Source: Candidatus Rokubacteria bacterium 13_2_20CM_69_15_1
GTDB taxonomy: Bacteria > Methylomirabilota > Methylomirabilia > Rokubacteriales > CSP1-6
Direction of reading: 5' to 3'
Length of the DNA stretch: 64,000 bases
Assembly: GCA_001914535.1 (NCBI GenBank)
Contig: MNCR01000052.1
Coordinates: 3,791-67,790 of the forward strand
The position numbers were made by a program, and so were the translations under genes. Position 1 is the first letter of the stretch. Each line of letters begins with the position of its first letter. Below are positions 1 through 64,000 of the stretch, one piece after another. Below the pieces are notes generated by a model. The model did not search any database. It saw only the letters and a program-made list of their open reading frames with translations, and was not told the DNA's origin.

Positions 1-719
1 ACGCCCGTCAGCGCGCCGAGGAGCGCGGCCGCGTCCGCCACCGTGCGCGCGAGCGGCCCGGCCGTGTCCTGACTCGTCGCGATCGGGACGATCCCGGCCC
101 GCGAGACGAGCCCGAGCGTCGGTTTGATGCCGACGACCGAGTTCGCGTTGGCCGGGCTCAGGATCGAGCCTGAGGTCTCGGTGCCGACGGCCACCGTGCA
201 GAGACCCGCGGCCACCGCGACCGCCGAGCCGCTGCTGGAGCCGCCCGGGCTCGCGCTCGCCGTGTACGGGTTCACGACCTGGCCGCCGCGCGAGCTGTAG
301 CCGGCGGGCATCCCGGTGGTCATGAAGTTGGCCCACTCCGTCATGTTGGCCTTGCCCAGAATCACGGCGCCCGCGGCGCGCAGTCGCGTCACGAGGAACG
401 CGTCGCGCGGCGCGACGACGTCTCGGAGCGCCTGCGATCCGGCGCTCGTGTGGAGGCGGTCGGCGGTGGCGATGTTGTCCTTGAGAAGGACGGGGATCCC
501 GTGGAGTGGACCCCGGGAGCCGGCCGAGGCGCGCTCGCGATCGAGGGCCTCCGCGATCTCGAGCGCCTCGGGGTTCACCTCGAGCACGGCGTTGAGTCGG
601 GGGCCGCTCCGATCGTAGGCCTCGATACGCTCGAGAAAATGGCGGGTCAGCCGCGCCGCGGTCAGCTGGCCATCGGCGAACGCCGCCTGAAGCTCGAGGA
701 TCGTCGCCTCGTGGATCAT
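1..719 (-). CDS. Amidase signature family enzyme (GatA-like amidase); 3' end runs off the window start
   Basis: The reverse-strand translation shows the amidase signature [35 protein letters not shown] on the minus strand at 717-719. No ORF appears in the track because no stop lies inside the window. Confidence 0.75.
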
Positions 720-781
720 GGCCGGCTCGCTCATCCGCGCTACTCTGCGGGGGCCGGCGCCCGGGAGTCAACCCGGCTCGA

Positions 782-1243
782 TCAGGCGTTTCCAGCTGCG
801 CGAGGTTCTCGAAGCACCAGCGTGGGCACCGGCGCCTTGCGGGCGACCCGCTCGGCCACGCCGGGCAGGAGGGCGCCGCGCAGACGACCGCGGTTGGACG
901 TCGCGAGCGCAATGAGATCGGCGTCGAAGGCCTCGGCCTCGAGCAGGATCTCCTGGGCGGGCTCGCCGAAGCGGACGACGCTCTCCACGGGGATCCCGTC
1001 GAGCTCGACCTCGAGCCGGCGGAGGTCGTCGAGTCCCTCGGCCGTCAGGCGCGCCATCTCCTGATCGGCATACGCGACCGTCTCTCCACGCGGTCCGATC
1101 ACGCGATGGGGGACCGGGAAGATCCTGAGGAGACGGACGGTCGCTCCGCTGCCGTGGGCGAGGGCGAAGACCACGGGGACGATCGCCGCGCTGCGCTCTC
1201 GAGCGGCAATTGGTGCCAGGACTCGCTTCGCCATAGTCGCCAT
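782..1243 (-). CDS. Universal stress protein (UspA family)
   Basis: 153 aa. Usp-like ATP-binding C-terminus (GSRGRLRGALLPGVAERVARKAPVPTLVL). Confidence 0.75.
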   Translation of the reverse strand: MATMAKRVLAPIAARERSAAIVPVVFALAHGSGATVRLLRIFPVPHRVIGPRGETVAYADQEMARLTAEGLDDLRRLEVELDGIPVESVVRFGEPAQEILLEAEAFDADLIALATSNRGRLRGALLPGVAERVARKAPVPTLVLREPRAAGNA

Positions 1244-1370
1244 CCTCCATTTTTGGGACGCGCGAGCACCATCGGAGGATTCGCGCGGAGAACGCCGGAC
1301 GCGCGAATCCGCTCCCTGCCCACGCGCATCTCAATCCATGAATGGGTGTAATGAGGGAAGGTGAGGAGCG

Positions 1371-1514
1371 ATGCGCGCGTTTTTCTTGATGCTCGTCGTC
1401 ATCATGTTGCTGATTCTGGCTCTCGGGGGCCTCGAGGCGATCGCGTCTCGCAGCCTGCCGGTGGCAAAGCCGCTGCCGAACGCCGCGGTGTCGAACACGT
1501 GGTACTGGAGGTAG
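1371..1514 (+). CDS. Putative 47-aa hydrophobic small membrane protein (below the ORF track cutoff)
   Basis: ATG preceded by GGTGAGGAG. Translates to MRAFFLMLVVIMLLILALGGLEAIASRSLPVAKPLPNAAVSNTWYWR with one TM helix. GC3 in this frame is much higher than in the overlapping 1361 frame. Confidence 0.3.
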   Translation: MRAFFLMLVVIMLLILALGGLEAIASRSLPVAKPLPNAAVSNTWYWR

Positions 1515-1635
1515 CGCCCGGCACTTCGTTGAGCTCCGACGGCCGCTGCGTGCGTTCGTAATATCGGCCGAAGGCTCACGGCGAAACCGCGGTAGAGTCC
1601 TCGTTGACCGGCACGAACGTCTGGGAGGTCACGCG

Positions 1636-3228
1636 ATGACCGGGGCCGAGCTCTTGGTCCATTGTCTGGAGCGCGAGGGCGTGCGGTACGTGTTCGGCGT
1701 ACCCGGCGAGGAGACGCTGGATGTCAACGAGGCGCTCGCCCGGTCGACCATTCGATTCGTTCCGGTCCGACACGAGCAGGCGGCAGCGTTCATGGCGGAC
1801 GTCTGGGGCCGGCTGACGGGTCAGGCCGGCGTGTGCCTGGCCACGCTCGGGCCGGGCGCCACGAACCTCGCCACCGGTCTCGCCGATGCGAACCTCGACC
1901 GTGCGCCGGTCGTGGCGATCACGGGCCAGCTCGCCCGGCACCTGCTCCACAAGGAGTCGCACCAGTACGTCGATATCGTCGACGTGTTCCGGCCGTTCAC
2001 GAAGTGGAACGCCCGCATCGAGACGGGCGCGGTCGTGGCCGAAGCCGTGCGCAAGGCGTTCAAGCGCGCGCAGGAAGAGAAGCCGGGCGCCTGCCACCTC
2101 GAATTGCCCGAGGATGTCGCCCAGGGCGCCGCCGAGGGCGAGCCGCTCCTCGCCGACCGCCCCCGCCGGCCTTCGCCGGACCGACCGTCGCTCGCGCGCG
2201 CGGCCGACATCATCAATCGGGCCGCGCGACCGCTGATTCTCGCGGGGAACGGCGTGATCCGCGGCCGGGCGTCCAGGGAGCTGACGGCGCTCGCCGAGCG
2301 GGCACAGATGCCGGTGGTCACCACCTTCATGGCGAAGGGGGCGATCTCGGCCAATCACCCGCTGGCGCGGACCACCGTCGGGCTCGCGTCGGACGAGCCC
2401 GCCCGCGTCGGCTTCACGAGCGCGGATGTGGTGATCGCGGTTGGCTACGACCCGGTGGAATACGCCGCGGCGAGGTGGAATCCGTCGGGCCAGCTCCAGA
2501 TCGTCCACATCGACTTCACGGCGGCCGAGGTCGACGCGCGGTATCAGCCGGCGGTCGAGGTCGTGGCCGATGTACGCGAGGCCCTCGAGCTCCTCGCCCC
2601 GCTCGTGGCGGCCCGCCCGCAGCGGGTCCCGCCTGGCCACTCGCCCGACGACCCGCGCCGCCTCGACGACGCGTTTCCCCTCCTTCCGCAGCGCATCATC
2701 TGGGACCTCGAGTCGGTCTTGCGACCCGACGATCTCGTCATCTCCGACGTCGGCGCCCACAAGCTCTGGGTGGCGAAGCGCTTCAGAGCCAGCGTCCCGA
2801 ACACGGTGATCATCTCCAACGGGTTCGCGGCCATGGGTATCGGGTTACCGGGCGCGATCGCCGCGAAGCTCGCCGAGCCGGAGCGCCGCGTCGTGGCCGT
2901 CACCGGCGACGGAGGCCTCATGATGAACGTCCAGGAGCTCGAGACGGCGGTTCGCCTGGGGCTCCACGTCGTGGTGCTGATCTTCCGCGACGACGGGTAC
3001 GGCGTGATCCGCTGGAAGCAACAACGGCAGTTCGGGCGAGCGGCGGGCGTCGACTTCAGCAACCCGGACTTCGTCGCCCTCGCGCATGCGTTCGGCTGCG
3101 AGGGCGTGCGGGTCAACGCGGCCAAAGAGCTCAGGCCGGCCCTCGAGCGCGCGCTCCAGGCGGCCGGTCCCGTGCTGATCGACGCTCCGGTGGATTACCG
3201 CGAGAACGACCGCCTCGCCGAGTACTGA
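1636..3228 (+). CDS. Thiamine-pyrophosphate enzyme, acetolactate synthase large-subunit-like
   Basis: 530 aa. TPP N-terminal domain (GVPGEETLDVNEAL), TPP-binding GDGG motif (VTGDGGLMMNVQELETA). Confidence 0.85.
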   Translation: MTGAELLVHCLEREGVRYVFGVPGEETLDVNEALARSTIRFVPVRHEQAAAFMADVWGRLTGQAGVCLATLGPGATNLATGLADANLDRAPVVAITGQLARHLLHKESHQYVDIVDVFRPFTKWNARIETGAVVAEAVRKAFKRAQEEKPGACHLELPEDVAQGAAEGEPLLADRPRRPSPDRPSLARAADIINRAARPLILAGNGVIRGRASRELTALAERAQMPVVTTFMAKGAISANHPLARTTVGLASDEPARVGFTSADVVIAVGYDPVEYAAARWNPSGQLQIVHIDFTAAEVDARYQPAVEVVADVREALELLAPLVAARPQRVPPGHSPDDPRRLDDAFPLLPQRIIWDLESVLRPDDLVISDVGAHKLWVAKRFRASVPNTVIISNGFAAMGIGLPGAIAAKLAEPERRVVAVTGDGGLMMNVQELETAVRLGLHVVVLIFRDDGYGVIRWKQQRQFGRAAGVDFSNPDFVALAHAFGCEGVRVNAAKELRPALERALQAAGPVLIDAPVDYRENDRLAEY

Positions 3229-3320
3229 GCGAGCCGCCCACCTCGCGGATTGCCCTGCCCGCCGTTCTGGGTTACAAGGTTCGTGAGCAGGCCACGATCG
3301 CGCCGAGAGGGGGACCCTCT

Positions 3321-4100
3321 ATGAACGCCACGGCTCACGACATCCCGTCGCTGCGGGACAAGGTCTCGCCCGAGGAGTGGGCGGTGCGGGTGGATCTCGC
3401 CGCCTGTTATCGGCTCGTGGCGCACTACGGCTGGGAGGATCTGGTCTTCACGCACATCACGGCCCGGGTGCCGTCCACCGAGGATCAGTTCCTCATCAAC
3501 CCGTACGGCATGTTCTTCGACGAGATCACGGCGTCGAGCCTGGTCAAGATCGACGTTCACGGCAACACGCTTCAGGACTCGCCGTATCCGGTCAATCCGG
3601 CCGGCTTCGTGATCCACAGCGCCATCCACGCCGCACGGCACGATGCCAAGTGCGTCCTCCACACCCACACCCTGAACGGCGTGGCCGTCTCGGCACAGCG
3701 GGCGGGCTTGCTCCCGATCTCGCAGCATTCGATCTCCGTGCTGGCGAGCCTGGGCTACCACGACTTCGAGGGTCCGGCGTTGCGAGACGACGAGAAGCCG
3801 CGGCTCGTCGCGGACCTCGGCGACAGGACCTCCCTGATCCTCAGAAACCACGGACTGTTGACGGTGGGTGAGACCGTCGCCGACGCGTTCGTCGCGATGT
3901 ACTATCTCGAGACGTCCTGCGCGATCCAGGTGCGTGCGCAATCGGGCGGAGGCGAGTTGATTCCGGTTCCCAAGGACATCATCGAGACCACCTACGCGCA
4001 GGTCATGACGGCAGGGCGGTCCCGCGGGAGCCGTTCCATGCTGGTGTGGCCCGGGCTCCTCCGGCGCCTCGATCGCCGCGATCCGTCGTACCGGACCTGA
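3321..4100 (+). CDS. Class II aldolase/adducin family protein
   Basis: ATG at 3321 after a GAGAGGGGGA RBS, in frame with the long shadow ORF 1662..4100. Class II aldolase fold motifs (FTHITARVP, VLHTHT). Confidence 0.8.
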   Translation: MNATAHDIPSLRDKVSPEEWAVRVDLAACYRLVAHYGWEDLVFTHITARVPSTEDQFLINPYGMFFDEITASSLVKIDVHGNTLQDSPYPVNPAGFVIHSAIHAARHDAKCVLHTHTLNGVAVSAQRAGLLPISQHSISVLASLGYHDFEGPALRDDEKPRLVADLGDRTSLILRNHGLLTVGETVADAFVAMYYLETSCAIQVRAQSGGGELIPVPKDIIETTYAQVMTAGRSRGSRSMLVWPGLLRRLDRRDPSYRT

Positions 4101-4102
4101 GG

Positions 4103-5809
4103 TCACGCCCTCCGCGCGAGGGGGCCGCGCAGCAGCTGCCCCGGGAGCGCCCCGCTCGGCTTGCCGTCGCGCAGCACGATCTCGCCGTTCACGACGGTCG
4201 CGGAGATCCCCCGCGCCCGCTGCACGAGGCGGCGGGCTCCCGCCGGGAGATCGTGGGCCACCTCCGGCATCTCCGGCGCGATCGTCTCAGGGTCGAAGAC
4301 GAGGAGATCGGCCCGGAGCCCCTCCCGGATGAGGCCGCGATCCGCAAAGCCCCAGTGCGTCGCCGGCTCGAAGCTCAGCATGCGGACCGCCTGCTCGAGC
4401 GTGAGCGCCTGCTTCGCGCGCACCCAGTGGCTGAGCAAGTGGGTCTGGAGCGAGGCGTCCATGATCTGCGAGACGTGCGCGCCGGAGTCCGAGAAGGTCA
4501 CGACCGTGCGCGGATGCTTGATCAGCTCGAGCGCGTGTGCCTGGTTCTCGTTGGCGATGGGTTGGAGGAAGAACCGCTCGAGGTCGGTCTCGAGAGCGAG
4601 GGCGATCATCGCCTCGACGGGATCCAGGCCGCGCTCGCGCGCGACGTCCGCCACCGAGCGGTGCGGCCCCTCGACGGTGTCGAAGACGAAGATCCACTCG
4701 TAGGCGGCGGGCCGCGGCTCCGCGCCGATAGCGCGCCGCTCGTCGCGCTGGTGCGCGGCCTCGACCAGGCGCCGGCGCAGATCGGGATCGCGCAGGCGGC
4801 GCTTCTGCTCGTCGAGCGGCAGCGCTCTCAGGTCTTTCCAGACTGGCAGCCGGTCGAACGGCAGATTGGTCTTGAACGAGAGCACCACGGCGAGCGCACG
4901 GCTGTGCACCTGGGCGAACATACGGCCGCCCGCGGCGGCCGTCTCCTCGAGCAGGTCGAGGTAGGTCCGCCAGACCTCGGGGTCGTCCCGCCTGCTGAAC
5001 AGGCCCCAGGTCACGGGGCGTCCGCTCTCCACGGCCAGGTCGCGCAACCGCACGTGGTACGCGCGCAGGCCCTCGGGATCGCCGCCGAACCGCTCGCCGG
5101 CGAGCTCGAAGAGCCCCGCATTCATCTCGCCCATGGCGCCGACCAGCCGCCGCACCTCCTCCCAGGTGGCGAGACGGCTCGCGACGGGGCGGCGGTCGGG
5201 GGTCTCGTGGCTCGGCGAGCGCGAGGTCGTGAAGCCGATGGCGCCGGCACGGATCGCGTCGCGGAGCTCGCGCTCCATCGCCCGGAGGTCGTCCTCGGTG
5301 GCGGCTGTCTCGAACGCGCGCTCGCCCATGACGTAGGTGCGCAGGGCGGAGTGGCCGACGTAGCACGCGTAGTTGATGCCCTTGGGCAGGGCGTCGACCC
5401 GATCGAGAAACTCCGGGAACGTGGTCCACGTCCACTCGATGCCCGCGTCCATCGCCTCGGCCGCGATGTCCTCGGCGCGTTCGAGATTGCGCACGACCAG
5501 GTGCCGTTCGGACTTTCCACAGGGCGCGAGCGTGAAGCCGCAGTTGCCCATCACGACGGTGGTGACGCCGTGCCAGCACGAGCAGGTGCCGAGCGGATCC
5601 CAAAAGATCTGCGCGTCCATGTGCGTGTGCCCGTCGACGAAACCGGGCGTCACCGCCTGGCCGTCCGCGTCGATCACCTCGCGCGCGCGCTCGCGGATGC
5701 GGCCGATCGCCGCGATGCGGCCGTGCCGCACGCCGATGTCGGCGGGGAATCGCGGCAAGCCTGACCCGTCGATCACCATGCCGTTCCGGATCACCAGGTC
5801 ATACGGCAT
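4103..5809 (-). CDS. N-acyl-D-amino-acid deacylase (D-aminoacylase) family amidohydrolase
   Basis: 568 aa. N-terminus MPYDLVIRNGMVIDGSG...GFVDGHTHMD is typical of D-aminoacylases. Confidence 0.85.
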   Translation of the reverse strand: MPYDLVIRNGMVIDGSGLPRFPADIGVRHGRIAAIGRIRERAREVIDADGQAVTPGFVDGHTHMDAQIFWDPLGTCSCWHGVTTVVMGNCGFTLAPCGKSERHLVVRNLERAEDIAAEAMDAGIEWTWTTFPEFLDRVDALPKGINYACYVGHSALRTYVMGERAFETAATEDDLRAMERELRDAIRAGAIGFTTSRSPSHETPDRRPVASRLATWEEVRRLVGAMGEMNAGLFELAGERFGGDPEGLRAYHVRLRDLAVESGRPVTWGLFSRRDDPEVWRTYLDLLEETAAAGGRMFAQVHSRALAVVLSFKTNLPFDRLPVWKDLRALPLDEQKRRLRDPDLRRRLVEAAHQRDERRAIGAEPRPAAYEWIFVFDTVEGPHRSVADVARERGLDPVEAMIALALETDLERFFLQPIANENQAHALELIKHPRTVVTFSDSGAHVSQIMDASLQTHLLSHWVRAKQALTLEQAVRMLSFEPATHWGFADRGLIREGLRADLLVFDPETIAPEMPEVAHDLPAGARRLVQRARGISATVVNGEIVLRDGKPSGALPGQLLRGPLARRA

Positions 5810-5951
5810 CGTCCGCTCCTCCTTGCCGGCCTCGAGACGGCCCGCGCGTCGAAGTGGCCGTATCGTACTCCACTTCGAGACGTGCTCGCCAGGGCCGAGG
5901 CTCCGGAGGAGCGCTCACTCCTCGGAGCCTCGGCCTCGTGTGAGGGCCGAC

Positions 5952-6332
5952 TTACGACGCGGGCGGAGGTGGCGGCGGGGGAGGAAGTGGGTGCGCGTTG
6001 GGAATCCAGACCCACTGATAGGGGGTGTAGATGCCGTCGCCGCGGAGCTCGTACCGCCCGGTCGAGTACTGGACGACGGTGGGGTAAGCCGGCGAGGGCT
6101 GAACCACGACCACCTGAGACGGCGGCGCGTACACCTGGTGGTACACGGGTCGCTCCACGACGACCTCACGAACCGGTGGCCGCCGATGGAATAGAGGTCC
6201 GACGAGCTGGTTGAACACCGCGAAGGAAGCCAGCCCGAGGGCGACATTCGTGCCCGTGCCGGCATAGGCGGCCGGGGTTGCCGCGCCGACCATCAAGGCG
6301 AGTGCCACAACGAGAGCGATGACCTGACGCAT
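5952..6332 (-). CDS. Small secreted proline-rich hypothetical protein
   Basis: Signal peptide (MRQVIALVVALALMVGAATPAAYA), C-terminal poly-Pro tract. Confidence 0.45.
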   Translation of the reverse strand: MRQVIALVVALALMVGAATPAAYAGTGTNVALGLASFAVFNQLVGPLFHRRPPVREVVVERPVYHQVYAPPSQVVVVQPSPAYPTVVQYSTGRYELRGDGIYTPYQWVWIPNAHPLPPPPPPPPAS

Positions 6333-6579
6333 GGTTGATCCCCTCCCTTCTCTGTCCGGTGAGACGCGGGTGGCATCGCCTCCGTGTACGTCGGCGTCGA
6401 AAAAAGGGCCCCTGGCCGAGGGCCGCCGTCACGGGAGCGCGCGTGTCAACGGGAACGCCGGTGGTCTCGTCTCAACGGCTGGAGGCAACGCATGAGCCTT
6501 GGGAGACAGACGCCGGCGGGGCCGGCGACGTGGCTGAATTTCGTCCGGGCCTTGTCCGTCCAAGCGTAGCGAGGGAGAG

Positions 6580-6954
6580 ATGAGAAAGTCAGCGGCGGTT
6601 CCGCTCCTGGCGATCGCGCTCCTTCTCGTTCCCGCAGTCCCGAGCCTTGCATGGCACGGGCATCGTCCCGGCATCCGGACCCGCGTCTTCGTCGGCGTCG
6701 GGCCCGCGTTCTGGTGGGGCGCGCCGTATCCCTACTGGCCGTATCCCTACTGGTGGTATGACCCGCCGTACTACGGCTACGCTCCGCCACCGGTCGTCGT
6801 CGAGCCCCCGCCGGTGTACGTGCAGCCGGAGCCGGCGCCGGCTCCGCCGCCGCCGCAAACGTACTGGTACTACTGCCCCAGCGCTAACGCCTACTATCCC
6901 AACGTAGCCACGTGTCCTGAGGCATGGGTCAAAGTCCCGCCGAGGCCTCAGTAG
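6580..6954 (+). CDS. Small secreted Tyr/Trp/Pro-rich hypothetical protein
   Basis: Signal peptide. YPYWPYPYWWY and PPP tracts. C-terminal YWYYCPSANAYYPNVATCPEAW with two Cys. Confidence 0.45.
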   Translation: MRKSAAVPLLAIALLLVPAVPSLAWHGHRPGIRTRVFVGVGPAFWWGAPYPYWPYPYWWYDPPYYGYAPPPVVVEPPPVYVQPEPAPAPPPPQTYWYYCPSANAYYPNVATCPEAWVKVPPRPQ

Positions 6955-6972
6955 AGAGGAGTCGGTCCACCC

Positions 6973-7524
6973 ATGATGCAGAAGTCGTCCGTCCTTCCTG
7001 TCGCCGCCGGGCTAATCATGGCCGCATGCGCGACGATTCCCACCGGGCCGAGCGTAATGGTGCTTCCAGGCAGCGGGAAGCCCTTCGAGCAGTTCCAGGC
7101 AGATGACGCGGTCTGCCGCCAGTGGGCGGCGCAACAGACGGGGACGACGACGGAGCGGGCGTCGACCCGGAGCTCCGTGAGCGGAGCGGCCATCGGGACG
7201 GTGCTCGGAGCGGCTGCCGGGGCAGCGGTGGGCGCCGCCGCCGGGAGTCCAGCGACCGGGGCGGCGGTGGGTGCGGGCGCCGGTTTGCTCGGTGGGACCG
7301 CAGTCGGCGCGAGCAACGCCTGGGGCGCGGAGGCATCGGTGCAGCACCGGTACGACATGACCTACATGCAGTGCATGTACGCCAAGGGCAACCAGATCCC
7401 GGTCAGAGGCTCCCTGCCGACGTACACGCGGCAGCCGGCCGCGACAGCACCGGCTCCGGTTCGCGTTCCACCTCCACCGCCGCCCGGACCTCCGCCGCCC
7501 CCGCCGCCCGGGCTTTCGCGGTAG
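6973..7524 (+). CDS. Glycine-zipper lipoprotein-like protein with proline-rich tail
   Basis: Lipobox-like LIMAAC. Gly-zipper GAAIGTVLGAAAGAAVGAAAG. Conserved C-terminus YMQCMYAKGNQIP. Poly-Pro tail. Confidence 0.5.
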   Translation: MMQKSSVLPVAAGLIMAACATIPTGPSVMVLPGSGKPFEQFQADDAVCRQWAAQQTGTTTERASTRSSVSGAAIGTVLGAAAGAAVGAAAGSPATGAAVGAGAGLLGGTAVGASNAWGAEASVQHRYDMTYMQCMYAKGNQIPVRGSLPTYTRQPAATAPAPVRVPPPPPPGPPPPPPPGLSR

Positions 7525-7566
7525 CGCGCTCATCGAGCAGAGCGGGAAGGCGATGACCCGAGGGAT

Positions 7567-8154
7567 GTGTCAACCAGGAGGCGCCGGATTCGTCAATCAA
7601 GGCGGCTGGACGTGCTGATCGGTGACGCTCCGACCATCGCGGCTCGCTCGCCGACCTATGAGGAGCTCTTCGAGAGGCACGCGGGGCGTCTCCACCGTCT
7701 GTGCGGGCTGCTGCTCGCCGACCGCGACGAGAGCCGAGAGGTCGTGCAGGACGTGTTTCTCAAGCTTCATCAGGCACGTCGTCAGCCCGGTCCGCCGTGC
7801 GACTGGGCCGCGTGGCTGACGCGGGTGGCCGTCAACGCGTGTCGGGATCGCCGGCGCGCGGGTTGGTGGTGGCGGTTTCGGCGACAGAGCGATCGCGTGG
7901 AAGACGTCACGCTCACGAGCAAAGAGCCCACGCCCGAGGAGGCAGCTATCAGCAAAGAGACGTGGCACCGGATCTGGGCGGCCTTTCGCGGCCTGTCCGA
8001 TCGTCAGCGTGACGTTTTCGTCCTGCGACATCTCGAGGGCTGGCCGACCGACGCCGTGGCCAGCACGCTCGGCCTGACTCCGGGAAGCGTCAAGCGCCAT
8101 CTCTTCCGCGCCATCCGGCACCTTCGCACCGCGGCTGTCGGCGACTCGGCATGA
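7567..8154 (+). CDS. ECF-type RNA polymerase sigma-70 factor
   Basis: Region 2 (EELFERHAGRLHRLC...VQDVFLKLH) and region 4 (RQRDVFVLRHLEGWPTDAVASTLGLTPGSVKRHLFRA). Confidence 0.85.
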   Translation: MSTRRRRIRQSRRLDVLIGDAPTIAARSPTYEELFERHAGRLHRLCGLLLADRDESREVVQDVFLKLHQARRQPGPPCDWAAWLTRVAVNACRDRRRAGWWWRFRRQSDRVEDVTLTSKEPTPEEAAISKETWHRIWAAFRGLSDRQRDVFVLRHLEGWPTDAVASTLGLTPGSVKRHLFRAIRHLRTAAVGDSA

Positions 8155-8687
8155 GCCGGTGTCTGTCCGACGCGGCGCTGATTTCACTGCTGGCCGGCGA
8201 CGGCACCGCCGACGAACGCGCTCACATGACGGCGTGTGCCGCCTGCGGCGACCGCCACCGTCGTGTGGGCTCGGAGCTCACGACCGTGAGGCACGTTCTG
8301 CTCGCGACCGACCCGCCCCGGACGCGCGTGGTGGCCCGGACGCGGTCTTGGGCGATCGCCGCCGTCGCGGCCTCGCTCGTCGTCACGCTGGCCGTCTGGG
8401 GTCACGTCGCCATCCGAGGTCCGGACGCGCCGGGTCCGGCGGCGCGGCAACGTGCGGACCATGAGGCGTCCGTGCTCCTGACGGAATTCTCGCTGCCGAT
8501 GTTTTCGACCGACGGGCGCCTGGCCGCGTCCGTCCCGGATGTTGGGGTCCTAAGTCTCTCCGCCGACGCTCTCGACCGCGTCGCGGACTGCGAGTGGCCA
8601 GACTGGGCGGCGACGGCGGGATGCGATGAGACCGCGCACGTGGCCCGACTCCTCGATCTGTTCGAGGCGCCGGACACCGAGCTCTAA
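8151..8687 (+). CDS. Anti-sigma factor (zf-HC2 type, single TM)
   Basis: ATGA overlap with the sigma factor stop. HMTACAACGDRH matches the Hx3Cx2C zinc motif. One TM helix (AIAAVAASLVVTLAVWG). Confidence 0.65.
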   Translation: MSRCLSDAALISLLAGDGTADERAHMTACAACGDRHRRVGSELTTVRHVLLATDPPRTRVVARTRSWAIAAVAASLVVTLAVWGHVAIRGPDAPGPAARQRADHEASVLLTEFSLPMFSTDGRLAASVPDVGVLSLSADALDRVADCEWPDWAATAGCDETAHVARLLDLFEAPDTEL

Positions 8688-8708
8688 CCGAGACAGACAG
8701 GAGGAACC

Positions 8709-9212
8709 GTGATGTCGAGACCGCAGATCCACTCGATCGGATTCGTGATGGTGATCGCCCTCGTCGTGGTCCTCGGCGCGTGGACGCCCACGCGCGCCCA
8801 GTCCGGGATGCACCGCCACGGCCCCGGAGGCGGCGCGGGCGACGCGGGGATGATGCTGCCGCTCCTGGTCCGGAGCGCGGGCCTGTCACCCGAGCAGGAC
8901 GCGAAGGTCCGGGAGATTCTGGCCGCGCGTCGCGCGGCGTCGCGCGCCCTGGCCGGAGACCTGCGCCAGGCGCAGCGGGACCTCAGCGACAAGCTGCTCG
9001 CGCCCGGCCCCTTGAAGGACACGGATCTGCAGCCCCAGCTCCAGAGGATCGCGCAGCTCCGCGAGCAGCGTCTTCAGGAGAGCGCGAAGGTCATGCTCGA
9101 GGTCCGGGCGCTCTTGACGCCCGAACAGCTGGCGCGGGTCGCGCAGGTCAAGGATCGCCTCCGACAGCTCCGGGCCGAAATGCGGCAGCTCTTCGAGCCG
9201 GCGACCCCGTGA
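8709..9212 (+). CDS. Periplasmic Spy/CpxP-family (LTXXQ-motif) protein
   Basis: Signal peptide. LSPEQ and LTPEQ motifs. Helical, charged. Confidence 0.6.
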   Translation: MMSRPQIHSIGFVMVIALVVVLGAWTPTRAQSGMHRHGPGGGAGDAGMMLPLLVRSAGLSPEQDAKVREILAARRAASRALAGDLRQAQRDLSDKLLAPGPLKDTDLQPQLQRIAQLREQRLQESAKVMLEVRALLTPEQLARVAQVKDRLRQLRAEMRQLFEPATP

Positions 9213-9225
9213 CCGGCCACGACCG

Positions 9226-9254
9226 TATTGACCTGATGGGGTGGCGACTGTAGT
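9226..9254 (+). promoter_or_regulatory. Candidate sigma-70-type promoter upstream of the ACP gene
   Basis: TTGACC, 17-bp spacer, TAGTGT, about 40 bp upstream of the ACP ATG. Confidence 0.25.
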
Positions 9255-9295
9255 GTTGAACTCGACATGTCGGTGCGGAGAAAGCGCCACCGCGC

Positions 9296-9577
9296 GTGAC
9301 GATGCCCACCGCGCGCGTCCGCCGAATCGAGCCCGAAGAGGTCGCCGCCGTCCTGACCGCGTTCATCAACACCAGCATCATGGCCCGCGGCCATCCGCTT
9401 CAGCCTGACGACGATCTCGAGCTCGCCGGTCTCGACTCCATGGCTTTGCTGAAGGTCCTGCTTTTCATCGAGGCCGAATTCGGGTTCTGGATCCCCGACG
9501 AGGACCTCGTCCAAGAGACCGTCCGCTCCCCCCGCACGCTGGCGCTCTACATCTGTCGACGTAGGCGCCAGGCCTAG
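9296..9577 (+). CDS. Acyl carrier protein (stand-alone)
   Basis: 93 aa. Phosphopantetheine attachment motif LAGLDSMALLKVLLFIEAEFG (the DSM variant of DSL). Confidence 0.7.
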   Translation: MTMPTARVRRIEPEEVAAVLTAFINTSIMARGHPLQPDDDLELAGLDSMALLKVLLFIEAEFGFWIPDEDLVQETVRSPRTLALYICRRRRQA

Positions 9578-9603
9578 CGATCCGGCTGGGCCGTACCCGC
9601 GCG

Positions 9604-10953
9604 ATGATGTGCCGGCCGCTTCGGAGATCTGTGAGAATGCCCGGCCGCCGGTTACCGTTGCGTGGCGCCGATCTCGTCCTCATCGCGATGCACTCGCTCT
9701 GCAAGGGCCGAGACGTGAGCAGCAACACGCTCCTGGTCGTCGAGTGCGACGGACCCATCGCCCCCGAGCGGATCCGCCGGGCCCTCGACCGACTCCTGGA
9801 TTTCTGCCCGTGGCCGGCCGCGCGACTCCGGCGGCCGTTTCCCTGGGGCCGGCTGCACTGGGCCGCCGGCCCGCGCGCCGCGCTGGTGCCTCCGCCCGTG
9901 CGTCATCGGTCCGTCGCCTCGCGCGAAGAGCTTCACGCGGAACTGGAATCGGAGCTCAGCTCGGTGATCGATCCGCGACGCGATCCGCCCCTGCGATTCT
10001 TGATCGTCGATTGCGGGCCGGAGCCGGCAAGGGGACACGGCGTTCTCGTGTTGACCTGGTTTCATCCCCTCATGGATCCACGAGGAGGGCAAAATCTGTT
10101 GAGGCACCTGGCTCGCTTCGACCAGGAAGAGAACCAGGCCACCCCGCGAGGCGCGCCCTGGGCGTTCACGCCGCAGCCGGATCCGCGGCCGCTCAGGGAG
10201 CGTGGGCGGCTGGCCCGTCAAAGCGTCCACTACATGCGAACGCTCACGGCTGTTGCCCCGGTGTCCCCGGGAACTGGCCTCATATCGCCTGGACGGGCCC
10301 GCTTCCGGCAGGAGAGCTTCGTCGAACGCGATCCCCAGGCCGCGGGCTCGCGCGCCATGCGAGAGATCTGCTGGCGCTTGGCTCTCGTGGGCCGCGCCAT
10401 GGCCGAGCTCTGGGAGCGGCGGGGGCTCCCGGACGTTCCCTTTCTCGTCCCGATCGCGGTGGACTTGCGGCCCAAGGGCGATCCGGGTCCGACCTTCGGA
10501 AACGTGCTCGCGTTCCACTTCGCGCGGTTCAAGCCCTCCGAGACCGCGAACGTGGCGGCCCTGGCGAGCGCCCTGCGCCGGCAGATGGCGGACGCCGTCC
10601 GCGACGGGCAGATCGAGGCCAACTCGGTGGCCATGGAATTTCTGCAATACCGCCCACTCTCGATGATGCTCCGAGACCTGCCCGGGACCTCGGAGCGAGA
10701 GACCTTCTCCTTCAACTGCGCCGACGTCATGGACTTTCCCGCGGTGCTCGGGTCCGCGTTCGGCCGCCGCATCGTCAACGCGTACCACGCTCCGGCCGTC
10801 CTTCCGCGGCCCGGGATCGGGGTATTCTTCAACCGGTGCGCGACCCGGTCGAATCTCGTCGTCTCGTGGATCGAGGGAGCCGCGGCCGAGGACGAGGTGG
10901 GGCGGATCGTCGAGGTCGTCCGCGAGGGCATGGGGTGGACGCGAATCCCGTGA
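9604..10953 (+). CDS. HxxxD-motif acyltransferase, condensation/WS-DGAT/PapA5-like (stand-alone C-domain-like)
   Basis: 449 aa, the size of a C-domain. The TWFHPLMDPRGG motif resembles the HHxxxDG active site. Sits beside the ACP and the ligase. The family assignment is tentative. Confidence 0.45.
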   Translation: MMCRPLRRSVRMPGRRLPLRGADLVLIAMHSLCKGRDVSSNTLLVVECDGPIAPERIRRALDRLLDFCPWPAARLRRPFPWGRLHWAAGPRAALVPPPVRHRSVASREELHAELESELSSVIDPRRDPPLRFLIVDCGPEPARGHGVLVLTWFHPLMDPRGGQNLLRHLARFDQEENQATPRGAPWAFTPQPDPRPLRERGRLARQSVHYMRTLTAVAPVSPGTGLISPGRARFRQESFVERDPQAAGSRAMREICWRLALVGRAMAELWERRGLPDVPFLVPIAVDLRPKGDPGPTFGNVLAFHFARFKPSETANVAALASALRRQMADAVRDGQIEANSVAMEFLQYRPLSMMLRDLPGTSERETFSFNCADVMDFPAVLGSAFGRRIVNAYHAPAVLPRPGIGVFFNRCATRSNLVVSWIEGAAAEDEVGRIVEVVREGMGWTRIP

Positions 10954-12158
10954 ATTACGACGTCGTGGTGGTTGGGGGCGGCGCCGCCGGACTCGCCGCG
11001 GCCGTCGCGGCGGCCGGCGCCGGCGCGCGCAGCGCGCTCATCGAGCGCTACGGCTTTCTCGGGGGCATGGCGACCGCCGGCATGGTGAGCACGATCTGCG
11101 GGCTCTATCAGACCTCGCCGGCCGGACCGCCGGAGCCCCTCAACGCGGGGTTCGCCGACGTCTTCGCGCGGCGGCTGGCGATCATGCCTGGCTGCGGGCA
11201 TCCCGTGCGCCGAGGGCGGACGTTCGTCCTGCCGTACACCCCGTTCGCCTTCGCCTGCCTGGCGGACGAGATCACATCCTCGGCCACGCGTCTGGATGTG
11301 TACCTCCACGCCTACCTCATCGGGGTCGAGGCCCGAGCGGGTCGGATCGAGGCGCTCCGCGTCGCCACCTGGGAACGGCACCTCGAGCTGACGGCTCGGG
11401 CCGTCGTGGACACGAGCGGCGACGCCGTCGTCGCGCGGGAGGCCGGCGCTGCCACAGAGACTGCGCCGGTCGCCGAGCGGCAGCTGCCGTCGCTGGTCTT
11501 CGTGCTCCAAGACGTCGACACCGACGCCCTCGGGCCAGGCCCGCGCGTGGCCCTGCTCCGGGCCCTGGTGGCCGCCGAGCGCGAGGGGCGGTTGCCGAAG
11601 GGCGCGTCGAATCTGACGCTGGGACCGTCTCCGCAGGCCGGGGAAGTCGTCTGCAAGCTCACGCTGAGCGGGATCGCGGAGGAGCTCCCGGCAGGCCGCG
11701 ACTTCCTGACGATGGCAGAGCAGGAGGGCAGGAAGCGCGCCCTCGCAGTCACCGCGCTCTTGAAGACCATGCCGCCCTTCACCCGGGCCTTCGTCTCGCA
11801 TGCCGCGCCCCAGGTCGGAGTCCGTGAGAGCCGCCGCGTGATCGGACGCTATCAGCTGACCCGCGAGGACGTCCTGTCCGGGCGCCGATTCGAGGACGCG
11901 GTGGCCCGAGCGAGCTGGCCCATCGAGCTGTGGGAGGAGGGACGGCTCGGGGCCACGTACGAGTATCTGGGCGACGGGCAATATTACGAGATCCCGCTGC
12001 GCTGCCTTCAGGCGCGGGACGTGGAGAATCTCTTCGTGGCCGGACGCTGCATGAGCGCCTCGCACGAAGCTCTCGGGTCCGCGCGCGTCATCGGCACGTG
12101 TCTGGCCACGGGCGAGGCCGTCGGTATGGCGGCCGCCCGGCAGGCCGCGCGGCGGTAG
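10950..12158 (+). CDS. FAD-dependent oxidoreductase
   Basis: GTG at 10950. N-terminal Rossmann dinucleotide motif NYDVVVVGGGAAGLAAAVAAAGAGARSALIE. About 400 aa. Confidence 0.7.
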   Translation: MNYDVVVVGGGAAGLAAAVAAAGAGARSALIERYGFLGGMATAGMVSTICGLYQTSPAGPPEPLNAGFADVFARRLAIMPGCGHPVRRGRTFVLPYTPFAFACLADEITSSATRLDVYLHAYLIGVEARAGRIEALRVATWERHLELTARAVVDTSGDAVVAREAGAATETAPVAERQLPSLVFVLQDVDTDALGPGPRVALLRALVAAEREGRLPKGASNLTLGPSPQAGEVVCKLTLSGIAEELPAGRDFLTMAEQEGRKRALAVTALLKTMPPFTRAFVSHAAPQVGVRESRRVIGRYQLTREDVLSGRRFEDAVARASWPIELWEEGRLGATYEYLGDGQYYEIPLRCLQARDVENLFVAGRCMSASHEALGSARVIGTCLATGEAVGMAAARQAARR

Positions 12159-12165
12159 TGCTCCG

Positions 12166-13617
12166 ATGAACCTCGCGGAGCTCCTCTATTCATCGGCCGA
12201 GAGGCACACGAGCCGCCCCGCCGTGACCGACGTGGCATCGGGCCGATCGCTCGACTACGGACAGCTGGCCCGAGAGGCCCGGCGCGTGGCCGCGTTCCTC
12301 ATCGCCCAGGGCGTGGAGCCCGGGCATCGGATCGGGCTCATGGCGCCGAATAGCCTGGCGTATCTGCCGGCCGCCTTCGGCCTCCTGGCCACGGGCGCCT
12401 GCCTGACGCCGCTGGCCACCCACCTGACGCCGGCGGAGGCCGCTCAGATCACGACGGAGGTCCAGGTGAACGGGCGCCTGTCCTGGCCCAAGGCCGATCG
12501 GCTCTCGGGCGGGGAAGGCGGAGCGGTCATGTCGGGCGGCGAGTGCGACGGGCTCACGTTCCAGTGGACCGATCGTGACGCCGCTGGCCCGGTGGAGTTC
12601 ACGCAGCTCAACCCCGCCTTCGTCCGGTTCACCTCCGGCACCACCGCGAGCAGCAAAGGCGTCGTGCTGTCACACGAAGCGACCGCTGCGCGCGTCCGAG
12701 CCGCGGATTCCGTGCTGCGCTTCACGGAGGAGGACAGCATCCTGTGGGTGCTGCCGCTGGCTTACCACTTCGCGGTGACGATCGTCGCTTACGTCCGGGC
12801 CGGCGCGCACGTCCTCATGTGCCCCGACACCCTCCCCGGGCCGCTCCGCGATTCGATCCGGCGGCTCAAGCCTAGCGTGCTCTACGCGTCCCCGCTCCAC
12901 TTCGAGCGCATGGCGAACCTCGGACCGGCGGAGCCTCTCACGAGCGTGCGGCTCTGCCTCTCGACCAGCGCCCCGATCGCCCCGGCCGTGATCGAGCGCT
13001 TCGAAGCGGTCTACGGCGTGCCGCTGGGCCAAGCCTACGGCATCATCGAGGCGGGCCTGCCCTGCATCAATCTCAGATCCGACGGTCTGCCCGCCATGTC
13101 CGTGGGCCACCCCGTGCCTGGCTACGACATCGCGGTCTTCGGTGACGAGGGCAAGCGGCTCCACGCGGGGGCGCTGGGGGAGATCGCCGTGCGAGGCGAC
13201 GGCCTCTTCTCCGCGTATTACGCGCCGTGGCGGCGGCGCGAGCAGGTGGCGCGGGAGGGCTGGTTCCTGACGGGGGATATCGGCTGGTTGGATGCGGCCG
13301 GCGCCCTCTACCTCAAGGGCCGCAAGAAGGCCGTCATCTTCGTCGCGGGGCTCAAGTTCTTCCCGGAGGAGGTGGAGGACTGTATCAACCGGTTCCCGGG
13401 CGTCACGGAGTCCCGGGTGTTCGGTCGCTCGCACGCTCGCCTGGGCGAGGTGCCCTGTGCGGAGATCGTCCTCGATTCTGCCAGCTTGGATGTCGACGCT
13501 CTCCAGGCGCACTGCGCCCGCGCGCTCTCTCCGTACAAGGTGCCGCTCGAGTTCACGATCGTGGAGGCGGTCGCCAAGACGGCGGGCGGCAAGATCCTCA
13601 GGCGGGCGTATCCATGA
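12166..13617 (+). CDS. AMP-dependent synthetase/ligase (adenylate-forming; acyl-ACP/CoA synthetase-like)
   Basis: A3 core motif FTSGTTASSKGV. A8-like GWFLTGDIGWLDAAGALYLKGRKK. C-terminal lysine region. Confidence 0.85.
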   Translation: MNLAELLYSSAERHTSRPAVTDVASGRSLDYGQLAREARRVAAFLIAQGVEPGHRIGLMAPNSLAYLPAAFGLLATGACLTPLATHLTPAEAAQITTEVQVNGRLSWPKADRLSGGEGGAVMSGGECDGLTFQWTDRDAAGPVEFTQLNPAFVRFTSGTTASSKGVVLSHEATAARVRAADSVLRFTEEDSILWVLPLAYHFAVTIVAYVRAGAHVLMCPDTLPGPLRDSIRRLKPSVLYASPLHFERMANLGPAEPLTSVRLCLSTSAPIAPAVIERFEAVYGVPLGQAYGIIEAGLPCINLRSDGLPAMSVGHPVPGYDIAVFGDEGKRLHAGALGEIAVRGDGLFSAYYAPWRRREQVAREGWFLTGDIGWLDAAGALYLKGRKKAVIFVAGLKFFPEEVEDCINRFPGVTESRVFGRSHARLGEVPCAEIVLDSASLDVDALQAHCARALSPYKVPLEFTIVEAVAKTAGGKILRRAYP

Positions 13618-14894
13618 GGGTGGCCATCATCGGCGCCGGCCCTTGCGGATCCGCTCTCGCCACCTTCCTCGCTCGCCAGGGTGCCGAGGTCGCGCTCTTC
13701 GACGACGGCCGACGCCCGGAACTGCTCGTGGGGGAGTCCCTCGTGCCCGCCGTGACCCCGATTCTCGAGCGTCTCGGCATCGAGGAGGAGACCGCGACGT
13801 TTGGCCTCGTGAAGCCGGGCGTGTCCTTCATCTGGTCGCCAACGGACCGCTTCAGCTTCACCTTCGCGCGCTTCGCTCCGGCCGTGCCCCCCTACGCCTA
13901 CAACATTCCGCGGCCGCGGTTCGACGAGGCATTGCTGGCCAAGGCCGTCGCCGCGGGCGCCAACAGAACGGTCGCTCGTGCTCGACTGGAGCCGACCGGG
14001 CGCGACGGCGCGGAGCTCGCGCTCGCTCCCGAAACCCTGGCCGCGGCGCCCATGCTGGCCGGTCGGCAACCCGATCTCATCGTCGACGCCACGGGCCGCG
14101 CCAGGCTCTCGGCCCGCGCGCTGAGGATCCCCGCCCAGGTCGGGCCACGCAACGACGTGGCGCACTTTGCCCACTTCGAGGGGTGGAGCTGGGACGATGC
14201 GCCTGGGCAGGTGCTCATCGCACGCCTCAAGGCGGGCTGGAGCTGGTGCATCCCGTTCAAGGAGCGGCTCTCCGTGGGGATCGTGGTGGGTCGGGAGGAT
14301 GCCGACCGCCTGGGGCGCACGCCGGCAGAGCGGCTCGAGCGGGCCATCACCGTCGACGCCTGGCTCTCCTCGATCGCCGGTGGCGCCAAGCGCGTGACGT
14401 CGGTCGCCACGTACTCCAATTATCAGCTGATCTCGCAACGGGGGTACGGTCCCGGCTGGGTCATGGTGGGAGACGCCTTCGGCTTCGTCGATCCGATGCT
14501 GTCCCCCGGCGTCTTTCTCGCGCTGCGCTCGGCGGAGCTCGTCGCCGAGGCCCTCAGCCCGTTCCTGCGGCGACGCGTGATTCCGTCGGCGGCCGAGCTC
14601 GGCTCGGCGCTCCGCTCGTACGCCGCCGTCCAGACCTCAATGCTGGTCGCATGGTCGGATCTCGTGGCCTATTTCTACGACGGGCGGATGCTGGCCCTCC
14701 TGCGCGCCGGGCGTAGCTGGATGGACGGGGGGTCGAGCGTCATCAAGGGCGCGGCGCAACGTCACATCGAGCGCCACGTCGCACTGCAAGCCTCCGGGGT
14801 CCGGACGACGTCGCGCTACAGCCGGGGCCTGCTCCGCTGGCTCGGACGCCACGGGCTCAGAGGGGTCGAGCCGGCCGATCTGGCCATCCGCTGA
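13614..14894 (+). CDS. Flavin-dependent halogenase (tryptophan-halogenase family)
   Basis: ATGA overlap with the ligase stop. GxGxxG (IIGAGPCGSALA). Hallmark WxWxIP motif (AGWSWCIPF). About 426 aa. Confidence 0.75.
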   Translation: MRVAIIGAGPCGSALATFLARQGAEVALFDDGRRPELLVGESLVPAVTPILERLGIEEETATFGLVKPGVSFIWSPTDRFSFTFARFAPAVPPYAYNIPRPRFDEALLAKAVAAGANRTVARARLEPTGRDGAELALAPETLAAAPMLAGRQPDLIVDATGRARLSARALRIPAQVGPRNDVAHFAHFEGWSWDDAPGQVLIARLKAGWSWCIPFKERLSVGIVVGREDADRLGRTPAERLERAITVDAWLSSIAGGAKRVTSVATYSNYQLISQRGYGPGWVMVGDAFGFVDPMLSPGVFLALRSAELVAEALSPFLRRRVIPSAAELGSALRSYAAVQTSMLVAWSDLVAYFYDGRMLALLRAGRSWMDGGSSVIKGAAQRHIERHVALQASGVRTTSRYSRGLLRWLGRHGLRGVEPADLAIR

Positions 14895-14925
14895 GCGCGA
14901 GGGCGGAGTCGCTCCGCGGCGGCGC

Positions 14926-15672
14926 TCACCGCGCTGGCTTCACCCCGACATACTCGCTGAAGACCCCAGCGCGCACGCGGCGATCGACTCCGACGAAGCC
15001 GCTCGCCCGCAAGACCTCCAGGATCGTCTCGGGCGGAACGCACTCGGCGATCGTGTCCCAGTAATACCTCATGAGCAGTTCGGCCTGCGCGCTGCCCGTG
15101 CTGAGCCGCGTGACCCGCGGCAGGACCGTCTCGAAGTAGATTCGGGTGAGCCACCGGCCCAGGGCGGAGCGAGGTCGCGAGATCTCGAGGAGCAGGACGC
15201 GTCCCCCCGGCTTCAAGACCCGCAGGCATTCTTTCAGCGCCACCGCCAGATCGGCCATGTGACGCAAGGCATACCCCATGGTCAGGAAATCGAAGCCGTC
15301 GTCTCCGAATGGCAGGTCCTCCACCATCCCCTGCACCAGGGGGACCGAGAGGGTCCTCCGCGCTTCGCGCAGCATGCCGCCGCTCGGGTCGAGCCCGACC
15401 ACGTCGCCGGGTTCACGGAGGATGCGCACGGCCGCACGGGCCACGAGGCCGGTGCCGGTCGCGACGTCGAGAAGCTTCATGCCGCGACCGAGGCCGTACT
15501 GTCTCAGCACGTAGTGGCGATAGAACTGGCCGGAGCCGAGCGAGCCGACTCCGCAGACCCGGTCGTAGTATCGCGCGGCACCGTCGAACAGCGCGGTGAC
15601 GAAGGGTTGTTTCTCCCCCTCGTGCGTGTAGTACTTCTTGAGGACCGGATGCGGCGACGTGGGTGTGCCCAT
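14926..15672 (-). CDS. Class I SAM-dependent methyltransferase (UbiE/COQ5-like)
   Basis: Motif I LDVATGTGLVA. Post-I and motif II regions. 248 aa. Confidence 0.8.
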   Translation of the reverse strand: MGTPTSPHPVLKKYYTHEGEKQPFVTALFDGAARYYDRVCGVGSLGSGQFYRHYVLRQYGLGRGMKLLDVATGTGLVARAAVRILREPGDVVGLDPSGGMLREARRTLSVPLVQGMVEDLPFGDDGFDFLTMGYALRHMADLAVALKECLRVLKPGGRVLLLEISRPRSALGRWLTRIYFETVLPRVTRLSTGSAQAELLMRYYWDTIAECVPPETILEVLRASGFVGVDRRVRAGVFSEYVGVKPAR

Positions 15673-15745
15673 GGGACTGTTCCGGTCCGCCTTAGGCCTC
15701 GTCGAGCCGGATGGAGTGCACGCTCATGAGGCCCCACCTCTCAAC

Positions 15746-15776
15746 AGTCCGTTCGCGAAGTAGTCCGTTCGCAAAG
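15746..15776. repeat. Tandem 15-bp direct repeat AGTCCGTTCGCGAAG/AGTCCGTTCGCAAAG containing the TTCGCGAA palindrome
   Basis: Seen directly upstream of the PIN-like ORF. One mismatch between the copies. Confidence 0.6.
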
Positions 15777-15895
15777 TGGCGATGAGTATAACGCAGCGTC
15801 CAGAGGCGCGCTCGCGACGGGACGTGGAGCTGTTCTTCTCGTCGTCATCACCAAGCACGGCAAGGGGAAGATCCTGTCTATGGGCCTGCGGTGGG

Positions 15896-16210
15896 ATGCT
15901 CGATCTTGACACCCATGTGCTGCTCCACGCGCTGACCGGCGATCTGACACGGCGGGAGTCCGCGCTGCTCGCTCACGACACGTGGAGCATCTCGGCCATC
16001 GTGCTCTGGGAGATCGCCAAGCTCGCGCGACTCGGCCGCATCGCTATTGGGCGTGGGAGTCCGCGTAAGGTGGCTGCGCGCCTCGTCGCCGCCGCCCGGC
16101 CTCTCGGATCCTTCGCGAGCGCGGCGCCACTGGTTTGGGCATCCGCATTGTGCTACGGCGCGTCGATGACGCCCGCGCGAAGCAGGTCCGCGATGCGCTC
16201 AAGCGAATAG
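15896..16210 (+). pseudogene. Degenerate PIN-domain (VapC-like) toxin remnant
   Basis: MLDLDTHVLLHALTGD...ISAIVLWEIAKLARLGRI matches the N- and C-terminal PIN signatures. The middle is missing. The tail overlaps the convergent CoA-transferase by about 57 nt. No antitoxin ORF is evident. Confidence 0.3.
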
Positions 16211-17409
16211 CCGAGGAGGTCGCCGAGCACAGCGCGCGTGTGCTCCCCCACGCGATACGCTGCCGGCGCTCGAGGATGGAGCGCGTCGCCGTCGAGGTGG
16301 TACGGGCTCGCTGTTACACGCACGGCACCACGAGCCGGATGTGGCATGGTCGGAAAGAATTCGCGCGCCTCCAGGTGAGGCTCGGCGATCACCTCGGCCG
16401 GCCGCAGGACCGGCGCGCACGGGATGCGCGCGTCCGACAGGACCCTGAGCGCGTCCTCGGCGGTCGGGAACGTCGCGAGCCACGACTCGACGACGTGCCG
16501 GAGCTCGCGCCAGTTCACCCGCCGCTTCTCACTGGTGTCGAAGCGCGAGTCGCGCCCGAGCTCGAGACGTCCCATCACGGCCAACAGGCGCGGCCAGAGC
16601 TGTGGCGAGCCGGTGAACTGCATGGCCAGGTAGCGATCGCCGATGGGCGCCACGATCATGCCGGGACGTGGGTTCCCGTACTCCTCGCCGCCGTTGAGCA
16701 CGGCCGCGTACGTCACGCTATCCGCCGCGATGAGCGCTTCCAACATGGAGACGTCGAAGTACGCGCCCTTGCCTGTGCGGCTCTTGCGGATGAGAGCGCT
16801 GAGGATCCCGGTCGCGGCGTGCGTGGCCGCGAGTACGTCGGCGGCCTGGAGGTTGGACGCGCGCGGCGCCGGCTCGTCGCCTTGCTCGAGGTGCATGAGG
16901 CCCGAGACGGCGTTGATGATGTGGGCGAAGGCGGGCCGCGAGCGCCAGGGTCCGGTCTGGCCGAAGCCCGAGATGGAACAGTAGACGATGTCCGGCTTCA
17001 CGGCGCGGAGCGTCTCGTAGTCGCAACGCAGCTTGGTGACGACGCCGGGCATGAAGTTCTCCACGACGACGTCGACGACCTTCGCCAGGTCGCGGATGAT
17101 CACCTGGCCCTCGGGGCGTGACATGTCCACGCCAACGCTCTCTTTGCCCGCGTTGACCCGGGCGAAATAGCTGCTCTGGTCGTCACGGCGAGGCTCCAGC
17201 TGCAGATAGTTGCGTCGCATCTCATCGCCCTCGCCCGGACGCTCGATCTTGATCACACGGGCGCCCAGATCGCCCAGCAAGCGCGTGCAATACGGCCCGG
17301 CGAGGACGCGAGTCAGGTCCAGGATGGTGACGCCGACCAGAGGCAGATCATCGGGGGTCACGGCAGGGCGATCGGTGAGCAGGCCACAGTCCCTGGTGGA
17401 GACGACGCA
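16153..17409 (-). CDS. CoA-transferase family III (CaiB/BaiF) protein
   Basis: LPLVGVTILDLTRVLAGPYCTRLLGDLGARVIKIE N-terminal signature. C-terminal LGYS...GVI. Start assigned to a GTG/Val near 17361-17409 because the upstream ORF extension overlaps the neighbouring gene. Confidence 0.75.
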   Translation of the reverse strand, partial: CVVSTRDCGLLTDRPAVTPDDLPLVGVTILDLTRVLAGPYCTRLLGDLGARVIKIERPGEGDEMRRNYLQLEPRRDDQSSYFARVNAGKESVGVDMSRPEGQVIIRDLAKVVDVVVENFMPGVVTKLRCDYETLRAVKPDIVYCSISGFGQTGPWRSRPAFAHIINAVSGLMHLEQGDEPAPRASNLQAADVLAATHAATGILSALIRKSRTGKGAYFDVSMLEALIAADSVTYAAVLNGGEEYGNPRPGMIVAPIGDRYLAMQFTGSPQLWPRLLAVMGRLELGRDSRFDTSEKRRVNWRELRHVVESWLATFPTAEDALRVLSDARIPCAPVLRPAEVIAEPHLEAREFFPTMPHPARGAVRVTASPYHLDGDALHPRAPAAYRVGEHTRAVLGDLLGYSLERIADLLRAGVIDAP

Positions 17410-17474
17410 GGGGACCCACCGGGGACGGCGAGCGTCGTGTGTGATCGCTCGCCGTCCCGGCAGATCCTTCTCGC

Positions 17475-19811
17475 TCAGGCCTTGAGCTGGTCGCGGATCG
17501 GCAGGCGCCGGATGCGCTTGCCGGTCGCCGCGAAGATCGCGTTGCACAGTGCGGGCGCGATCGGCGGCACACCCGGCTCGCCCACGCCACCGAGCGGCGC
17601 GTTGAAGTCCCCGGGTATGAGGTGGACCCGGATCTCGCGGGGCGAGGCGTCCGTGCGCATGATCTCGTATGCGTTGTAGTTGTCTTGCTCCACGCGCCCC
17701 GCCTTGAAGCTGATCTCTTCCTTGGTGGCGAGGCTCACGCCCATGGTGCAGGCGCCCGCGAGCTGGGAGCGGACGCGATCAGGGTTGATCTGGGCGCCGC
17801 AATCCACCGCGACGTCCACTCGCGGAATCGCCAGCTCGCCCTTGTCGTTGACGAGAACTTCGACCACCGCGGCCACGTAGGTCACGAAGCTGTAGACGAC
17901 GGCGATGCCCTGCCCGCGGCCCTTGGGCAACGTCTTGCCCCAACCCGCTTCGCGCGCCGCGGTCTCGACGACGCGCCGCATGCGGCCGGTGTCCAGGGGG
18001 TACTGTTCCGGATCCTCGCCATGATTCCAGGTATCGCCCAGGGTCCGGGGGTCGATGCGTCGGGCGGGACCGATCAGCTCCAGCAAGAAGTCCTTGGGAT
18101 CGCGCCCCGCCGCCGCCGCGAGCTCGGCGACGAAGGACTGGACGGCGAAGGCGTGGGGAATGTTCGACACCGAGCGGAACCAGCCGATGCGGGTGTGGGC
18201 CGTGGCCTCCGGGTTCTCGACACGGACATTGGGGATCGCGAACGGTACGTTGACGGCGTTCATGCCGAGCTCGAATGGCGCCTCGTTCCTCGCCTCCGGG
18301 TTGAACGTGGACATGATCGTCGGCGCCACGGTTCGGTGCAGCCACGCCACCGGCTTCCCACCGGCGTCCAGTCCGGCTTCGAGGTGCTCGACCGAGACGG
18401 TGTGGTAGTAGGAGTTGTGCAGGTCGTCCTCGCGGGTCCACGTGACCTTGACCGGCGCGCCGCTCATCGCCTTGGAGAGCACGGCGGCCTCGATCATGAA
18501 ATCGGGCTTGGACTTGCGCCCGAAGCCACCGCCGAGCAGCGTGACATTGACCTTCACGTTGTCCGCCGACATCCCGAGCCGCTTCGCGATGCGGTCACGG
18601 GCGGCCTGCGGCGACTGGATGCAGCCCCACGCCTCGCATTTGCCCTGGACGATGCGCGCGGTCGCGGCGGGCGGCTCCATGGTCGCGTGGGCGAGATGCG
18701 GGATGTAGTATTCGGCCTCGACGCGTCTCGCGGCGCTCGCCATGGCTCCGTCAACGTCTCCATCGTTGCGGACCACCTTCCCCGGCTTGCGCGCCGCCTC
18801 CTCGAGGGTCGCCTTGAAGGCCGTGGAGTCGTACCCGGCGTTCGGGCCGTCGTTCCACTCGATCTTGAGCGCCTGCCGGCCCTTGATCGCGGCCCAGGTG
18901 TTGCGCGCGACGACTGCGACGCCGCCCAGTGGGTTGAACTCGGCGGGCGGCGGGCTCTGCTCGATTTCCACGACGCGGACAACTCCCGGCACCTTGAGGG
19001 CCTCCGCCGCATCGTACTTCGCGACCTTGCCTCCATAGACCGGCGGGCGCGCCACCACCGCGTAGAGCATGCCGGGGAGCCGAGTGTCGATGCCGTACTG
19101 GGCCTTGCCGCTCACGATGTTGGGGCCGTCGGCCAGCTTCAGCTCGCCCTTGCCGATGTAACGGAAGCGCGACGGATCCTTCAATCGCAGCGTGTCCCTC
19201 GGGGGGACCGGGAGCTTGGCCGCGTCCTTGGCGAGGGCGCCGTATCCGAGACGCCGCCCCGACTGGCGATGCACCACCTCGTGGTTCCGCGCTTCCACTT
19301 CGCCCACGGGCACGTTCCAGCGCGTCGCCGCCGCCGTTTCGAGCATCGTGCGGGCCGCCGCGCCGCAGCGACGCATCGGTTCGAAGAAATGGCGCGTGCT
19401 GCGCGAGCCGTCGGTGTCCTGGTTGCCGAAGCGCTTCTGGTCGCCTGGCGCCTGCGCGATGCGCACCCGCTTCCAGTCGGCTTCGAGCTCGTCGGCCACG
19501 ATCATCGGCATGCCGGTGCGAACGCCCTGCCCCATCTCGGAGCGGTGACAGACGATGGTCACCGTACCGTCCTCGCCGATGGCGACGAACGCCAGGGGGT
19601 TGTCGGTCCAGCCGTCGGGCATTCCATCTCGTCCATACTTGGGCGCGTCGGCCGCGCGCAGGGCCGCCGGGAACCCGACGGCGAGGACGAGCCCGCCGAA
19701 CGCGGAAGCTCCGATGAGAAACCCGCGACGGCTCACGTTGGCGAGCAAGAGCGGGCTGTCGGACGACGCGTCACTGGGGGCCGAGGTCATCGAATCGTGG
19801 GGCGCGCTCAT
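17475..19811 (-). CDS. Xanthine-dehydrogenase-family molybdopterin-binding large subunit with Tat signal (IorB/membrane-ALDH-like)
   Basis: ATG at 19811, MSAPHDSM..., 134 residues inside the 911-aa ORF. Twin-arginine motif [14 protein letters not shown]. Mo-hydroxylase domains. ATGA overlap with the 2Fe-2S subunit. Confidence 0.85.
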
Positions 19812-20275
19812 TGCGTCGCTCCTTTCTGGCCGGCCACACGCTGGATGGCGGCGCGAATTCGAGAGTAGGTGCCGCAGCGGCAGATGTTCCCGCTCATCGC
19901 CGCGTCGATGTCGGCGTCTGTTGGCTTGGGGTTTTGCTTCAGCAGCGCCGTGGCGGACATGACCTGGCCGGCCTGGCAGTAACCGCACTGGGGCACGCCG
20001 ACCTCGACCCACGCCGTCTGCACGGCTTTGCCCACCCGGTCCGCGCCGATCCCCTCGACGGTAGTGATCTTCCGTTGCGCCGCCGCCGAGATCGGCGTGA
20101 CGCACGAGCGCGTGGGTTGGCCATCGAGGTGCACGGTGCAGGCGCCGCACAGCGCGATCCCGCACCCGAACTTGGTCCCGGTCAATCCAAGGACATCGCG
20201 CAACGCCCACAGAAGCGGAGTGTCCGGAGCCACGTCCACTTGTTGCGTTTTGCCGTTCACGTTGAGCGTTACCAT
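19808..20275 (-). CDS. (2Fe-2S)-binding small subunit of molybdenum hydroxylase (CoxS/IorA-like)
   Basis: [12 protein letters not shown] and CGYCQAG...CRCGTY two-cluster motifs. 155 aa. Confidence 0.9.
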
Positions 20276-20383
20276 GTGTCCCTCCCTCAGGAGTGAGACT
20301 TCGCGGACCCCTGTCGAACGCGAGTTCAGCAGTTGCCCGCGGATGCCCGCGGGCTCGCGTGGTTTGGTGAGCTCATCCCCAAC

Positions 20384-20788
20384 TTACTCTGTCGCTGTGA
20401 CCGTCGCCTCGAACGGCGCCGCCCTGATGTCGAGCTCGCCGCCGTTATGGTAACTGAACCGAAACACCCCGTGCACGGTGTGGGTGCCGGCGCTCTTCGG
20501 CGTGACACCGACCGTGAAGACGATGCTGCCGTCCTGCACCGACCCGCGCACGACCTCCCGCTCGAACTCGACGCCATCGGAGGCCGCCAGTTTGATGATC
20601 CTGTGACGATAGGAGTCCGTGAGCCTGAATCCATCGCCCATCGAGATCGTCGCCACGATGACCGCCTTCTCGCCCACTCGGGCCGACGCGTTCTGGACGC
20701 TGATGACGAAGGAGGATTGCGCGTCGGCGCACACGACCCCCGTCAGGGCGACGACGGCCACGGCGAGACGCGACACGCGACGCGTCAC
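20384..20788 (-). CDS. Small secreted hypothetical protein
   Basis: GTG start after GAGG. Signal peptide RRVSRLAVAVVALTGVVCADA. Beta-rich, about 135 aa. No recognisable family. Confidence 0.4.
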   Translation of the reverse strand: MTRRVSRLAVAVVALTGVVCADAQSSFVISVQNASARVGEKAVIVATISMGDGFRLTDSYRHRIIKLAASDGVEFEREVVRGSVQDGSIVFTVGVTPKSAGTHTVHGVFRFSYHNGGELDIRAAPFEATVTATE

Positions 20789-20874
20789 CACCTCGGATCG
20801 TGCTCTCCGGATCGGGCGGGCCGGTTGCTCTGGGAGCAACCGGCTCGCCCGGTCGTACGGGCTCGTCGCGACGC

Positions 20875-22596
20875 CTATTTCGAGACCGCGAAGACCCAGA
20901 TGACGCCGCCCTGCGGCACGTCCTTGGGCCAGCCGAGGAGATCGCCGAGTAGACCCTGTTGGAATGCCGGGTCGACGCCCCAACCCGACACGACGCTCAC
21001 GTACTGGACACCGTCCACCGCGAAGGATGACGGCGGCGCGATGATGCCGGAGTTCGTGGTGAACTGCCACAACACCTTCCCCGTGCCCGCGTCGAAGGCC
21101 CGGAAATTGCGGTCATTCGTCCCGCCCGCGAAGACGAGCCCGCCGCCGGTGGTCAGAACCCCTCCCCAGCTCATCGAGTCGGGGTACTGGTGGCTCCACG
21201 CCCGCTTCCCCGAGTTGACGTCCCAGGCCTGGATCTCGCCGAAGTACTTCGCGCCCTTGTCGACGGTGAAGCCGATATCGGGGATGTCCACGCCCGTCCA
21301 CCACTGCCCCGCGACGTATTGCTGCACCTTGCCTTCCATGAACCCGCAGTGGTTATCGTTGGCCGGAATGAACAACCGCCCCGTCTTGGGGTTATAAGCG
21401 GCGTTCGGCCAGTCCTTGCCGCCCCAGAGCGACGGACAGAACTCGGCGCGCTTGCCCGTCTTTGGAATCCGCTCCTCGTGGTAGGCAGGACGTCCGGTCT
21501 GCTGATCGACGCTCCTGAACACGTTCTGCTTGACGTACGCGGTGGCGGACACGAACCCGATCCGCTCACGGCTCCGCTCCAGCAGGTACAGATAGCCGTT
21601 GCGCGCCGGGTGCACCAGTCCCTTGATCGTCCGCCCGTCCTTCTGATAGTCGATAACGAGCGGCGCATCCGGCTCGTCCCAGTCCCACGATTCGTTCCAC
21701 TGGTACTGGAAGTGGCCCTTCATCATGCCCGTCGCGGGATCGAGGGCGACGGTGGACGACGTGAAGAGGTTGTCGCCCGGGCGCTGATCTCCGAACCAGG
21801 GCGAAGCGTTTCCGGTGCCCCAGTACGTCAGCTCGAGCTCGGGGTCATAGGTGCCCGTCAACCAGACAGACGCGCCTCCGCGTTTCCAGGCCTCGCCCGA
21901 CCAGGTCTCGTGGCCGGGCTCGCCGGGGCCGGGGATGGTGTATGTCTTCCAGACGGGCTCGCCGCTCTGCGCGTCGAAGGCCTGAACGAAGCCCCGGACA
22001 CCGAACTCGCCGCCGGACACGCCGACCATGACCCTACCCTTCGCCACGAGCGGGGCGAGCGTCATGTAATAGCCGGTTTTGTAGTCCTCGACCTTCCGCG
22101 ACCAGACCTGCTTTCCCGTCTTGGCGTCGAGGGCGACTAGATGGCAGTCCAGGCTCGCCACGTATACCTTATCGCCGTACAGGGCGATCCCGCGGCTCGT
22201 GTTGTGCAGGGCCTTGAAATCCTCAGGCAGTTCCCGCTTGTATCGCCAGAGTAGCTTGCCGGTCTTCGCATCCAGCGCGATGACCTGACTGTAAGGGGTC
22301 GGGACGAACATCACGCCGTTGTTGACGAGGGGAGGCGCCTCGTGCCCCGAGTCCACCCCTGTCGAGAAGGCCCAGACGGGAGTCAACCTCCTCACGTTGC
22401 CGGCGGTGATCTGCGACAGGGGACTGTAGCCCCACCCCTGATAGTTGCCGCGGATCTGTAGCCAGTTCTCGGGTTCCGGTGTGACGAGCCGTTGATCGGT
22501 CACAGGGCTGTATCTGGCCTGAGCTACCGCCGTCACCGGCAGCACCAGAAGGCCAAGGACCGCTACGAGTGCCGCAAGGGCTCTGGTTGTCTTCAC
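20875..22596 (-). CDS. PQQ-dependent alcohol (methanol/ethanol family) dehydrogenase, periplasmic
   Basis: GTG at 22596 after a GGAGGAGG RBS. Sec signal peptide. Eight-bladed propeller W-motifs. NWLxxRGNYQGWGYSPL N-terminal signature. Confidence 0.85.
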   Translation of the reverse strand: MKTTRALAALVAVLGLLVLPVTAVAQARYSPVTDQRLVTPEPENWLQIRGNYQGWGYSPLSQITAGNVRRLTPVWAFSTGVDSGHEAPPLVNNGVMFVPTPYSQVIALDAKTGKLLWRYKRELPEDFKALHNTSRGIALYGDKVYVASLDCHLVALDAKTGKQVWSRKVEDYKTGYYMTLAPLVAKGRVMVGVSGGEFGVRGFVQAFDAQSGEPVWKTYTIPGPGEPGHETWSGEAWKRGGASVWLTGTYDPELELTYWGTGNASPWFGDQRPGDNLFTSSTVALDPATGMMKGHFQYQWNESWDWDEPDAPLVIDYQKDGRTIKGLVHPARNGYLYLLERSRERIGFVSATAYVKQNVFRSVDQQTGRPAYHEERIPKTGKRAEFCPSLWGGKDWPNAAYNPKTGRLFIPANDNHCGFMEGKVQQYVAGQWWTGVDIPDIGFTVDKGAKYFGEIQAWDVNSGKRAWSHQYPDSMSWGGVLTTGGGLVFAGGTNDRNFRAFDAGTGKVLWQFTTNSGIIAPPSSFAVDGVQYVSVVSGWGVDPAFQQGLLGDLLGWPKDVPQGGVIWVFAVSK

Positions 22597-22663
22597 GGTC
22601 GTCCCCTCCTCCTCGGATCGGGTTTGTACGACTGAAGCGCGGTGCGGTGTAGAGAGAGCTCCC

Positions 22664-23293
22664 TCATAGGCGTTCGCCTCCGACTCGGCCCGTGAACTCA
22701 CCGGCCACCGTCAAGACGCCGTCGACCGTCTTGATGGGCAGCATAGGGAGCCGCCGAGGCGCAGGCCCATCGACGACGCGGGCGCGGTCCCGGGGGTCGA
22801 ATTGGGTCGCGTGGCAGGCGCAGAAGAGCGTCTTTGCCTGGGCTTGCCACATCGAGACCGTGCATCCCTGATGCGTGCAGACCGCCGAGTACGCCACGAC
22901 GCCGTCTACCGCGAGCGGCCGAGTCTCGTCGGTGAGCTGCGTGGGATCCAAGCGGATGAGCGCCGCCAGGTTGAGGGTCGACCCGTTTCGCACGATCTTC
23001 GCGACAGGGTCCATCGGGTAGGCGAGCTGTTGAGGCCCGCCCAACGGCAGGTCCTCCGGCGTGACGATCTGACCCTCCTTGTCGCCGAACGCGAACACGA
23101 GACGATCACCCTCCTGTGGCCGGGCCGTCCTCGGATCGTCGGCCCGGGCGAAGGCGCCGTCGGGGACAGACAAACACAGCCCCAGCCCGATGGCCGCCGT
23201 CAAGAATGCGCGACGCCCCTGGGCACGATCCCGAGAGTTGCCGGCGCGCCCTCCGGGGGGATCGCCGCATGAAGTCCGGCGCGCGAGCCTCAC
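22664..23293 (-). CDS. Rieske (2Fe-2S) protein with Tat signal
   Basis: GTG at 23293 after AGGAGAGG. RRAFLTAAIGLGL twin-arginine motif. CTHQGC...CACH Rieske boxes. Confidence 0.75.
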   Translation of the reverse strand: MRLARRTSCGDPPGGRAGNSRDRAQGRRAFLTAAIGLGLCLSVPDGAFARADDPRTARPQEGDRLVFAFGDKEGQIVTPEDLPLGGPQQLAYPMDPVAKIVRNGSTLNLAALIRLDPTQLTDETRPLAVDGVVAYSAVCTHQGCTVSMWQAQAKTLFCACHATQFDPRDRARVVDGPAPRRLPMLPIKTVDGVLTVAGEFTGRVGGERL

Positions 23294-23557
23294 GGTGCCT
23301 CTCCTCTGGTTTTGTGGGTATGGGCACATCTCAAGCGACTTGGCCACCACTCGGCGCCATCCCCTGGTGGCGTCGTGGAGACAGCTGTAGACACCAACGC
23401 ATAGACCCGAGCATCGCCTTCTGTCAAGTAGGAAAAGGCGACCCCAGTCGTTTCGCGTGTTCCCGCACGGCCAACCTCGACTGGACGTACGTGCGCCCTC
23501 CTGCGATGATCGCCCCGGAGCGCGCCGGTCGTTACCGGGGCGGAAAGGGGACACGTC

Positions 23558-23983
23558 ATGAGCGTGCCGGGGAATTCATGGACGGCAAACTGGGGGCCGG
23601 TTCCCCTCCGGCTCGTCGTCGGGCTCGTCTTCGTCGTTCACGGCGCTCAGAAGCTTTTCGTCTTCGGTCTCGGCGGTGCTGCGGGCTTCATGGGCAAGGT
23701 TGGCATCCCGCTGCCCTTCCTCGCGGCGGGGGTCGTGACCGCCGTGGAGCTGCTCGGAGGGTCGGCGCTCATCCTTGGCTGGGGCACTCGATTGGCAGCG
23801 GCTCTCCTGGCGTTCGACATGCTCGTGGCCATCCTGGTCGTGAAGCTCGGCGCGGGCTTCGTGGGTGGTTACGAGTTCGAGCTCACGCTACTTGGCGCCT
23901 GCCTGAGCCTGGCGCTCATGGGCGCCGGGCCCGTGTCGCTTCGTACGGTCTGCTCGCGTCGCGCGGGAGACACGGCGGGTTAG
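23558..23983 (+). CDS. DoxX family membrane protein
   Basis: 141 aa, four TM helices, DoxX-like LRLVVGLVFVVHGAQKL. Confidence 0.8.
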   Translation: MSVPGNSWTANWGPVPLRLVVGLVFVVHGAQKLFVFGLGGAAGFMGKVGIPLPFLAAGVVTAVELLGGSALILGWGTRLAAALLAFDMLVAILVVKLGAGFVGGYEFELTLLGACLSLALMGAGPVSLRTVCSRRAGDTAG

Positions 23984-24008
23984 GCCCGTAGCGCGAGAGG
24001 AGGAGGTC

Positions 24009-24782
24009 ATGGGCCAGGGCTTCGCATTGTTCGCGGGTACCTCGCCGGAGATCATCCGCGCCTCAGCGCGGGAGGCGGAAGCGCTCGGGTACAGCTCCTT
24101 CTGGGTGAACCATCCGGGCGCGACCGACGGACTCGTGGCGCTCGCCCTGGCGGCGCGAGAGACACGGCGCATCGAGCTCGGGATCGGCGTGATCCCCCTC
24201 CACACGCGCGGACCGGAGAGCATCGTCCAGGGCGTGCGATCCAACGCGCTGCCCCTCGGTCGTCTCCTCCTCGGCGTCGGAAGCCCGAACCCGGGCGCTC
24301 TCCGACGCGTGCGCGACGGAATCGCCGCGCTCGGGTCCCAGCTTTCGACGCGCCTCGTGGTGGCGGCTCTCGGTCCTCAGATGTGCCGCCTGGCCGGGGA
24401 GGTCGCCGATGGCGTGCTCTTCAACTGGCTCACTCCCGAGCATGCGCGTCGCTCGGCCGAGTGGGTGCGCGCCGGCGCGGCCGCGGCGGACCGGCGGCCG
24501 CCAAAGCGCTTCGCGTACGTTCGTGTCGCGCTCGGGCCTGCCGCGTGCGACCGGCTGGTGGAGGAGGCGGCCCGGTACGCCGCGATCCCGGCGTACGCGG
24601 CCCACTTCGCGCGCATGGGAGTGAAGCCGGTGGACACGGCGATCGCGGCGCAGAGCCCGGACGCCCTCGCGCCGGCGCTCGGGAAGTGGCAGGGCGTGGT
24701 CGACGAGGTGGTCATCCGCGCCATCACCGGCACGGACACGGTCGACGAGAACCTCGCGCTTCTTAGAGCGGCGACGCCGTAG
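24009..24782 (+). CDS. LLM-class (luciferase-like) F420/flavin-dependent oxidoreductase
   Basis: TIM-barrel LLM signatures (GYSSFWVNHP, IELGIGVIPL). Confidence 0.8.
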   Translation: MGQGFALFAGTSPEIIRASAREAEALGYSSFWVNHPGATDGLVALALAARETRRIELGIGVIPLHTRGPESIVQGVRSNALPLGRLLLGVGSPNPGALRRVRDGIAALGSQLSTRLVVAALGPQMCRLAGEVADGVLFNWLTPEHARRSAEWVRAGAAAADRRPPKRFAYVRVALGPAACDRLVEEAARYAAIPAYAAHFARMGVKPVDTAIAAQSPDALAPALGKWQGVVDEVVIRAITGTDTVDENLALLRAATP

Positions 24783-24860
24783 CGATCGGAGGGTCGACAC
24801 ACCTCCGCGCTTCGTGTACAAGGATGACATCGAGGCCGCAAAACGGGAGGAGAGGACGAC

Positions 24861-25460
24861 ATGGCCCAGCTGAGGATTCCTCTGGACGCGCAGCGATTCG
24901 CCAAAGGCCTGACCTGGAAGGAGTACATGGCCCAGATGGGCGACACTCGGGCCCGCACCGAGGACTTCTACCAGAAGGCGACGTTGACCGAAGAGGAACG
25001 GAAGTTCTTCGGCGGGATCCGCCAGGTCCCGTACGTGCTCATGCTCGCCGAGAACTGGTGCGGTGACGTTCACCGGAACTCGCCGCTGATCGCGCGCATC
25101 ACGGAAGCGATGCCGAGCTGCGAGCTGCGCGTGTTCTTACGGGATGCGAACCCGGACCTGCGCGACGCCTTCCTCAACAATGGCTACCAGTCCATCCCGG
25201 TCGTGGTCTTCTTCGACCGTGACTGGAACGAGATCGGGCGCTGGATCGAGCGTGCGCACGCCGCGACCGCCAAGGTCGTCGGGATCCGGGCCAAGACGCT
25301 CGAGCTCGCGCCCCCGGACAAGCAGGACGCCGCGATGGCCGAGTACCGGAAGCAGATCCAGAAAGAGTACGAGGTGCCCGGCGGCCCGCTGTGGCGCGCC
25401 GCCGCCCAGGAGATCCGGCTGCTGCTGGAGCAGCGGCTGGGGCTCGCGGCCAAGAAGTAG
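24861..25460 (+). CDS. Thioredoxin-fold family protein
   Basis: 199 aa. Trx-like fold with a WCGDV (single-Cys) motif. Confidence 0.5.
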   Translation: MAQLRIPLDAQRFAKGLTWKEYMAQMGDTRARTEDFYQKATLTEEERKFFGGIRQVPYVLMLAENWCGDVHRNSPLIARITEAMPSCELRVFLRDANPDLRDAFLNNGYQSIPVVVFFDRDWNEIGRWIERAHAATAKVVGIRAKTLELAPPDKQDAAMAEYRKQIQKEYEVPGGPLWRAAAQEIRLLLEQRLGLAAKK

Positions 25461-25511
25461 CGTCGGGTCGGTCCGCGCAACGCGGACGACGGTCGACGGA
25501 GCGCGTCGGCG

Positions 25512-26681
25512 ATGGTGGAGACCACTCAGAGTCTGCTCGCGATCGCGCGTGCCATCAGTGAGACGACCGACCTCACCGAGACGCTGCGGCGCGTCTGCCG
25601 CGAACTGTCGCGCCTGACCCGCGCGGAGACGGTGGCCGCCTACCTGCTCGACGCCGAGGGCACGGAGATCCGGCCGGTCGCCGCGTATCACGTCCCCGCG
25701 CACACGCTCGAGCTCTTGCGGGCGACGGCCCTTCCGGTCGCCGCGCAGGGGTTCGCCGAGAGCGTGTTCACGGCGGGGCGCGTGGCCTGGAGCGACGACG
25801 TGCAGAACGATCCTCGGTTCGCGTTCCCCCTGTTTCGGGTGTTCCCGCATCAGTCCGGCCTGATCATTCCACTCCAGGTCGGCGGCGTGGTGGCCGGCGC
25901 GTTCTATCTCGTCTGGTGGCGCACGCGGCAGCAGCAGCCTGAGGCCGGAGTGACGATCCTCGCAGCCATCGGGCAGCTGGTCGGGGTGCTGCTCCAGAAC
26001 GTCGGGCTCGCGCGCCTGGCGGAGGCGCGCCGCGGGTCGGCCGAGGCCGCGGAGGAGCGATACCGCCTGCTCTTCGAGGAGAACCTGGCGGGCATTCTGC
26101 GGACGCGGCGGGACGGTCGGATCCTCGACTGCAACGAGAGCCTCGCACGCCTGCTGGGCTACGCGTCACGCCAGGAGGTTCTCGGCCGCAACGCGCGAGA
26201 CTTCTATCTGGATCCGGGCGACCGCGAGAGAGTCCTGAGGGGCATCGAGCCCGGCGCCACGGCGAACGCGCGCGAGGTCTACTGGCGGCGCCGCGACGGC
26301 ACGCCGATCTGGCTTCGCGTGAACCTCCGGGCGACGGGCGACGGCTCGTTCGAGGGGATTCTCGTCGACATCTCAGACGGCAAGCGCGTCGCGCAGGCGG
26401 AGCGCGAGGCCGCGGAGCTCCGCGCCGTCGCGATGCTCGCGACCGGGGCCGCGCACGAGATCAACAATCCGCTCACGATCCTCCTCGGCCAGCTGACCCT
26501 CCTCGCGCGAGAGAATCCCGGCGGCCCGCGGCTCCCGAAGATCGTCGCGGCCGCCGAGCGAATCCGGGACATCGTCGGCCGCATGGCTGGCATCACCCGG
26601 ATCGAGGTGGCCCAGCAGTCCTCGGCAACGCTGCCGCCGATGCTCGACATCCGAAAATCGGGCGACGCCCCCGGCCCGTAG
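25512..26681 (+). CDS. GAF-PAS-HisKA protein lacking an HATPase_c domain
   Basis: N-terminal GAF. Central PAS (LFEENLAGILRTRRDGRILDCNESLARLLGY). H-box AAHEINNPLT. Ends about 60 aa after the H-box with no N/G1/F/G2 boxes. Confidence 0.6.
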   Translation: MVETTQSLLAIARAISETTDLTETLRRVCRELSRLTRAETVAAYLLDAEGTEIRPVAAYHVPAHTLELLRATALPVAAQGFAESVFTAGRVAWSDDVQNDPRFAFPLFRVFPHQSGLIIPLQVGGVVAGAFYLVWWRTRQQQPEAGVTILAAIGQLVGVLLQNVGLARLAEARRGSAEAAEERYRLLFEENLAGILRTRRDGRILDCNESLARLLGYASRQEVLGRNARDFYLDPGDRERVLRGIEPGATANAREVYWRRRDGTPIWLRVNLRATGDGSFEGILVDISDGKRVAQAEREAAELRAVAMLATGAAHEINNPLTILLGQLTLLARENPGGPRLPKIVAAAERIRDIVGRMAGITRIEVAQQSSATLPPMLDIRKSGDAPGP

Positions 26682-26744
26682 AGGGACCGCCGCGCGCCGC
26701 GAGTGGACCGCGAATCCCCGATCCGCCCTCTCCGGCGCCCGAAG

Positions 26745-26800
26745 TACTGACGCCGCGGACGCCTCTGCTATGATTTGAACTGGTTCAACTCCGGACGATT
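26745..26800 (+). promoter_or_regulatory. Candidate sigma-70 promoter (CTGACG-16-TATGAT) followed by the palindrome TTGAACtgGTTCAA
   Basis: An AT-richer island in a 70% GC background, about 60 bp upstream of the TPR gene. Confidence 0.3.
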
Positions 26801-26832
26801 GCCGAGGAGGCCGTGGTCTGACTCAGAGAGTC

Positions 26833-27879
26833 GTGCGCTTGCTCCTCCTCGTCGGAATCGCAGAGGCCGCGTGCGCCACGCCGACGCCCCAGGCCCGTGC
26901 GCAGGCGTATCTCGCCGAGGGCCAGGCCTTCATCGCCCGGGGCGAGATGGCGTCGGCCGCAAGCGCGCTGCGCGCGGCGCTCCGCCTCCAACCCGACCTG
27001 GTCCAGGCCCGCTCGAGCCTCGGGCAGGCACTCTACGGTATGGGCGATCTCGACGCCGCGGTCGAAGAGCTCCGCGCGACCGTGCGACGGCGGCCCGACG
27101 CCGTATCGGCGCGGCTGACCCTGGCCGCGGCGCTCGTGGCGAAGCAGGACTGGGCGGCGGCGCGCGTCGAGCTCGAGCAAGTCCTCGAGGAGCGCCCCGA
27201 CCTCCTCCAGGCGTACTACAGCCTGGGCGTCGCGCGCTACGCGCAGGGCGATCGCGTCGGCGCGATCGACGCGTACCGCCGCGTCCTCGCGCGCGACCCG
27301 CAGCACCAGGACGCGCGCTACAACATGGCGCTCGTGCTGAAGCTGGTACACCGCGACGTCGAGGCGGCGTCGGAGTTCCTCACCGCCGCGCAGGCCGGGC
27401 ACGCGCAGGCGCAGTACTTCGCGGGCACGGCCTACGCCGAGGGGTTCGGTGTCGAGCGCGATCTGGTGACCGCGATCACGTGGTGGTTTCGGGCGGCCGA
27501 GCAGGGGGTGACGCAGGCCGAGGAAGCGCTCGCACAGCTTCGGCAGCTGGCGCTCGGGCGGAGCCGGCGTGTGTCGACCGATCGCCAGGCCGTCGAGCAG
27601 GCGTTCCGGGACTACCGGGCCGCACTCTGGCGGGACTTCCCGGACCTGGTATCGAACGGCGACGACACGGTGGGCGGGGCGCTCCTGCGCCGGGGGCGCG
27701 CGCGCGAGGCGGTGCCGGTGCTGATCCGGGAGGCCTCCGCGCTGAGCGAGCCGGCCGAGCGGCTGCTCGAGACCCTCTATGACCAGGGCGTCCAGGGATT
27801 GCTGCCCGCGCATGACGCGCAAATCCGCGGCTACTTCGGCCGCGCGGCCGCCGAGGGTCTGCGCACGCCGACCCGCTAG
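26833..27879 (+). CDS. TPR/Sel1-repeat protein
   Basis: Signal-peptide-like N-terminus. Repeated TPR units, and Sel1-like AQAQYFAGTAYAEGFGVERDLVTAITWWFRAAEQG. Confidence 0.7.
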   Translation: MRLLLLVGIAEAACATPTPQARAQAYLAEGQAFIARGEMASAASALRAALRLQPDLVQARSSLGQALYGMGDLDAAVEELRATVRRRPDAVSARLTLAAALVAKQDWAAARVELEQVLEERPDLLQAYYSLGVARYAQGDRVGAIDAYRRVLARDPQHQDARYNMALVLKLVHRDVEAASEFLTAAQAGHAQAQYFAGTAYAEGFGVERDLVTAITWWFRAAEQGVTQAEEALAQLRQLALGRSRRVSTDRQAVEQAFRDYRAALWRDFPDLVSNGDDTVGGALLRRGRAREAVPVLIREASALSEPAERLLETLYDQGVQGLLPAHDAQIRGYFGRAAAEGLRTPTR

Positions 27880-27902
27880 GAGGATTCGGGATTCTCCGCC
27901 GC

Positions 27903-30566
27903 GTGCTCCCGGCCGCGGTCATCGGCCTCGCGGCCAGCCTGGCGGCGACGGCCGTGGCCGTCTTCGCCGGCGCCGGCCTCACCGCGCTCGAGTGGTCGGT
28001 CTACGATCATCGTATGCGCGCGCGCGAGCCGGCGTCCGTCAGCCCCGCGCTGGTGGTCGTCGCGCGCGACCCGGCGAGCGAGGCTCGATTCGGCGCGGGT
28101 CCGTGGGACCGGGCGTTGCTCGCCCGGCTCATCACGGGCCTCTCCCGCGCTGGCGCCGCGGTCATCGGTGTCGACGTGCCCCTCGGGCAGCCGAGCCTGC
28201 CCGGTCGTGGCGGCGCCGGGAGCGACGCGTTGCTGAGCCAGGCGACCGCGCTGGCGGACAACGTCGTCTACCCGATCGCGCTCGACCCGGCCGGGGCAGC
28301 GGCGGACCCCGGCTCCCCGAGCCACGCATCCTGGCCACCGCTCTCGCAGATCTCGCTGGCGCTGCCGGCCGCGGGGTCGCGCGTCGGCCCGCTGCCCGGG
28401 CTTGCCCGACACGCCAGGGCCGTCGGCCACACGCTCGCGCCGGCCGATCCCGACGGCGTCGTACGCAGGGTTCCGCTCTTCGTCCGAGTCGACGACCGCG
28501 CGGTGCCGGCGCTCGGCCTGGCGCTGGCGATCGCGTCCGCGAGCGCGTCGGCGGATCGGATCGCGATGGATGGCCGCGGGGTGACGGTCCCCCGTTCGGG
28601 CACGATCGCCGTCGACTCGCGCGGCCGGGCGCTCGTCGGCTACGTCGCGCCGGAGCGGCTCACGGTCGTGCCATTCCTCGACATCTGGACGGCCATCGAC
28701 GCCTCGCAGGCCCAGACGCTCCGAGGCTTGGTCGAGGACAAGATCGTCCTGGTGCTCGCCGAGCCCGCGCACGGGCTCTCTCGAACGCCCATCGGCCCCA
28801 TGTCCGACATCCTGATCCAGGCGGAGCTACTCAACGCCGTGCTGGCGGGCTCGTGGCTCAGAGCCGCGCCGCTCGGGTGGGCCCTGGCGGCCACGCTCGC
28901 CGTCGCGGCGATCGCGGCGTGGCTCGGCCTGGCGCTCGCCTGGTGGAAGGGGCTGGTCGGCGTCGCGGCGCTGACGTCGGGCTATACCGCGCTTGTCCTC
29001 CTGGCGCCCGCGCTGATCGGCGTCCTGTTGCCGGTGGTCCCGCCGCTCGCAGCGGTGGTCGTGGCCTGCGCCGGAGCGCTCCTGTGGAACCAGGTCGGCT
29101 CCGCCTATCGCCTCCGGCGCCTCGAAGGCGAGGCCGAATCGATCCGCGAGGCCCTGGTGCGCCGAGAGTCCACGGTGGAGGGGCTGGAAGAAGACCTCGA
29201 GGCGGCGCGCGCCGCGGTGGCGCGATCGACCGGGGCCGAGCGCGAGCTCCTCCAGGCCGTGGACGGGCTGCGGGCCCAGCTCACCGACGCACGCGCGCTG
29301 GAGGCAGAGACACGAGGCCGGCTCACCGAGCTCGAACGCGAGCTACGCGCCGCCGACACCCGACACGTGCAGCTCGACGATCCCGCCCACGAGCGATTGC
29401 GGCGACAGTGTGCGGAGGTCTCCATCATCACCCGCGAGCCCGCGGTGCTGTCGCGCTTCCGGGATCTGGAGAAGGCCGCGCGCTCGTCCCTGCCGATCCT
29501 CATCCTCGGCGAGCCGGGAACGGGCAAGGAGCTGTTCGCACGGGCGGCCCACCGCCTGAGCTCGCGCGCCAGCGGGCCGTTCGTCGCGGTGAACATGGCC
29601 GCCATTCCGACCGAGCTGTTCGAGAGCGAGCTGTTCGGCCATGCGAAGGGGAGCTTCACGGGCGCGGTCGCCGAGCGCAAGGGGTACTTCGAGCAAGCGG
29701 ATGGCGGGACGATCTTCCTGGACGAGATCGGCGAGCTCCGAGCTCCAGACCAGAGCAAGCTGCTCCGGGTCCTTCAAGAAAAGACCTTCTACCGGGTCGG
29801 GGCAACACGGCCCACCGCGGTGGACGTTCGGGTCGTCGCCGCCAGCAACCGGGATCTCGAGCGCGGCGTCGCGGAGGGCTGGTTCCGTGAGGACCTCTAT
29901 TTCCGTCTGAAGGGCCTCGTTCTCCGGCTCCCGTCGCTGCGCGAGCGGCGCCAGGACGTGGCGCCGCTGGCGGCGCGCTTCCTCGAGGAAGCCGCAGCCG
30001 AGGCTTCCCGGCGCGTCACGCTGTCGGAGGCCGCGCTGCGCGCGCTCGAACGGCACCCCTGGCCCGGCAACGTCCGGGAGCTGCAGCACTGTCTTCGTCA
30101 GGCCGTCGCGCTCGCCGATCGAGCGGTCCTGGTCCCCGAGGACCTGCGGCTCGCCCCGGCCCCGGACGCGACGGTCGACGCGGGGAGCGACGCGGCGGTC
30201 CTCCTCTGCCTGCGCCAGCACGGATTCGATATGCAGGCGACGGCGCGGGCGCTCCAGTGGGACCGGAGCACGGTGACGCAGCGACTCAAGGGCCTGGGCT
30301 TCCGTGCGCTGGTCGAGGCCGGTGGGGATCGGCGGAAGGCCGCGCTGGAGCTGGCCGGCGACCCGGCGCTCGGCCGCGCCGTGGAGCTGAAGCTTTCCGA
30401 ATACCACGAGCACCTGCTGAGGGCCGTCGAGGGCATCGACTCCGTCGAAGCCGCGCTGGCCGCGTGCCGGCGGCGCTTCAAGAACCTGCCCGAGCGTCAC
30501 TTCCGCTCGCTCGAGTTCCTGGTCCGCCAGCGCTTCGAGGGACAACCCCCGAAAGCCCGCGTCTGA
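27903..30566 (+). CDS. Membrane-bound CHASE2-sensor sigma-54-dependent transcriptional activator (bEBP) with C-terminal Fis-type HTH
   Basis: N-terminal TM helix, periplasmic CHASE2 region, three further TM helices, coiled coil. AAA+ sigma-54 interaction domain with Walker A GEPGTGKE and GSFTGA (GAFTGA-type) loop. HTH_8 (ATARALQWDRSTVTQRLKGLG). Confidence 0.85.
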   Translation: MLPAAVIGLAASLAATAVAVFAGAGLTALEWSVYDHRMRAREPASVSPALVVVARDPASEARFGAGPWDRALLARLITGLSRAGAAVIGVDVPLGQPSLPGRGGAGSDALLSQATALADNVVYPIALDPAGAAADPGSPSHASWPPLSQISLALPAAGSRVGPLPGLARHARAVGHTLAPADPDGVVRRVPLFVRVDDRAVPALGLALAIASASASADRIAMDGRGVTVPRSGTIAVDSRGRALVGYVAPERLTVVPFLDIWTAIDASQAQTLRGLVEDKIVLVLAEPAHGLSRTPIGPMSDILIQAELLNAVLAGSWLRAAPLGWALAATLAVAAIAAWLGLALAWWKGLVGVAALTSGYTALVLLAPALIGVLLPVVPPLAAVVVACAGALLWNQVGSAYRLRRLEGEAESIREALVRRESTVEGLEEDLEAARAAVARSTGAERELLQAVDGLRAQLTDARALEAETRGRLTELERELRAADTRHVQLDDPAHERLRRQCAEVSIITREPAVLSRFRDLEKAARSSLPILILGEPGTGKELFARAAHRLSSRASGPFVAVNMAAIPTELFESELFGHAKGSFTGAVAERKGYFEQADGGTIFLDEIGELRAPDQSKLLRVLQEKTFYRVGATRPTAVDVRVVAASNRDLERGVAEGWFREDLYFRLKGLVLRLPSLRERRQDVAPLAARFLEEAAAEASRRVTLSEAALRALERHPWPGNVRELQHCLRQAVALADRAVLVPEDLRLAPAPDATVDAGSDAAVLLCLRQHGFDMQATARALQWDRSTVTQRLKGLGFRALVEAGGDRRKAALELAGDPALGRAVELKLSEYHEHLLRAVEGIDSVEAALAACRRRFKNLPERHFRSLEFLVRQRFEGQPPKARV

Positions 30567-30602
30567 CCGGGAACCTGCGTGGACGCGGGGCTCCAGAGCG
30601 GG

Positions 30603-30624
30603 GATGCGGGGCTCTCCCCGCATC
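30603..30624. promoter_or_regulatory. Perfect 9-bp-arm palindrome GATGCGGGGctctCCCCGCATC (candidate UAS for the adjacent bEBP)
   Basis: Seen in sequence. Lies about 85 bp upstream of the -24 element. Confidence 0.4.
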
Positions 30625-30686
30625 ACGCGGACCGCGTCCCGCGCCCAAGTGCCCGAGACCACTCGTCCCGTCGCGTCTAGCCGAAC

Positions 30687-30702
30687 TGGCTCGTGTGTTG
30701 CT
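30687..30702 (+). promoter_or_regulatory. Sigma-54 (-24/-12) promoter-like element TGGCTC-N5-TTGCT
   Basis: GG-N10-GC spacing is exact. One mismatch to TGGCAC-N5-TTGCW. About 30 bp upstream of the OmpA-like ATG and its GGAGG RBS. Confidence 0.5.
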
Positions 30703-30730
30703 CTCCCTCCTTTTCCAAGGAGGAACGGCC

Positions 30731-31333
30731 ATGGACAACACACAGCAGCAGGCAACCGGGACGCGAAGCGGGAAGGAGGTGGCGATGCTCGTCGGAGTGC
30801 TCCTGATGGTCGTCGCCGGAACGATCACGACATACTGGGTGAGCTCGAGGAGCACGGAGGAGACCCCGGCCAAGCCGGACGTGGTCACGCCCCTTGCCGG
30901 CGCAGCGACGAGCCCCGGCCTCGGCGTCGTCCACAGCGACGTCTACTTCGACTTCAAGAGCGCACGCCTCCGGGCCGACGCCGTCCGCGTCCTTCAGGAG
31001 ACCGTCACGCTCCTGGGCCGGGCGAGCGCCTGGGTGGTGCTCGTTCAGGGCTATGCCGACCGTCAGGGCCCGCCCGAGTACAACAGGGTTCTGGCGCTCC
31101 GGCGCGCGGAGGCCGTCAAGCAGTTTCTGGTCGAGCTCGGCGTCCCGGACGCCTCGGTCAAGGTCGTCACCATCGGGCAATACGGTGCTCTCTGTGACGA
31201 CCCGAGCAAGGAGTGCCAGCAGATCAACCGTCGGGTGCACGTCGAGATCCGGAAGCTCGCCCCCGCTGCCGCCGCGCCTATCCGGGCGACGACTGCGGAC
31301 GGCGATGCGCAGGCTACACCGGCTCGTCCGTGA
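30731..31333 (+). CDS. OmpA/MotB-family peptidoglycan-binding protein with N-terminal membrane anchor
   Basis: Single TM (VAMLVGVLLMVVAGTITTYW). OmpA_C domain (VLVQGYADRQGPPEYNRVLALRRAEAVKQFL). Confidence 0.8.
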   Translation: MDNTQQQATGTRSGKEVAMLVGVLLMVVAGTITTYWVSSRSTEETPAKPDVVTPLAGAATSPGLGVVHSDVYFDFKSARLRADAVRVLQETVTLLGRASAWVVLVQGYADRQGPPEYNRVLALRRAEAVKQFLVELGVPDASVKVVTIGQYGALCDDPSKECQQINRRVHVEIRKLAPAAAAPIRATTADGDAQATPARP

Positions 31334-32649
31334 CCGGCTGAGGAACGAGCGTCTCCGCCCGGCCCGTGTCGCGGGTCGGGCGGAGACGCGATGGCGACTA
31401 CGCGACGATCTCGATGGCCTGTGCGAACACCGCGGACGCCCCGCCGCAGGCACTCTACGTTGAAGGCCCTGAGGCGCGCCCCGTCCGCCGTGAGTGTCGC
31501 GCGGTAGTCGGTGATCGGCCGATCGGTGAAGACGACGTCGAAGACCGTGGTCTCCCCGATCACCTGCGCCGCCAGGCTGGACTTCCGGACGATGTCGGCC
31601 AGGCCGTCGCGCAGCGTCCGGCCGGTTCGGTGGAGCCTCGCGTACGCGCCGGGCTTCCGGAGCTCGGCGAGCGTGGCGAGTCCGGCGACGGCCGCGACGG
31701 GGTTGCCGTTCAGCGTGCCGACCTGCGCGACGAAATCCGGGGTGCCTTCCAGTTGCGGATCGAAGGCGCGCATGATCTCCCGCCGCCCGCAGACGGCGGC
31801 GAGCGGGAAGCCGCCGCCGATGATCTTGCCGTACGCGGCGAGATCAGGAACGACGCCGTAATACTCCTGGGCGCCGCCGTAGGCGAAGCGGAATCCGGTG
31901 ACGACCTCGTCGAAGATCAGCGGGATCCCGTGGCGCCGCGTGAGCGTGCGGAGCCCCTCGAGGAAGCCGGGCTCGGGCGGGATGAGCCGCTGGAACGGCT
32001 CGACGATGACCGCAGCCAGCGCGTCGGCGTACACCGCGACGAGCGCCTCGACGGTGGCGAGGTCGTTGTAGGGGGCGATCAGCACCTCGCCCTCGAGGAC
32101 GTGCGGGATGCCCGCCGAGTCCGCCGTGGCGGCGGGGAACGCCTTGGGCGACTTCGGCGACGCGCTCATCAGCGCATAGTCGTGGCTGCCGTGGTACCCG
32201 CCCTCGAACTTCATGACCTTCTCGCGCTTACGGTAGGCGCGCGCCGCTCGGAGCGCGAAGAAGGTCGCCTCGGTTCCGGTCGACGTGAAGCGTACCTGTT
32301 CGGCGCACGGCACCGCCCGACAGAGCTCATCGGCCAGCGCGACGACGGGCTCGTTCACGAGGAAGTAGGTGGTTCCGTGCTCGAGCTGGGCCCGCACCGC
32401 CGCCACCACCGCCGGGTGCGCGTGACCCAGGATCATCGGGCCGGAGCCCATGAGGTAGTCGATATACTCGCGCCCGCTCACGTCGTAGAGCTTGGATCCG
32501 CGACCGCGCTTGACGATGAACGCGAGATCGTCCGGGAGCCGCGCCGATCCAAGGACGCCGCCGGGCAGAGCGCGCGCCGCGGTTTCGAGAATGCGCCGTT
32601 CTTCGTCCGATCGCGCTCCGTCCATGTCGGCTCTGCCTCCCGGCGCCAT
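31063..32649 (-). CDS. Class III (GSA-aminomutase-like) aminotransferase; 3' end aberrant (possible pseudogene or frameshift)
   Basis: ATG at 32649 after a GGCGGAGG RBS. PLP-fold motifs (YLMGSGPMILGHAHP, DEVVTGFRFAYGGAQ). The canonical roughly 40-aa C-terminus after ...AFNVECLRRGV is absent. The frame reads through the hairpin into the convergent OmpA-like gene. The biologically meaningful end is probably near 31400-31440. Confidence 0.6.
   Translation of the reverse strand: MAPGGRADMDGARSDEERRILETAARALPGGVLGSARLPDDLAFIVKRGRGSKLYDVSGREYIDYLMGSGPMILGHAHPAVVAAVRAQLEHGTTYFLVNEPVVALADELCRAVPCAEQVRFTSTGTEATFFALRAARAYRKREKVMKFEGGYHGSHDYALMSASPKSPKAFPAATADSAGIPHVLEGEVLIAPYNDLATVEALVAVYADALAAVIVEPFQRLIPPEPGFLEGLRTLTRRHGIPLIFDEVVTGFRFAYGGAQEYYGVVPDLAAYGKIIGGGFPLAAVCGRREIMRAFDPQLEGTPDFVAQVGTLNGNPVAAVAGLATLAELRKPGAYARLHRTGRTLRDGLADIVRKSSLAAQVIGETTVFDVVFTDRPITDYRATLTADGARLRAFNVECLRRGVRGVRTGHRDRRVVAIASPPDPRHGPGGDARSSAGHGRAGVACASPSAVVARIGAAAAGASFRISTCTRRLICWHSLLGSSQRAPYCPMVTTLTEASGTPSSTRNCLTASARRSARTLLYSGGP
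31351..31387. terminator. GC-rich hairpin with 16-bp stem (one mismatch) and no U-tract, between convergent genes
   Basis: gtctccgcccggcccg-tgtcg-cgggtcgggcggagac. Begins 18 nt after the OmpA-like stop. Confidence 0.45.
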
Positions 32650-33319
32650 CACGCGCCTCCGCCTGTGTCGTGCCGTGGCGCAAGCGTACAAGGTTTTGGG
32701 CGACTCCACGAGCCCGAGGACGCGGTTCTTGAACCTCCGGATCGGGCCACCTACACTGTGGCCACTCGCGAAACCGGTGGTGGCCTCGGGGAGAGCGAGA
32801 CCGATGAGAGAGCTCGTCTTCGCCCTGGAGTTCAGAGGAAGCGCCGGGCCGCTCCCCGGCGCCGAGGGCAGGCGCCGAGCGAGAACGTGGGCCTCTAGCC
32901 AGGTGTTCCGCACCGTATTCCGCGGGGGTGAGGTCCGGGCGTCGGTCGAGCTCGAGGGTGACGGCGTCGCCGTTCTCGAGTCGGAGGTTCAGGTGACCGG
33001 GAAGGGCACGTTCGTCGAGTCGGGCACGATCAGTTACGGCGACGCCGGTCGGGTCACGTTTCGAACGGTCGGGCAGGGAGTGACCGGCCCGAGCGCGATC
33101 GCGGGGCTCCGGCACGGCGCCGTGATCTGGGAAGTCACCCAAGGGGAGGGCCGCCTCGCAGGGGCTCGGGGATTCATCACCTCGAATTTCACGGTCGGGC
33201 CCGACGGGCAGGTGACCGACAACCATTTCGTCCGACTCTTCCTGCCTTGACAGTCCAATCCCTCAGGACGGGATGGCGCGGACGAAGCCCGCGCTCGAAC
33301 GGTGGCCCCTCCAGCGCGC

Positions 33320-35029
33320 TTACTTCGGCGGGACGATCGGCAGCAGGACGTGCGACTGCCGCCTGGGACCGGCGTGAAGCGTCACCTGCTTACCGAAGAT
33401 CTCAGAGGGCCTGTCCCGGGGGTCGTCGTGGAGGAATGGCCCGCAGCCGGTGAAGACTCTCCCGTTCGCCATCGCCACTGGCCCGCCCGGGTACTCGTAA
33501 TCCCGCCCCCGCACGGTCAGCCCGACCCGGTAACCGGCGGGCACCACGATGCAGGTCGGCCAGACCTCGACGTCCAGCTCGTAGACCTGCCCGGGGGTGA
33601 GCGGCTGCGGCTCGTCGTGGGTGTGATACGGGCGGTACGGCAGCGTCAGCTTGGGGTCGAGTTTTCGGTGCGAGGCCCGGAGCCACCCTTGCGCGATCGG
33701 AGTGTGGGGATCGAGCGCGCCCTGGAAGGTGACCTCTTTCATATCCGGAGAGAACACGCGGACCACCAGGAAGAGATCGGCGTCCGTGGTCTCGGACGCG
33801 ACGAAGAGCTTGGCCGCGATCGGGCCCGTGATCTCGGTCTCCCCCTCGAGCGGTGGCGTGAGGAACGTGAGGCCATCGCCGAAGCCCGTGTAGCTCGCGC
33901 GGCTGTCGCGGGCGAGCGGCTCTGGGACGAGGCTCCCGTCCATGGGGTCCAGATAGAACCGGGTCCACCGCGTGCGAGCGAGCGGCCATTCGTTCTCGTG
34001 ACGCTCGACGAATCGCTCATGGGGGTGGCGCACCTGGAGCGCGACCGTGGGCCGACGCTGCCACCCGGTGTCCTCACCTTTGAGGAAATGGCCGAAGAAT
34101 TTCTTCTGGAGGCCCACGCCGTAGTCCGTGTAGAAGTGCGTCCAGTGCTCGATGCCGTGCACCTCGAGCCACTTCTGCTCCGACGCCGCGCGCACGAACC
34201 CTTCGAAGTTGCCGCGGGGGTGCAAGCCCTGCCCGCCCCAGTTGGCCGCCGAGAGCAGCGGGACTCTCACCTTCGACCAGTCCGGCATGCGCGAGCGCCA
34301 GTACGCATCGGTGGCGAGCGGATTCTTCCAGCAGTCCGCGTAGAAATCGCTCCGGCCGGCGCCGAGCTCTTCCTCGGTGAGCGTCGGCGGCCCGGACACC
34401 CAGTCGCCGTTCATCCGGCTGCGGTAGCCGCGGGCGCCGCGGCCGTGCTGCACCGCGACGACCTGCCTGGGGAACCAGGACCGGCCGAATGCGGACAGGA
34501 TGCCGCCGTGGTGCGCCAGGTCGCGGTAGTAGTCGGCCGCCCCCTCCCAGACGCAGATCGCGGCCAGGTGCGGCGGCTCCCGGCTCGCCACTTGCCACTG
34601 GTTCATGGCGTAGTAGGAGATGCCGCAGAGACCGATCCTGCCGTTGCTCCAGGGCTGCATCGCCGCCCACTCGATGCAATCGTAGAAGTCCTTCGTCTCA
34701 CGGGCCGACCAGACGTCGAGGACGCCGGGCGAGCGGCCGGCCCCCCGGGAGTCGACGCGGATGCAGACGTAGCCGTCCGGCACCCACTTCTCGGGGTCGA
34801 CCACTTCCCAGCTCTGGTACGTGTTGGTGGAGCCCGCGGGCACGTCCGGGTGCTTGTCGACCATGGTCCGCCACTGCTCGGTATAGAGGTCCTCGAAGTG
34901 CAGCCACTTGCCGTAGGGACCGTAGGTCAGAATGACCGGGTGCTTGCCTTCCAGGGGCGGCCGATAGACGTCGGCGCGAAGGACGAGTCCGTCGTCCATC
35001 GTGATCGGCACGTCCCAGTCGATGCGCAT
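33320..35029 (-). CDS. CocE/NonD-family (X-Pro dipeptidyl-peptidase S15) hydrolase
   Basis: ATG at 35029, MRIDWDVP.... Nucleophile elbow GLCGISYYA. Confidence 0.85.
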   Translation of the reverse strand: MRIDWDVPITMDDGLVLRADVYRPPLEGKHPVILTYGPYGKWLHFEDLYTEQWRTMVDKHPDVPAGSTNTYQSWEVVDPEKWVPDGYVCIRVDSRGAGRSPGVLDVWSARETKDFYDCIEWAAMQPWSNGRIGLCGISYYAMNQWQVASREPPHLAAICVWEGAADYYRDLAHHGGILSAFGRSWFPRQVVAVQHGRGARGYRSRMNGDWVSGPPTLTEEELGAGRSDFYADCWKNPLATDAYWRSRMPDWSKVRVPLLSAANWGGQGLHPRGNFEGFVRAASEQKWLEVHGIEHWTHFYTDYGVGLQKKFFGHFLKGEDTGWQRRPTVALQVRHPHERFVERHENEWPLARTRWTRFYLDPMDGSLVPEPLARDSRASYTGFGDGLTFLTPPLEGETEITGPIAAKLFVASETTDADLFLVVRVFSPDMKEVTFQGALDPHTPIAQGWLRASHRKLDPKLTLPYRPYHTHDEPQPLTPGQVYELDVEVWPTCIVVPAGYRVGLTVRGRDYEYPGGPVAMANGRVFTGCGPFLHDDPRDRPSEIFGKQVTLHAGPRRQSHVLLPIVPPK

Positions 35030-35033
35030 CCCG

Positions 35034-35813
35034 TCACTCCCGGTAGTCGAGCCCTGCCTCGGCGAACCGCGTCTTGAAGGATGGTCGCGACAGGAACGCG
35101 ACGAACGCCCGCGCCGCATCGGCCACGGCGCTCCGGGCCGCGAGGCCGGCCGAGTAGGTGGTGATCTTCTGCAAGTCCTTCGGCAGCGGGCCCACGAGCG
35201 TCACGCCCTTGACGGGGATGATTTCGCTGATCTGGTGCGCCACGAGCTCGGCCTCGCCTTTCGCCACCAGCTCGGCCGGGTAGCCGCCGGCCACGAGCCT
35301 GGTCTTTCCCTTCACGGCCTCGGCGATGCCGAGGCGCTGCAGCACGCCGGCGAAGTGGACGCCGCTCGTCGCGCCCTGCGCGGGGTCCACGTAGGTGAGG
35401 GACTTTGCTGACAACAGGGTCTGCCTGAACGCCTCCGGCGTGGAGATGTCGGGCACGGGCGCACCCTCGCGCACCGCGACGCCCATCGCGGTTCGGGCGA
35501 TGTCGGTCCGGGTCCCAGTGGCCACGGCGCCCTGGCGGGCCAGGTCGTCGATGGCGACATCGGTGAGGATGAGCACGTCCGCCGGCTCGCCCGCCGCCAG
35601 CTTCTGGCGCAGGGCGCCGACGGTCCCGAACGTCAGGGTCACCGTGTGCCCCGTCTCCCGACGGAAGGCCTCGGCCAGGTCGCTCACTACCGAGCGCACC
35701 GCGCCCGCGCTCAGCACCTTGATCTCGATCGCCTCGGCGCGGTCGGGGGCCCACGTGGCCGCGGCCACCAGGACAATAGAGAGCCACACCCCCGTCCTCG
35801 CCTCGCTCATCAC
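35034..35813 (-). CDS. Periplasmic solute-binding protein (ModA/PBP-like)
   Basis: Signal peptide. PBP type-2 fold features. No cognate permease or ATPase adjacent. Confidence 0.55.
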   Translation of the reverse strand: MMSEARTGVWLSIVLVAAATWAPDRAEAIEIKVLSAGAVRSVVSDLAEAFRRETGHTVTLTFGTVGALRQKLAAGEPADVLILTDVAIDDLARQGAVATGTRTDIARTAMGVAVREGAPVPDISTPEAFRQTLLSAKSLTYVDPAQGATSGVHFAGVLQRLGIAEAVKGKTRLVAGGYPAELVAKGEAELVAHQISEIIPVKGVTLVGPLPKDLQKITTYSAGLAARSAVADAARAFVAFLSRPSFKTRFAEAGLDYRE

Positions 35814-35984
35814 CGAACCTCCTCGGGACCGCCGTCGCGGCCGCGTCAGATCTCCTCGCCCAGAATGACGCCGATGTCAAGGGGTGTCGACGCACCTCGC
35901 GTGCGGGACGCCGTGCGAAAGCACTTGACGGCAGATGCCTTCGGGTCTATTCACAGCCCGACCCCTGCTGCCAAGGAGATCCGC

Positions 35985-36749
35985 TTGCGGTTTCGTGAGA
36001 AGGTCGCGCTGATCACGGCGGCGGCCAGCGGCATCGGCCGCGCGACGGCCGATATCGTCGGGCGTGAGGGGGGTCTCGTGATCGGCGTGGACACGGACCC
36101 GACGCGTCTCCACGCGGTCGTGGACGGCGTGCGTCGTAGCGGCGGGCGGGCCGAGGCGTGCACGGCGGATGGCCTCGATCCGCTTCAGGTGAGCGCGGTG
36201 GTCGACAGCGTCGTGCGCGCGCACAGTCGCATCGACATCCTCGTCAACGCCGTCGGTGGGAGCACCATCATTCCCCGACCCGCAGCCACCGTGGACGAGC
36301 TGACGCTCGAGGAGTGGCGGCGCCTGATCACCTTCAACCTGGAGGCGACCTTCCTCTTCTGCCACACCGTGGCCCCGGTCATGAAGCGACAGCGCTCGGG
36401 CAAGATCGTCAACATCTCGTCCGTCGCGGGGCGCGGCCTCAGTGAGACCAGCAGCAGCGCGTACGCCGCCGCCAAGGGCGGGATCATCGCCTTCACGCGC
36501 AAGCTCGCGCACGAGCTGGGCCCCTTCGGGGTCACGGTGAATGCCATCGCGCCGAGCCTCACGCTCACCGAGCGCATCCGCCCACACTGGGAGCGGCGAA
36601 CCCCGGAGGCGCAGGCCGCCGAGATCGCCCGCACGCCGCTCAAGCGCGTGGCCGAGGCGGAGGATCAAGCCCGGGTGATCTGCTTCCTGGCTTCCCGCGA
36701 CGCGGACTTCGTCACGGGCGTGACGATCGACGTGACCGGAGGCGTCTAA
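35985..36749 (+). CDS. SDR-family oxidoreductase (FabG-like)
   Basis: TTG start 6 nt after AAGGAG. Cofactor motif TAAASGIG. NAVG, and the YAAAK catalytic tetrad region. Confidence 0.85.
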   Translation: MRFREKVALITAAASGIGRATADIVGREGGLVIGVDTDPTRLHAVVDGVRRSGGRAEACTADGLDPLQVSAVVDSVVRAHSRIDILVNAVGGSTIIPRPAATVDELTLEEWRRLITFNLEATFLFCHTVAPVMKRQRSGKIVNISSVAGRGLSETSSSAYAAAKGGIIAFTRKLAHELGPFGVTVNAIAPSLTLTERIRPHWERRTPEAQAAEIARTPLKRVAEAEDQARVICFLASRDADFVTGVTIDVTGGV

Positions 36750-36775
36750 ACTCACACCGCCGAAAGGAGTCGAAC

Positions 36776-37393
36776 ATGATCTACGAGATCCGCACCTACC
36801 GCATCGCTCCCGGCAGCTTGGCCGAAGTCGAGAAGCGCTACGGCGAGGCCTACGAGTACCGGAAGAAGCACTCCGCGCTGACCGCCTTCTTGCACACGGA
36901 GATCGGGCCGCTCAACGAGATCGTCCACATCTGGGGGTACCGGGACCTGGCCGAGCGCGCGCGCATCCGTGGCGAGGCGGCGAAGGACGCGAACTGGCCG
37001 CCCAAGATCCGGGAGTTCGTCCGCGCGATGCGCTCGGAGATCGTCGTGCCGTTCACGTTCGTGCCCGAGGTTCGTCCCGGGAAGGTCGGGCCGATCTTCG
37101 AGCTGCGCTACTACACGCTCAAGCCCGGCACGCTGCCCGACGTGGCGACGGGCTGGGAGGCGAAGCTCCCCGAGCGCATGAAGCTCTCGCCCGTCGTGCT
37201 CGCCGGGGGCGTCGAATTCGGCACGGCCAACGGCTTCGTGCATATCTGGGCGTACTCGAGCCTCGATGCGCGCGCGAAGGTGCGGGACGAGGCGAGGCAG
37301 AAGGGCGTCTGGCCGCCGCCGGGCGGATCCGACCGGCTGCTGACGCAGGAGAACAAGATTCTCCTGCCCTCCGCCTTCTCGCCGCTGCAGTAG
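36776..37393 (+). CDS. NIPSNAP-family protein (tandem domains)
   Basis: Two repeats of the NIPSNAP-like motif (IYEIRTYRIAPG...VHIWGY and FELRYYTLKPG...VHIWAY). Confidence 0.75.
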   Translation: MIYEIRTYRIAPGSLAEVEKRYGEAYEYRKKHSALTAFLHTEIGPLNEIVHIWGYRDLAERARIRGEAAKDANWPPKIREFVRAMRSEIVVPFTFVPEVRPGKVGPIFELRYYTLKPGTLPDVATGWEAKLPERMKLSPVVLAGGVEFGTANGFVHIWAYSSLDARAKVRDEARQKGVWPPPGGSDRLLTQENKILLPSAFSPLQ

Positions 37394-37418
37394 TATCCGG
37401 AGAGACGCCTGGAGGGCG

Positions 37419-38399
37419 ATGATGCGATCGCTCAGGACAGCTCTCGTCATCGTGATGGTGGTCGTGACACGCGCGGCCAGCGCGGATGAGCCGTTCCCGA
37501 CCCGCCCCATCACGATCGTCAATCCGTTTCCGCCGGGCGGCCAGGCCGACCTCACGGGCCGCCCGCTGGCCTCCTCGCTGGAGCGCATTCTGAAGCAGCC
37601 CGTCATCCTCGCGAACAAGCCGGGCGCGGCGGGGGCCGTGGGCATGCAGTCGGTGGCCGTTGCCAAGCCGGACGGCTACACGATTCTCATCACCGTTCCT
37701 GCCATCTCGACGATCCCCGAAGTCGACAAGCTGTTCGGGCGAGCGCCCACGTACACCCGGGATCAGCTCGTCCCGCTCGCTCGCATCAACGCCGATCCCA
37801 CCATCATCGTGGTGCACCCGGAGATGCCCTGGCGCAGCGCGAAGGAGCTCCTGGAGGAGGTCAAGCGGCGACCGGGCGAGATCGTCTTCGCCTCGTCGGG
37901 CATCTACGGCGCCTCCCACGTTCCCATGGAGATGCTGCTCCAGGCGGCGGGCGGTCTCAGGATGCGCCATCTGCCGACCACCGGTGGCGGCCCGGCCACG
38001 ACCGCCGTGCTCGGTGGCCACGCGCAGCTCTGGTGCTCGCCACCGGGCGTGGCCTCGCCGCATATCAAGTCCGGCAAGCTGCGGCCGCTGGCGGTGACGG
38101 GAGCGGCGCGGCACGCGAATTTCTCCGACCTCCCGACGCTCAAGGAGCTCGGGTACGACGTGGAGTACTACCTCTGGATCGGGCTCTTCGCGCCGAAGAA
38201 CACGCCCGGCAGAGTCATGAAGGCTCTGCGAGAGGCGGTGCGACAGGCCGTGGACGACCCGGCCTTCAAGAGCGCGATGGAGAAAATTCAGACGCCGATC
38301 GCCTATCAGGACGCCGACGAGTTCCGCGCGTGGCTCGACGTCGACGCCGCTCGGCTCGCCGAGGTGATCAGGCGCGTCGGCCGGGTCGAGGTGAAGTAG
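37419..38399 (+). CDS. Tripartite tricarboxylate transporter substrate-binding protein (TctC/Bug family), orphan
   Basis: Signal peptide. TctC signatures (RPITIVNPFPPGGQADLTGR, KPDGYTILI). No tctA or tctB nearby. Confidence 0.85.
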   Translation: MMRSLRTALVIVMVVVTRAASADEPFPTRPITIVNPFPPGGQADLTGRPLASSLERILKQPVILANKPGAAGAVGMQSVAVAKPDGYTILITVPAISTIPEVDKLFGRAPTYTRDQLVPLARINADPTIIVVHPEMPWRSAKELLEEVKRRPGEIVFASSGIYGASHVPMEMLLQAAGGLRMRHLPTTGGGPATTAVLGGHAQLWCSPPGVASPHIKSGKLRPLAVTGAARHANFSDLPTLKELGYDVEYYLWIGLFAPKNTPGRVMKALREAVRQAVDDPAFKSAMEKIQTPIAYQDADEFRAWLDVDAARLAEVIRRVGRVEVK

Positions 38400-38442
38400 A
38401 GCCCGGGGGGGCGGGCCCCGCGCCCCCCGGGCCGCTGGCGAA

Positions 38443-39399
38443 TCAGCGAACGGCGATCGGCGCGACGGTCGAGCCCGTGAGGCCCTGGGCCTTGAGGGGC
38501 TGCATGACGAACGCGAACTCGTGCATGCCTTTGGCCGCCAGCTCGTCGGTCTTGAGGTTCTCCAGCAGATGAATGCCGTTCACCACCAGCAGGATCTGAT
38601 GGACCGGCAGCGAGAGCTGCGCGTCCGGATTCGGCGCGACCTCCACCGGCCAGTTGTCGGCGCCGACCAGCATCGGATCCTGCTTGGCCAGCCACTCGGC
38701 AGCCGCCACGCCGATCCCCGGGCAGCTCTTGACGTAGCGCGCGTTGTCTTTGTTCCACAGCTTGTTCCAACCGGTGTTGATGAGCACGGCGTCGCCCGGC
38801 TGCAACCGCAGATTCTGCCGCTGGAGCGCCTGCTGGAGGTCCTGCGGCGTGATCTCGTAGGTGTCGGGCAGCGTCTCCACGCCCTTCAGCGCGGCGATGT
38901 CGATGAGCACGCCGCGGGTGATGAGGGTGCCGACCTTCTCAATCCCGAGTTTGGTGAAGCCGCCCCGGGTAGAGATCTCGTCGGTCTTGAAGCAGTTGTA
39001 GTGGCTATACTCGATCGACTGGTGGGCAAAGCCGTCGAACTGAGTGCCGACCTGGCCGATCTCGCTGATGACGGTCTCCTCGTTGCTCCCGCGCCGGTTC
39101 GAGGCCTGGTTCATGAACGTGCGCTTCGTGTGCACGTCGAAGCGGCGCGTGCCGGAGAACGGCCCCGAGGGGCCGAGGACGTGGGCCAGATCGATGACCT
39201 CACCCGTCTTGATGAGCCGCGTCGCCCGCAGCACGCTCTCGGGCTTCATGTGATTGCCCGAGCCGCGCTCGTCGCCGGCCCCCCACTTCGAGGGGCAGCG
39301 CTGGCTTTCGGCCGGAGGCTTCCAAGATTGGGCGTGAGCGGTGACGCTCGCCCAGCCGAATGCCACGATCATGGCGACGCCGATGGCGATGGGTCGCAT
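38443..39399 (-). CDS. Cyclase-family protein (kynurenine-formamidase-like), secreted
   Basis: Signal peptide. Cyclase signature region (HxGTHxDxPxH-like, GFAHQSIEYSHYNC). 318 aa. Confidence 0.75.
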   Translation of the reverse strand: MRPIAIGVAMIVAFGWASVTAHAQSWKPPAESQRCPSKWGAGDERGSGNHMKPESVLRATRLIKTGEVIDLAHVLGPSGPFSGTRRFDVHTKRTFMNQASNRRGSNEETVISEIGQVGTQFDGFAHQSIEYSHYNCFKTDEISTRGGFTKLGIEKVGTLITRGVLIDIAALKGVETLPDTYEITPQDLQQALQRQNLRLQPGDAVLINTGWNKLWNKDNARYVKSCPGIGVAAAEWLAKQDPMLVGADNWPVEVAPNPDAQLSLPVHQILLVVNGIHLLENLKTDELAAKGMHEFAFVMQPLKAQGLTGSTVAPIAVR

Positions 39400-39535
39400 G
39401 GCCCCTCCTTAGGTGCGGGTAGCTCCAGGCGCTGCGTCCGGACCCCGACTGCGGGCGCCGAGACACTATCGCAATCATCCCGAGGATGCAATGCGACGCG
39501 ACCGACGCGGCCCGGAGCGATGTGCGAGGCGTCGA

Positions 39536-40291
39536 TCAGGCGATCTTGATGATGCCTGGCTCGACCGGCTTGAACCGGTCAGCGACCAGCGGGTCGTGGC
39601 CGGCGACGATCAGCTTCTCGGGGCCCGCGAGCGTGTGGATCGTCTCGAAGGCGGCGAGCATCTCGGGCAGGCTCGTGATGATCTGCACGGGCTGGCGCGT
39701 CTCCACATTGCGGTAGAAGTGGGAGGCGTCTGAGGTGAGGACGACCGTGCCGCGCCCGGTATGAACCGTGACGATCTGGAGCCCCGCGGTGTGGCCGCCG
39801 ACGCGATGAACCCGGACTCCGGGGAGCACCTCGCGGTCGCCGTCGATGATCCGGACGCGGCTCGCATAGTTCAACGTCACGAGACCCGCCAGCGCGCCCA
39901 CGTTGGCCGACTGCCGGAAGGCCGGATACCGACCGAAGGGCCCCGTCCAGAACGCCACCTCGTCACGCTGGATCCAGTACTCGGCGCCGGGGAACAAGCT
40001 GTGCCCGGCCCAGTGGTCGTAGTGGAGGTGGGTGATGAGCGCGACCGGCACGTCAGCGGGCTTCACGCCCGCGCGCGCCACCACCGCCGCCGGACTCACG
40101 TAGTTGCGGATCCCGCGCTCCCGCGCGTCGTCGTCGAGGAACCCGGTGTCCACGAGGATCGGGTGCGGGCCGCCGAGGATCAGCCACACGTAGTAGTGGA
40201 GCGTGATCGGCGCGTGCGACGCCTCGCGGTAGAAGAACTGGCAGGCCGTCGTGTCTCGCTCACCGTACTTGAGCGCGTAGACCTCGTACAT
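39536..40291 (-). CDS. MBL-fold N-acyl-homoserine-lactonase-like hydrolase
   Basis: HLHYDHWAG metallo-beta-lactamase motif. AttM/AiiB-like length of 251 aa. Confidence 0.75.
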   Translation of the reverse strand: MYEVYALKYGERDTTACQFFYREASHAPITLHYYVWLILGGPHPILVDTGFLDDDARERGIRNYVSPAAVVARAGVKPADVPVALITHLHYDHWAGHSLFPGAEYWIQRDEVAFWTGPFGRYPAFRQSANVGALAGLVTLNYASRVRIIDGDREVLPGVRVHRVGGHTAGLQIVTVHTGRGTVVLTSDASHFYRNVETRQPVQIITSLPEMLAAFETIHTLAGPEKLIVAGHDPLVADRFKPVEPGIIKIA

Positions 40292-40440
40292 GGGTCACCC
40301 CGCTGGCCCCGCAGTGTACTCCAGCGGAGCCGGTCTTGTCCGCGCGGCGCGCCTGGGCCTGCTAGGATTGGATCCGCGCGGACGAAGACGGTAAGGTCAG
40401 AAGGCGGCGCGTGGCTCGCAACGCGCCCGCGGGAGGTACG

Positions 40441-41919
40441 ATGCGACTCCCTCTGCTGCTCGCCGCGATGCTGTTGCCGACGATTCCCGTCGGCGACGCA
40501 TCTGAGGCCGCTCCACCGGAGGAGCTGCCGACGATCTGGGAGGTGCCCCCGGGCGATCCCCTCGAGCATCACACGGCGGGCTTCGCCAAGGTGTTGTGCT
40601 CGGCGATCTTCATCACGGGCCGCGACCTCGCGACGGCAGCGGAGGAAGACGGGTTCTTCGTGTCGCCTCGCGGGCCGCGGCGTGCGGTCATCAAGACGAT
40701 CGTCGACCGGGAGCGGCGCGCGGTGCGCCTCGCCCTGCCGAACGGCGTGACGCGTACCGCAAAGCTCTACGGTGACCAAGGGTGCGTCACCCTTCCCCGG
40801 GGCGCGGACTCGGTCTTCTTCACCCCGGTGCGGGTCGCCTCCTCGCTGCCCGATCCCGCGACGCAGCCGTGGCCGATGGGCGACCAGCTCCCCGACACGC
40901 CGCTCCCGTCGGCGGTCGACGCGTCGAAGGTGGCAGCGGCCACGGCGGCCGCGTTCGACCCGCCCGAGGCGCTCACCGCGGCCTTTGTCGTGGCCTACAA
41001 GGGGCGTCTCATCGCCGAGCGCTACCAGCGGGGGCTCGACCACACGACGCGCCTTCCGAGCTGGTCCATGGGCAAGAGCCTCACGGCGACACTCATCGGC
41101 CGGCTCGTCCACGAGGGCGTCTACGACCTTTGGGCGCGCGCGCCGGTGGACGAGTGGCAGCGGCCGGACGACCCGCGGCGCGCGATCCGCATCGCCGACC
41201 TGCTGCGGATGTCGAGCGGGCTTCGGTTCATCGCGCCGCAAGACCCGGATTTCGACGGCGCCCGCGGCTACCCCGATCACCTCTACGTCTACACGGGCGC
41301 CATCGACGCGTACCGCTGGGCCCTCACGCGCCCGCTCCAGTGGCCACCCAACACCGTCGGGCGCTACCGCAACTCCGACCCGCTCGTGCTCAACCACCTG
41401 ATCAAGAAGGCGGTCGTCGCCCGTGGCGCCGAGTACTTGTCGCATCCGCAGCGCCACCTGTTCGACAAGCTCGGCATCCGGCGCATGGTCCTCGAGACCG
41501 ATCCCCACGGCAACTTCCTGCTGCAGGGCTACGTGCTGGGCACGGGACGTGACTGGGTACGTCTGGGGCTCCTCTACTTGCTGGATGGCGTCTGGAATGG
41601 CAAGCGGCTGCTTCCCGAGGGCTGGGTGGATTTCGTAAGGACGCCGGCGCCTGCCTGGTCGATGCCGGTGTACGGCGGGATGTTCTGGCTGAACCGGACG
41701 AAGACGTGGCCGGTGCCCGAGGACGCTTACTTCATGGCCGGCGCCGGCGGGCAGTACACCATTGTCATCCCCACGCACGATCTCGTCGTGGCACGCCTCG
41801 GCCATTACAAGGGCGTCGAAGCCGGCGAGGAGGCCCTCGCGCGCGCGCTCGCGACCCTGATGGAGGCGGTGCCGCAGGTCCGAGAGGTATGGCAGCCTCC
41901 GTCCACCGCCAAACGGTGA
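40441..41919 (+). CDS. Serine hydrolase (beta-lactamase/transpeptidase-like)
   Basis: ATG at 40441 after GGGAGG. Signal peptide. SxxK motif (SMGKS). Confidence 0.8.
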   Translation: MRLPLLLAAMLLPTIPVGDASEAAPPEELPTIWEVPPGDPLEHHTAGFAKVLCSAIFITGRDLATAAEEDGFFVSPRGPRRAVIKTIVDRERRAVRLALPNGVTRTAKLYGDQGCVTLPRGADSVFFTPVRVASSLPDPATQPWPMGDQLPDTPLPSAVDASKVAAATAAAFDPPEALTAAFVVAYKGRLIAERYQRGLDHTTRLPSWSMGKSLTATLIGRLVHEGVYDLWARAPVDEWQRPDDPRRAIRIADLLRMSSGLRFIAPQDPDFDGARGYPDHLYVYTGAIDAYRWALTRPLQWPPNTVGRYRNSDPLVLNHLIKKAVVARGAEYLSHPQRHLFDKLGIRRMVLETDPHGNFLLQGYVLGTGRDWVRLGLLYLLDGVWNGKRLLPEGWVDFVRTPAPAWSMPVYGGMFWLNRTKTWPVPEDAYFMAGAGGQYTIVIPTHDLVVARLGHYKGVEAGEEALARALATLMEAVPQVREVWQPPSTAKR

Positions 41920-41937
41920 TGAAGAAAGGAGCAGGCT

Positions 41938-42270
41938 TTGAGCACACCCCAATCGGCATCGTCTGCGCGCAGCGAGGTTCGGCAGGTCGCGCCGAAGCTG
42001 ATCGAGCTCAGCGAGACGGTCCTCTATGGCGACGTCTGGGAGCGGCCCGGGCTGTCCAAGCGTGACCGGAGCCTCATCACGCTCGCGGCGCTGACCGCGA
42101 TGTACCGCGGTGACCAGCTCTCGGGCCACATCGAGCGCGCGCTCGCCAACGGCGTGACGCGAGAGGAGATCGGCGAGCTCGTCACCCACCTGGCCTTCTA
42201 TGCGGGCTGGCCGGCGGCCATGACCGCGGGTCGCATCGCACGGAAGGTCTTCGACGGGACCAAGTCATGA
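41938..42270 (+). CDS. Carboxymuconolactone-decarboxylase-family (AhpD-like) protein
   Basis: 110 aa. CMD core (VTHLAFYAGWPAAM). Confidence 0.8.
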   Translation: MSTPQSASSARSEVRQVAPKLIELSETVLYGDVWERPGLSKRDRSLITLAALTAMYRGDQLSGHIERALANGVTREEIGELVTHLAFYAGWPAAMTAGRIARKVFDGTKS

Positions 42271-43193
42271 GGATCGGGTTCATCGGCCTCGGCACCATGG
42301 GGCGCCACATGGCGTCGAACTTGATGACGGCGGGCCACGAGCTGGTGGTCCACGACGCCCGGCGGGAGGCGGCGGCGCCCCACCGGGAGGCGGGTGCGCG
42401 CTGGGCGGAGACGCCGCGGGCGCTCGCCGAGGCGACGGACGTGGTCTTCACCTCACTGCCGGGCCCTCCAGAAGTCGAGGCGGTGGCCCTCGGCGAGCAG
42501 GGGCTCCTCGCGGGGCTCGCGGCGGGCAAGGTCTACTTCGACCTCACGACCAACGCGCCCGCGCTCGTGCGCCGGATCCACGGGGTGTTCGGGGCGCGCG
42601 GGATCCACATGCTGGACGCCCCGGTGAGCGGCGGCCCGCGAGGGGCGGAGACGCGGAGGCTCGCGCTTTGGGTCGGGGGTGACGAGGGCGTCTTCAAGCG
42701 CTACAAGGCGGTGCTCGGCGCGATCGGCGATCAGCCCTATTACGTCGGCCCGATCGGCGCGGGCTCGATCGCGAAGCTGGTCCACAACTGTGCGGGCTAC
42801 GTCATCCAGACGGCGCTCGCCGAGGTCTTCACGATGGGCGTCAAGGCGGGCGTCGACCCACTCGCGCTCTGGAAGGCGGTCCGCCAGGGCGCGGCCGGGC
42901 GGCGCCGCACGTTCGACGGCCTGGTCGATCAGTTCCTGCCCGGCCGTTTCGAGCCGGCGGCCTTCGCGTTGCGACTGGCGCACAAGGACGTCACCCTGGC
43001 GGTGGGCCTCGGTCGCGAGCACCGAGTGCCCATGCGGCTCGCCAGCATCACGCTCGAAGAACTGACCGAGGCGCTCAACCGGGGTTGGGGCGAGCGCGAC
43101 TCGCGGGTCGCCATGCTGCTACAAGAGGAACGCGCGCACGTCGCAATTCGCGTCGCTGACGCCGCGATCCGTCAGGTGCTCGAGCTCGGGTGA
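42267..43193 (+). CDS. NAD(P)-dependent 3-hydroxyisobutyrate-dehydrogenase-family oxidoreductase
   Basis: MRIGFIGLGTMGRHMA Rossmann motif. HIBADH-type catalytic region (GPIGAGSIAKLVHN). Confidence 0.85.
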   Translation: MRIGFIGLGTMGRHMASNLMTAGHELVVHDARREAAAPHREAGARWAETPRALAEATDVVFTSLPGPPEVEAVALGEQGLLAGLAAGKVYFDLTTNAPALVRRIHGVFGARGIHMLDAPVSGGPRGAETRRLALWVGGDEGVFKRYKAVLGAIGDQPYYVGPIGAGSIAKLVHNCAGYVIQTALAEVFTMGVKAGVDPLALWKAVRQGAAGRRRTFDGLVDQFLPGRFEPAAFALRLAHKDVTLAVGLGREHRVPMRLASITLEELTEALNRGWGERDSRVAMLLQEERAHVAIRVADAAIRQVLELG

Positions 43194-43212
43194 CGTGCGC
43201 CGGCGCGGGGCG

Positions 43213-43407
43213 CTACTTCACCCGGAGCTTCGTGAGGTACTGCCGGAGCGCCGTGCCCACCACCTCCTGGAGCGGCATGCCGTGCTTCTCCGCGGCGCGG
43301 ACGATGCGGCGCTTGACCGTTGGCTCGACCCACACGTGCATCCGCCGACTTTCTGGATTCGCCGGTCTGCCGACTCGCCCCTTTTCGTCGGTGGCCAACA
43401 TTTTCAT
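43213..43407 (-). CDS. Small ribbon-helix-helix (CopG/antitoxin-like) DNA-binding protein, solitary
   Basis: 64 aa. ATG 7 nt after GGAGG. Predicted beta-strand MHVWVEPTVKRRI followed by two helices. Confidence 0.45.
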   Translation of the reverse strand: MKMLATDEKGRVGRPANPESRRMHVWVEPTVKRRIVRAAEKHGMPLQEVVGTALRQYLTKLRVK

Positions 43408-43423
43408 CAGAAAACCTCCACAA

Positions 43424-43444
43424 GGGATCGTTTAGGGATCGTTT
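43424..43444. promoter_or_regulatory. Tandem direct repeat GGGATCGTTT-a-GGGATCGTTT upstream of the RHH gene (candidate operator)
   Basis: Seen 17-37 nt upstream of the RHH start. A second tandem (GAAATACC x2) lies further upstream. Confidence 0.35.
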
Positions 43445-43529
43445 CCCGGATATTCGCCCGCGGCGCCCCGCCGCACAATTGGGTGAAACCCCCAGACGAG
43501 CGGGGGGAAATACCGGAAAATACCACGGC

Positions 43530-44603
43530 TCAGGCGATACGGCGTCCGTCGGAGGAGGCGAAGAAGACAAGCTTGTCCGTGCGCAGCGTGAAGCGGCGGC
43601 GGTCGCCCACCGCGAGCCGATCTTCCGCGCTCGCCTTGGCGACGAGCGAGGTCCCTCCGCCGTAGTCGAGGAACACCAGCGTCTCGTCACCCAAGGGCTC
43701 GATGAGGCTCACCGCGGCTGGCCAGCCCTCGGCGCCGTCGGAGAGCCGAACGTGCTCGGGCCGCACGCCCAGCGTCGCCGGCCCGCCCGCGCTCGGCCCG
43801 GAGCGGGTCAGGGCGAGCCTCAGTGCGGGCGCCTGGAAGACGGAGCCGCCCGAGGCCTGGTGGAGCTCCCCGTCGATGAAGTTCATCGCGGGGATGCCGA
43901 AGAAGCCGGCCACGAAGTAGTTGGCGGGCTCGTTGTAGATGGCCAGCGGCGGGCCCGTCTGCTGCACGCGGCCCTGGTCCATCACCACGATACGGTGCGC
44001 CATCGTCATCGCCTCGGCCTGGTCGTGGGTGACGTACACGAACGTCGCCCGCAGCGTGGCGTGCAGGCGCTTGAGCTCCGTCCGCATCTCGACGCGCAGC
44101 TTGGCGTCCAGGCTCGACAGCGGCTCATCCATCAAGAAGGCGGCGGGCTTCACGACGATCGTGCGGGCGAGGGCCACCCGCTGGGCCTCGCCGCCCGAGA
44201 GTGTCGAGGGGCGCTTGTCGAGCAGATGGGCGACGTGCAACGTCGTCGCGACCCCGCGGACCCGCTCGCCGAGCTCCGCCGGCGGGACCTTCTTGATCAT
44301 CAGCGGGAAGGCGATGTTGTCGAAGACCGTCATGTGAGGAAAGAGCGCCAGGCTCTGGAAGACCATGCCGAGGTTGCGATCGCCGGGCTCCCAGTCGGTG
44401 ACGCGCTCGGCGCCGATCCACACCTCGCCCGAGGTCGGGCGCTCGAGGCCGGCGATCAGGTGGAGCGTCGTCGTCTTGCCGCAGCCCGACGGGCCCACCA
44501 GGACGACGAACTCGCCGTCGGCGATCTCGAGGCTCACGCCGCGCACGGCCTGGACGGTCTCGCCGAAGCTCTTGACGAGGTTCTCGAGCCGGATGCTGGC
44601 CAT
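43530..44603 (-). CDS. ABC transporter ATP-binding protein (MalK/UgpC-type with C-terminal TOBE domain)
   Basis: Walker A GPSGCGKTT. LSGGEAQRVALAR signature. Walker B FLMDEPLS. 357 aa. Confidence 0.9.
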   Translation of the reverse strand: MASIRLENLVKSFGETVQAVRGVSLEIADGEFVVLVGPSGCGKTTTLHLIAGLERPTSGEVWIGAERVTDWEPGDRNLGMVFQSLALFPHMTVFDNIAFPLMIKKVPPAELGERVRGVATTLHVAHLLDKRPSTLSGGEAQRVALARTIVVKPAAFLMDEPLSSLDAKLRVEMRTELKRLHATLRATFVYVTHDQAEAMTMAHRIVVMDQGRVQQTGPPLAIYNEPANYFVAGFFGIPAMNFIDGELHQASGGSVFQAPALRLALTRSGPSAGGPATLGVRPEHVRLSDGAEGWPAAVSLIEPLGDETLVFLDYGGGTSLVAKASAEDRLAVGDRRRFTLRTDKLVFFASSDGRRIA

Positions 44604-44612
44604 CGGGCGCCC

Positions 44613-45035
44613 TCAGCGCCGGATCATGCCGAAGCTGAAGCCTTTGACGAGGTGCTTCTGGATGAGGAAGCCGAGGATCACCACCGGGATCGTCACGACG
44701 GTGCCGATCGCCGCCTGGGGCCCGTAGAGACGCCCCTCCACCGCCGACTGGAACTTGTTGAGGAGGACGGGGAGCGTGAGCACCCTGGGCTGCGAGAGCG
44801 TGAGGGCCAGCAGAAACTCGCTCCAGTTCAGGATGAAGACGAAGAGCAGCGTCACCATCATCCCCGACGCCACGAGCGGGAAGACGACCTTGCGGATCGT
44901 GGCGAGCCGGCTCGCGCCCATCAGCCGCGCGGCGTGCTCGAGCTCGCGGGGCACCTCGTCGATGAAGGCCAGCATCATCCAGATGACGTAGGGCAGCGTG
45001 GTGGCGACGTAGAGGAGGATGAGCCCGTAGGCGGT
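44613..45035 (-). pseudogene. 5'-truncated ABC transporter permease (MalG-like); C-terminal about 140 aa only
   Basis: The EAA loop (EHAARLMGASRLATIRKVVFPL) and the last two TM helices are intact. The frame opens at a TGA at 45036-38 with no upstream permease coding in any frame. No start codon for a full-length protein. Confidence 0.6.
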
Positions 45036-45125
45036 TCAATGACGTGATCGAGTACGGCCACTCTGCACGGCCCAACGTCCTCTGCCCTTCCACGCGGCGA
45101 CAGCCGCCCGCCACGCGTGACGCCA

Positions 45126-45145
45126 TTCCGGAAAAAGTTCCGGAA
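45126..45145. promoter_or_regulatory. Two copies of the palindromic octamer TTCCGGAA, 12 bp centre-to-centre
   Basis: Seen in a roughly 200-bp lower-GC junction between the permease fragment and the histidine kinase gene. A TTGACT -35-like hexamer lies at 45172. Confidence 0.35.
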
Positions 45146-45253
45146 TTTCAAGTACTTACAGAACATTTTTCTTGACTGCGAGACGCCCACCAAGGCAGGG
45201 TACTGAGACGCGATGAACAAAGAGGAGATTTTGAACCTAGTGAAGCAGGCCGC

Positions 45254-48200
45254 GTGAGGATCCCGACGCTCACACACTGGACAAAGGGCGCGCGCGCCGC
45301 CCTCTCGCTGCCGATTCTCCTCGGAGTCGCCATCGGGGTTGTCTACGAGGTCGCCGTGGGTCTCGGATCTGGCGAGGTGCCGCGTCGGTTCGCGATCCCG
45401 TACGCGGTGCCTATCTTCGATACGCCCTTCGCGCTGGTGGCGGTGGGCATCGGCTATCTCTGTCTCGAGCGCCACCGGCTGCGCCAGGACGTCCGTTCGG
45501 CGGGGATGGGGAGCACCCTCTGGCTCACGGCACTCCTCGCGCTCGCCCACATTCTCGCCCAGCCCGATTACCCGGGCACTCCCGGCGTGAACGCGGGCAT
45601 CGCGCCGTACTTCTTCTTCCTGAGCTATCTGGCCGGACTAGCCGGCATCGGCCTGGCGGCCCATTACGGCGACCGAAGCTTCCAGCTGACCGATCGCGCA
45701 CGGTTCGGGATTGGCGCGGTCGTCGTTCTACTCAGCCTGGCCGTCGTCGTGGGCGTCATCGAGGTGCGCCCGCTCCTCCCCGCACTGGTCATGGCCTCGG
45801 GACGATTCACGCCCTTCGGGCTCTGGGCGAGCGGCTTCGTGATCGGCACCGCTGGCGCGTGGGCGTTGTGGGGAGGCCTCCGCCGATACGTCGCGCGTGA
45901 TCCGTTCGCCGGTTACCTGCTCCTCGCCGCGTACATCTGGCTGCTGGGACTGATCGGCGTCATGATCTGCCCTTTCCGGTACAGCATTCCCTGGTACCTC
46001 GCCGGCTTTGCACGCCCCCTCGGTGTGGGCGTCATCTTCGTCGGGTTACTGCGGGAGCAGGTCTGGCTCTACCGGGAGGCGCGCGCGCGGCAGCGGGACC
46101 TCGACGTCCTCCATCGGGCGGGCCAGGCGCTCGTGCGAAGCCTCGACCTCACCGAGATCGCGCGGACGATCGTGACGAAGGCGCTGGAAGTGTCCGGCGC
46201 CGACGGCGCGATTCTCTTTCGGTTCGACGAAGCCGAGCGCGTGCTCGTCGCGATGAGTCACGCCGGTACGATCAGCGAGCAGCTGGTGTCGGGGCTCGAA
46301 CTGCCGCTGGGCCGGGGCGCGTCGGGGATCGCGGTCGCCGAGCGGCGGCCCGTGCTGGCCTCTCTCGCCGAGGACGATCCAGCAGTTCCCTTCCCGCTCG
46401 AGGTCGTGACGCGGATGCGCGGCGAAGGGCTGGAATCGGTGATGGCGATTCCGCTCTCCAGCCAGACGGGTGAGATCTACGGCGCTCTCTCCGTCTTCTA
46501 CCGGCGTGAACACGAATTCACCACCACGGACGTCGAGCTACTCTCGGCGTTCGGCACCCAGGCCTCCGCGGCGATCGAGAACGGGCGATCCTTCGACCGG
46601 CTCACCTTCAAGGCCCGCGACGACGAGGCGCTCCACGAATTCTCCCAACGGCTCCTCGCGGCCAATCGCGAGGAGCCCATTCAGCGGGACGTGATGCGCG
46701 TCACCCGGGAATTGCTCGGCGCCGACTGCGTGGGGCTTTTCCTGTTCGACGCGGTCACGGACTGCCTCCGCCTGGAGGCGGGCCTCGGCTGGCGGCCTGG
46801 CACGGTGGGCGCGGTCACGATCACCCCGTCCGCCGATTCCTTCGCGGGCTATACCTTCCTGCATAAGGCCACCGTCCAGGTCGAGGATCTGTCCCGCGAG
46901 CGCCGCTTCGCGGTCCCGCCCCACCTCGTCGCCCACGACGTCCGGGCGGGCATCGTCGTGCCCCTCGGCGTCCGCGATCAGCCGATCGGTGTCCTCGCGG
47001 CCTACTACCGCGCCTCGCACCGCTTCGGCGACGAAGAGCGCCGCGTCCTCACGAGCCTCGCCCACCAAACCGCGCTCGCGCTGGAAAAGGTCCGGCTCTA
47101 TGCGAAGCTCCAAGCCAACCTGCGTGAGTTGCAGGAGACGCAGGGGCAGCTGATCCAGGCCGACAAGCTGAAGGCACTCGGCACACTCCTGTCCGGGATG
47201 GCCCACGAGCTCAATAATCCGCTGTCCACGATCCAGCTCTCGGTGCAGCTCCTCAAGCGCCAGCACGCCCTGACCGACGCCGTGCGGACACGGATCGACA
47301 TGGTCGAGCGGGAATGCCAACGCGCGGCACAGATCATTCGCGAGCTTCTCGTCTTCGCACGGCGCAAGGCGCCCGAGCGGCGGCGGGTCGACCTCAACGA
47401 GGTCGTGCGCGCCACGCTCAAGCTCCAGGCGCCCGAGTTCGACCTCAGCCGGATCCGCGTGGTGACCGACCTCGATCCGCTCCCGAAGATCTGGGCCGAC
47501 GCCCACCAGCTTCAACAGGTGCTCCTCAACCTCTTCAGCAACGCGATCCACGCCATGAAGTCCACGGGACGGGACGGCGTTCTCACCGTCCGCTCGGCCG
47601 GCCACGACAGTGGGATCTCGATCGTGGTGGAGGACAACGGGCCCGGCATCCGGCCCGAGCACCTCGGGCAGGTCTTCGACCCGTTCTTCACGACGAAAGG
47701 GGTCGGGGAGGGCACGGGCCTCGGCCTCAGCCTCTCCATCGGCATCGTCGAGGCGCACGGCGGACGGATGTCGGTCGAGAACGTCCTGTCCGCGGGCGCG
47801 CGGTTCACGATCCGCCTGCCCTTCGGCCAGGGGGTCGAGGGCGACGAAGCGCCGGCGACGCCGGCCGCGCCCATTGGCAGCGCCCAGATCCTCGTGGTGG
47901 AGGACGAAACGGCGTTGCGTGGCCTCCTCGTGGAGGCCTTCACGACGCTGGGTCATCGGGTTCATGAGGCGGGGACGGGTCGAGCGGCGATCGGCCTCCT
48001 CGAGCACGGGACCTACGACGTGGTGGTGCTCGATCTCATGTTGCCGGACATCGACGGGAGAGGCGTCTGGCAGTGGATCCTCGCTCATCGCCCGGCGCTG
48101 GTGAACCGCGTGATGTTCATGACGGGCGACACGATGAGCGTCGGGTCGCAGCGGTTCCTCGAGGAAACCGGCCGCCCGGTCCTCAACAAGCCCCTGGCGA

Positions 48201-48298
48201 TGGACCGCCTCGGCCAGACGATCGTTGAGGTGCTTGCGGAAGACGCGCACCAGGATCGTGGTCAGGCGTACGCAACGGCTCGTCAATGCGCTTCTTGA
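45254..48298 (+). CDS. Hybrid sensor histidine kinase: polytopic N-terminal membrane domain, GAF domains, HisKA, HATPase_c, C-terminal receiver
   Basis: About 8 predicted TM helices in the first 270 aa. H-box [10 protein letters not shown]. HATPase N/G boxes. Receiver (ILVVEDE...[11 protein letters not shown]). Confidence 0.85.
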
Positions 48299-48912
48299 CC
48301 ACGGGGCAGATCGCGTCCTCCTGTCAGGTGACGATCCCGACAGTCAAGCGGTGGATCCGGGAGGGGCACCTGGCGGCCTTCAAGACTGCCGGCGGTCACT
48401 TCCGGGTCACGGACGCCGAGCTCGAGCGCTTCCAGTCGGTGCTCCACATGCCCGCGACGGCGGTCCACGAAGAGCAGTCTCCGCGCCTCCTCATCGTCGA
48501 CGACGATGCGAGGCTCCTCAACACGCTGGCCGAGATCCTGCGTTTGGACCCGCGATACACCGTGGAAACGGCGCACGACGGTTACGAGGGTCTCATGAAG
48601 GTCGGCACCTTCCGGCCTCACCTCCTGATCCTCGACATCTTCATGCCGGGCCTCGACGGCTTCCACGTTTGCCGCGCCGTCAAAGAGGATCCGGCCACAC
48701 AGCCGACGAAGATCCTCGCGATAACCGGTCACCTCGCAGGCGATGTTCGCGCGCAGAGCTTCGCGGCAGGCGCGGACGCCTTCCTCGAGAAACCACTGCA
48801 GTGGTCAACGCTCAAGACCGAGGTCGACCGCCTCGTCTCGGAGGCCCGTTCGGGGTCGCCCGCGACACTGCTTTCACCATCGACCCCGAAAGGCAAAGGA
48901 GAAACCCGATGA
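48286..48912 (+). CDS. Response regulator with N-terminal excisionase/MerR-type HTH and C-terminal receiver domain
   Basis: [29 protein letters not shown]. Receiver LLIVDDD...[11 protein letters not shown]. Confidence 0.8.
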
Positions 48913-49922
48913 GGCTGACAACGTTCTCGCTTGTGCGCTCTCGCGCGACCGTGGTGGTCGCCATGCTGCTGATTCTGGCGCTCCCCGCGGTCGCCGTCGC
49001 CGGGCTTCTCGGCGGGCTGTTGGGCGTCGTTGGCGGCGTGGTCGGAGGGGTCGTGGGAGTGCTGGCGCCGCCGGTGTCCGGCCCCGGCCCCTTCGTCCTG
49101 CGCTTCGAGCCGACACCCAACCTATACGGGATCCCGAACGGCGCCCTGCCCGCGATCCGGCCGAACTACGCGAGCGCCACGATGCAGATCGGCGTCTCCA
49201 ATGGGCAAACGGACCTGCAGTTCTCCGTGCGTAGCCTGCGTCCGAGGACGATCTACACGATCTGGACCGTGTTCTACCCGCTGGCATGGCCGATCGTGTT
49301 CCCGACGGGGAGCATCAGGCCGGCCTTCGATTCCAGGTTTCCTCAGGGGCCTTCCGGGTTCTACACCGAAGGGGGCGTGGTGGCGCCGACGGCCTCGCTG
49401 TCCGCGCAGTTCACCAACGGGATGGGACTCGACCCGGGCGTCACGTTCGTCACCGACGACTGGGGCAACGGCCAGGTACGCGTGACGTTGGACTACAACG
49501 TTCTTGGGAACACGAACGACGACGGGCCGCCCGTGGGGAACAAGGCCATCGTCACCCAGTGCGTGGTCGATAGCCCCGGACCGCAAAGCGGCCCGTGCCC
49601 CTCGACGAGCGCGATTCAGCGGGTGACGACCACGTGGCTCAGGAAGTACATCGCGCAGGTGCCGGCGGCCGACCGCGCCACGCTCTGCGCCAACTACAAC
49701 TCGTCGGATCCGACCAGTATCTACTGGCAGTGCATCGACCCCGCCACGGTGGACCCCCAGACCGGTAACGGTCTGCCCCGGGTGTGGCGGTTCCCCTTCG
49801 ATCACTTCCGCCTTGCCGCTCATCCCGACGGACTGACGCACGGGTTCATCGGCGGTAACGAGGCCGAGCACGTCATCGACATGGTGGGCCGACGGTGCCA
49901 CCTCACGAACACGTGCCCATGA
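48909..49922 (+). CDS. Secreted/anchored hypothetical protein with GxxxG-rich N-terminal helix and a roughly 280-aa Cys-containing domain of unknown function
   Basis: ATGA-coupled to the response regulator stop. Signal and anchor [51 protein letters not shown]. No recognisable family. Confidence 0.5.
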
Positions 49923-50214
49923 TCGGGGCGGCACGGCGCTGCCCGGGCCCCTTGCACATCTCCTGAGAAGCGCCCGGTGACTCGGAGGGGGCGTCTCACC
50001 GAGGGGCTCCGCCCTCTGGGGCCCCCTCCGAGACCTTTCCCCCGTGGTGACTCCGACGGGCTCCGCGTCTGTGCTATTGTCGCGCTCGCCCGCCCGGCGA
50101 GTGGCGCCGCGGCGGGGGAGGAGCTGCCCGCGGGGCCGACGGACACGCGCGAGGCCCTCGAGGGCCTCAGGATCCGCACGCCGGCGGGCAGGCTCGCGGC
50201 TGAGGGAGGAACGC

Positions 50215-51225
50215 ATGGAGTATCGCGAGCTCGGCAAGACGGGGCTCCGGGTGTCGGCGCTCGGGTTCGGATGCGGCAACGTCGGCGGGCTCATGATCCG
50301 TGGCAGCGCGTCCGAGCGCGAGCGCGCCATCGCGCGGGCGGTGGAGCTGGGGATCAACTACTTCGACACCGCGCCCTCCTACGGCGACGGCCAGTCGGAG
50401 CAGAACCTCGGCGCGGCCGTGCGCTCGCTGCGGGCGTCGGTCTACGTCGGCACGAAGTTCCGCCTGGACGCCGCGGACCTCGGCGCCGTGCCAGGCGCCG
50501 TCAGCCGCTCGCTCGACGCAAGCCTCAAGCGCCTGCGTCGAGAGCACGTCGACCTGCTCCAGCTCCACAACAACATCTTCGCGGAGCGCGCGGGCGAGCC
50601 CGTGAGCGTCGCCGACGTCCTGGACCGGGTGATCCCCGCGCTCCAGACGCTGCAGGGGCAGGGCAAGACGCGCTACTGGGGCATCACGGCGCTCGGAGAG
50701 CCGGCGGCGCTCCACCGCGTGCTCGACACGGCGTCGCTCCACACGGCGCAGGTCTGCTACAACCTGCTCAACCCGAGCGCCGGCGTGGAGGTGGCGCCGG
50801 GATTCCCGGGCCCGGACTTCCGACGCCTGCTCGCCCGGGCGGCGGAGCGACGGGTGGGGGTGATCGTCATCCGCGTGCTCGCCGCGGGTGCGCTGAGCGG
50901 CGCGGCGACCCGCCATCCGGTCGCGGTGCCGACCGTGGAGCCGATCGCCACGGGGCCGGACTACGCGAGCGACGTGCACCGTGCACAAGCGCTGCGGGCG
51001 CTCGTCGAGGAAGGCCACGTGGGGAGCCTCGTCGAGGCGTCGCTCAGGTTTGCGCTGAGCAGCCAGGCCGTCTCCACGGTGCTGCTCGGCTACTCGAGCC
51101 TCGAGCATCTGGAGTACGCGGCCGCCGCCGTGGCCAGGGGTCCGCTCCCCGCGGCGGCGCTCGACCGGCTGTCCACCGTGTGGGCGCGATTCGGGCGTGG
51201 CGCTGCAAGCGGGGGAAGCGCCTGA
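50215..51225 (+). CDS. Aldo/keto reductase
   Basis: ATG after GAGGGAGGA. AKR signatures (GINYFDTAPSYG, catalytic YxxxK). Confidence 0.85.
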   Translation: MEYRELGKTGLRVSALGFGCGNVGGLMIRGSASERERAIARAVELGINYFDTAPSYGDGQSEQNLGAAVRSLRASVYVGTKFRLDAADLGAVPGAVSRSLDASLKRLRREHVDLLQLHNNIFAERAGEPVSVADVLDRVIPALQTLQGQGKTRYWGITALGEPAALHRVLDTASLHTAQVCYNLLNPSAGVEVAPGFPGPDFRRLLARAAERRVGVIVIRVLAAGALSGAATRHPVAVPTVEPIATGPDYASDVHRAQALRALVEEGHVGSLVEASLRFALSSQAVSTVLLGYSSLEHLEYAAAAVARGPLPAAALDRLSTVWARFGRGAASGGSA

Positions 51226-51229
51226 GGCG

Positions 51230-52207
51230 ATGCGCTCACGGGTCTTCATCACCCAACCGGTGGCCGAGTCGGCGATCCGCCGGCTGTCGGAGCGCGCCGA
51301 GGTCGGGTGGGACACGGACGCGAGCCGCATCATGCCCAAAGCCGACCTGCTTCGCGCCGTGCGCGGGTGCGAGGTCCTCTTCTGTCTTCTCCACGACGCG
51401 GTCGACGCCGAGGTGATCGCCGCCGGCCCGGGCCTGAAGCTCATCGCCTCGATGGCCATTATTCCGGCGAACATCGACGTGGCGGCGGCGACGGCGCGCC
51501 AGATCCCGGTGACGGTGATTCCTGCCGTCGTCACCGAGGCCACCGCAGACCTCACGTGGGCGCTGATCCTCGCGGTAGCGCGGCGGGTGGTGGAAGCGGA
51601 TCGGCTCGTGCGGACGGGGCGGTTCCCCGGCTCCCAGTCGTCACACCTCGAGGGACGCTACGTGTTCGGCAAGACGCTTGGTCTCGTCGGCGCGGGCCGG
51701 ATCGGGCAGGCGGTGGCGCGCCGGGCCCGCGGCTTCGGCATGCGCGTCCTCTACGCGGATCCGCGGCGCCTCGACCCCGCGCAGGAGGCCGAGCTCCGCA
51801 TGACCCACACGGGACTCGATCGGCTGCTCGCCGAGGCCGACTTCGTGTCGGTCCACGCGGCGTTCACGCCCGAGACGCGCCACCTGATCGGGGCCGTCCA
51901 GCTCGCCCGCATGAAGCCGACGGCGTACCTGATCAACACCTCCCGGGGGCCGGTGCTCGACGAGAAGGCGGTGGCGCGGGCGCTCGCAGAGGGGCGCATT
52001 GCCGGCGCCGGCCTCGATGTCTACGAACACGAGCCGCACCCCGAGCCGGAGCTTGTACGGCTGCCCACCGTCGTGCTCACCCCGCACCTGGGCAGCGCCG
52101 TGGGCGAGCTGCGTGAGGCGATGCACCACGTCGTGGTCGACAATATCCTCGCGTTCCTCGACGGCCAGCGCCCACCGAACTGCGTCAACCCGGAGGTCCT
52201 CGGCTGA
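51230..52207 (+). CDS. D-isomer-specific 2-hydroxyacid dehydrogenase (glyoxylate/hydroxypyruvate reductase-like)
   Basis: NAD-binding GLVGAGRIGQAVARRA. Catalytic R, E and H region (INTSRGPVLDE...LTPHLGS). Confidence 0.85.
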   Translation: MRSRVFITQPVAESAIRRLSERAEVGWDTDASRIMPKADLLRAVRGCEVLFCLLHDAVDAEVIAAGPGLKLIASMAIIPANIDVAAATARQIPVTVIPAVVTEATADLTWALILAVARRVVEADRLVRTGRFPGSQSSHLEGRYVFGKTLGLVGAGRIGQAVARRARGFGMRVLYADPRRLDPAQEAELRMTHTGLDRLLAEADFVSVHAAFTPETRHLIGAVQLARMKPTAYLINTSRGPVLDEKAVARALAEGRIAGAGLDVYEHEPHPEPELVRLPTVVLTPHLGSAVGELREAMHHVVVDNILAFLDGQRPPNCVNPEVLG

Positions 52208-52261
52208 CTCTCGGTTCAGGGATCCCTGCGCGGCTTCTCTGGTTTGTTGATTGCGTAGCTG

Positions 52262-52353
52262 CTCATAAGTGAGGGTTACCCACCGGTCCCGGTCGACTCA
52301 TAAGTGAGGGTTACCCACCGGTCCCGGTCGACTCATTAGTCAGGGTTACCGAG
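52262..52353. repeat. 35-bp tandem direct repeat, two perfect copies plus one degenerate: CTCATAAGTGAGGGTTACCCACCGGTCCCGGTCGA
   Basis: Seen directly. Overlaps the 3' end of the transposase ORF. Confidence 0.8.
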
Positions 52354-53579
52354 GCCATCGTCTGGGTGACGTCAGGAGAGGACTGCGCGCGGCGGGTGGC
52401 TATGGAGGGATCCCCGGCGGAGACCCGGGAAGGATCCGGCGCGGCCAAACGCCATAGCCGTTCCAGGGCGGCCTGCAAGTCGCGTTGGAGCTGCAGCGGA
52501 TTGAGGCGGTGATAGAGCGCGTCGAGCTCGGCGCGCTTGGCGGCGCTGAGCACCCCGGCTGCGCACAACCGCTGGTAGGGTGTCTGGGCACGGTCGAACA
52601 CCCGGTGGACGCGCGCGCCGGCCCACTGTTTCCGCACGAGCTTTTCGACGGGCTGGAAGAAGTTCACGTGCAAGCGGGCCAGCGCGTAGACCTGGGCGAG
52701 CTGGGCATAGGCGGCCTTGGACGTGAAGCGATCATAGCCGACGAGGTGGCGCACGATCGCGCCGTTCTTCTGCTCTACCAGCGCGCTGTCATTTTTCTTC
52801 CACGCCCGACCGCGCGTGAAGGTGATGCCCTCGCGCCAGCAGTAGTAGTACAAGACGCGGTTGATGAACTCGGATCCGTTGTCGGTGTCCAGCCCGGCCA
52901 GGGCCACCGGCAGCCGCGTGCGCACGGCCTGCACGCCGGCGGCGACCCGATAGTGGCCTTTGCCCCACAGCGCCTGCAGCTCGATCCAGCTCGTGGCCAC
53001 GTCGACCGCGCACAGGGTATGCAGGTAGAAGCCTTTCGTGCTGCTGCCGCAGTGGGCGACCAGATCGACCTGATAGAAGCCGGGCCGCGCATCGTCCCAG
53101 TCGGCGAACGTGCGGATGGGGATCTGTTGCTTGAGCCAGCTGCTCGGGTGGGTCGTCGCGGCGCCGCGCCGAGGGAACTGCGCCCGAGCCCCCTCGAGCA
53201 AGCGGGCCAAGGTCGGGCGACTGGCTTGCCGCACGAGCTTGTCTACGGCCGGGGGAAGGGTCACTTCGCCACACTGCACGAGCCGGTCGAGCAACTCGGG
53301 CACGAAGGGCTGCAGCCGGTGGGCCCCGATGCGCCCGCTCGCCTGCCAGAGTACGGCCGCGGCCGCCGCCACCTCCGGCCCATACTGGCGCGGGCGGCCG
53401 GAGCGTGGGCGGGCTGCCCCCGTCCTCGTCGCCCGCCGCAACAGCCGGATGGCCGCCTTGCGGTGCATGCGGGTTACTGCCACCATCTCGTCCAACAGCC
53501 GGTGCTTCTCGCTCCGGCTGGCCTGCTGGTACCGCTCGCGCTGCACGGCGGCGTACTCTCGCAAGCTGGCTCGCGTCAC
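52311..53579 (-). CDS. DDE-type transposase (integrase catalytic core; ISNCY/IS481-like)
   Basis: GTG at 53579 after AGGAGG. rve-like catalytic region (FYQVDLVAHCG...LDTDNGSEFINRV...ALVEQKNG). Confidence 0.8.
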   Translation of the reverse strand: MTRASLREYAAVQRERYQQASRSEKHRLLDEMVAVTRMHRKAAIRLLRRATRTGAARPRSGRPRQYGPEVAAAAAVLWQASGRIGAHRLQPFVPELLDRLVQCGEVTLPPAVDKLVRQASRPTLARLLEGARAQFPRRGAATTHPSSWLKQQIPIRTFADWDDARPGFYQVDLVAHCGSSTKGFYLHTLCAVDVATSWIELQALWGKGHYRVAAGVQAVRTRLPVALAGLDTDNGSEFINRVLYYYCWREGITFTRGRAWKKNDSALVEQKNGAIVRHLVGYDRFTSKAAYAQLAQVYALARLHVNFFQPVEKLVRKQWAGARVHRVFDRAQTPYQRLCAAGVLSAAKRAELDALYHRLNPLQLQRDLQAALERLWRLAAPDPSRVSAGDPSIATRRAQSSPDVTQTMASVTLTNESTGTGG

Positions 53580-53666
53580 GGCGGCCTCCTGGGGCGAATT
53601 GGTAACCGTGACTTCTGATCTACGAGCCTCCGTTCGGTAACCGAAATTTTGAGTTGATGCGGATTG

Positions 53667-53695
53667 TTGACACGTGCAAGGCTGCCTTATAGACT
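53667..53695 (+). promoter_or_regulatory. Outward-facing sigma-70-like promoter at the IS right end (TTGACA, 15-17 bp, TATAGACT)
   Basis: Consensus -35, and a reasonable -10, pointing toward genes at 53913 and 54389. Confidence 0.35.
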
Positions 53696-53912
53696 TGCCC
53701 TTCGTGAGAACGCGTTCGGACAATCCTCGAGCGTTTCGTCTCCCCGGTCGTGGCGTCTTCTGACCGCCGACTCAGCGCTCTAATCCGTCCGGCAGCACCA
53801 CGAGTCGTGCGAGATCCGCGGAGGTCTCTGCGCGATCACCGAGCGATCTCTGTCCTCGCCGGTGCCGGCTTGCCCGGCGAGACACGGCGATCCATATCGG
53901 GAGGTTTTTGAA

Positions 53913-54302
53913 ATGAAGATTCGAGAACTCAGCAAGTTTGTGGCTACCCTTTTGGTCTACGTGACGAGCACGGCGCCGGCCTACGCGGCCGCCGTCACCC
54001 AGGAGACCCGGGCGCGCATCGCGGAGACCCGCCGGATCTTGTCCGTTGTCGAACGGACCGTCGACAATGGGCAAGTCGTCGCCCGAGTCCGGCAGAAGCT
54101 CTCGACCCTCGACGACAAGCGTCTTCGGCTGCTCGGCACCCTCGCCGACCGGCTGGACACGGATCGCGGGACGCCGCGGACGGCGCGCAGGTCGCCGAAG
54201 TGTCTGAGAACGATGGCGGAAACGCAACTCATCCCGCTCGTGTCAGGGATTTTCCCAGGTCCGTATCGAGGAGAAACCTCATTGAAGCGGACCCGTGGTT
54301 AA
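53913..54302 (+). CDS. Small secreted helical hypothetical protein
   Basis: ATG after GGAGG. Signal peptide KFVATLLVYVTSTAPAYAAA. Confidence 0.4.
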   Translation: MKIRELSKFVATLLVYVTSTAPAYAAAVTQETRARIAETRRILSVVERTVDNGQVVARVRQKLSTLDDKRLRLLGTLADRLDTDRGTPRTARRSPKCLRTMAETQLIPLVSGIFPGPYRGETSLKRTRG

Positions 54303-54388
54303 ACCTAAGTTTGGTTAAACCTAAATTGTTGGAGGCTAAAGGTGCCTTATGAGATCGTCTCGGAGCGGTCAAGAGGAGGCCACGTCTC

Positions 54389-54829
54389 GTGATGAGTAAC
54401 CCTGTGGCACGCCTGTTGATCGTGGACGATGACGCCGAGTTCGTCGAGAGCCTGAGGGCTTCCCTGGTGGCGTTGGGCTATGAAATCGACCGCTCCTCGC
54501 ACGGTGCAGACGCCCTCATGGCGATTCGCCTGGTGCGTCCTGACGTCGTGCTGCTCGACATCCGGATGCGCGGACTCAGCGGCGTGGAAGTTCTCAAGCG
54601 TATCCGCGCGATGGATAGCAGCATCCCCGTGATCATGGTCACCGCCGCCGACGATCCTGTGCTCATCCGCGAAACGCGCGAGATCGGCGCCTACGGCTAC
54701 CTCGTCAAGCCGATCGAGCTCCATCGCCTGGCGCGGATGGTCGCCGGAGCGGCAACGCTGTCCCGGGGCGAATCGGACAATCGCGTGCGGCTGGTGCCGA
54801 CTGGAGCGAAGAACAGCAGTCCTTCGTGA
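54389..54829 (+). CDS. Single-domain response regulator (CheY-like receiver), orphan
   Basis: LLIVDDD, phospho-acceptor D in VLLDIRMRGLSG, and the VIMVTA/KP motif. Confidence 0.8.
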   Translation: MMSNPVARLLIVDDDAEFVESLRASLVALGYEIDRSSHGADALMAIRLVRPDVVLLDIRMRGLSGVEVLKRIRAMDSSIPVIMVTAADDPVLIRETREIGAYGYLVKPIELHRLARMVAGAATLSRGESDNRVRLVPTGAKNSSPS

Positions 54830-54895
54830 GGGCGGTCCGCGCGACCTCGCTGTAGCCCGGCCCCGGATCTTCATCGATCGGTGGCGCCCGTCTGA

Positions 54896-55378
54896 TCATC
54901 GCGCGAGCTCCTTACCGAAGCCGTACTCGCGGCTCCGGTCGATGTCGGGGGCGATGCGCTCGCCGAAGCGCGTGAAGCCGAGGCGCACGTACACGGCGTG
55001 CGCGGTCCCGAGCCGCGCGTCGGACCACGCGACGACGCGCTGATAGCCGGACGCCGCCGCCCAGTCGAGCATCTGCTCCATGAGCGCGCGCCCGAAGCCA
55101 CGGCCGCGGTACTCGGCGAGCAGATAGAGCCGCTTGACCTCGCAGGCGCCGCCTCCGGCGTCCACCCCCGCGACCGTGCCCACCACGCGACCGTCGTCCA
55201 CGAGAACCCAGAACCGGCCCCCGCGCTCCAGGTACGAGGCGCGGATGTCGGTGAGGTCCGCGTCGAATCCCGACGGCTCGAAGGTCATCGCGTACTCGCG
55301 GAACACGGCGCCGATGACCTCGAGCACGGCCGCCGCGTGGGACGACTCGAACGGCACGATCGCCACGCTTCCCTTCAC
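54896..55378 (-). CDS. GNAT-family N-acetyltransferase
   Basis: Acetyl-CoA-binding motif RGRGFGRALM. Confidence 0.8.
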   Translation of the reverse strand: MKGSVAIVPFESSHAAAVLEVIGAVFREYAMTFEPSGFDADLTDIRASYLERGGRFWVLVDDGRVVGTVAGVDAGGGACEVKRLYLLAEYRGRGFGRALMEQMLDWAAASGYQRVVAWSDARLGTAHAVYVRLGFTRFGERIAPDIDRSREYGFGKELAR

Positions 55379-55405
55379 GCCGCGTACGAAGTCCTGAGGT
55401 CCCGC

Positions 55406-56281
55406 TTACGCGAGCTGCGTGTGGACGAACTCGATGATCTTCTCGATCGCCCGGCCCGCGGCCGGCGAGCCCGGGTTCCGCGTAATAAAGCCCTCGGCTT
55501 CGCCCTCGAACAGCTCCAGCTCGACCTGGCCCCCCGCCTTGCGGTAATGCGTGACGAAGCGGTCGAGGTCCGGGCGCGGATGCGCGACGTCGCGGGTGCC
55601 CTGCAGGTAGAGCACGGCCGGCAGCTCAACCCGCTCGCCGCGCTCGAGTGCCTGCACCGGGTTGCCCTCGGCCATCGCCGCTTCGGTCTGCCAGTATTGA
55701 TCGTGGCACGGCAGCACCCGGTCCACGACCTCCGGGTACGGTTTGCCCCCCGCCTTCAGCTTCTTGGCATAGCGGTAGCGCGCCAGCGGATCGATGACGG
55801 GCCAGCACATGACGACGCAGCGCACGCTGGCGTCAACGGCCGCCGCGGAGGCGTGGAGCGGCACCGCGGCGTAGCGTGGATCGCGCGGTCTCATCGCCGC
55901 GAGCATGGCCTGGTGGGCCCCGCTGGAGCTCCCCAGGATGCCCACGAGGTCGGGACGGCTACCGAATTCACCGGCCCGCGCCTTGAGCCAGCGGATCGCA
56001 TAGTTGATGTCGGCCAGCGACGCGGGGTATGCCGCCTCGGGCGGCATACGGAAATCCAGCGCCGCGACCACGACACCGCTCTTCGCCAACGGTTCGTTGA
56101 TGACGGTGTCGTTCGAGCGGTCCCCCCGGCACCAGGCGCCGCCGTGCGCTTCGACGACGAGCGGGAACGGCCCGCTGCCTCGCGGCCTGAACAGGCGCGC
56201 CAGCAGCGGCTTGTCGCCGTGGTGGACGTATTCGACGTCGGCCACGTCGATGTCGTGAGTCCGGGATGCGTTGGCGGTCAT
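55406..56281 (-). CDS. Alpha/beta-hydrolase fold-3 esterase/lipase
   Basis: ATG at 56281 after AAGGAGAG. HGGAW oxyanion motif. GxSxG nucleophile (GSSSGAH). Confidence 0.8.
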   Translation of the reverse strand: MTANASRTHDIDVADVEYVHHGDKPLLARLFRPRGSGPFPLVVEAHGGAWCRGDRSNDTVINEPLAKSGVVVAALDFRMPPEAAYPASLADINYAIRWLKARAGEFGSRPDLVGILGSSSGAHQAMLAAMRPRDPRYAAVPLHASAAAVDASVRCVVMCWPVIDPLARYRYAKKLKAGGKPYPEVVDRVLPCHDQYWQTEAAMAEGNPVQALERGERVELPAVLYLQGTRDVAHPRPDLDRFVTHYRKAGGQVELELFEGEAEGFITRNPGSPAAGRAIEKIIEFVHTQLA

Positions 56282-56581
56282 GAGTCTCTCCTTCTGGGGA
56301 AACCCCACGGGCCATGGATAGCGCCCCGCGGGCCGCCGGTCAAGACGAAACCCCAGACGAAACGCGCCCGGACGACCCGCGTCAGTCGGCTCATCCCAAC
56401 CGTCCGGACAGGTGCTAAGCTACCGCGGTGATGCGCCGGTCATCGCGTGGGAGTTCTCTTTCGCCCGTCTGCCCAGGTCACGGTCGACCGAGTACGATTC
56501 GCGCCGCAGAAGGAGACCAATGAAGCAGCGCGTTCGCGCATCCACGGCGCGCTCGTGAAGTAGCTCCCGGGAGGCTCTCGG

Positions 56582-58339
56582 GTGGCGACGGCACCGCGGT
56601 ACGGCTCCGACCTCGTCGTGGACCTCCTGCGCGCCGTCGGTGTCGAGCACGTTGCCCTGAACCCCGGCGCGACCTTCCGCGGGCTCCACGACTCGCTCGT
56701 GAACTACGGCGGCGGCCGGGCGCCCGAGCTCGTCCTCACCACCCACGAAGAAATCGCGGTCGCGCTCGCGCACGGATACGCCAAGGCGAAGGGCGCGCCG
56801 ATGGCCGCGGTCGTGCACGACATCGTCGGCCTTCAGCACGCCAGCATGGCGATCTTCAACGCCTTCTGCGACCGCGCTCCGATCCTGGTGCTCGGCGCCA
56901 CCGGCCCCATGGACGCCACGAGGCGCCGGCCGTGGATCGACTGGATCCACACGGCTCTCGTGCAGGGCACGCAGGTCCGCGACTACGTCAAGCTGGACGA
57001 CCAGCCGGCGAGCGTCGGCGCCCTGCCGGAAGCCTTTCTGCGCGCTTGGCGCCTCGCGCGCACGGAGCCGCAGGGCCCCGTCTATCTGTGCCTCGACGCC
57101 GCGCTCCAGGAAGAGCCGCTGGAGCGCCCCGTCCCGCTGCCCGACGTCACGCGGTTCCGGCCGGCGGCGCCGCCGTGTGCCGAGCCGCGCGCGATCGACG
57201 AGGCCGCTCGCCGCCTTGCCGAGGCGCGCTTCCCGCTGATCGTCGTGGAGTCGCTCGGCCGGTGCCCCGAGGCGACGGAGACGCTCTGCCGCCTTGCCGA
57301 GCGGCTCACGGCGCCGCTCGTGGACCTCGCCGGCGAGTCTCAGGGACGGCCGAGCGTTCCCGGCGGCCACCCGCTCGACATGAGCGGCGCGCGCCACGAG
57401 GTCGTGGGTGAGGCAGACGTCGTCCTCGCCCTCGACGTCTCAAGCTTCCTCAGCGCGCTCGGCGACACCGACCGGAGCACGCGCGAGACGCGTCTGCTGA
57501 ACGAAAGCGCCCGGGTGATCTCGATCTCTCTCGACGACTACGCGGTCCGGAGCTGGGCGCAGACGTTCCAGTCGCTCGCCCCGGTGGACCTCCCGATCGC
57601 GGCCGACGCCGCGCTGGCGCTGCCCGCGCTGCTCGCCGCCGTCGAGGATCGCCTCGCGCGCGACCCTCGCTCGGCTCCGCGCCGGGCGCGGGCCAAGCGC
57701 CTGGCCGCTCGCCACGCCGCCCTCCGCGCCGAGTGGCGAGCCGCGGTGAGCCTCGAGCGATCGGCGCGGCCGCTCGCGCCCTCGGTGCTCGCCGCCGAGG
57801 TGTGGGAGGTCATCAAGGGCGAGGACTGGGTGCTCGCCAACGGCACCGGCAAGGGCTGGGCGCGCCGGCTCTGGGAATGGCGACCCGAGCGAACCTACGG
57901 CGGCAGTGGCGGCGCCGGTCTCGGCTACGGCCTGCCCGCCGCGCTGGGCGTGACGCTCGCGCACCGCGGGTCGGGGAAGCTCTGCGTCAACCTCCAGGCC
58001 GACGGCGACCTGCTCTACGTCATCGGCGGTCTCTACACCGCCGCGCACCACCGGCTGCCGCTCCTCACGGTCATGTTCAACAATCGCTCCTACGGCAACG
58101 ACGAGGAGCACCAGGAGGCGATCGCCAAGGCGCGCGGCCGGCCGGCGGAGAACAAAGTCGTCGGGATCCGTATCGACGACCCGGCGCCGGACTTCGCACG
58201 GATCGCGCAAGGGTTCGGCATCCACGCCGAGGGGCCGATCGACACGGCGGACGCCGTCGGGCCGGCCCTGCAACGGGCGGTCCGCGTCGTCAAGGACGAG
58301 GGCCGGCCCGCACTCGTCGACGTGATCACCCGGGCGTGA
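56582..58339 (+). CDS. Thiamine-pyrophosphate-dependent enzyme (ALS/benzoylformate-decarboxylase-like)
   Basis: TPP_enzyme N, M and C regions. TPP-binding GDGD-like motif (LQADGDLLYVIGG). Confidence 0.8.
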   Translation: MATAPRYGSDLVVDLLRAVGVEHVALNPGATFRGLHDSLVNYGGGRAPELVLTTHEEIAVALAHGYAKAKGAPMAAVVHDIVGLQHASMAIFNAFCDRAPILVLGATGPMDATRRRPWIDWIHTALVQGTQVRDYVKLDDQPASVGALPEAFLRAWRLARTEPQGPVYLCLDAALQEEPLERPVPLPDVTRFRPAAPPCAEPRAIDEAARRLAEARFPLIVVESLGRCPEATETLCRLAERLTAPLVDLAGESQGRPSVPGGHPLDMSGARHEVVGEADVVLALDVSSFLSALGDTDRSTRETRLLNESARVISISLDDYAVRSWAQTFQSLAPVDLPIAADAALALPALLAAVEDRLARDPRSAPRRARAKRLAARHAALRAEWRAAVSLERSARPLAPSVLAAEVWEVIKGEDWVLANGTGKGWARRLWEWRPERTYGGSGGAGLGYGLPAALGVTLAHRGSGKLCVNLQADGDLLYVIGGLYTAAHHRLPLLTVMFNNRSYGNDEEHQEAIAKARGRPAENKVVGIRIDDPAPDFARIAQGFGIHAEGPIDTADAVGPALQRAVRVVKDEGRPALVDVITRA

Positions 58340-58356
58340 GGAAGGGAGAAGCGCCG

Positions 58357-59550
58357 ATGGCACGCGCAGGATATCGAATCTTCGACGCGGACACCCACAT
58401 CATCGAGCCCGCCGAGCCCATCGAGGAGTATCTCTCGGCCGCCGATCACGCGAAGCTGGCGGCGCTGGGGCCCCTTGTCGAGCGCTCCCCGGCGAAAGCG
58501 GGCATGTCCCGATATCGGGTGGGCAAGCGCCCCGCGCTGAATCGTCGCCTCGGCTCTCGGGAGCGAGTCGATCCTCCTGCCGCGGTGACCCGCGGCCTGA
58601 AGGACGGCGGCACCCCCTGGGACGTCCGCTGGCAAGGCCCGCCGTTCCCGAGTGACCGCGTCAGCTTCGATCCGCATGCGCGGGTGAAAGATATGGACGT
58701 CGAGGGCGTCGACGTCAACATGATCCTGCCATCCGGCGGGGTGCCGGCGTTTTGCAGCCTGGACGATGTCGAGCTGGAGCTAGCGATGTATCAGGCTTAT
58801 CACCGATTCCTCAAAGACTACTGCGCGCCCTATCCGGATCGGCTGACCAGCGTCATCCTGGTCTCGGGCCGTGACGCCGGCGGTTCGGTCGCCGAGATCC
58901 GCCGCTGCGGCAGGGAGGCGTGGCCCGTCGGGATTTTTCCCATCTGCCCGCCCAAGATGTCTCTGGACGATCCCGATTGGGAGCCGGTCTGGGCGGCGGC
59001 GCAGGAGTACGACCTGACGGTCATCATCCATTCCTTCACCATGACGGTGCCCTATCCCCCCGGCATGTGGGACACGTGGGACAACGTCTTTTTGCAGCGC
59101 GCCGCGGGCCACGTGTGGAACGCGCAGCGTAACATGGCGGCGCTCATCGGCGCCGCGGTGCTGGACCGTTACCCCGAGTTACGCCTGGCACCGCTCGAGT
59201 GCGGGCATGGCTGGCTCGCGTCCTGGGGCGCGCGCCTCGACGAGCTCGCCCAGATGTGTGCGCACACCCTCCCGCCGCTCGCGCAGAAGCCGAGCGACTA
59301 TCTCCGCGGGCCGCAGTACTTCCAGAGCATTCAGCTCCACGAGGGCGAGCAGTCTGTGCGCCACGCCATCGAGGCCCTGGGCGAAGACACCCTGATGTTC
59401 GCGACGGACTACCCGCACTCGGAAAGCTGGTTCCCGAAGTCCGTGGAGGTGGTCCTGGGCTGGACCTCGCTATCCGAGACCGCCAGACGGAAGCTCCTGT
59501 GGGACAATGCCGCGCGGTGCTATCGCCGCTATCAGGAGGCAGCGCCATGA
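58357..59550 (+). CDS. Amidohydrolase-2 (ACMSD-like) family metal-dependent hydrolase
   Basis: ATG after GGAAGGGAG. FDADTHIIEP N-terminal metal ligand. C-terminal FATDYPHSE. Confidence 0.8.
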   Translation: MARAGYRIFDADTHIIEPAEPIEEYLSAADHAKLAALGPLVERSPAKAGMSRYRVGKRPALNRRLGSRERVDPPAAVTRGLKDGGTPWDVRWQGPPFPSDRVSFDPHARVKDMDVEGVDVNMILPSGGVPAFCSLDDVELELAMYQAYHRFLKDYCAPYPDRLTSVILVSGRDAGGSVAEIRRCGREAWPVGIFPICPPKMSLDDPDWEPVWAAAQEYDLTVIIHSFTMTVPYPPGMWDTWDNVFLQRAAGHVWNAQRNMAALIGAAVLDRYPELRLAPLECGHGWLASWGARLDELAQMCAHTLPPLAQKPSDYLRGPQYFQSIQLHEGEQSVRHAIEALGEDTLMFATDYPHSESWFPKSVEVVLGWTSLSETARRKLLWDNAARCYRRYQEAAP

Positions 59551-60437
59551 AATTCGGAGTCGTCCTGCCCATCTGGCGTTTGTCGGTCGCCGACGCGGAA
59601 ACGATGGCGGTCAAGGCGGAAGAGGTCGGCCTCGATGGGGTCTTCGTGCCCGACCATATTCTGGCCCCGTCTGCGACGACGCAGCACTACGGACCTTCGT
59701 GGCCCGATCCCTTCTCGCTGCTCGCGTACCTGGCGGCCCGCACGCGGCGCATTCACGTCGGCGCCAGCGTCATCGTGCTTCCCTACCGTAACGCGCTGGT
59801 CACCGCCAAGGCGGCCGCCACGGTGGACCAGGTGTCGGGCGGACGCTTCATCTTCGGGGTGGGCGTGGGGTGGGACGAGGAAGAGTTCCGCGATCTCGGG
59901 CTGCCGTTCCGCCAGCGCGGGAGAATGGCCGACGAGTACATCCGCATCATCAAGGCGGCCTGGACGAGCGACGTGCCGAGCTTCAAGGGGGAGTACCTGA
60001 GCTTCGCCGGGGCGACCTTCGCGCCGCGCCCGGTGCAGAAGCCGCATCCGCCGATCTGGGTCGGAGGAGCGCCGGGCGTGATCTCCGGGCCCGCCGGGCG
60101 GCGGGCCGCGCACCTGGGTGACGCGTGGCATCCGCTCGGGCTCCATCTCGACGAGATCGCGAAGGGGATCGCGTCGATCCGTGACACGGCGGCCAAGGCG
60201 GGGCGCCGGGACGGACCGAAGCTCGCGCCGCGGAACCTGCTCACCTTCACGCCGAGCGCCAAGGGAAGCGGCCGGGCGTCGTTCGAGGGCTCCCCCGACG
60301 AAGTGGCCGCCGATATCCGCCGGGCCCGCTCGCTGGGTGCCGACTACCTCACCTTCGACATGCCGAAGCTCGACGTGCCCGGCATGGTGCGGACCATGGA
60401 GCGCTTCGTGAAGGAGGTCAAACCGGCTGCCACGTAG
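59547..60437 (+). CDS. LLM-class F420-dependent oxidoreductase
   Basis: ATGA-coupled to the preceding gene. MKFGVVLPIW...GLDGVFVPDH signature. Confidence 0.8.
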   Translation: MKFGVVLPIWRLSVADAETMAVKAEEVGLDGVFVPDHILAPSATTQHYGPSWPDPFSLLAYLAARTRRIHVGASVIVLPYRNALVTAKAAATVDQVSGGRFIFGVGVGWDEEEFRDLGLPFRQRGRMADEYIRIIKAAWTSDVPSFKGEYLSFAGATFAPRPVQKPHPPIWVGGAPGVISGPAGRRAAHLGDAWHPLGLHLDEIAKGIASIRDTAAKAGRRDGPKLAPRNLLTFTPSAKGSGRASFEGSPDEVAADIRRARSLGADYLTFDMPKLDVPGMVRTMERFVKEVKPAAT

Positions 60438-60551
60438 ATGTGCGGATCGTCGTCGAGGGTACGGTAGGATAGAAGGCACCGCGCACGCTCTCGTCGCGCC
60501 CGGGCCCGGCCGGATCGCCGGACGTCACGCTCCAGGGACCGGAGGTGCCGC

Positions 60552-61082
60552 TTGGCCAGACCAGACGAGGACCGCGATCCCGCCCGCGAAGAAGAGGCGG
60601 CGCTGGTCGATGATCTCGTCAGGCAGTTGCGGCGCGCCGGCCCGGTAGCGGGGTCGGGGCCGGCAAAGTCGGGTGCCGCCCACTTCGATCGGCCCGACGT
60701 CGGCTCGAAGCCCCTGACGTACTCGGCGCCAGCGGCCATGGGAAAGGTCGGCATCTGGACCCTGGTCGGACTCGGCGCCCTCCTCGGGACCGCGCTTACC
60801 CAATGGCCGTACGGGCGCGCCTGCGGATGGCCACTCGGCTTCTATCTGATCGCGGTCGCCACCCTCGTCGTCACCGGCATGTGGGGCGCCCTGGCCTCGT
60901 GGCGGGGTCGGCTGGGGCTCGCCCATATCGTCGCACTGGGCACGATCCTCTGGGGCCTCACCGTCTCGTCGCAGGAGGTCCTGCCGCGCGTCGGCTACGC
61001 GAAAACTCCGGCCGTGTGGAGCTGCGCCGAGGGTCGCGCGACGACGCCGGGCTCGCCTCCACCCGCAAAACGCGGCCCCTGA
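60552..61082 (+). CDS. Hypothetical membrane protein (about 3 TM)
   Basis: Hydrophobic helices in the C-terminal two-thirds. Start uncertain. Confidence 0.3.
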   Translation: MARPDEDRDPAREEEAALVDDLVRQLRRAGPVAGSGPAKSGAAHFDRPDVGSKPLTYSAPAAMGKVGIWTLVGLGALLGTALTQWPYGRACGWPLGFYLIAVATLVVTGMWGALASWRGRLGLAHIVALGTILWGLTVSSQEVLPRVGYAKTPAVWSCAEGRATTPGSPPPAKRGP

Positions 61083-61119
61083 CAACCACGGGTTCCTCCG
61101 GGGCGCCACCCGACCCGCG

Positions 61120-61860
61120 TCACCCTTCGTGGAGATCGAGCAGCAGGGCGGCGTGATCGCTCAGCGTGTGAGCCGGCCGGCGAGCCCGTCTCCCCCAGTC
61201 ATAGCGGACGTCTCGGAGGCGAGGCTGCAGCTCGTGATTGACGAAGGCCTGGTCGATCCGAAAGCCATTCCCGCGGTTTGGCGAGTACCACGTGTAGGCG
61301 CGCGCCAGGCCACGCAGCAGCCGGAACGCGTCGCGCCATCCTGATCGCTCGAGGGCTTCGAGCCAGGCCTCCTCTCTGGGTCCGAACACGCGGGTCTCCT
61401 CGTCGATGCCCTGGCGACCCGAGTTCGTATCGCCCAGAAGCAGCGCCGGACCGCGGCGCCACCGGCTGACCGCCGTCAGCACCGCCGCGTAAAACCTGTC
61501 CTTCCTGCCAGTGACGCGGTTCGGGACGTGCATGGCGCCCAGCGTCAGCGGGCGCGGGCTGTCGAGATGGGCGACGAGCCATCGGCCCGGCTCATCCGGC
61601 TCGACGCGGAAGCGCAGTCGGCGCAGCGGCCAGCGCGCCGCGATGAGCAGGCGATTTGCACTCGGCTCCACCGGGTCGGCCGTCGTGCATTGATGAACGA
61701 GACCGAAGGAGGCAAGCGAGCCGGCCAGTTCGAGGCTCGGCGGTGTCGCGCGGAATTCGCAGAGGGCGACGGCATCCGGGGCCCAGCCCTCGAGCTGGCG
61801 GGCGATTCGCCCGACGCGCTTGCCGCCTCCGGCGCGGATGTTCCAGAAGACGACTCGCAT
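61120..61860 (-). CDS. Endonuclease/exonuclease/phosphatase (EEP) family protein
   Basis: ATG at 61860, MRVVFWNIRAGG. C-terminal SDHAALLLDL. Confidence 0.8.
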   Translation of the reverse strand: MRVVFWNIRAGGGKRVGRIARQLEGWAPDAVALCEFRATPPSLELAGSLASFGLVHQCTTADPVEPSANRLLIAARWPLRRLRFRVEPDEPGRWLVAHLDSPRPLTLGAMHVPNRVTGRKDRFYAAVLTAVSRWRRGPALLLGDTNSGRQGIDEETRVFGPREEAWLEALERSGWRDAFRLLRGLARAYTWYSPNRGNGFRIDQAFVNHELQPRLRDVRYDWGRRARRPAHTLSDHAALLLDLHEG

Positions 61861-61874
61861 GGCGGGCCTCGCGT

Positions 61875-62360
61875 CTACCGCGCGCGCAGCGATGTCTCCA
61901 GCAGGGCGAGCGCCGCCTTCGCGAACGCCCACATGTTCTTTTCCCGGTCGCCGTGCCGCGTCTCCAGCGTCACGGCCCGCTCGACCGGTCCCGCGACCGC
62001 GAGGCACGCGTGGCCCGCCCGGTCGCCGTAGCGGTTGCCCGTCGGCCCGGCGGCGCCCGTCTCCGCCAGTCCCCATGTCGCCCCCAGGAGCTCGCGGATC
62101 GTCTGTGCCTTGAGGAGCGCGTACGCCTCGGTGCTCGACCGGATGGACGTGACCGACTCGTCCTCCACCCGCAGCAACGCCCGCCGCGCCGCCCGCGTGT
62201 AGATCACCCCGCCGCCCAGGAAGTACGCGGACGCGCCGGGCACGGCGAGCAGCGCCGCCGAGATCAATCCACCCGCGGACGATTCCGCGACGGCGATCGT
62301 CTCCTTCCGCTCCTTCAAGAGCGTCCCGAGCGATGCGGCCAGCGTCGTCAGCTCGCTCAT
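61875..62360 (-). CDS. CinA C-terminal-domain nicotinamide-nucleotide amidohydrolase-like protein
   Basis: IAVAESSAGGLISAALLAVPGASAYFLGGGVIY CinA signature. Confidence 0.8.
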   Translation of the reverse strand: MSELTTLAASLGTLLKERKETIAVAESSAGGLISAALLAVPGASAYFLGGGVIYTRAARRALLRVEDESVTSIRSSTEAYALLKAQTIRELLGATWGLAETGAAGPTGNRYGDRAGHACLAVAGPVERAVTLETRHGDREKNMWAFAKAALALLETSLRAR

Positions 62361-63325
62361 GGTTTCGGCAACCAGGGGGCGAGTATACTCCCGATACCGT
62401 GACCGTCGGCCGCCGCCTCCGGGTCGTCGAGCCCTTCCGCTCGCTCTTCTACGCGCCCCAGTTCGTCGCGATTCACGGCGGCCATCTCGGCGCGGAGGGC
62501 CTCGAGATCGCACTCTCGACGGCCGCGAGGGCGGGCGGCACGGTGGAGGCGCTGCGGAACGGCAGCGCGGATCTCGCGCTCGGGGGTCTCATGCGGAGCT
62601 TCGAGCTGGTCGATCGTGGAGGCCCGCGCCTCGTCCACTTCGCCGCGGTGAACGATCGCAACGGGTTCTTCCTCCTGAGCCGGCATCCGCGGCCGCGCTT
62701 CGCATGGCCCGAGCTTCTCGGCCGGACGGTGATCTCGTTCGGCGGCGCGCCGACGCCGTGGCTCTGCATGCAGGCGGTCCTCCGCCGCCACGGCGTCGAT
62801 CCCGCGCGGGTCACGTTCGTCCGCGATCTCTCGACGGCCGACGCGATCGCCGCCTTCCGCGCCGGCAAGGCGGACTTCCTCGAGCACGGCCCGCCGATCG
62901 TGGACGAACTCGTCGCCGACGGCACGGGGCACCTCGTCGCGTCGATGGGGGAGGCCACGGGGCCGGTGCCGTTCAGCTCCTTCATGGCGACGCCCGAGAC
63001 GCTCGCGCGGGAGCGCGACGTCATCGTTCGCTTCGTGCGCGGGCTCGCGCGGGCGCAACGCTGGATGGCGGCCGCCACGGCGGCGGAGATCGCGGCCGTG
63101 CTGGCCCCCGCGTTCGCCGACATCGACGCCGGGATCCGCGTGCGGGCGGTCGAGCGCTATCGCCTCCAGTCCACCTGGGTGGCGGAGCCGGTGCTGACGC
63201 GGGCGGGGTTCGAGGCGCTGCAGGAGATCCTCCTGGGCGGCGGATTCATCACGCGGCGCCACCGCTTCGAGGACCTGGTCGACACGGAGCTGGCGTCGCA
63301 CGCGATCGGCACGCTGACGGGGTAG
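62333..63325 (+). CDS. NMT1/THI5-like (ABC-type nitrate/sulfonate/bicarbonate SBP-like) domain protein, no signal peptide
   Basis: SBP-like fold motifs. Overlaps the CinA start by 28 nt. Confidence 0.5.
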   Translation: MRPASSARSWFRQPGGEYTPDTVTVGRRLRVVEPFRSLFYAPQFVAIHGGHLGAEGLEIALSTAARAGGTVEALRNGSADLALGGLMRSFELVDRGGPRLVHFAAVNDRNGFFLLSRHPRPRFAWPELLGRTVISFGGAPTPWLCMQAVLRRHGVDPARVTFVRDLSTADAIAAFRAGKADFLEHGPPIVDELVADGTGHLVASMGEATGPVPFSSFMATPETLARERDVIVRFVRGLARAQRWMAAATAAEIAAVLAPAFADIDAGIRVRAVERYRLQSTWVAEPVLTRAGFEALQEILLGGGFITRRHRFEDLVDTELASHAIGTLTG

Positions 63326-63335
63326 ACCGCGTCGA

Positions 63336-63803
63336 TCACGCGCCCTTCAGCGATCGGATCAGGTCGAGGACGCGGAGAATCTCGCTGCCGCTCCGGACCA
63401 TGTGACGGTCGCCGGCCTGGCCCCAGCGCAGGAGCCCGTCACGATCGACGACGAACGTCGAGCGATAGGCCACGTTCCGCTCCGCGTCCCACGCCTCGTA
63501 CGCGCGCATCACCGTCCGATGCACGTCGCTGAGGAGCAAGAACGGAAAGCGGTGCCGCCGATGGAATTCCGCCTGCGAGAAGGGGCTGTCACCGCTGATC
63601 GCGAGGACGACGGCCTCGCGTTCTCCGAGGTGAGCGGCGACCCCCCCGAGGTCGCTCAGCTCCGGTGTTCAGATACCGCCCCAGTCGTAGCAGTAGAAGA
63701 GCAGCACGACCTCGGCCTTGCCCTGGAAGTCCGCGAGCGAGACGGGGCGGCCGCTCGTCGACGGCAGGGAGAACGCCGGCGCCGGGTGGCCGTAGCGGAT
63801 CAC
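63336..63803 (-). CDS. Bcp/PrxQ-like peroxiredoxin with in-frame TGA (63670-63672) at the peroxidatic-Cys position (candidate selenoprotein)
   Basis: The continuous frame VIRYGHPAPAFSLPS...VVLLFYCYDWGGI-[TGA]-TPELSDLGG... aligns with the Bcp motif FYPKDDTPGCTKE. A hairpin starts 11 nt downstream of the UGA. Confidence 0.5.
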
Positions 63804-63810
63804 GGGGTCT

Positions 63811-64000
63811 TCACCGACGCGAGGCGGCCTTCGCGATATAGCCGTAGCGGAGGTTCGAGCGCGCCGCGCCCGCCCGCTCGTACTCCGTCTTCATCGCCGC
63901 GATGCGATCTCCCGCGAGAGCCGCGCGCCGCTCGTACTTGTACAGGCGCGCGTTGGTCTCGCCGAAGATCGCGTTCTTGAGGGGGCCGTCGGCCGGCCCG
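63811..64000 (-). CDS. 3' end of an amidohydrolase-like gene (partial; start beyond window)
   Basis: C-terminal ...NAIFGETNARLYKYE... resembles amidohydrolase-2 C-termini. The stop lies just upstream of the peroxiredoxin start. Confidence 0.35.
   Translation of the reverse strand, partial: GPADGPLKNAIFGETNARLYKYERRAALAGDRIAAMKTEYERAGAARSNLRYGYIAKAASRR

What the first reader, a model, noticed from the sequence alone, without database searches (positions are those of the whole stretch)
27903..30566. Rare architecture: membrane-anchored CHASE2 periplasmic sensor fused to a sigma-54 AAA+ activator and Fis-type HTH
Most bacterial enhancer-binding proteins are soluble and controlled by receiver, GAF or PAS domains. 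Here the N-terminal 430 aa form a TM helix, a CHASE2 ectodomain and three further TM helices. A coiled coil follows, then a complete sigma-54 interaction domain (GEPGTGKE Walker A, GSFTGA loop) and an HTH_8. This implies direct transmembrane signalling to sigma-54-dependent transcription without a separate kinase. A TPR/Sel1 protein is encoded immediately upstream and may be co-transcribed.
Basis: partly seen in the sequence, partly recalled or inferred. Interest (0 to 1): 0.6.

Follow-up and report, generated by a model that had tools for sequence, protein, structure and literature searches.

The report
Membrane-bound sigma-54 activator with envelope target
This gene encodes a transcription activator that sits in the cell membrane, senses outside the cell through a CHASE2 domain, and most likely switches on the neighbouring cell-envelope gene directly; the design is unstudied but common in two groups of soil and water bacteria.

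Summary
An intact 887-aa ORF (27903-30566, +) encodes TM1, a CHASE2 ectodomain, three TM helices, an 87-residue coiled coil, a sigma-54 AAA+ domain (GEPGTGKE, GSFTGA) and a Fis-type HTH. "Rare" is not correct. The same full-length architecture occurs in all 120 listed 90%-identity clusters and in 46 species-representative genome loci of Rokubacteria (Methylomirabilota) and Nitrospirota, including cultured Nitrospira moscoviensis. It also occurs in at least 37 50%-identity clusters. New here: (1) an exported TPR/Sel1 protein is encoded immediately upstream in 46 of 47 loci. (2) A sigma-54 -24/-12 box (30687-30702) and clustered ATGCGGGG half-sites (30585-30624) precede the downstream OmpA-like gene. 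Both elements are conserved in both phyla and stay with that gene when it lies kilobases from the activator. (3) In many relatives that promoter also drives a VIT/vWA sortase substrate and a class GN sortase; this window has lost them. (4) The HTH is part of a seven-helix C-terminal module with no solved relative. Most likely this is a one-component transmembrane sigma-54 activator of an envelope cassette, analogous to PrsK/PrsR/PrsT with sensor and activator fused. No paper found describes it. DNA binding, the signal, and tethered versus cleaved action are inferred.

The parts
26747..26774 (+). sigma-70-type promoter candidate for the TPR-activator operon (CTGACG-16-TATGAT with TG extended -10)
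   Evidence: It is the only match in 25.4-31.5 kb; shuffles average 0.2. TGCTATGATTT is identical in the window, L007 and L008 while the flanks diverge.
26818..27879 (+). TPR/Sel1 exported partner protein gene (canonical GTG at 26833; probable CTG start at 26818)
   Evidence: Pfam finds TPR_11/TPR_16/TPR_1 plus Sel1. Orthologues carry lipoprotein signal peptides in Rokubacteria and Sec signal peptides in Nitrospira. The gene lies immediately upstream on the same strand in 46 of 47 loci with upstream sequence.
27903..30566 (+). CHASE2-sigma54 activator gene, 887 aa (probable true start ATT 27891)
27993..28862 (+). periplasmic CHASE2 ectodomain (aa ~31-320), between TM1 (27903-27992) and TM2
   Evidence: Pfam CHASE2 E 8.3e-39. 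Alpha/beta fold with pLDDT 70-90. Invariant R55 D56 S59 R62 W68 D69 ... G175 H176 D184 G185 R188.
28863..29093 (+). TM2-TM4 (aa 321-397)
   Evidence: Hydropathy. Model helices 324-344, 347-367 and 379 onward. Basic residues lie on the predicted cytoplasmic sides.
29094..29417 (+). cytoplasmic coiled-coil linker (aa 398-505), continuous with TM4
   Evidence: Single heptad register over aa 398-484. Helix 379-441 is continuous with TM4. Homologue indels are 7 or 11 residues long.
29418..30152 (+). sigma-54 interaction AAA+ domain and lid (aa 506-750): Walker A 536, GSFTGA 583, Walker B 604
   Evidence: Pfam E 2.2e-64. Foldseek to NtrC1/FleQ/FlrC gives TM 0.85-0.91, rmsd 2.2-3.1 and ~44% identity. 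GSFTGA is invariant in 19 aligned homologues.
30189..30563 (+). C-terminal DNA-binding module (aa 763-887): Fis/NtrC-type HTH plus a ~90-aa helical extension
   Evidence: The HTH aligns to the end of the NtrC DNA-binding domain. The extension is among the most conserved parts of the protein. The 7-helix model has pLDDT 86.6 and pTM 0.76. No PDB match has E <= 0.001. The recognition helix is invariant across both phyla.
30585..30624 (.). candidate enhancer (UAS): GCGGGG at 30585, 30598 and 30606 plus inverted CCCCGC at 30616; core palindrome ATGCGGGGCTCTCCCCGCAT at 30604-30623, centred ~75 bp upstream of the -24 GG
   Evidence: In 901 kb of family loci, 17 of 18 strict palindromes lie within 900 nt upstream of an OmpA-like gene; shuffles average 1.4. 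The element stays with the OmpA promoter when 5 kb (L003) or 2-8 kb (Nitrospira) separate it from the activator gene. A motif-only metagenome scan recovered the system in 14 of 80 loci.
30687..30702 (+). sigma-54 promoter (-24/-12): TGGCTCGTGTGTTGCT
   Evidence: One mismatch to TGGCAC-N5-TTGCW. An RBS AAGGAGGA (30717-30724) and the ATG at 30731 follow it. The box is conserved upstream of the OmpA-like gene in both phyla.
30731..31333 (+). regulated gene: bitopic inner-membrane protein with a C-terminal OmpA-like peptidoglycan-binding domain (200 aa)
   Evidence: Pfam OmpA E 3.5e-14. N-terminal TM helix MLVGVLLMVVAGTITTYWV followed by a Pro/Ala-rich linker. It scores 45 bits against PdsO TIGR03789, below the cutoff of 152.

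Best explanation
The gene encodes a one-component, membrane-integral sigma-54 activator.

Shown:
- It is an intact member of a conserved family with the order TM1, periplasmic CHASE2, TM2-4, about 87 residues of coiled coil continuous with TM4, an NtrC-type AAA+ domain with an invariant GSFTGA loop, and an NtrC/Fis HTH inside a seven-helix C-terminal module.
- It is paired with an exported TPR/Sel1 protein encoded just upstream.
- The next gene downstream, a membrane-anchored OmpA-like peptidoglycan-binding protein, is preceded by a conserved sigma-54 -24/-12 box and by clustered ATGCGGGG half-sites at a fixed distance.
- In many relatives the same promoter region also precedes a VIT/vWA sortase substrate and a class GN sortase.

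Inferred:
- The TPR-activator operon is made from a sigma-70 promoter.
- The CHASE2 domain, probably together with the periplasmic TPR/Sel1 partner, senses an envelope or extracellular cue.
- The signal passes through TM4 and the coiled coil and controls assembly of the AAA+ domains into an active ring. This follows the logic by which the linker helix controls NtrC1 and DctD.
- The C-terminal module binds the ATGCGGGG sites as dimers.
- The ring contacts sigma-54 holoenzyme at 30687-30702 and ATP hydrolysis opens the promoter.
- The activator works while tethered. This is plausible because its gene lies next to its target and the targets themselves encode membrane or exported proteins, so the locus is held near the membrane during co-translational insertion.

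In this genome the sortase and its substrate have been lost, and the local regulon is the OmpA-like gene alone.
For: Architecture.

Family conservation:
- All 120 listed full-length homologues carry CHASE2 plus Sigma54_activat.
- There are 46 full-length loci in Rokubacteria and Nitrospirota, including N. moscoviensis.
- Of 48 long sensor-half relatives, 37 carry the AAA+ module and 32 also carry the C-terminal module.

Partner protein:
- The TPR/Sel1 gene is adjacent in 46 of 47 loci.
- Orthologues have signal peptides or lipoboxes.

Target promoter and enhancer:
- The -24/-12 box and palindrome occur upstream of the OmpA-like gene in every locus inspected in both phyla.
- 17 of 18 strict palindromes in 901 kb lie upstream of OmpA-like genes; shuffles average 1.4.
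- The palindrome-to-(-24) spacing is 78-80 bp in most Rokubacteria and 118-121 bp in Nitrospira.
- The elements stay with the OmpA gene when it is separated from the activator.
- In Nitrospira L027 the site lies downstream of a minus-strand ORF with no Pfam match and upstream of the plus-strand OmpA gene, so it cannot be the activator gene's terminator there.
- A palindrome-only metagenome scan recovered 14 system loci out of 80, all 14 with a -24/-12 box.
- The recognition helix and the half-site core are both invariant across the two phyla.

Cassette identity in sister loci: VIT/vWA scores 737-751 bits against TIGR03788 (cutoff 552), and the sortase scores 203 bits against TIGR03784 (cutoff 158).

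No receiver domain and no conserved kinase.

Sigma-54 availability:
- A Nitrospira genome encodes rpoN (PMC8553950).
- Sigma-54 and its activators co-occur almost perfectly across genomes (PMC3162934).

Precedent for the logic: PrsK/PrsR/PrsT with a sigma-54 motif upstream of exosortase substrates (PMC1569441).
Against: - Nothing here shows DNA binding, ATPase activity, sigma-54 dependence or membrane localisation; all of these are inferred.
- rpoN was not found in the 64-kb window or in 1.43 Mb of fetched loci, and its presence in this organism is untested.
- About half of the Nitrospira loci, including N. moscoviensis, have no OmpA-like gene or palindrome within 10 kb. Adjacency is therefore not universal, and tethered action on a distant target would be harder.
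- The 16-nt palindrome alone is not unique. 66 of 80 metagenome hits are an unrelated REP-like repeat or terminator hairpins.
- The palindrome can fold as a 9-bp RNA hairpin, so it could also act as a terminator for the activator gene in the window.
- The L1 loop is GSFTGA rather than the canonical GAFTGA.
- The full-length model is only moderately confident in the TM region, with pLDDT 51-66.
Confidence: 0.7

Rival explanations
1. Same protein and same target, but the activator is inactive while tethered. A signal triggers proteolytic release of the soluble coiled-coil/AAA+/HTH fragment, which then acts like an ordinary soluble enhancer-binding protein.
For: It would explain the loci where no target lies within 10 kb, such as N. 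moscoviensis. A variable, low-confidence segment (aa 486-491, pLDDT below 50) separates the coiled coil from the AAA+ domain. Ring assembly at a looped promoter is easier for a free protein.
Against: No protease gene is conserved in the neighbourhood. The coiled coil keeps a continuous heptad register from TM4 to aa 484, and its indels are 7 or 11 residues long, which points to a conserved mechanical link rather than a disposable tether. The putative cleavage segment is not conserved.
Confidence: 0.2
2. The palindrome is not an enhancer. It is a terminator or REP-like structural element that happens to lie there, and the activator's real binding sites and regulon are elsewhere.
For: The same 16-mer is a multi-copy REP-like element in unrelated metagenome contigs and occurs as a terminator hairpin in AT-rich contigs. 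In the window and in L003 it lies downstream of a plus-strand gene. It folds as a 9-bp GC-rich hairpin.
Against: No U-tract follows it. Its spacing to the -24 box is fixed within each phylum. In Nitrospira it lies kilobases from the activator gene, and in L027 it follows a minus-strand ORF rather than the end of a plus-strand gene. Extra half-site copies flank it in both phyla. It co-occurs with the system genes far above background, 17 of 18 against a shuffle mean of 1.4. The REP-like copies have different flanks and no -24/-12 box.
Confidence: 0.08
3. In this genome the gene is a relic. With the sortase and VIT/vWA genes lost, the activator no longer has a meaningful function, or it is not a sigma-54 activator because of the GSFTGA loop.
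For: The sortase and substrate are absent from the 64-kb window. The window has a further deletion next to the OmpA-like gene. The loop departs from GAFTGA.
Against: The ORF is intact, with every catalytic motif, and is 76-99% identical to relatives. Six other Rokubacterial species share the OmpA-only arrangement and keep the promoter and enhancer intact. GSFTGA is invariant in all 19 aligned homologues and is the commonest form in the 50%-identity representatives, including loci that keep the sortase cassette. It is therefore a family trait, not decay.
Confidence: 0.04
4. The activator is the output of a conventional phosphorelay with the neighbouring GAF-PAS-HisKA protein (25512-26681).
For: The gene lies about 150 nt upstream of the TPR gene on the same strand.
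Against: The activator has no receiver domain. The HisKA protein has no HATPase_c domain. It is absent from that position in the closest relative L007 and from the other loci.
Confidence: 0.02

Closest known systems
NtrC1/DctD/NtrC-type bacterial enhancer-binding proteins
   Same: The AAA+ core, lid, L1 loop, Walker motifs and arginine fingers match: TM 0.85-0.91 and ~44% identity to NtrC1, FleQ and FlrC. The C-terminal HTH is of NtrC/Fis type. A helical linker in front of the AAA+ domain is a likely place for assembly control.
   Different: There is no receiver domain. The input is a membrane-integral CHASE2 sensor with four TM helices. The L1 loop is GSFTGA. The DNA-binding module has seven helices, against the 3- or 4-helix bundle described for the class (PMC7175178), and has no solved structural relative.
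PrsK/PrsR/PrsT regulators of the PEP-CTERM/exosortase system (Haft 2006, PMC1569441)
   Same: A sigma-54 activator and a TPR lipoprotein go together with a conserved upstream DNA motif and a -24/-12 box in front of genes of a C-terminal protein-sorting system. Weak sequence echoes exist: the TPR protein hits PrsT and the activator hits PrsR.
   Different: Here the transmembrane sensor and the activator are one polypeptide, with no kinase or receiver. The sorting enzyme is a class GN sortase, not an exosortase. Scores are far below both family cutoffs (275 against 502.6; 59 against 312). The lineages are Rokubacteria and Nitrospirota rather than Proteobacteria.
Dedicated Gram-negative sortase cassette (class GN sortase TIGR03784, VIT/vWA target TIGR03788, PdsO TIGR03789)
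   Same: Sister loci carry true members of the sortase and target families in the same order: OmpA-like, VIT/vWA, sortase. Haft 2011 (PMC3237569) describes the dedicated, strictly Gram-negative sortase next to its single target.
   Different: From my own memory of TIGRFAMs, not checked here, the proteobacterial system is paired with a two-component pair (PdsS/PdsR). Here the regulator is the CHASE2-sigma54 fusion plus a TPR/Sel1 protein. The OmpA-like protein does not reach the PdsO cutoff. The Rokubacterial targets carry G-Q-G-A-T instead of LPXTG. The window itself lacks the sortase and its target.
ToxR/CadC-type membrane-tethered one-component transcription activators (own knowledge)
   Same: A single polypeptide spans the membrane, senses in the periplasm and acts on DNA from the membrane. 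Periplasmic partner proteins are common in this class.
   Different: Those proteins have an N-terminal OmpR-type winged helix, one TM helix and a C-terminal sensor, and they activate sigma-70 promoters. This protein has the opposite polarity, four TM helices and an ATP-driven AAA+ ring, and it acts on sigma-54.
CHASE2 receptors with other outputs such as adenylate cyclases, Ser/Thr kinases, histidine kinases and GGDEF proteins (own knowledge; Pfam PF05226)
   Same: The sensor module has the same topology, one TM helix before and three after the ectodomain, followed by a helical linker to the output.
   Different: The output is a transcription machine rather than a second-messenger or phosphorylation enzyme. 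Of the 48 closest long sensor relatives, 11 lack the sigma-54 module and presumably carry such other outputs (their domains were not identified).

Membership tests
Bacterial enhancer-binding protein (sigma-54 activator, Pfam PF00158) | AAA+ sigma-54 interaction domain above the family cutoff, with Walker A and Walker B | tested here: met
   216.6 bits against a cutoff of 20.2, covering profile positions 1-166 of 168. GEPGTGKE is at 536 and IFLDE at 604. The fold matches NtrC1/FleQ/FlrC with TM 0.85-0.91.
Bacterial enhancer-binding protein (sigma-54 activator, Pfam PF00158) | GAFTGA L1 loop that contacts sigma-54 | tested here: inconclusive
   The loop is GSFTGA (aa 583-588), with F and T retained. 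It is invariant in 19 aligned homologues, and GSFTGA, GSFSGA and GAFTGA all occur in more distant members. Whether Ser at position 2 is functional was not tested.
Bacterial enhancer-binding protein (sigma-54 activator, Pfam PF00158) | Acts on a -24/-12 promoter from upstream binding sites | tested here: inconclusive
   A conserved -24/-12 box and clustered half-sites lie next to the gene and co-occur with the family. Binding and activation were not testable.
Bacterial enhancer-binding protein (sigma-54 activator, Pfam PF00158) | rpoN present in the same genome | not testable with these tools
   There is no RpoN box in the window or in 1.43 Mb of fetched loci. A Nitrospira genome has rpoN (PMC8553950).
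CHASE2 sensor domain (Pfam PF05226) | Profile match above the cutoff | tested here: met
   134.1 bits against a cutoff of 26.3, aa 16-344. The N. moscoviensis orthologue scores 77.6 bits.
CHASE2 sensor domain (Pfam PF05226) | Extracytoplasmic location between one N-terminal and three C-terminal TM helices | tested here: met
   Supported by hydropathy, model helices and basic residues on the predicted cytoplasmic sides. This is a prediction only.
NtrC-family response regulator | N-terminal receiver domain with a phospho-acceptor Asp | tested here: not met
   Neither Pfam nor NCBIfam finds a receiver domain, and all NCBIfam equivalog scores are below their cutoffs.
PrsR / PrsT (PEP-CTERM regulatory system) | Score above the TIGR02915 and TIGR02917 cutoffs | tested here: not met
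   The activator scores 275.1 bits against 502.6. The TPR protein scores 59 bits against 312.2.
Dedicated Gram-negative sortase cassette | Class GN sortase (TIGR03784) and VIT/vWA target (TIGR03788) encoded next to the OmpA-like gene | tested here: not met
   Both are absent from the whole 64-kb window by tblastn at E 1e-3. The feature is met in sister loci: 203 bits against 158, and 737-751 bits against 552.
Dedicated Gram-negative sortase cassette | PdsO-type OmpA-like protein (TIGR03789) | tested here: not met
   45.2 bits in the window and 52.7 bits in L002, against a cutoff of 152.2. Only the OmpA domain aligns.
ToxR/CadC-type membrane-tethered activators | N-terminal OmpR-type winged-helix domain, single TM helix, C-terminal periplasmic sensor | tested here: not met
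   The domain order is the reverse, there are four TM helices and the HTH is Fis-type.

The most novel reading that the evidence does not exclude
This family is a distinct, membrane-integral class of sigma-54 activators that work while tethered. They assemble an AAA+ ring under the membrane, at an enhancer held there by co-translational insertion of the neighbouring envelope genes. The periplasmic CHASE2 domain and the TPR/Sel1 partner would act as an envelope-state sensor. The family would also be the dedicated regulator of the Gram-negative sortase/OmpA-like envelope module in Nitrospira and Rokubacteria. That would give CHASE2 its first defined single-promoter output and the Gram-negative sortase its first defined regulator.
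Probability: 0.4. Interest if true: 0.75.

Novelty: new variant of a known kind. Interest (0 to 1): 0.55.

Why it matters
**Enhancer-binding proteins.** These activators are described as soluble proteins controlled by receiver, GAF, PAS or partner proteins. A 2020 review of the class never mentions a transmembrane member. A family that places the ATPase ring at the end of a coiled coil growing out of a four-helix membrane sensor raises a concrete mechanistic question: how does a tethered ring reach sigma-54 at a looped promoter?

**CHASE2.** The signal and transduction mechanism of this domain remain poorly understood. A CHASE2 receptor with one predicted promoter as its output offers a simple genetic read-out.

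**Gram-negative sortases.** The work links the little-studied class GN sortase/VIT-vWA/OmpA-like envelope cassette to a specific regulator, promoter and enhancer. This holds in Nitrospira, which are globally important nitrite oxidisers and include a culturable strain, and in the uncultured Rokubacteria.

**Sigma-54 and the envelope.** The result fits the proposal that sigma-54 mainly controls the bacterial exterior (PMC3162934).

Tried and rejected
- **GAF-PAS-HisKA as kinase partner.** Rejected. It has no catalytic domain, the activator has no receiver domain, and the gene is an insertion absent from the closest relative.
- **Sortase and VIT/vWA genes elsewhere in the window.** None found. 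The 3.9 kb that L007 has beyond the OmpA gene holds unrelated genes, NicO-like and EEP.
- **rpoN by RpoN-box search.** None in the window or in any fetched locus.
- **Geobacteraceae activators that seemed to match the C-terminal extension (L075, L076, L084).** They are Fe-S/hydrogenase-like activators that end right after a normal HTH.
- **Palindrome as intrinsic terminator.** The hairpin is possible, but there is no U-tract and the z-score of the region is only -1.6.
- **Literature.** 'CHASE2' combined with sigma-54, sigma54 or enhancer-binding gave 0 papers. Combined with NtrC it gave 4 papers, only generic. Searches for transmembrane activators gave nothing relevant. Bush & Dixon 2012 and the N. 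defluvii genome paper are not held.
- **No tRNA genes in the window**.


Full report
**1. Observation**

The window has about 70% G+C. ORF 27903-30566 (+) is uninterrupted and encodes 887 aa.

Pfam finds these domains:
- CHASE2, aa 16-344, E 8.3e-39.
- Sigma54_activat, aa 508-673, E 2.2e-64.
- AAA_lid_14, aa 680-750.
- HTH_8, aa 769-796, 19 bits, below the cutoff of 22.

Hydropathy gives TM1 at aa 1-30 and a hydrophobic block at aa 321-397. An AlphaFold model built on 19 homologues has mean pLDDT 75.9. It resolves the block into helices 324-344, 347-367 and 379 onward, and the last helix runs without a break from the membrane to residue 441.

Residues 398-484 fit a single heptad register. LIVMF occupy 60% of a/d positions and 6.5% of the others, and shuffles rarely reach this (3/2000 and 12/2000). 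Homologues differ here by indels of 7 or 11 residues. The coiled coil is therefore real.

The AAA+ core superposes on NtrC1, FleQ and FlrC with TM 0.85-0.91 and ~44% identity. NCBIfam places the protein in no named equivalog and finds no receiver domain.

**2. 'Rare' does not hold**

- A search of 5.8 billion proteins returned 347 hits. All 120 listed are full-length with CHASE2 plus Sigma54_activat, at 58-99% identity. The named ones come from Rokubacteria/Methylomirabilota. JGI already labels them 'NtrC family response regulator/CHASE2 domain-containing sensor protein'.
- A scan of one genome per species found 46 loci that match the query across essentially its full length. They come from Rokuibacteriota/Methylomirabilota (56-77% identity) and Nitrospirota (43-54%), including the cultured Nitrospira moscoviensis NSP M-1. 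Pfam confirms the architecture there.
- A search with the sensor half alone against 1.84 billion 50%-identity representatives gave 74 hits at E <= 1e-30. Of the 48 hits of at least 600 aa, 37 carry the sigma-54 module and 32 also carry the C-terminal module, with CHASE2 identity down to about 25%.

The architecture is old and common in these lineages. It is unstudied. Full-text searches combining CHASE2 with sigma-54, sigma54 or enhancer-binding found no paper. A 2020 review of the protein class does not mention transmembrane members.

**3. The conserved neighbourhood**

*Upstream partner.* The TPR/Sel1 gene lies immediately upstream on the same strand in 46 of the 47 loci that have upstream sequence, in both phyla. 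L049 is the only exception. Its orthologues begin with lipoprotein signal peptides in Rokubacteria (…LLGC, …ASGC, …AQAGC; …AEAAC in the window) and with Sec signal peptides in Nitrospira. The partner is therefore exported into the compartment that holds the CHASE2 domain.

*Operon promoter.* A sigma-70-type promoter with an extended -10 (26747-26774) precedes the pair. Its -10 is identical in the two closest relatives that have sequence there.

*Not part of the module.* The GAF-PAS-HisKA and Thioredoxin_9 genes further upstream are an insertion specific to this genome.

**4. The target**

The gap after the activator gene contains, in order:
- GCGGGG at 30585, 30598 and 30606, and the inverted CCCCGC at 30616. 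The core palindrome ATGCGGGGCTCTCCCCGCAT spans 30604-30623.
- TGGCTCGTGTGTTGCT at 30687-30702, one mismatch from TGGCAC-N5-TTGCW.
- AAGGAGGA at 30717-30724.
- The ATG at 30731 of a 200-aa protein with an N-terminal TM anchor and an OmpA-like peptidoglycan-binding domain.

Both DNA elements recur upstream of the OmpA-like gene in every related locus inspected, in both phyla. The evidence that they belong to a promoter and enhancer is as follows.
- In 901 kb of family loci there are 18 strict GCGGGG-N4-CCCCGC palindromes, and 17 lie within 900 nt upstream of an OmpA-like gene. Shuffled sequence averages 1.4 palindromes.
- The distance from palindrome to the -24 box is 78-80 bp in most Rokubacteria and 118-121 bp in Nitrospira.
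- The elements travel with the OmpA-like gene. In L003/L004 a 5-kb insertion separates that gene from the activator gene. In Nitrospira the separation is 2-8 kb.
- In L027 the site lies downstream of a minus-strand ORF with no Pfam match, not at the end of a plus-strand gene, which excludes a simple terminator role there.
- Extra half-site copies flank the core in both phyla.
- The HTH recognition helix (FDMQ.TA..LGWDRSTVTQRLKGL) is invariant across both phyla, and so is the half-site core.

As an unbiased test I searched metagenome contigs for the 16 specified bases of the palindrome alone.
- 14 of the 80 returned loci are this system. 13 have an OmpA-like gene directly downstream, and in the fourteenth the contig ends. 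The TPR-activator pair is on the same contig in 10 of the 14. All 14 have a -24/-12 box.
- The strict promoter pattern matched 8 of these 14, at 69-82 or 121-123 bp. The other six have variant boxes that I read from the printed sequences.
- The other 66 loci are an unrelated multi-copy REP-like element or AT-flanked terminator hairpins. None has the system's genes.

The bare palindrome is therefore not unique, but the extended signature is.

**5. What the promoter drives**

In many relatives the OmpA-like gene is followed by a VIT/vWA protein and a sortase. These are true members of the 'marine proteobacterial sortase target' family (737-751 bits; cutoff 552) and of the class GN sortases (203 bits; cutoff 158). 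This is the dedicated Gram-negative sortase cassette that Haft described (PMC3237569). The OmpA-like protein does not reach the PdsO cutoff.

The window has no sortase or VIT/vWA gene anywhere in its 64 kb. Six other Rokubacterial species share this OmpA-only arrangement and keep intact regulatory DNA. The regulator and the OmpA-like gene are thus kept after the sortase is lost.

About half of the Nitrospira loci, including N. moscoviensis, have no cassette within 10 kb.

**6. The C-terminal module**

The HTH aligns to the last 37 residues of the NtrC DNA-binding domain. In this family about 90 further residues follow it, and they are among the most conserved in the protein (…CRRRFKNLPERHFRSLE…). 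Modelled alone, residues 752-887 form a compact seven-helix domain with pLDDT 86.6 and pTM 0.76. It has no PDB match at E <= 0.001; only about 31 HTH residues superpose on the NtrC4 DNA-binding domain. The review describes the usual DNA-binding domain as a 3- or 4-helix bundle.

**7. Mechanism**

Shown: the architecture, the topology prediction, the partner's export signal, and the conserved promoter and enhancer and their association with the family.

Inferred:
- The CHASE2 domain, together with the TPR/Sel1 partner, senses an envelope or external cue.
- TM4 and the coiled coil transmit it.
- AAA+ assembly is the controlled step, by analogy with the linker-controlled NtrC1 and DctD (own knowledge; cited).
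- The C-terminal module binds the half-sites.
- The ring remodels sigma-54 holoenzyme at 30687-30702.

Whether the protein acts while tethered or after proteolytic release cannot be decided here. For tethering: the conserved, register-preserving coiled coil, the absence of a conserved protease gene, and the cis arrangement next to genes for membrane proteins. For release: the loci with no nearby target.

Sigma-54 itself was not found in the sequence available. A Nitrospira genome is reported to encode rpoN, and activators and sigma-54 co-occur almost perfectly across genomes.

**8. Comparison and verdict**

The closest analogue in logic is PrsK/PrsR/PrsT. That trio is a transmembrane kinase, a sigma-54 response regulator and a TPR lipoprotein, with a conserved motif and a sigma-54 box upstream of exosortase substrates. 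Here the sensor and the activator are fused, the sorting enzyme is a sortase, and the scores are far below those families' cutoffs. The protein is a true enhancer-binding protein and a true CHASE2 protein. It is not an NtrC-type response regulator, and it is not a ToxR-like protein.

I rate it a new variant of a known kind. The architecture is visible in databases but undescribed. The partner, the promoter, the enhancer and the sortase link are, as far as I could search, new.

Noticed in passing
window 27879-27905: The activator probably starts at ATT 27891 rather than GTG 27903. GGAGGA (27879-27884) lies 6 nt before the ATT, and the in-frame codons ATT CTC CGC CGC encode I-L-R-R. This matches the conserved basic N-terminus (..ILRRALPAAVIGL) of homologues.
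   Followed up: partly
window 26804-26835: The TPR/Sel1 gene may start at CTG 26818, 7 nt after GAGGAGG, rather than at GTG 26833, which is 22 nt away. AGGAGGCCGTGGTCTGAC.CAGAGAGTCGTG is conserved in five relatives. A CTG start would give a signal peptide of normal length ending in the lipobox-like AEAAC.
   Followed up: partly
window 24861-26681: The Thioredoxin_9 gene and a GAF-PAS-HisKA protein that lacks an HATPase_c domain form a ~2-kb insertion absent from the syntenic position in the closest relative L007. A kinase without a catalytic domain is odd in itself.
   Followed up: partly
window 31063-31450 (minus strand): The class-III aminotransferase ORF (31063-32913, minus strand) loses similarity to its L007 orthologue about 126 nt before that gene's stop. 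It then reads on into the antisense of the OmpA-like gene. Relative to L007 the window lacks 3.9 kb (NicO-like and EEP genes), so a deletion appears to have clipped the aminotransferase's 3' end.
   Followed up: partly
L002 11236-13236, L003 16357-18399, L010, L100 versus L015, L019, L020, L025, L027, L028: The VIT/vWA sortase substrates end in LPKT[AG]-TM-basic in Nitrospira. In Rokubacteria the equivalent position reads G(L/A/F)GQGAT-TM-basic, so the class GN sortase there may recognise a non-LPXTG signal.
   Followed up: no
L087, L093, L103, L112, L120-L122, L134, L137, L150, L154 and others: An unrelated multi-copy REP-like element (…CCCGGCACGGGGCTT…CATGCGGGGCAAGCCCCGCATCTAC…, often in pairs 42 nt apart) shares the 16-nt palindrome. 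It is abundant in contigs from a few samples (Ga0182740, Ga0206116-8, Ga0222427, Ga0153956).
   Followed up: partly
L020, L031, L033, L044 (alignment A3 columns 101-114): A conserved block, GAACCCCTGAATTT, lies midway between the palindrome and the -24 box in several Nitrospira promoters. That is where an IHF-type bending site would be expected.
   Followed up: no
L041 (Nitrospira moscoviensis NZ_CP011801.1, 739971-762463): The TPR/Sel1-activator pair is present, but there is no OmpA-like gene, palindrome or sortase within 10 kb. A Mu-like transposase (rve plus Mu-transpos_C_2) lies about 3.5 kb downstream, so the target may have been moved.
   Followed up: partly
L049 3091-6087: This is the only full-length family locus with about 3 kb of upstream sequence and no TPR/Sel1 hit. 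It is also the most divergent member (52% identity in the C-terminal module).
   Followed up: no
window 6292-6307 (-) and 54405-54420 (+): Two further one-mismatch matches to TGGCAC-N5-TTGCW (TGGCACTCGCCTTGAT and TGGCACGCCTGTTGAT). The window as a whole has fewer such matches than shuffled sequence, so these may be chance.
   Followed up: no

What the first reader, a model, noticed from the sequence alone, without database searches (positions are those of the whole stretch)
30603..30733. Complete sigma-54 regulatory cassette between the bEBP and an OmpA/MotB-like gene: palindromic UAS, then -24/-12 element, then RBS
A perfect inverted repeat GATGCGGGG-ctct-CCCCGCATC (30603-30624) lies about 85 bp upstream of TGGCTC-N5-TTGCT (30687-30702), which matches the GG-N10-GC spacing exactly with one mismatch to consensus. 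This is followed about 30 bp later by GGAGG and the ATG of a TM-anchored OmpA_C protein. The membrane CHASE2-sigma-54 activator therefore probably drives this peptidoglycan-binding protein in response to an extracytoplasmic cue. This would be a self-contained envelope-remodelling module.
Basis: partly seen in the sequence, partly recalled or inferred. Interest (0 to 1): 0.65.

Follow-up and report, generated by a model that had tools for sequence, protein, structure and literature searches.

The report
Conserved sigma-54 enhancer-promoter for OmpA-like gene
The short gap between a membrane-embedded sigma-54 activator gene and a peptidoglycan-binding OmpA-like gene holds an activator-site array, a likely bend site and a sigma-54 promoter; all three are conserved in sequence and helical phase in two bacterial phyla, and in relatives they head a Gram-negative sortase operon that this genome has lost.

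Summary
The palindrome is at 30603-30624 and TGGCTC-N5-TTGCT at 30687-30702. GGAGG is at 30719-30723 and the ATG at 30731. Neither the palindrome nor the promoter match is above chance within the window alone. Comparative data make the case.

- **Promoter:** TGGC-N7-TTGCTC lies just upstream of the OmpA-like gene in 17 of 18 Rokubacteria loci and in 4 Nitrospira loci. GG and TTGCTC are invariant while the spacer varies.
- **Enhancer:** the palindrome is part of an array of TGCGGGG heptamers, direct copies plus one inverted. The array stays with the promoter, not with the activator's stop codon, when other genes intervene.
- **Phasing:** the palindrome, a third conserved block (CAAGT-N3-YGAA) and the -24 element sit at spacings that differ by about 10.5 bp.
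- **Operon:** in many relatives the OmpA-like gene is followed by a VIT-VWA sortase target (TIGR03788) and a class GN sortase (TIGR03784). The window's clade keeps only the OmpA-like gene.

Binding of the activator to the heptamers, the transcription start and rpoN are untested. I rate this a new variant of a known kind, of moderate interest.

The parts
26833..27879 (+). TPR/Sel1-repeat protein gene, the conserved partner immediately upstream of the activator gene
   Evidence: Pfam finds TPR_11, TPR_16, TPR_1 and Sel1. A homologous TPR gene lies upstream of the activator gene in nearly all Rokubacteria and Nitrospira loci whose contig reaches that far. All NCBIfam hits are below their cut-offs.
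27903..30566 (+). Integral-membrane CHASE2 sigma-54 activator (bEBP). Layout: TM1 aa 1-29, periplasmic CHASE2 about aa 30-320, three TM helices aa 321-396, a roughly 100-aa charged linker that looks like a coiled coil, the AAA+ domain aa 508-750, an HTH at aa 769-796 and a conserved C-terminal extension of about 90 aa.
   Evidence: Pfam: CHASE2 134 bits, Sigma54_activat 217 bits, AAA_lid_14 74 bits, HTH_8 19 bits (below its cut-off of 22). Motifs present: Walker A GEPGTGK at 536, GSFTGA at 583, Walker B DEIG at 607, REDLYFR at 662, GNVREL at 722. The HTH and the extension are nearly invariant in 34 orthologues.
30584..30622 (+). Heptamer array, the proposed enhancer (UAS). Direct copies: CGCGGGG 30584-30590, aGCGGGG 30597-30603 and TGCGGGG 30605-30611. 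Inverted copy: CCCCGCA 30616-30622.
   Evidence: Heptamer map. The same arrangement, at least two direct copies and one inverted, is seen in most orthologous cassettes. The core GCGGGGATGCGGGG is unique in the window.
30603..30624 (+). Its centre is 73.5 bp upstream of the T of TGGC, about -99.5 from the predicted start site.
   Evidence: It is conserved in Rokubacteria and Nitrospira. L036 has a symmetric variant, TGCGTGG-N4-CCACGCA.
30646..30660 (+). Third conserved block, CAAGTgcccGAGAC (family consensus CAAGT-N3-YGAA). It is a candidate DNA-bending or IHF-like site between the enhancer and the promoter.
   Evidence: The AA of CAAGT is invariant in the 22-locus alignment. The block sits 30, 41 or 51-53 bp upstream of the T of TGGC in different clades.
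30687..30703 (+). Sigma-54 -24/-12 promoter element, TGGCTC-GTGTG-TTGCTC
   Evidence: It is the only TGGC-N7-TTGCW in 64 kb. In 31 distinct cassettes GG is 31/31, the following C 30/31 and TTGCTC 31/31 at every position, with a variable spacer. No sigma-70-like promoter is found in 30000-31500.
30713..30713 (+). Predicted transcription start (plus or minus 1 nt), which gives an 18-nt leader
   Evidence: This is inferred from the usual position of GC at -13/-12 in sigma-54 promoters (established knowledge). It was not measured.
30719..30723 (+). Shine-Dalgarno GGAGG, 7 nt before the ATG
   Evidence: AAGGAGG is conserved in the short-leader loci.
30731..31333 (+). Membrane-anchored OmpA_C (peptidoglycan-binding) protein of 200 aa, the target gene
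   Evidence: Pfam OmpA 54.8 bits against a cut-off of 27.2. There is one hydrophobic segment at aa 14-38. GYAD at 107, RRA at 124 and NRRV at 166 align with the Pal motifs GHADERG and RRA. GC3 is 0.86. Orthologues follow the promoter in 17 of 18 Rokubacteria loci.

Best explanation
The 164-bp gap holds a three-part sigma-54 control region for the OmpA-like gene.
1. An enhancer made of TGCGGGG heptamers, direct copies plus one inverted.
2. A conserved block, CAAGT-N3-YGAA, at the position where DNA-bending proteins such as IHF act.
3. A -24/-12 promoter, TGGCTC-N5-TTGCTC.

Proposed mechanism: RNA polymerase with sigma-54 sits on the promoter as a closed complex. The adjacent activator is an inner-membrane protein. 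Its periplasmic CHASE2 domain, probably working with the co-encoded TPR protein, senses an extracytoplasmic signal. Through a long linker this permits assembly of the AAA+ ring on the heptamer array. DNA looping over the bend site brings the ring to the polymerase, and ATP hydrolysis opens the promoter. Transcription starts near 30713 and the 18-nt leader carries GGAGG.

The product is an inner-membrane-anchored peptidoglycan-binding protein. In relatives the same promoter also drives a VIT-VWA sortase substrate and a class GN sortase. The regulon's ancestral role is therefore to install or hold a sortase-processed protein at the cell wall. This genome's clade retains only the OmpA-like gene.

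Shown here: the sequence elements, their conservation and phasing, the domain content and the gene neighbourhoods. Inferred: who binds the heptamers, the start site, the signal and the physiological role.
For: **Promoter**
- It is the only TGGC-N7-TTGCW in the window and lies 28 nt before the ATG.
- In 17 of 18 Rokubacteria loci found through the activator protein, not through DNA, TGGC-N7-TTGCT lies upstream of the OmpA-like gene.
- 31 distinct cassettes have invariant GG and TTGCTC with a variable spacer.
- The distance to the ATG varies from about 28 to about 150 nt, so the element is not part of the ribosome site or the coding sequence.

**Enhancer**
- The heptamer and palindrome sequence is conserved across two phyla and is unique in the window.
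- In L012 a VapBC-like pair is inserted after the activator gene, and the array stays 49-91 bp from the promoter.
- In Nitrospira L032 the array lies in a divergent intergenic region.

**Phasing**
- Palindrome centres fall 61.5, 73.5, 94 and 113.5 bp upstream of the T of TGGC. The middle block falls 30, 41 and 51-53 bp upstream.

**Linkage**
- Every hit of the metagenome scan that carries the full signature lies next to the activator gene, and next to the OmpA-like gene wherever the contig reaches it. Twelve such loci were taken forward.

**Activator**
- It has all the AAA+ motifs and a GSFTGA loop. GSFTGA also occurs in DVU3220, a sigma-54-dependent response regulator of Desulfovibrio vulgaris with a mapped regulon (PMC4641369).

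**Operon context**
- TIGR03788 scores 768 bits against a cut-off of 552.
- TIGR03784 scores 202 bits against a cut-off of 158.
- Both genes follow the OmpA-like gene in many relatives.
Against: - There is no experimental evidence of any kind.
- rpoN is not in the window, and the rest of the genome cannot be read.
- The HTH_8 match is below Pfam's cut-off (19 against 22 bits).
- One Nitrospira clade has an almost identical HTH. Yet the gene after its activator is a large GT2-like membrane protein with its own sigma-54 promoter, and no TGCGGGG palindrome occurs anywhere in the locus. Either that promoter uses another activator or the heptamers are not this protein's site.
- The palindrome also forms a stable RNA hairpin inside a larger stem (-55.9 kcal/mol, z = -2.66). 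A second role in ending the activator's transcript is not excluded.
- The middle block matches the IHF consensus poorly.
- The phasing rests on only four or five independent spacing classes.
Confidence: 0.75

Rival explanations
1. The palindrome is only an intrinsic terminator or RNA-stability hairpin at the 3' end of the activator's mRNA and has no role as a DNA site.
For: It starts 37 nt after the stop codon. It is G+C-rich and folds well inside a larger stem. Two variants change both arms symmetrically (L036 and L062), as an RNA stem would.
Against: No T-run follows it, and the terminator scan finds nothing. Both arms are conserved in sequence across two phyla, which structure alone does not require. 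Additional direct heptamer copies lie outside the stem. The element stays next to the promoter when a toxin-antitoxin pair (L012) or 1.2-3.8 kb of other genes (Nitrospira) separate it from the activator gene. In L032 the neighbouring gene is divergent. Its distance to the -24 element changes in steps of about 10.5 bp.
Confidence: 0.08
2. The enhancer and promoter are real, but the heptamers are bound by a different regulator. The adjacent CHASE2 activator either acts from solution or the membrane without binding them, or controls other genes.
For: Nitrospira loci with the same HTH have a different downstream gene and no palindrome. The HTH_8 match is weak. Some activators of this class work without DNA binding (established knowledge).
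Against: The activator gene and the cassette are neighbours in all 34 cassettes examined, in two phyla. It is the only sigma-54 activator in the window. The HTH and the C-terminal extension are as conserved as the heptamers.
Confidence: 0.12
3. The -24/-12 match is a coincidence. The OmpA-like gene is co-transcribed with the activator gene or uses an unrecognised sigma-70-type promoter.
For: One match per 64 kb is within chance for the window. The two genes are co-directional and 164 bp apart.
Against: GG and TTGCTC are invariant in 31 distinct cassettes with variable spacers. The element stays with the OmpA-like gene when that gene is separated from the activator gene. No sigma-70-like site is found.
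Confidence: 0.03
4. The heptamer array is a dispersed repeat (REP-like) or a G-quadruplex-forming tract without sequence-specific protein binding.
For: Runs of GGGG recur; L005 has five.
Against: The motif occurs once in 64 kb. Across about 1.5 Mb of fetched loci, the full signature appears only in this context. The inverted C-rich copy is the best conserved part. The window has only three G4 runs.
Confidence: 0.02

Closest known systems
IHF-assisted sigma-54 enhancer-promoters such as nifH (NifA), glnAp2 (NtrC) and norV (NorR with three sites)
   Same: There is a GG-N10-GC promoter. Activator sites with dyad symmetry are centred about 100 bp upstream of the start. An intervening conserved site lies where a bending protein acts. 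The elements are face-of-helix phased. Several sites fit assembly of a hexamer; NorR needs all three of its sites (PMC2831303, abstract).
   Different: The site sequence (TGCGGGG heptamers in a direct, direct, inverted arrangement) is not that of any characterised activator that I know of. The activator is an integral membrane protein, so looping would have to take place at the membrane. The middle block fits the IHF consensus only loosely.
Soluble one-component and two-component sigma-54 activators (NtrC, NifA, NorR, PspF, DmpR)
   Same: It has the central AAA+ sigma-54 interaction domain with a GAFTGA-type loop, Walker A and B motifs, arginine fingers and a C-terminal Fis-type HTH.
   Different: The sensor is a periplasmic CHASE2 domain flanked by four transmembrane helices. 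A linker of about 100 aa follows, and there is an extra conserved 90 aa after the HTH. Every NCBIfam equivalog scores far below its cut-off. No paper in the searched library combines CHASE2 with sigma-54 or enhancer-binding proteins.
Dedicated Gram-negative (class GN, 'marine proteobacterial') sortase system: sortase TIGR03784, VIT-VWA target TIGR03788 and OmpA-like PdsO TIGR03789
   Same: In many relatives the OmpA-like gene is followed by a bona fide TIGR03788 target and a TIGR03784 sortase. The same trio of protein types, with a single dedicated target encoded beside its sortase, is described by Haft (PMC3237569).
   Different: The window has neither the sortase nor the target. The OmpA-like protein does not reach the PdsO cut-off (45 against 152 bits). 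From memory of the TIGRFAMs annotation, the proteobacterial system is paired with a two-component regulator, whereas here the regulator is a TPR protein plus a CHASE2 sigma-54 activator. The phyla are Rokubacteria and Nitrospirota, not Proteobacteria.
Pal, YiaD and YfiB type OmpA_C peptidoglycan-binding proteins
   Same: It has the OmpA_C fold signature with the Asp and Arg that contact peptidoglycan (GYAD, RRA) and the NRRV motif. The best solved relatives are Pal and OmpA-family lipoproteins.
   Different: It is anchored by an N-terminal transmembrane helix, not a lipid or a beta-barrel. It scores below the cut-offs of all the named families.

Membership tests
Sigma-54-dependent promoter | GG and GC doublets exactly 10 bp apart within TGGCAC-N5-TTGCW | tested here: met
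   TGGCTC-N5-TTGCT at 30687-30702, with one mismatch.
Sigma-54-dependent promoter | The element is conserved at orthologous positions while the spacer and flanks drift | tested here: met
   In 31 distinct cassettes GG is 31/31 and TTGCTC 31/31, with a variable spacer. It is present in 17 of 18 Rokubacteria and 4 of 4 OmpA-bearing Nitrospira loci.
Sigma-54-dependent promoter | Transcription starts about 12 nt downstream of the GC and depends on rpoN | not testable with these tools
   No transcript data are available. rpoN is not in the window. Sigma-54-dependent regulators are reported in Nitrospira genomes (PMC6606698).
Bacterial enhancer-binding protein (bEBP) | AAA+ sigma-54 interaction domain with Walker A and B, a GAFTGA loop and arginine fingers | tested here: met
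   PF00158 scores 217 bits. GEPGTGK, DEIG, GSFTGA, REDLYFR and GNVREL are present. The GSFTGA variant also occurs in DVU3220, a regulator with a mapped regulon.
Bacterial enhancer-binding protein (bEBP) | C-terminal HTH DNA-binding domain | tested here: inconclusive
   HTH_8 scores 19 bits, below its cut-off of 22. The segment is nearly invariant among orthologues.
Named bEBP equivalogs (NtrC, NifA, NorR, PspF, RtcR, PEP-CTERM-box regulator and others) | Score above the NCBIfam curated cut-off | tested here: not met
   The best is NifA at 323 bits against 529. All 25 families listed (of 28 matched) are below their cut-offs, and the matches cover the AAA+ core only.
Upstream activator sequence (enhancer) | Repeated or dyad-symmetric sites about 80-150 bp upstream of the start, conserved and phased with the promoter | tested here: met
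   The palindrome centre is about -99.5 from the predicted start. The heptamer array is conserved. Spacing classes differ by about 10.5 bp.
Upstream activator sequence (enhancer) | Specific binding by the cognate activator | not testable with these tools
   The only evidence is genomic linkage.
Rho-independent terminator | G+C-rich hairpin followed by a T-run | tested here: not met
   The hairpin is present, but it has no T-run and the scan finds nothing.
OmpA_C peptidoglycan-binding domain | Pfam PF00691 above its gathering score, with the peptidoglycan-contacting Asp and Arg | tested here: met
   54.8 bits against 27.2. GYAD at 107 and RRA at 124 align with the Pal motifs.
PdsO (TIGR03789, sortase-associated OmpA-like protein) | Score above the curated cut-off | tested here: not met
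   45.2 bits against 152.2, and only the C-terminal OmpA part matches. Orthologues score 48-51 bits.
Class GN dedicated sortase system | Sortase TIGR03784 and VIT-VWA target TIGR03788 encoded together | tested here: not met
   Both are absent from the 64-kb window. Both are present and above their cut-offs in the relatives L012-L017, L047, L092, L111 and L177; Nitrospira L032 has the target.
Known RNA families (Rfam) | Match to a covariance model in the intergenic region or leader | tested here: not met
   No hit at gathering thresholds or at E up to 1 in 30500-30800.

The most novel reading that the evidence does not exclude
A one-component, integral-membrane sigma-54 activator (periplasmic CHASE2 sensor, four transmembrane helices, long linker, AAA+ ring, HTH) binds a TGCGGGG heptamer enhancer and activates transcription while embedded in the inner membrane. 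This would tether its target promoter to the envelope. It would be the dedicated regulator of a class GN sortase and OmpA-like wall-anchoring operon in Rokubacteria and Nitrospira. That would give CHASE2 its first defined output promoter and give the Gram-negative sortase system a testable inducing pathway.
Probability: 0.55. Interest if true: 0.65.

Novelty: new variant of a known kind. Interest (0 to 1): 0.55.

Why it matters
Sigma-54 enhancer-promoters are textbook material. Three points go beyond routine here.

- **A membrane-embedded activator.** All characterised activators of this class that I know of are soluble. How a hexameric AAA+ ring assembles on DNA at the membrane is an open mechanistic question, and this cassette offers a defined DNA target to test it.
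- **A readout for CHASE2.** CHASE2 is a widespread extracytoplasmic sensor domain, and no ligand for it is known to me. A one-gene readout with a mapped promoter gives a simple reporter for ligand screening.
- **A handle on the Gram-negative sortase.** The class GN sortase system is, as far as I know, known mainly from comparative genomics. Linking it to a conserved regulator and promoter in two non-proteobacterial phyla gives a way to find the conditions under which it is expressed.

Both phyla are abundant in soil and in nitrifying systems and are hard to culture. Predictions that can be tested in a heterologous host are therefore useful.

Tried and rejected
- **Terminator reading of the palindrome.** Rejected as the sole function, on position evidence (L012, L032) and the lack of a T-run.
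- **Dispersed repeat.** Rejected because the motif is unique in the window.
- **Known RNA element in the gap or leader.** No Rfam hit.
- **Wider regulon of the enhancer.** A metagenome pattern scan returned 120 stretches. About a tenth carry the full signature, and those are at the same locus type. The rest are chance G+C hairpins near a GGC-N7-TTGCT.
- **A promoter-like CGGTAGCCGAGTTGCT in many Nitrospira loci.** It lies inside a conserved coding region and was discarded.
- **Co-variation between the HTH and the site variant in L036.** The HTH differs by a single Leu-to-Met change, which is uninformative.
- **Literature.** No paper in the library combines CHASE2 with sigma-54 or enhancer-binding terms. 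A survey of sigma-54 regulons (PMC12316311) mentions none of the relevant taxa or genes.
- **rpoN.** Not in the window.
- **Structure prediction of the activator.** Considered and not run, because it would not test DNA binding.
Full report
**1. What is in the sequence**

The window has 69.5% G+C. Around the finding, codon-position G+C and Pfam give this gene order:
- a TPR/Sel1 protein, 26833-27879 (+);
- an 887-aa protein with CHASE2, Sigma54_activat, AAA_lid_14 and a weak HTH_8, 27903-30566 (+);
- a 164-bp gap;
- a 200-aa OmpA-family protein, 30731-31333 (+);
- a convergent class-III aminotransferase on the minus strand.

- the perfect palindrome GATGCGGGG-ctct-CCCCGCATC at 30603-30624;
- TGGCTC-GTGTG-TTGCT at 30687-30702;
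- GGAGG at 30719-30723;
- the ATG at 30731.

**2. Is it more than chance?**

Within the window alone it is not. TGGC-N7-TTGCW occurs once, against 0.43 expected. Perfect 9-bp inverted repeats with short loops are as common as in shuffled sequence, 8 distinct against about 7 expected. No sigma-70-like promoter or terminator-like site is found in 30000-31500. The case therefore rests on comparison with relatives.

**3. Relatives**

A scan of one genome per species with the activator protein returned full-length orthologues. They came from Rokubacteria/Methylomirabilota (60-78% identity) and from Nitrospirota (36-49%).

Eighteen Rokubacteria loci have sequence downstream of the activator gene. 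In 17 of them an OmpA-like orthologue follows, preceded by TGGC-N7-TTGCT. The exception, L010, has neither.

Four Nitrospira loci carry the OmpA-like gene 1.2-3.8 kb further downstream. Each has YGGC-N7-TTGCT in front of it.

I added 12 metagenomic cassettes, which were found by a DNA pattern and so are not independent for the pattern positions. That gives 31 distinct cassettes. GG and each base of TTGCTC are invariant in them, while the spacer and flanks vary.

The distance from the element to the ATG is about 28 nt in the window's group, about 85-95 nt in a second Rokubacteria group and about 140-155 nt in Nitrospira. The element is therefore neither coding sequence nor ribosome site. This is the footprint expected of a sigma-54 promoter.

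**4. The palindrome is part of a heptamer array and belongs to the promoter**

Upstream of the promoter, nearly all cassettes carry GCGGGGA-TGCGGGG-N3-4-CCCCGCA(TC). That is two direct heptamers and one inverted, often with further direct copies.
- The window has heptamers at 30584, 30597 and 30605 (direct) and at 30616 (inverted).
- The core is unique in the 64 kb.
- In the 22-locus alignment the inverted CCCCGC is among the best conserved columns.

Two situations separate an enhancer from a terminator.
- In L012 a VapBC-like gene pair is inserted after the activator's stop codon. The array there has three direct copies at 12-bp spacing plus the inverted one. It lies 49-91 bp from the promoter, about 900 bp from the activator's stop.
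- In Nitrospira L032 the array lies between the OmpA-like gene and a divergently oriented gene.

The hairpin does fold well as RNA. A secondary role at the end of the activator's mRNA cannot be excluded.

**5. A third element and helical phasing**

Between the array and the promoter lies the conserved block CAAGT-N3-YGAA, at 30646-30660 in the window. The AA of CAAGT is invariant in the 22-locus alignment.

Measured from the T of TGGC:
- the block sits 30, 41 or 51-53 bp upstream in different clades;
- the palindrome centre sits 61.5, 73.5, 94 or 113.5-115.5 bp upstream.

All steps are close to one or two helical turns. This is what face-of-helix constraints in a looped enhancer-promoter complex predict. 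The block occupies the position of IHF sites in classical sigma-54 promoters. Its match to WATCAANNNNTTR (consensus from memory) is loose, CAA-N4-YTG at best. I therefore call it a candidate bend site only. The phasing rests on four or five independent spacing classes.

**6. The activator**

- Hydropathy gives one N-terminal and three further transmembrane segments flanking CHASE2. The sensor is therefore periplasmic and the AAA+ and HTH parts are cytoplasmic.
- A charged linker of about 100 aa that looks like a coiled coil lies between the membrane and the AAA+ domain.
- All catalytic motifs are present. The sigma-54-contacting loop reads GSFTGA. The same variant is found in DVU3220, a sigma-54-dependent response regulator of Desulfovibrio vulgaris with a mapped regulon (PMC4641369).
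- The HTH segment LRQHGFDMQATAxxLGWDRSTVTQRLKGLGF is nearly invariant from Rokubacteria to Nitrospirales. So is a further 90 aa ending in CRRRFKNLPERHF.
- NCBIfam places the protein in no named family.
- A search of 5.8 billion proteins with the N-terminal half found 318 clusters. The 120 listed carry CHASE2, nearly all of them with Sigma54_activat as well; the few with CHASE2 alone are mostly short. None has a name beyond automatic annotation.
- I found no paper that combines CHASE2 with sigma-54 or enhancer-binding proteins.
- A TPR/Sel1 gene precedes the activator gene in essentially every locus, so it is part of the module.

**7. The target and its ancestral operon**

The OmpA-like protein has a single N-terminal membrane anchor and an OmpA_C domain. 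It carries the Pal-type peptidoglycan-contacting residues GYAD, RRA and NRRV. It is below the cut-off of every named family, including PdsO.

In many relatives it is followed, sometimes with overlapping stop and start codons, by two more genes:
- a VIT-VWA protein that is a clear member of TIGR03788, the 'marine proteobacterial sortase target' (768 bits, cut-off 552);
- a class GN sortase, TIGR03784 (202 bits, cut-off 158).

The loci concerned are L012-L017, L047, L092, L095, L100, L111 and L177. Nitrospira L032 has the target. Haft described this dedicated Gram-negative sortase with its single VIT-VWA target (PMC3237569).

The window and its closest relatives (L001, L002, L004, L005, L008) lack both genes. 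The arrangement with the sortase occurs in both phyla, so it is probably ancestral. The window's clade has lost or relocated the sortase pair while keeping the regulator, the enhancer, the promoter and the OmpA-like gene intact. That argues for a function of the OmpA-like protein on its own.

**8. Mechanism proposed**

The signal is sensed by CHASE2 in the periplasm, possibly through the TPR protein. It is passed through the linker to allow ring assembly on the heptamer array. The DNA is bent at the middle block, the ring contacts the closed sigma-54 complex, and ATP hydrolysis opens the promoter. Transcription starts near 30713.

The steps from binding onward follow established knowledge of this activator class. 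That this protein binds these heptamers is inferred from linkage only.

The main caveat is a Nitrospira clade with the same HTH. There the activator gene is followed by a GT2-like membrane protein of more than 1000 aa. That gene has its own sigma-54 promoter and a good IHF-like site but no TGCGGGG palindrome.

**9. Comparison and novelty**

It works like a classical IHF-assisted sigma-54 enhancer-promoter. The use of several sites recalls NorR, which needs all three of its sites (PMC2831303, abstract). The envelope-related target fits the view of sigma-54 as controller of the bacterial exterior (PMC3162934).

It differs in the membrane-integral CHASE2 activator, in the heptamer sequence and arrangement, and in the link to a class GN sortase operon outside the Proteobacteria. 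I rate it a new variant of a known kind.

**10. Verdict**

Confidence in the three-part sigma-54 control region is high. Confidence that the adjacent activator is the protein bound at the heptamers is moderate. Overall confidence in the explanation is 0.75 and interest is 0.55.

Noticed in passing
window 31063-31333 (minus strand) overlapping the 3' end of the OmpA-like gene: The class-III aminotransferase ORF (31063-32913, minus strand) is similar to glutamate-1-semialdehyde aminomutases only up to about aa 493 of 616. Its last 85 or so codons run antisense through the OmpA-like gene. The apparent 'aminotransferase' hits in other loci are just the antisense frame of OmpA orthologues. This is either a real 270-nt convergent overlap or a lost stop codon or frameshift.
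   Followed up: partly
window 30705-30723: CCCUCC (30705-30710) can pair with the Shine-Dalgarno GGAGG (30719-30723). The predicted sigma-54 start (about 30713) lies in the loop. Only read-through RNA from the activator gene would therefore have the ribosome site sequestered. A similar pairing is seen in 6 of 8 short-leader loci, but the folding z-scores are weak (-0.7 to -2.1).
   Followed up: partly
L006, L013, L014, L039, L047, L062, L011, L024: about 20-60 nt downstream of the -12 element: Relatives with an 85-95 nt leader share a conserved G+C-rich leader segment (GGGCGCCGGCCGCAC.GGGCGG). Nitrospira leaders share GGCCGGAAAGGAGGTGA. There is no Rfam match. This may be a further regulatory RNA element, which is absent from the window.
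   Followed up: partly
L030 6650-6900, also L035, L059, L064, L044, L060: In one Nitrospira clade the orthologous activator gene is followed by CGGCACCTGGATTGCA with a good IHF-like site (TATCAAGCTTTTTT). Next comes a GT2-like membrane protein of more than 1000 aa. No TGCGGGG palindrome occurs in these loci, although the HTH is the same.
   Followed up: partly
window 30300-30563 (activator aa about 797-887): The activator continues for about 90 aa after its HTH, with a nearly invariant CRRRFKNLPERHF motif. Pfam finds no domain there.
   Followed up: no
window 25512-26681: A GAF-PAS-HisKA protein of 389 aa ends shortly after the HisKA domain and has no HATPase_c domain. It is not conserved next to the TPR gene in relatives.
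   Followed up: no
L012 6124-6694: A VapBC-like toxin-antitoxin pair (judged by eye, not confirmed with Pfam) is inserted between the activator gene and the enhancer. This insertion is what allowed the enhancer to be assigned to the promoter.
   Followed up: partly
L014 9542-9827; C-terminal ends of the VIT-VWA genes in L012-L017 and L092: The sortase is reduced to a fragment in L014, and a short duplicate of the start of the VIT-VWA gene follows it. The VIT-VWA targets end in LPHGW..FG.GQGAT, then a hydrophobic helix and a basic tail, which is not a canonical LPXTG.
   Followed up: no
L009 763 and 826; L039 7506 and 7569: The palindrome GCGGGGCCCCAGCCCCGC occurs twice, 63 bp apart, in two different Rokubacteria loci outside the cassette. 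It may be a separate repeat family.
   Followed up: no

Follow-up and report, generated by a model that had tools for sequence, protein, structure and literature searches.

Why an exported protein of an undescribed family should be encoded in one operon with a sensor kinase and a response regulator is the question raised by a locus of the uncultured soil phylum Rokubacteria. The operon, which lies in the 64,000-nucleotide stretch of DNA analyzed here (the window), encodes a hybrid histidine kinase (HK), a response regulator (RR) and the exported product of a third gene (gene 3). Bacteria of this phylum abound in soil, have large genomes and are uncultured. Polytopic sensor domains of the MASE type are widespread, and to our knowledge the manner in which they receive signals is largely unknown; for MASE3, to which the membrane domain of this kinase is related, a literature search found no ligand or partner described.

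Organization of the operon

The features of the operon and its upstream region are listed below, all on the forward strand (+), with the basis of each assignment in brackets.

45126..45145 (+): tandem palindromic octamer TTCCGGAA (two copies, starts separated by 12 bp), candidate operator
45147..45178 (+): AT-rich promoter-proximal block, TTCAAGTACTTAC ... CTTGACTG (-35-like) (conserved across loci)
45254-49922 (+): three-gene operon of overlapping genes (ORFs)
45254..48298 (+): HK, 1014 aa, GTG start (ORF, Pfam, catalytic motifs)
45254..46123 (+): 8-TM membrane sensor domain of HK, MASE3-related, aa 1-290 (hydropathy, sub-threshold Pfam MASE3)
46142..47083 (+): two cytoplasmic GAF domains of HK, aa 297-442 and 476-610 (Pfam)
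47177..47827 (+): HisKA and HATPase_c kinase core of HK, aa 642-858 (Pfam, motifs)
47888..48223 (+): fused receiver (REC) of HK, aa 879-990 (Pfam, DLMLPD acceptor motif)
48286..48912 (+): RR, 208 aa (ORF, Pfam)
48292-48435 (+): HTH_17 (excisionase/MerR-like) domain of RR, residues 3-50 (Pfam)
48490-48825 (+): C-terminal REC of RR, residues 69-180 (Pfam)
48878..49743 (+): segment between 11-bp direct repeats CATCGACCCCG at 48878 and 49733 (blastn, loci L036 and L038)
48909-49922 (+): gene 3, 337 aa (ORF)
48909..49001 (+): Sec-type signal peptide, aa 1-31 of gene 3, predicted to be cleaved after AVA (n-h-c pattern and AxA)
49002..49064 (+): hydrophobic segment rich in Gly, Leu and Val, spaced as in a glycine zipper, aa 32-52, may be a membrane tether
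49083..49919 (+): exported β-rich domain of an undescribed family, aa 59-337 (alignment A1, AlphaFold, Foldseek)

Inspection of the letters located a 13-nt overlap of HK and RR at 48286-48298 and an ATGA at 48909-48912 that is common to the end of RR and the start of gene 3, exactly as the initial annotation had described them; gene 3 additionally has a Shine-Dalgarno sequence, AAAGGAGAAA, at 48895. With overlapping reading frames and one AT-rich region upstream, the sequence gives all the support that it can give by itself to the co-transcription of the three genes proposed in the same annotation. No convincing terminator was found after gene 3, and an Rfam search of positions 44800-50300 returned no RNA element.

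In the upstream region, the two copies of TTCCGGAA are the only ones within the 64-kb window, the chance expectation for the full palindrome being 0.01 occurrences. The tandem palindrome is positionally conserved in L040 and L041 (kinases 85-87% identical), and in L009, L010 and L020 related ATTCCGG...CCGGAAT palindromes precede the first gene of the module. The tandem sites are candidates for binding by the RR. The first palindrome was also considered as a terminator of the upstream gene, which was rejected for the window since the upstream gene is divergent. The AT-rich blocks are also present, with their order unchanged, in L001, L008, L009, L020, L040 and L041, and a scan of the operon upstream region with the sigma-70 consensus found no full promoter.

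The kinase and the regulator

The HK possesses every signature of a hybrid histidine kinase, i.e., the H-box His (HELNNP at 651), the N, G1 and G2 boxes of the ATPase (NLFSNA at 759, DNGPG at 794, GTGLGL at 820) and the acceptor Asp of the fused receiver (DLMLPD at 927), such that its phosphorelay residues are intact. Within the core, Pfam placed HisKA at 642-706 and HATPase_c at 749-858; the scores were 52 bits for HisKA, 87 bits for HATPase_c and 59 bits for Response_reg. Hydropathy revealed eight TM segments; the loops on the cytoplasmic side are positively charged, and those on the periplasmic side are 7-15 aa long. Together with Pfam, this agrees with the original view that the sensor is an 8-TM integral-membrane domain with GAF modules, rather than a periplasmic domain.

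The closest described relative of the membrane domain is MASE3 (PF17159), likewise a polytopic sensor domain located N-terminal to a histidine kinase. The window kinase scored 16.7 bits (E 0.006), which is under the Pfam cut-off of 31; among its homologues, L015 scored 20.4 bits, also under the cut-off, and L007 34.2 bits, above it, and precomputed MASE3 matches exist for the L007 and L009 kinases. It is to be noted that the periplasmic loops rank among the best-conserved parts of this membrane domain, an 11-residue stretch of loop 2 being 55% invariant (alignment A5), and that the domain also contains invariant His, Cys, Tyr and Trp residues.

The RR scored 78 bits for Response_reg and 34.3 bits for HTH_17 (cut-off 27). 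Its receiver has the acidic pocket (DD at 72-74), the acceptor Asp (LDIFMP at 116), and the Thr and Lys, all intact, and with HTH_17 above threshold it can be classed as an HTH_17-output regulator. The initial annotation had called this regulator unusual; the N-terminal HTH and C-terminal receiver are indeed there and the arrangement is non-canonical, but it is not rare, since HTH_17-REC has more than 500 relatives and is common in soil metagenomes.

The gene 3 product is a predicted periplasmic protein of an undescribed family

A signal peptide of n-h-c pattern with an AxA site was found in 74 of the 74 aligned gene 3 homologues, from which an extracytoplasmic, periplasmic location of the product is predicted. 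A signal/anchor helix rich in GxxxG repeats had been described at its N-terminus. The GxxxG-like stretch does exist, comprising 19 residues (32-50) that come after the signal-peptidase motif (AVA|G), but it is a clade-specific addition limited to the closest clade (at least 68% identity), the other homologues having a plain Sec signal peptide; for this reason, its role as a family-wide membrane anchor was rejected. The AlphaFold confidence was below 50 in this Gly/Leu/Val-rich segment.

The six Cys of the mature domain (218, 230, 260, 275, 330, 336) and the lack of a recognizable motif were both confirmed. Four of the six are conserved in 70-74 of the 74 homologues, consistent with disulfides, and residues W119, D175, R245, H299, R301, H305, D307, H311 and H321 are invariant (alignment A1). 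Searches of Pfam (E<=0.1) and NCBIfam returned no match, and sequence and profile searches against the PDB returned nothing even at E<=10. The gene 3 family is an undescribed one, without a Pfam or NCBIfam model. About 130 members were found among 1.84 billion cluster-representative proteins scanned, solely in Rokubacteria/Methylomirabilota metagenomes.

A possible superoxide dismutase-like fold with a different set of invariant residues

The AlphaFold model of gene 3 (pLDDT 83, pTM 0.79) has a Greek-key core resembling superoxide dismutase (SOD), with an insertion of ~100 aa bearing the four conserved Cys. A distant sister family, the members of which are secreted and likewise uncharacterised, was modeled independently; hhalign found the two families to be homologous with 99.8% probability. 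For both models the best Foldseek match in the PDB was the Cu/Zn SOD fold, i.e., SOD itself and domain II of CCS, and it was a weak one, with E of 0.002-0.02 and a TM-score of 0.4-0.5 when normalised by the SOD target length. Profile comparison by hhalign with four SOD sequences gave probabilities of 0.6-11%, with the N-terminal half in sensible register. Sod_Cu (PF00080) was not matched by gene 3 in Pfam at E<=0.1, nor by any of 57 sister-family members at E<=10, where the matches were scattered noise (the commonest was RskA_C, in 3 members, E 0.022). CHRD (PF07452) was matched by neither family in Pfam, and chordin CHRD structures were absent from the top Foldseek matches of both models.

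In Cu/Zn SOD, copper is bound by His46, 48, 63 and 120, and zinc by His63, 71, 80 and Asp83. In the one hhalign register that looked significant, a weak alignment that is to be read as indicative, His46 lies opposite the invariant W119 and His48 opposite a variable aliphatic residue, while the equivalent of the zinc loop contains no His residues; gene 3 thus seems to lack the canonical metal ligands of SOD. By eye, the C-terminal motif starting at H305 resembles H120...G-G-N-E of SOD1, but hhalign on the isolated C-terminal block offered no support, and equivalence of H305 with His120 is therefore not claimed. Gene 3 further differs from SOD in being twice its size and in having another invariant cluster of His, Asp and Arg (H299, R301, H305, D307, H311, H321), a probable binding site for a metal ion or some other small ligand. 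The CHRD domains of chordin (PMC13382577) and domain II of CCS retain the scaffold but have lost the catalytic metal ligands, and gene 3 appears to be alike in this respect. The family appears to be a further case in which the SOD scaffold is reused without its catalytic metals.

Gene 3 is linked to the membrane domain of the kinase

The genomic neighbors were counted over 26 distinct clusters of gene 3 at <=90% identity. In all 26, gene 3 adjoins a kinase with the same membrane domain, at a distance of no more than 630 bp except for one cluster at 1.6 kb. The kinase lies upstream on the same strand in 11, downstream and convergent in 11, and downstream on the same strand in 4. The linked kinases differ in their GAF domains, of which there are two, one or none (lengths of about 1010, 813 or 533 aa). 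Some clades have the HTH_17-REC regulator; one large clade has a LuxR-type regulator instead, and there the stop codon of the kinase overlaps the start codon of gene 3. Adjacency is therefore kept despite changes in regulator type or in the cytoplasmic modules of the kinase, and it is also kept where paralogues have been duplicated within a genome and where the flanking genes are entirely different. The suggested co-occurrence with two-component genes was strongly borne out, although the invariant partner of gene 3 is the kinase, specifically its membrane domain, and not the HTH_17 regulator.

In the reverse test, loci were seeded on the kinase membrane domain alone. Among 34 informative loci, the gene 3 family was present in 30, a vanadium-haloperoxidase-like protein in 3, and nothing in one (L092, a kinase locus without a partner). 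The haloperoxidase-like protein is secreted, comprises 560-600 aa and takes the place of gene 3 in L105, L109 and L114, where the adjoining kinase is closely related and has the same loops on the periplasmic side. At a further, related locus, the regulator of which is 64% identical, the kinase is a soluble GAF protein without the membrane domain; gene 3 is absent there, and a single-domain receiver occupies its position. In L116, a 322-aa ORF beside a distant MASE3-like kinase was found to be no relative of gene 3 and looks spurious. Overall, what was found is co-occurrence with two-component genes throughout, joined to a weak SOD-like fold from which the catalytic ligands are apparently absent, rather than homology to a known enzyme without such co-occurrence.

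A natural deletion was identified by blastn of L036 and L038, metagenome contigs 99% identical to the window, and from the junction sequences and repeat positions: the segment between the direct repeats is deleted and codons 1-277 of gene 3 are lost, while kinase and regulator are intact. Since these deletions spare both genes, and since L092 has no partner, the kinase does not strictly need gene 3. In six sister-family contexts that were read, the gene lies beside bitopic ToxR-like transmembrane regulators in three. Distant relatives of gene 3 are found 1-2 kb from clusters of multicopper oxidase and SCO1/SenC in two of six contexts. Conserved 256-277-aa proteins of the multicopper oxidase clusters were found not to be members of the gene 3 family.

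Proposed role of the gene 3 product

That gene 3 is functionally coupled to the kinase in one way or another is very probable. As to the nature of the coupling, we tentatively propose, with a confidence somewhat short of even, a three-component system in which the gene 3 product, located in the periplasm and probably able to bind a metal, is a co-sensor for the kinase. The product would be exported by the Sec pathway to the periplasm and fold there as a disulfide-stabilised, SOD-shaped β-barrel, the His/Asp/Arg cluster of which would bind a metal ion or small ligand. As the extracytoplasmic co-sensor, it would make ligand-dependent contact with the short conserved loops or helices of the membrane domain and thereby change kinase activity; in the clade of the window, the Gly/Leu/Val-rich tether may assist this contact. 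From the membrane domain, the signal would travel via both GAF domains to the HisKA/HATPase core, on to the fused receiver and finally to the HTH_17-REC regulator, which would act at the tandem TTCCGGAA sites before the operon. In this scheme, we infer both the physical contact of the two proteins and the direction in which information flows.

Several observations support the co-sensor. The linkage tracks the membrane domain through changes of gene order, regulator and cytoplasmic modules; the soluble-kinase locus, which lacks the membrane domain, also lacks gene 3; the periplasmic loops are among the most conserved parts of that domain; and the sister family is found beside transmembrane regulators of the ToxR type in half of the contexts. 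Furthermore, gene 3 is translationally coupled to regulator or kinase genes, no enzyme family matches it, and the SOD copper ligands align to Trp and aliphatic residues. The proposal is weakened by the haloperoxidase-like swap, which fits exchangeable output enzymes more easily than exchangeable co-sensors, and by the distant relatives near multicopper oxidase and SCO1 genes, which would fit a metal-handling effector. The partnerless L092 and the two contigs with gene 3 deleted also speak against it, as do the restriction of the family to a single phylum, through which part of the linkage may be inherited, and the weakness of the fold match.

Such an effector is only slightly less likely than the co-sensor, albeit less than probable: gene 3 would encode a metal-binding or redox-protective periplasmic protein with a role akin to that of SilE, CusF or PcoE, the expression of which is controlled by a kinase and regulator that sense stress unaided, via the membrane domain or the GAF domains. 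Replacement by a haloperoxidase-like enzyme resembles an exchange of outputs, and the distant relatives near copper-enzyme clusters, the natural variants that retain kinase and regulator without gene 3, the good ribosome-binding site that gene 3 has of its own, and a modeled fold that recalls an antioxidant metalloenzyme all point the same way. Against it, the linkage follows the kinase membrane domain and not the DNA-binding regulator, and is kept where the regulator type differs or no regulator adjoins; the catalytic ligands of SOD are apparently missing; and the soluble-kinase locus without gene 3 is not what an output model predicts.

It is improbable that gene 3 is instead a periplasmic enzyme, a divergent SOD-like metalloenzyme acting on a reactive oxygen or metal species, the product of which is sensed by the kinase, with the haloperoxidase-like proteins playing the same role at other loci. 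Both alternative partners do have folds known from oxidant chemistry, the many invariant His, Asp and Arg of gene 3 are reminiscent of active sites, and the invariant His, Cys, Tyr and Trp of the membrane domain could react with oxidants. Nonetheless, gene 3 has no catalytic motif of any known enzyme family, the SOD ligands are unconserved in the aligned register, and the idea is based on a fold resemblance and one kind of gene swap. Lastly, the absence of any functional tie, with gene 3 a conserved neighbor by shared descent, is very improbable: the family is restricted to Rokubacteria/Methylomirabilota, so that part of the linkage could be inherited synteny, and many loci are closely related to one another, but adjacency outlasts three gene orders and strand arrangements, paralogue duplication and flanking-gene turnover, and start and stop codons overlap, a pattern that would not be expected unless linkage were selected for.

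Significance

The strict linkage of a secreted protein to one MASE-type domain offers a concrete, biochemically testable hypothesis, and a recurrent, paralogised sensory module informs on how Rokubacteria read their environment. A broader interpretation, which we consider rather unlikely as a whole, is that an SOD-fold family that lost the dismutase site and gained a His/Asp/Arg site serves as a dedicated periplasmic input module for MASE3-type domains. If true, it would provide the first identified partner and signal route for MASE3, and would define in Rokubacteria a new three-component signalling system with many paralogues; in Acidobacteria, the sister family would do for ToxR-like bitopic regulators what gene 3 does for MASE3, and the SOD scaffold would be a recurrent bacterial extracytoplasmic sensor module, paralleling the eukaryotic repurposing in CHRD. 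If the effector reading were true, the locus would be a stress-response operon of an ordinary kind in which only the periplasmic protein is new.

Comparison with known systems

Of the features expected of a three-component system, linkage of the accessory gene was found in both directions (26/26; 30/34), and extracytoplasmic location is predicted. LiaFSR, BceRS-AB, YycFGHI and SaePQRS comprise intramembrane-sensing kinases with accessory proteins, and such proteins are typically translationally coupled to the regulator or kinase genes (cf. LiaFSR, YycFGHI, SaePQRS). The Rokubacteria operon is alike in that the kinase has no sizeable extracytoplasmic domain and the partner gene is predicted to be co-transcribed with those of the kinase and regulator, often with translational coupling. 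It differs in that the LiaFSR-type kinases have 2 TM segments and their partners are of Firmicute type (membrane proteins or ABC transporters), whereas the Rokubacteria kinase is 8-TM, MASE3-like and equipped with GAF domains, and its partner is a predicted soluble, exported β-barrel.

The periplasmic metal-binding proteins SilE, CusF and PcoE are encoded beside the metal-responsive two-component systems silRS, cusRS and pcoRS, respectively. There too, a small, exported, His-rich protein adjoins a kinase-regulator pair, and distant relatives of gene 3 lie near copper enzymes and a copper chaperone; those proteins, however, are outputs with other folds under OmpR-type regulators, while the gene 3 linkage tracks the kinase membrane domain.

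Another parallel is HbpS-SenS-SenR of Streptomyces, a three-component redox-sensing system in which the secreted HbpS, an octameric haem- and iron-binding protein, is the sensory component that binds the metal or haem (PMC4991794, PMC3754957). The gene 3 model is unlike HbpS, the kinase and regulator families differ, and the Rokubacteria module has been read from sequence; the two systems nonetheless share the arrangement of a secreted accessory protein encoded beside a membrane-embedded kinase and its regulator.

Operon structure and upstream region

All three reading frames of the operon were found where the initial annotation had placed them, and both of its overlaps also held, i.e., 13 nt between the kinase and regulator frames, and the ATGA common to the regulator stop and the start of the third gene (gene 3), 5' of which lies the ribosome-binding site AAAGGAGAAA.

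45254-48298, + strand: kinase, GTG start, 1014 aa
48286-48912, + strand: regulator, 208 aa
48909-49922, + strand: gene 3, exported protein, 337 aa

In Pfam analysis, the kinase gave a weak match to the membrane sensor domain MASE3 over its membrane region, along with two GAF domains, HisKA, HATPase_c and a fused receiver; the phosphorelay motifs of kinase and regulator were all intact. Hydropathy analysis agreed with the earlier reading of an eight-helix sensor, since eight membrane segments were counted, joined by periplasmic loops of just 7-15 residues and by positively charged cytoplasmic loops. Periplasmic loop 2 (QPDYPxTPGVN) was 55% invariant, at least as much as every other membrane-domain segment. 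The domain order read earlier for the regulator was likewise recovered, with HTH_17 at residues 3-50 and the receiver at residues 69-180; this architecture, previously described as unusual, is non-canonical yet common, having more than 500 relatives.

An AT-rich block lies 5' of the kinase within this 70% G+C genome (window G+C, ~70%), and in it the palindromic octamer TTCCGGAA occurs twice, at a spacing of 12 bp, but nowhere else in the 64-kb window; TTCAAGTACTTAC and a TTGAC element come after the pair. The same layout is kept in two relative loci (L040 and L041), while more distant loci have related ATTCCGG...CCGGAAT palindromes and the remaining blocks of this layout 5' of the first module gene. 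A terminator role of the palindrome was ruled out in the window, as the upstream gene is divergent. Judged by its sequence, the pair is a candidate operator; it is possibly bound by the HTH_17 regulator, in which case the operon would be autoregulated.

Linkage of gene 3 to the kinase membrane domain

The neighborhoods of gene 3 relatives were read in 27 loci and scored by tblastn with the window proteins cut into domains. Co-occurrence with two-component genes, proposed as a check in the initial annotation, was complete, i.e., a kinase homolog adjoined gene 3 in all 26 distinct clusters (≤90% identity). The gap was 15-630 bp in 25 of these and 1.6 kb, with one gene between, in the remaining one. 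The arrangement itself varied, the kinase being upstream on the same strand in 11 clusters, downstream and convergent in 11, and downstream on the same strand in four, and the genes flanking the modules were wholly different from locus to locus. The constant part of the kinase was the membrane domain (54-87% identity); the cytoplasmic part was variable (two GAF domains, one or none), and the kinases measured ~1010, 813 and 533 aa in total. The regulator was of the HTH_17-REC type in the clade of the window and in the convergent class, whereas a large clade instead had a LuxR-type regulator and a receiver-like protein 5' of the kinase, whose stop codon directly overlapped the gene 3 start codon.

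In the reverse test, 80 metagenome loci were fetched with the kinase membrane domain alone as bait. Among those with sufficient flanking DNA, gene 3 was present in 30; one locus (L092) had only the regulator without gene 3, and three had a secreted protein of 560-600 aa in its stead:

L105 8998-10800, - strand: complete vanadium-haloperoxidase-like protein (matches VCPO_N, DUF6851, VCPO_2nd, PAP2)
L114 3993-5669, - strand: complete vanadium-haloperoxidase-like protein (matches VCPO_N, DUF6851, VCPO_2nd, PAP2)
L109 3779-4897, - strand: truncated copy of the same secreted type, with C-terminal sequence common to the L105 and L114 copies

One locus, whose regulator was 64% identical to that of the window, encoded a soluble GAF kinase without the membrane domain and had no gene 3, its slot being filled by a single-domain receiver. 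This locus and several gene 3 loci have a common wider order, namely acyl-CoA dehydrogenase, regulator, X, kinase, periplasmic binding protein and ABC transporter; this points to a joint gain of the membrane domain and gene 3 by an older cytoplasmic system. In seven loci (L001, L009, L010, L116-L119), the order was acyl-CoA dehydrogenase, HTH_17-REC, gene 3 or a single receiver, convergent kinase, Peripla_BP_6 and a Liv-type ABC transporter, a hint that uptake and breakdown of an organic acid are under the control of the ancestral system. The window lacks this order.

Several other variants of the module were observed. Several MAGs (AR15, AR7 and AR_45) carried two or three separate gene 3-kinase modules. 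In one locus (L007, 5201-6715), which has the short kinase (533 aa, no GAF), a stand-alone 95-aa HTH_17 protein and three small ORFs without a Pfam match stood upstream in place of the full regulator. In some loci, two gene 3 paralogs flanked one kinase, and a YeiH-like membrane protein (PF03601) separated gene 3 from the kinase in L008:

L008 1718-2635 (+) and 7272-8189 (-): gene 3 paralogs around one kinase
L094 6255-7112 (-) and 9139-9903 (-): gene 3 paralogs around one kinase

The gene 3 family and its predicted fold

Gene 3 is a member of a family without an existing model, with no match in Pfam, NCBIfam or PDB sequence searches. A word-indexed search retrieved 129 relatives, all unnamed or ‘hypothetical’, with named sources in Methylomirabilota or Rokubacteria; when 1.84 billion representative proteins were scanned exhaustively with a profile, again only 129 reached E≤0.001, 29 of them E≤1e-30. 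The closest genome matches were MAGs of Candidatus Rokuibacteriota, in which the protein identity for gene 3 reached 92%. The six Cys reported earlier were confirmed, four being kept in 70-74 of 74 homologs, and the residues invariant in the 74 sequences included W119, D175, R245, H299, R301, H305, D307, H311, H321, C230 and C275. The invariant His/Asp cluster suggests that the ligand may be a metal, and an oxyanion would fit the several invariant Arg residues as well. All homologs have an N-terminal signal peptide of the Sec type that ends in AxA. The GxxxG-like stretch, assigned earlier to a signal/anchor helix, is present but sits after the AxA site and occurs only in the clade of ≥68% identity, other clades having short Gly/Asn linkers or none; it is thus a lineage-specific addition rather than a family feature, and possibly a membrane tether.

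An AlphaFold model built from the 74-sequence alignment (pLDDT 83, pTM 0.79) was almost entirely beta. Most of its top 50 Foldseek matches in the PDB were Cu/Zn superoxide dismutases (SOD) and the SOD-like domain of CCS, a copper chaperone, with weak scores (best E 0.017; TM-score 0.37-0.55 relative to target). Profile alignment to four approximate SOD sequences was non-significant (11% at best), with the strands in sensible register. In this weak alignment, the copper ligands His46 and His48 of SOD fell on the invariant Trp and an aliphatic residue, respectively. The impression that H305 is the counterpart of SOD His120 had no support when tested.

The weaker profile-search matches constituted a sister family of secreted proteins of 240-330 aa, for which one source with a name is a MAG of the Blastocatellia (Acidobacteria). 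Its homology to gene 3 had 99.8% probability in profile-profile comparison, and the two had the motifs G-x-G-L-D-P-N...T-D..G and H-x-D-G-x-T-H-G in common; its separate model (pLDDT 88) gave the same SOD match, slightly stronger (E 0.0024, probability 1.0). Six sister-family contexts were read, the sixth contig being too short to inform. In three of the six, the divergent neighbor was a ToxR/CadC-like bitopic regulator of ~650 aa, with an N-terminal OmpR-type winged helix (Trans_reg_C), a single membrane helix and an external TPR region; in two, genes for a multicopper oxidase, the copper chaperone SCO1/SenC and an unknown but conserved protein lay 1-2 kb away.

L034 4835-6781 (-), L035 4763-6721 (-) and the contig of P0279, a sister-family protein: bitopic regulators
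L029/L030 999-4213, L031 7865-11119 and L033 5169-7868: multicopper oxidase, SCO1/SenC and unknown-protein cluster

Thus, the superfamily keeps turning up beside transmembrane signaling proteins and sometimes copper-handling genes. TonB-dependent-receptor-like genes were often close to the sister family and the bitopic regulators. The unknown protein of the copper clusters, secreted and 256-277 aa long, forms its own conserved family with no Pfam match.

Strain variation around the operon

Several soil metagenome contigs were 99% identical to the window in DNA, and two independent ones (L036 and L038) lacked ~860 bp:

Window 48878-49743; L036 5040-5110; L038 9550-9615: gene 3 deletion
Window 52254-53661: insertion sequence of ~1.4 kb, transposase ORF 52311-53723 (-)

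Direct repeats of 11 bp (CATCGACCCCG; 48878 and 49733) bound the deletion and are too short for assembly collapse to be its cause. It removes gene 3 codons 1-277 and slightly alters the C-terminal tail of the regulator, and seems to represent a naturally occurring gene 3-null variant. The insertion sequence, which matched the rve integrase core weakly (30.5 bits, below the cut-off of 32.6), is a polymorphism 2.3 kb downstream of the operon, being present in the window and L038 and absent in L036, where the flanks meet at GGTTTGTTGATTGTTGACACG. A receiver-like stretch 3' of this element (54410-54742, +) was 30% identical to the receiver of the regulator. On the other side, another contig (L039, 75-3143) had an extra 3.07 kb relative to window 45035-45075, with genes for a solute-binding protein and an ABC permease; since the window retains just a 121-aa C-terminal fragment of the permease (44613-44978, -), adjoining a MalK-like ATPase, a sugar-type ABC operon 5' of the kinase promoter is truncated here.

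Role of gene 3 and comparison with known systems

Gene 3 is very probably coupled functionally to the kinase. As to the direction of coupling, we tentatively favor gene 3 as a periplasmic co-sensor, because its linkage tracks the membrane domain and not the DNA-binding regulator, a periplasmic domain is missing from the kinase itself, gene 3 is absent in the soluble-kinase relative, the genes are translationally coupled, and the protein is devoid of any enzyme signature. That gene 3 is instead an output of the kinase and regulator is a realistic possibility that follows close behind: its replacement by a haloperoxidase-like enzyme resembles an exchange of output, the copper-gene neighborhoods of distant relatives point to metal handling, and the kinase and regulator are retained in variants without gene 3. 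A signal-generating enzyme is improbable, and mere inherited synteny with the kinase is the least likely account of all.

The module would be more noteworthy if the co-sensor role is true; no report of a MASE3 partner or ligand was found in the literature searched. Some intramembrane-sensing kinases depend on accessory proteins, and the logic of the present module resembles theirs. It is also similar to that of the HbpS-SenS-SenR three-component system (PMC4991794, PMC3754957). The components, however, differ from both, being here a MASE3-like eight-helix GAF hybrid kinase, an HTH_17-REC regulator and an exported protein of SOD-like predicted fold.
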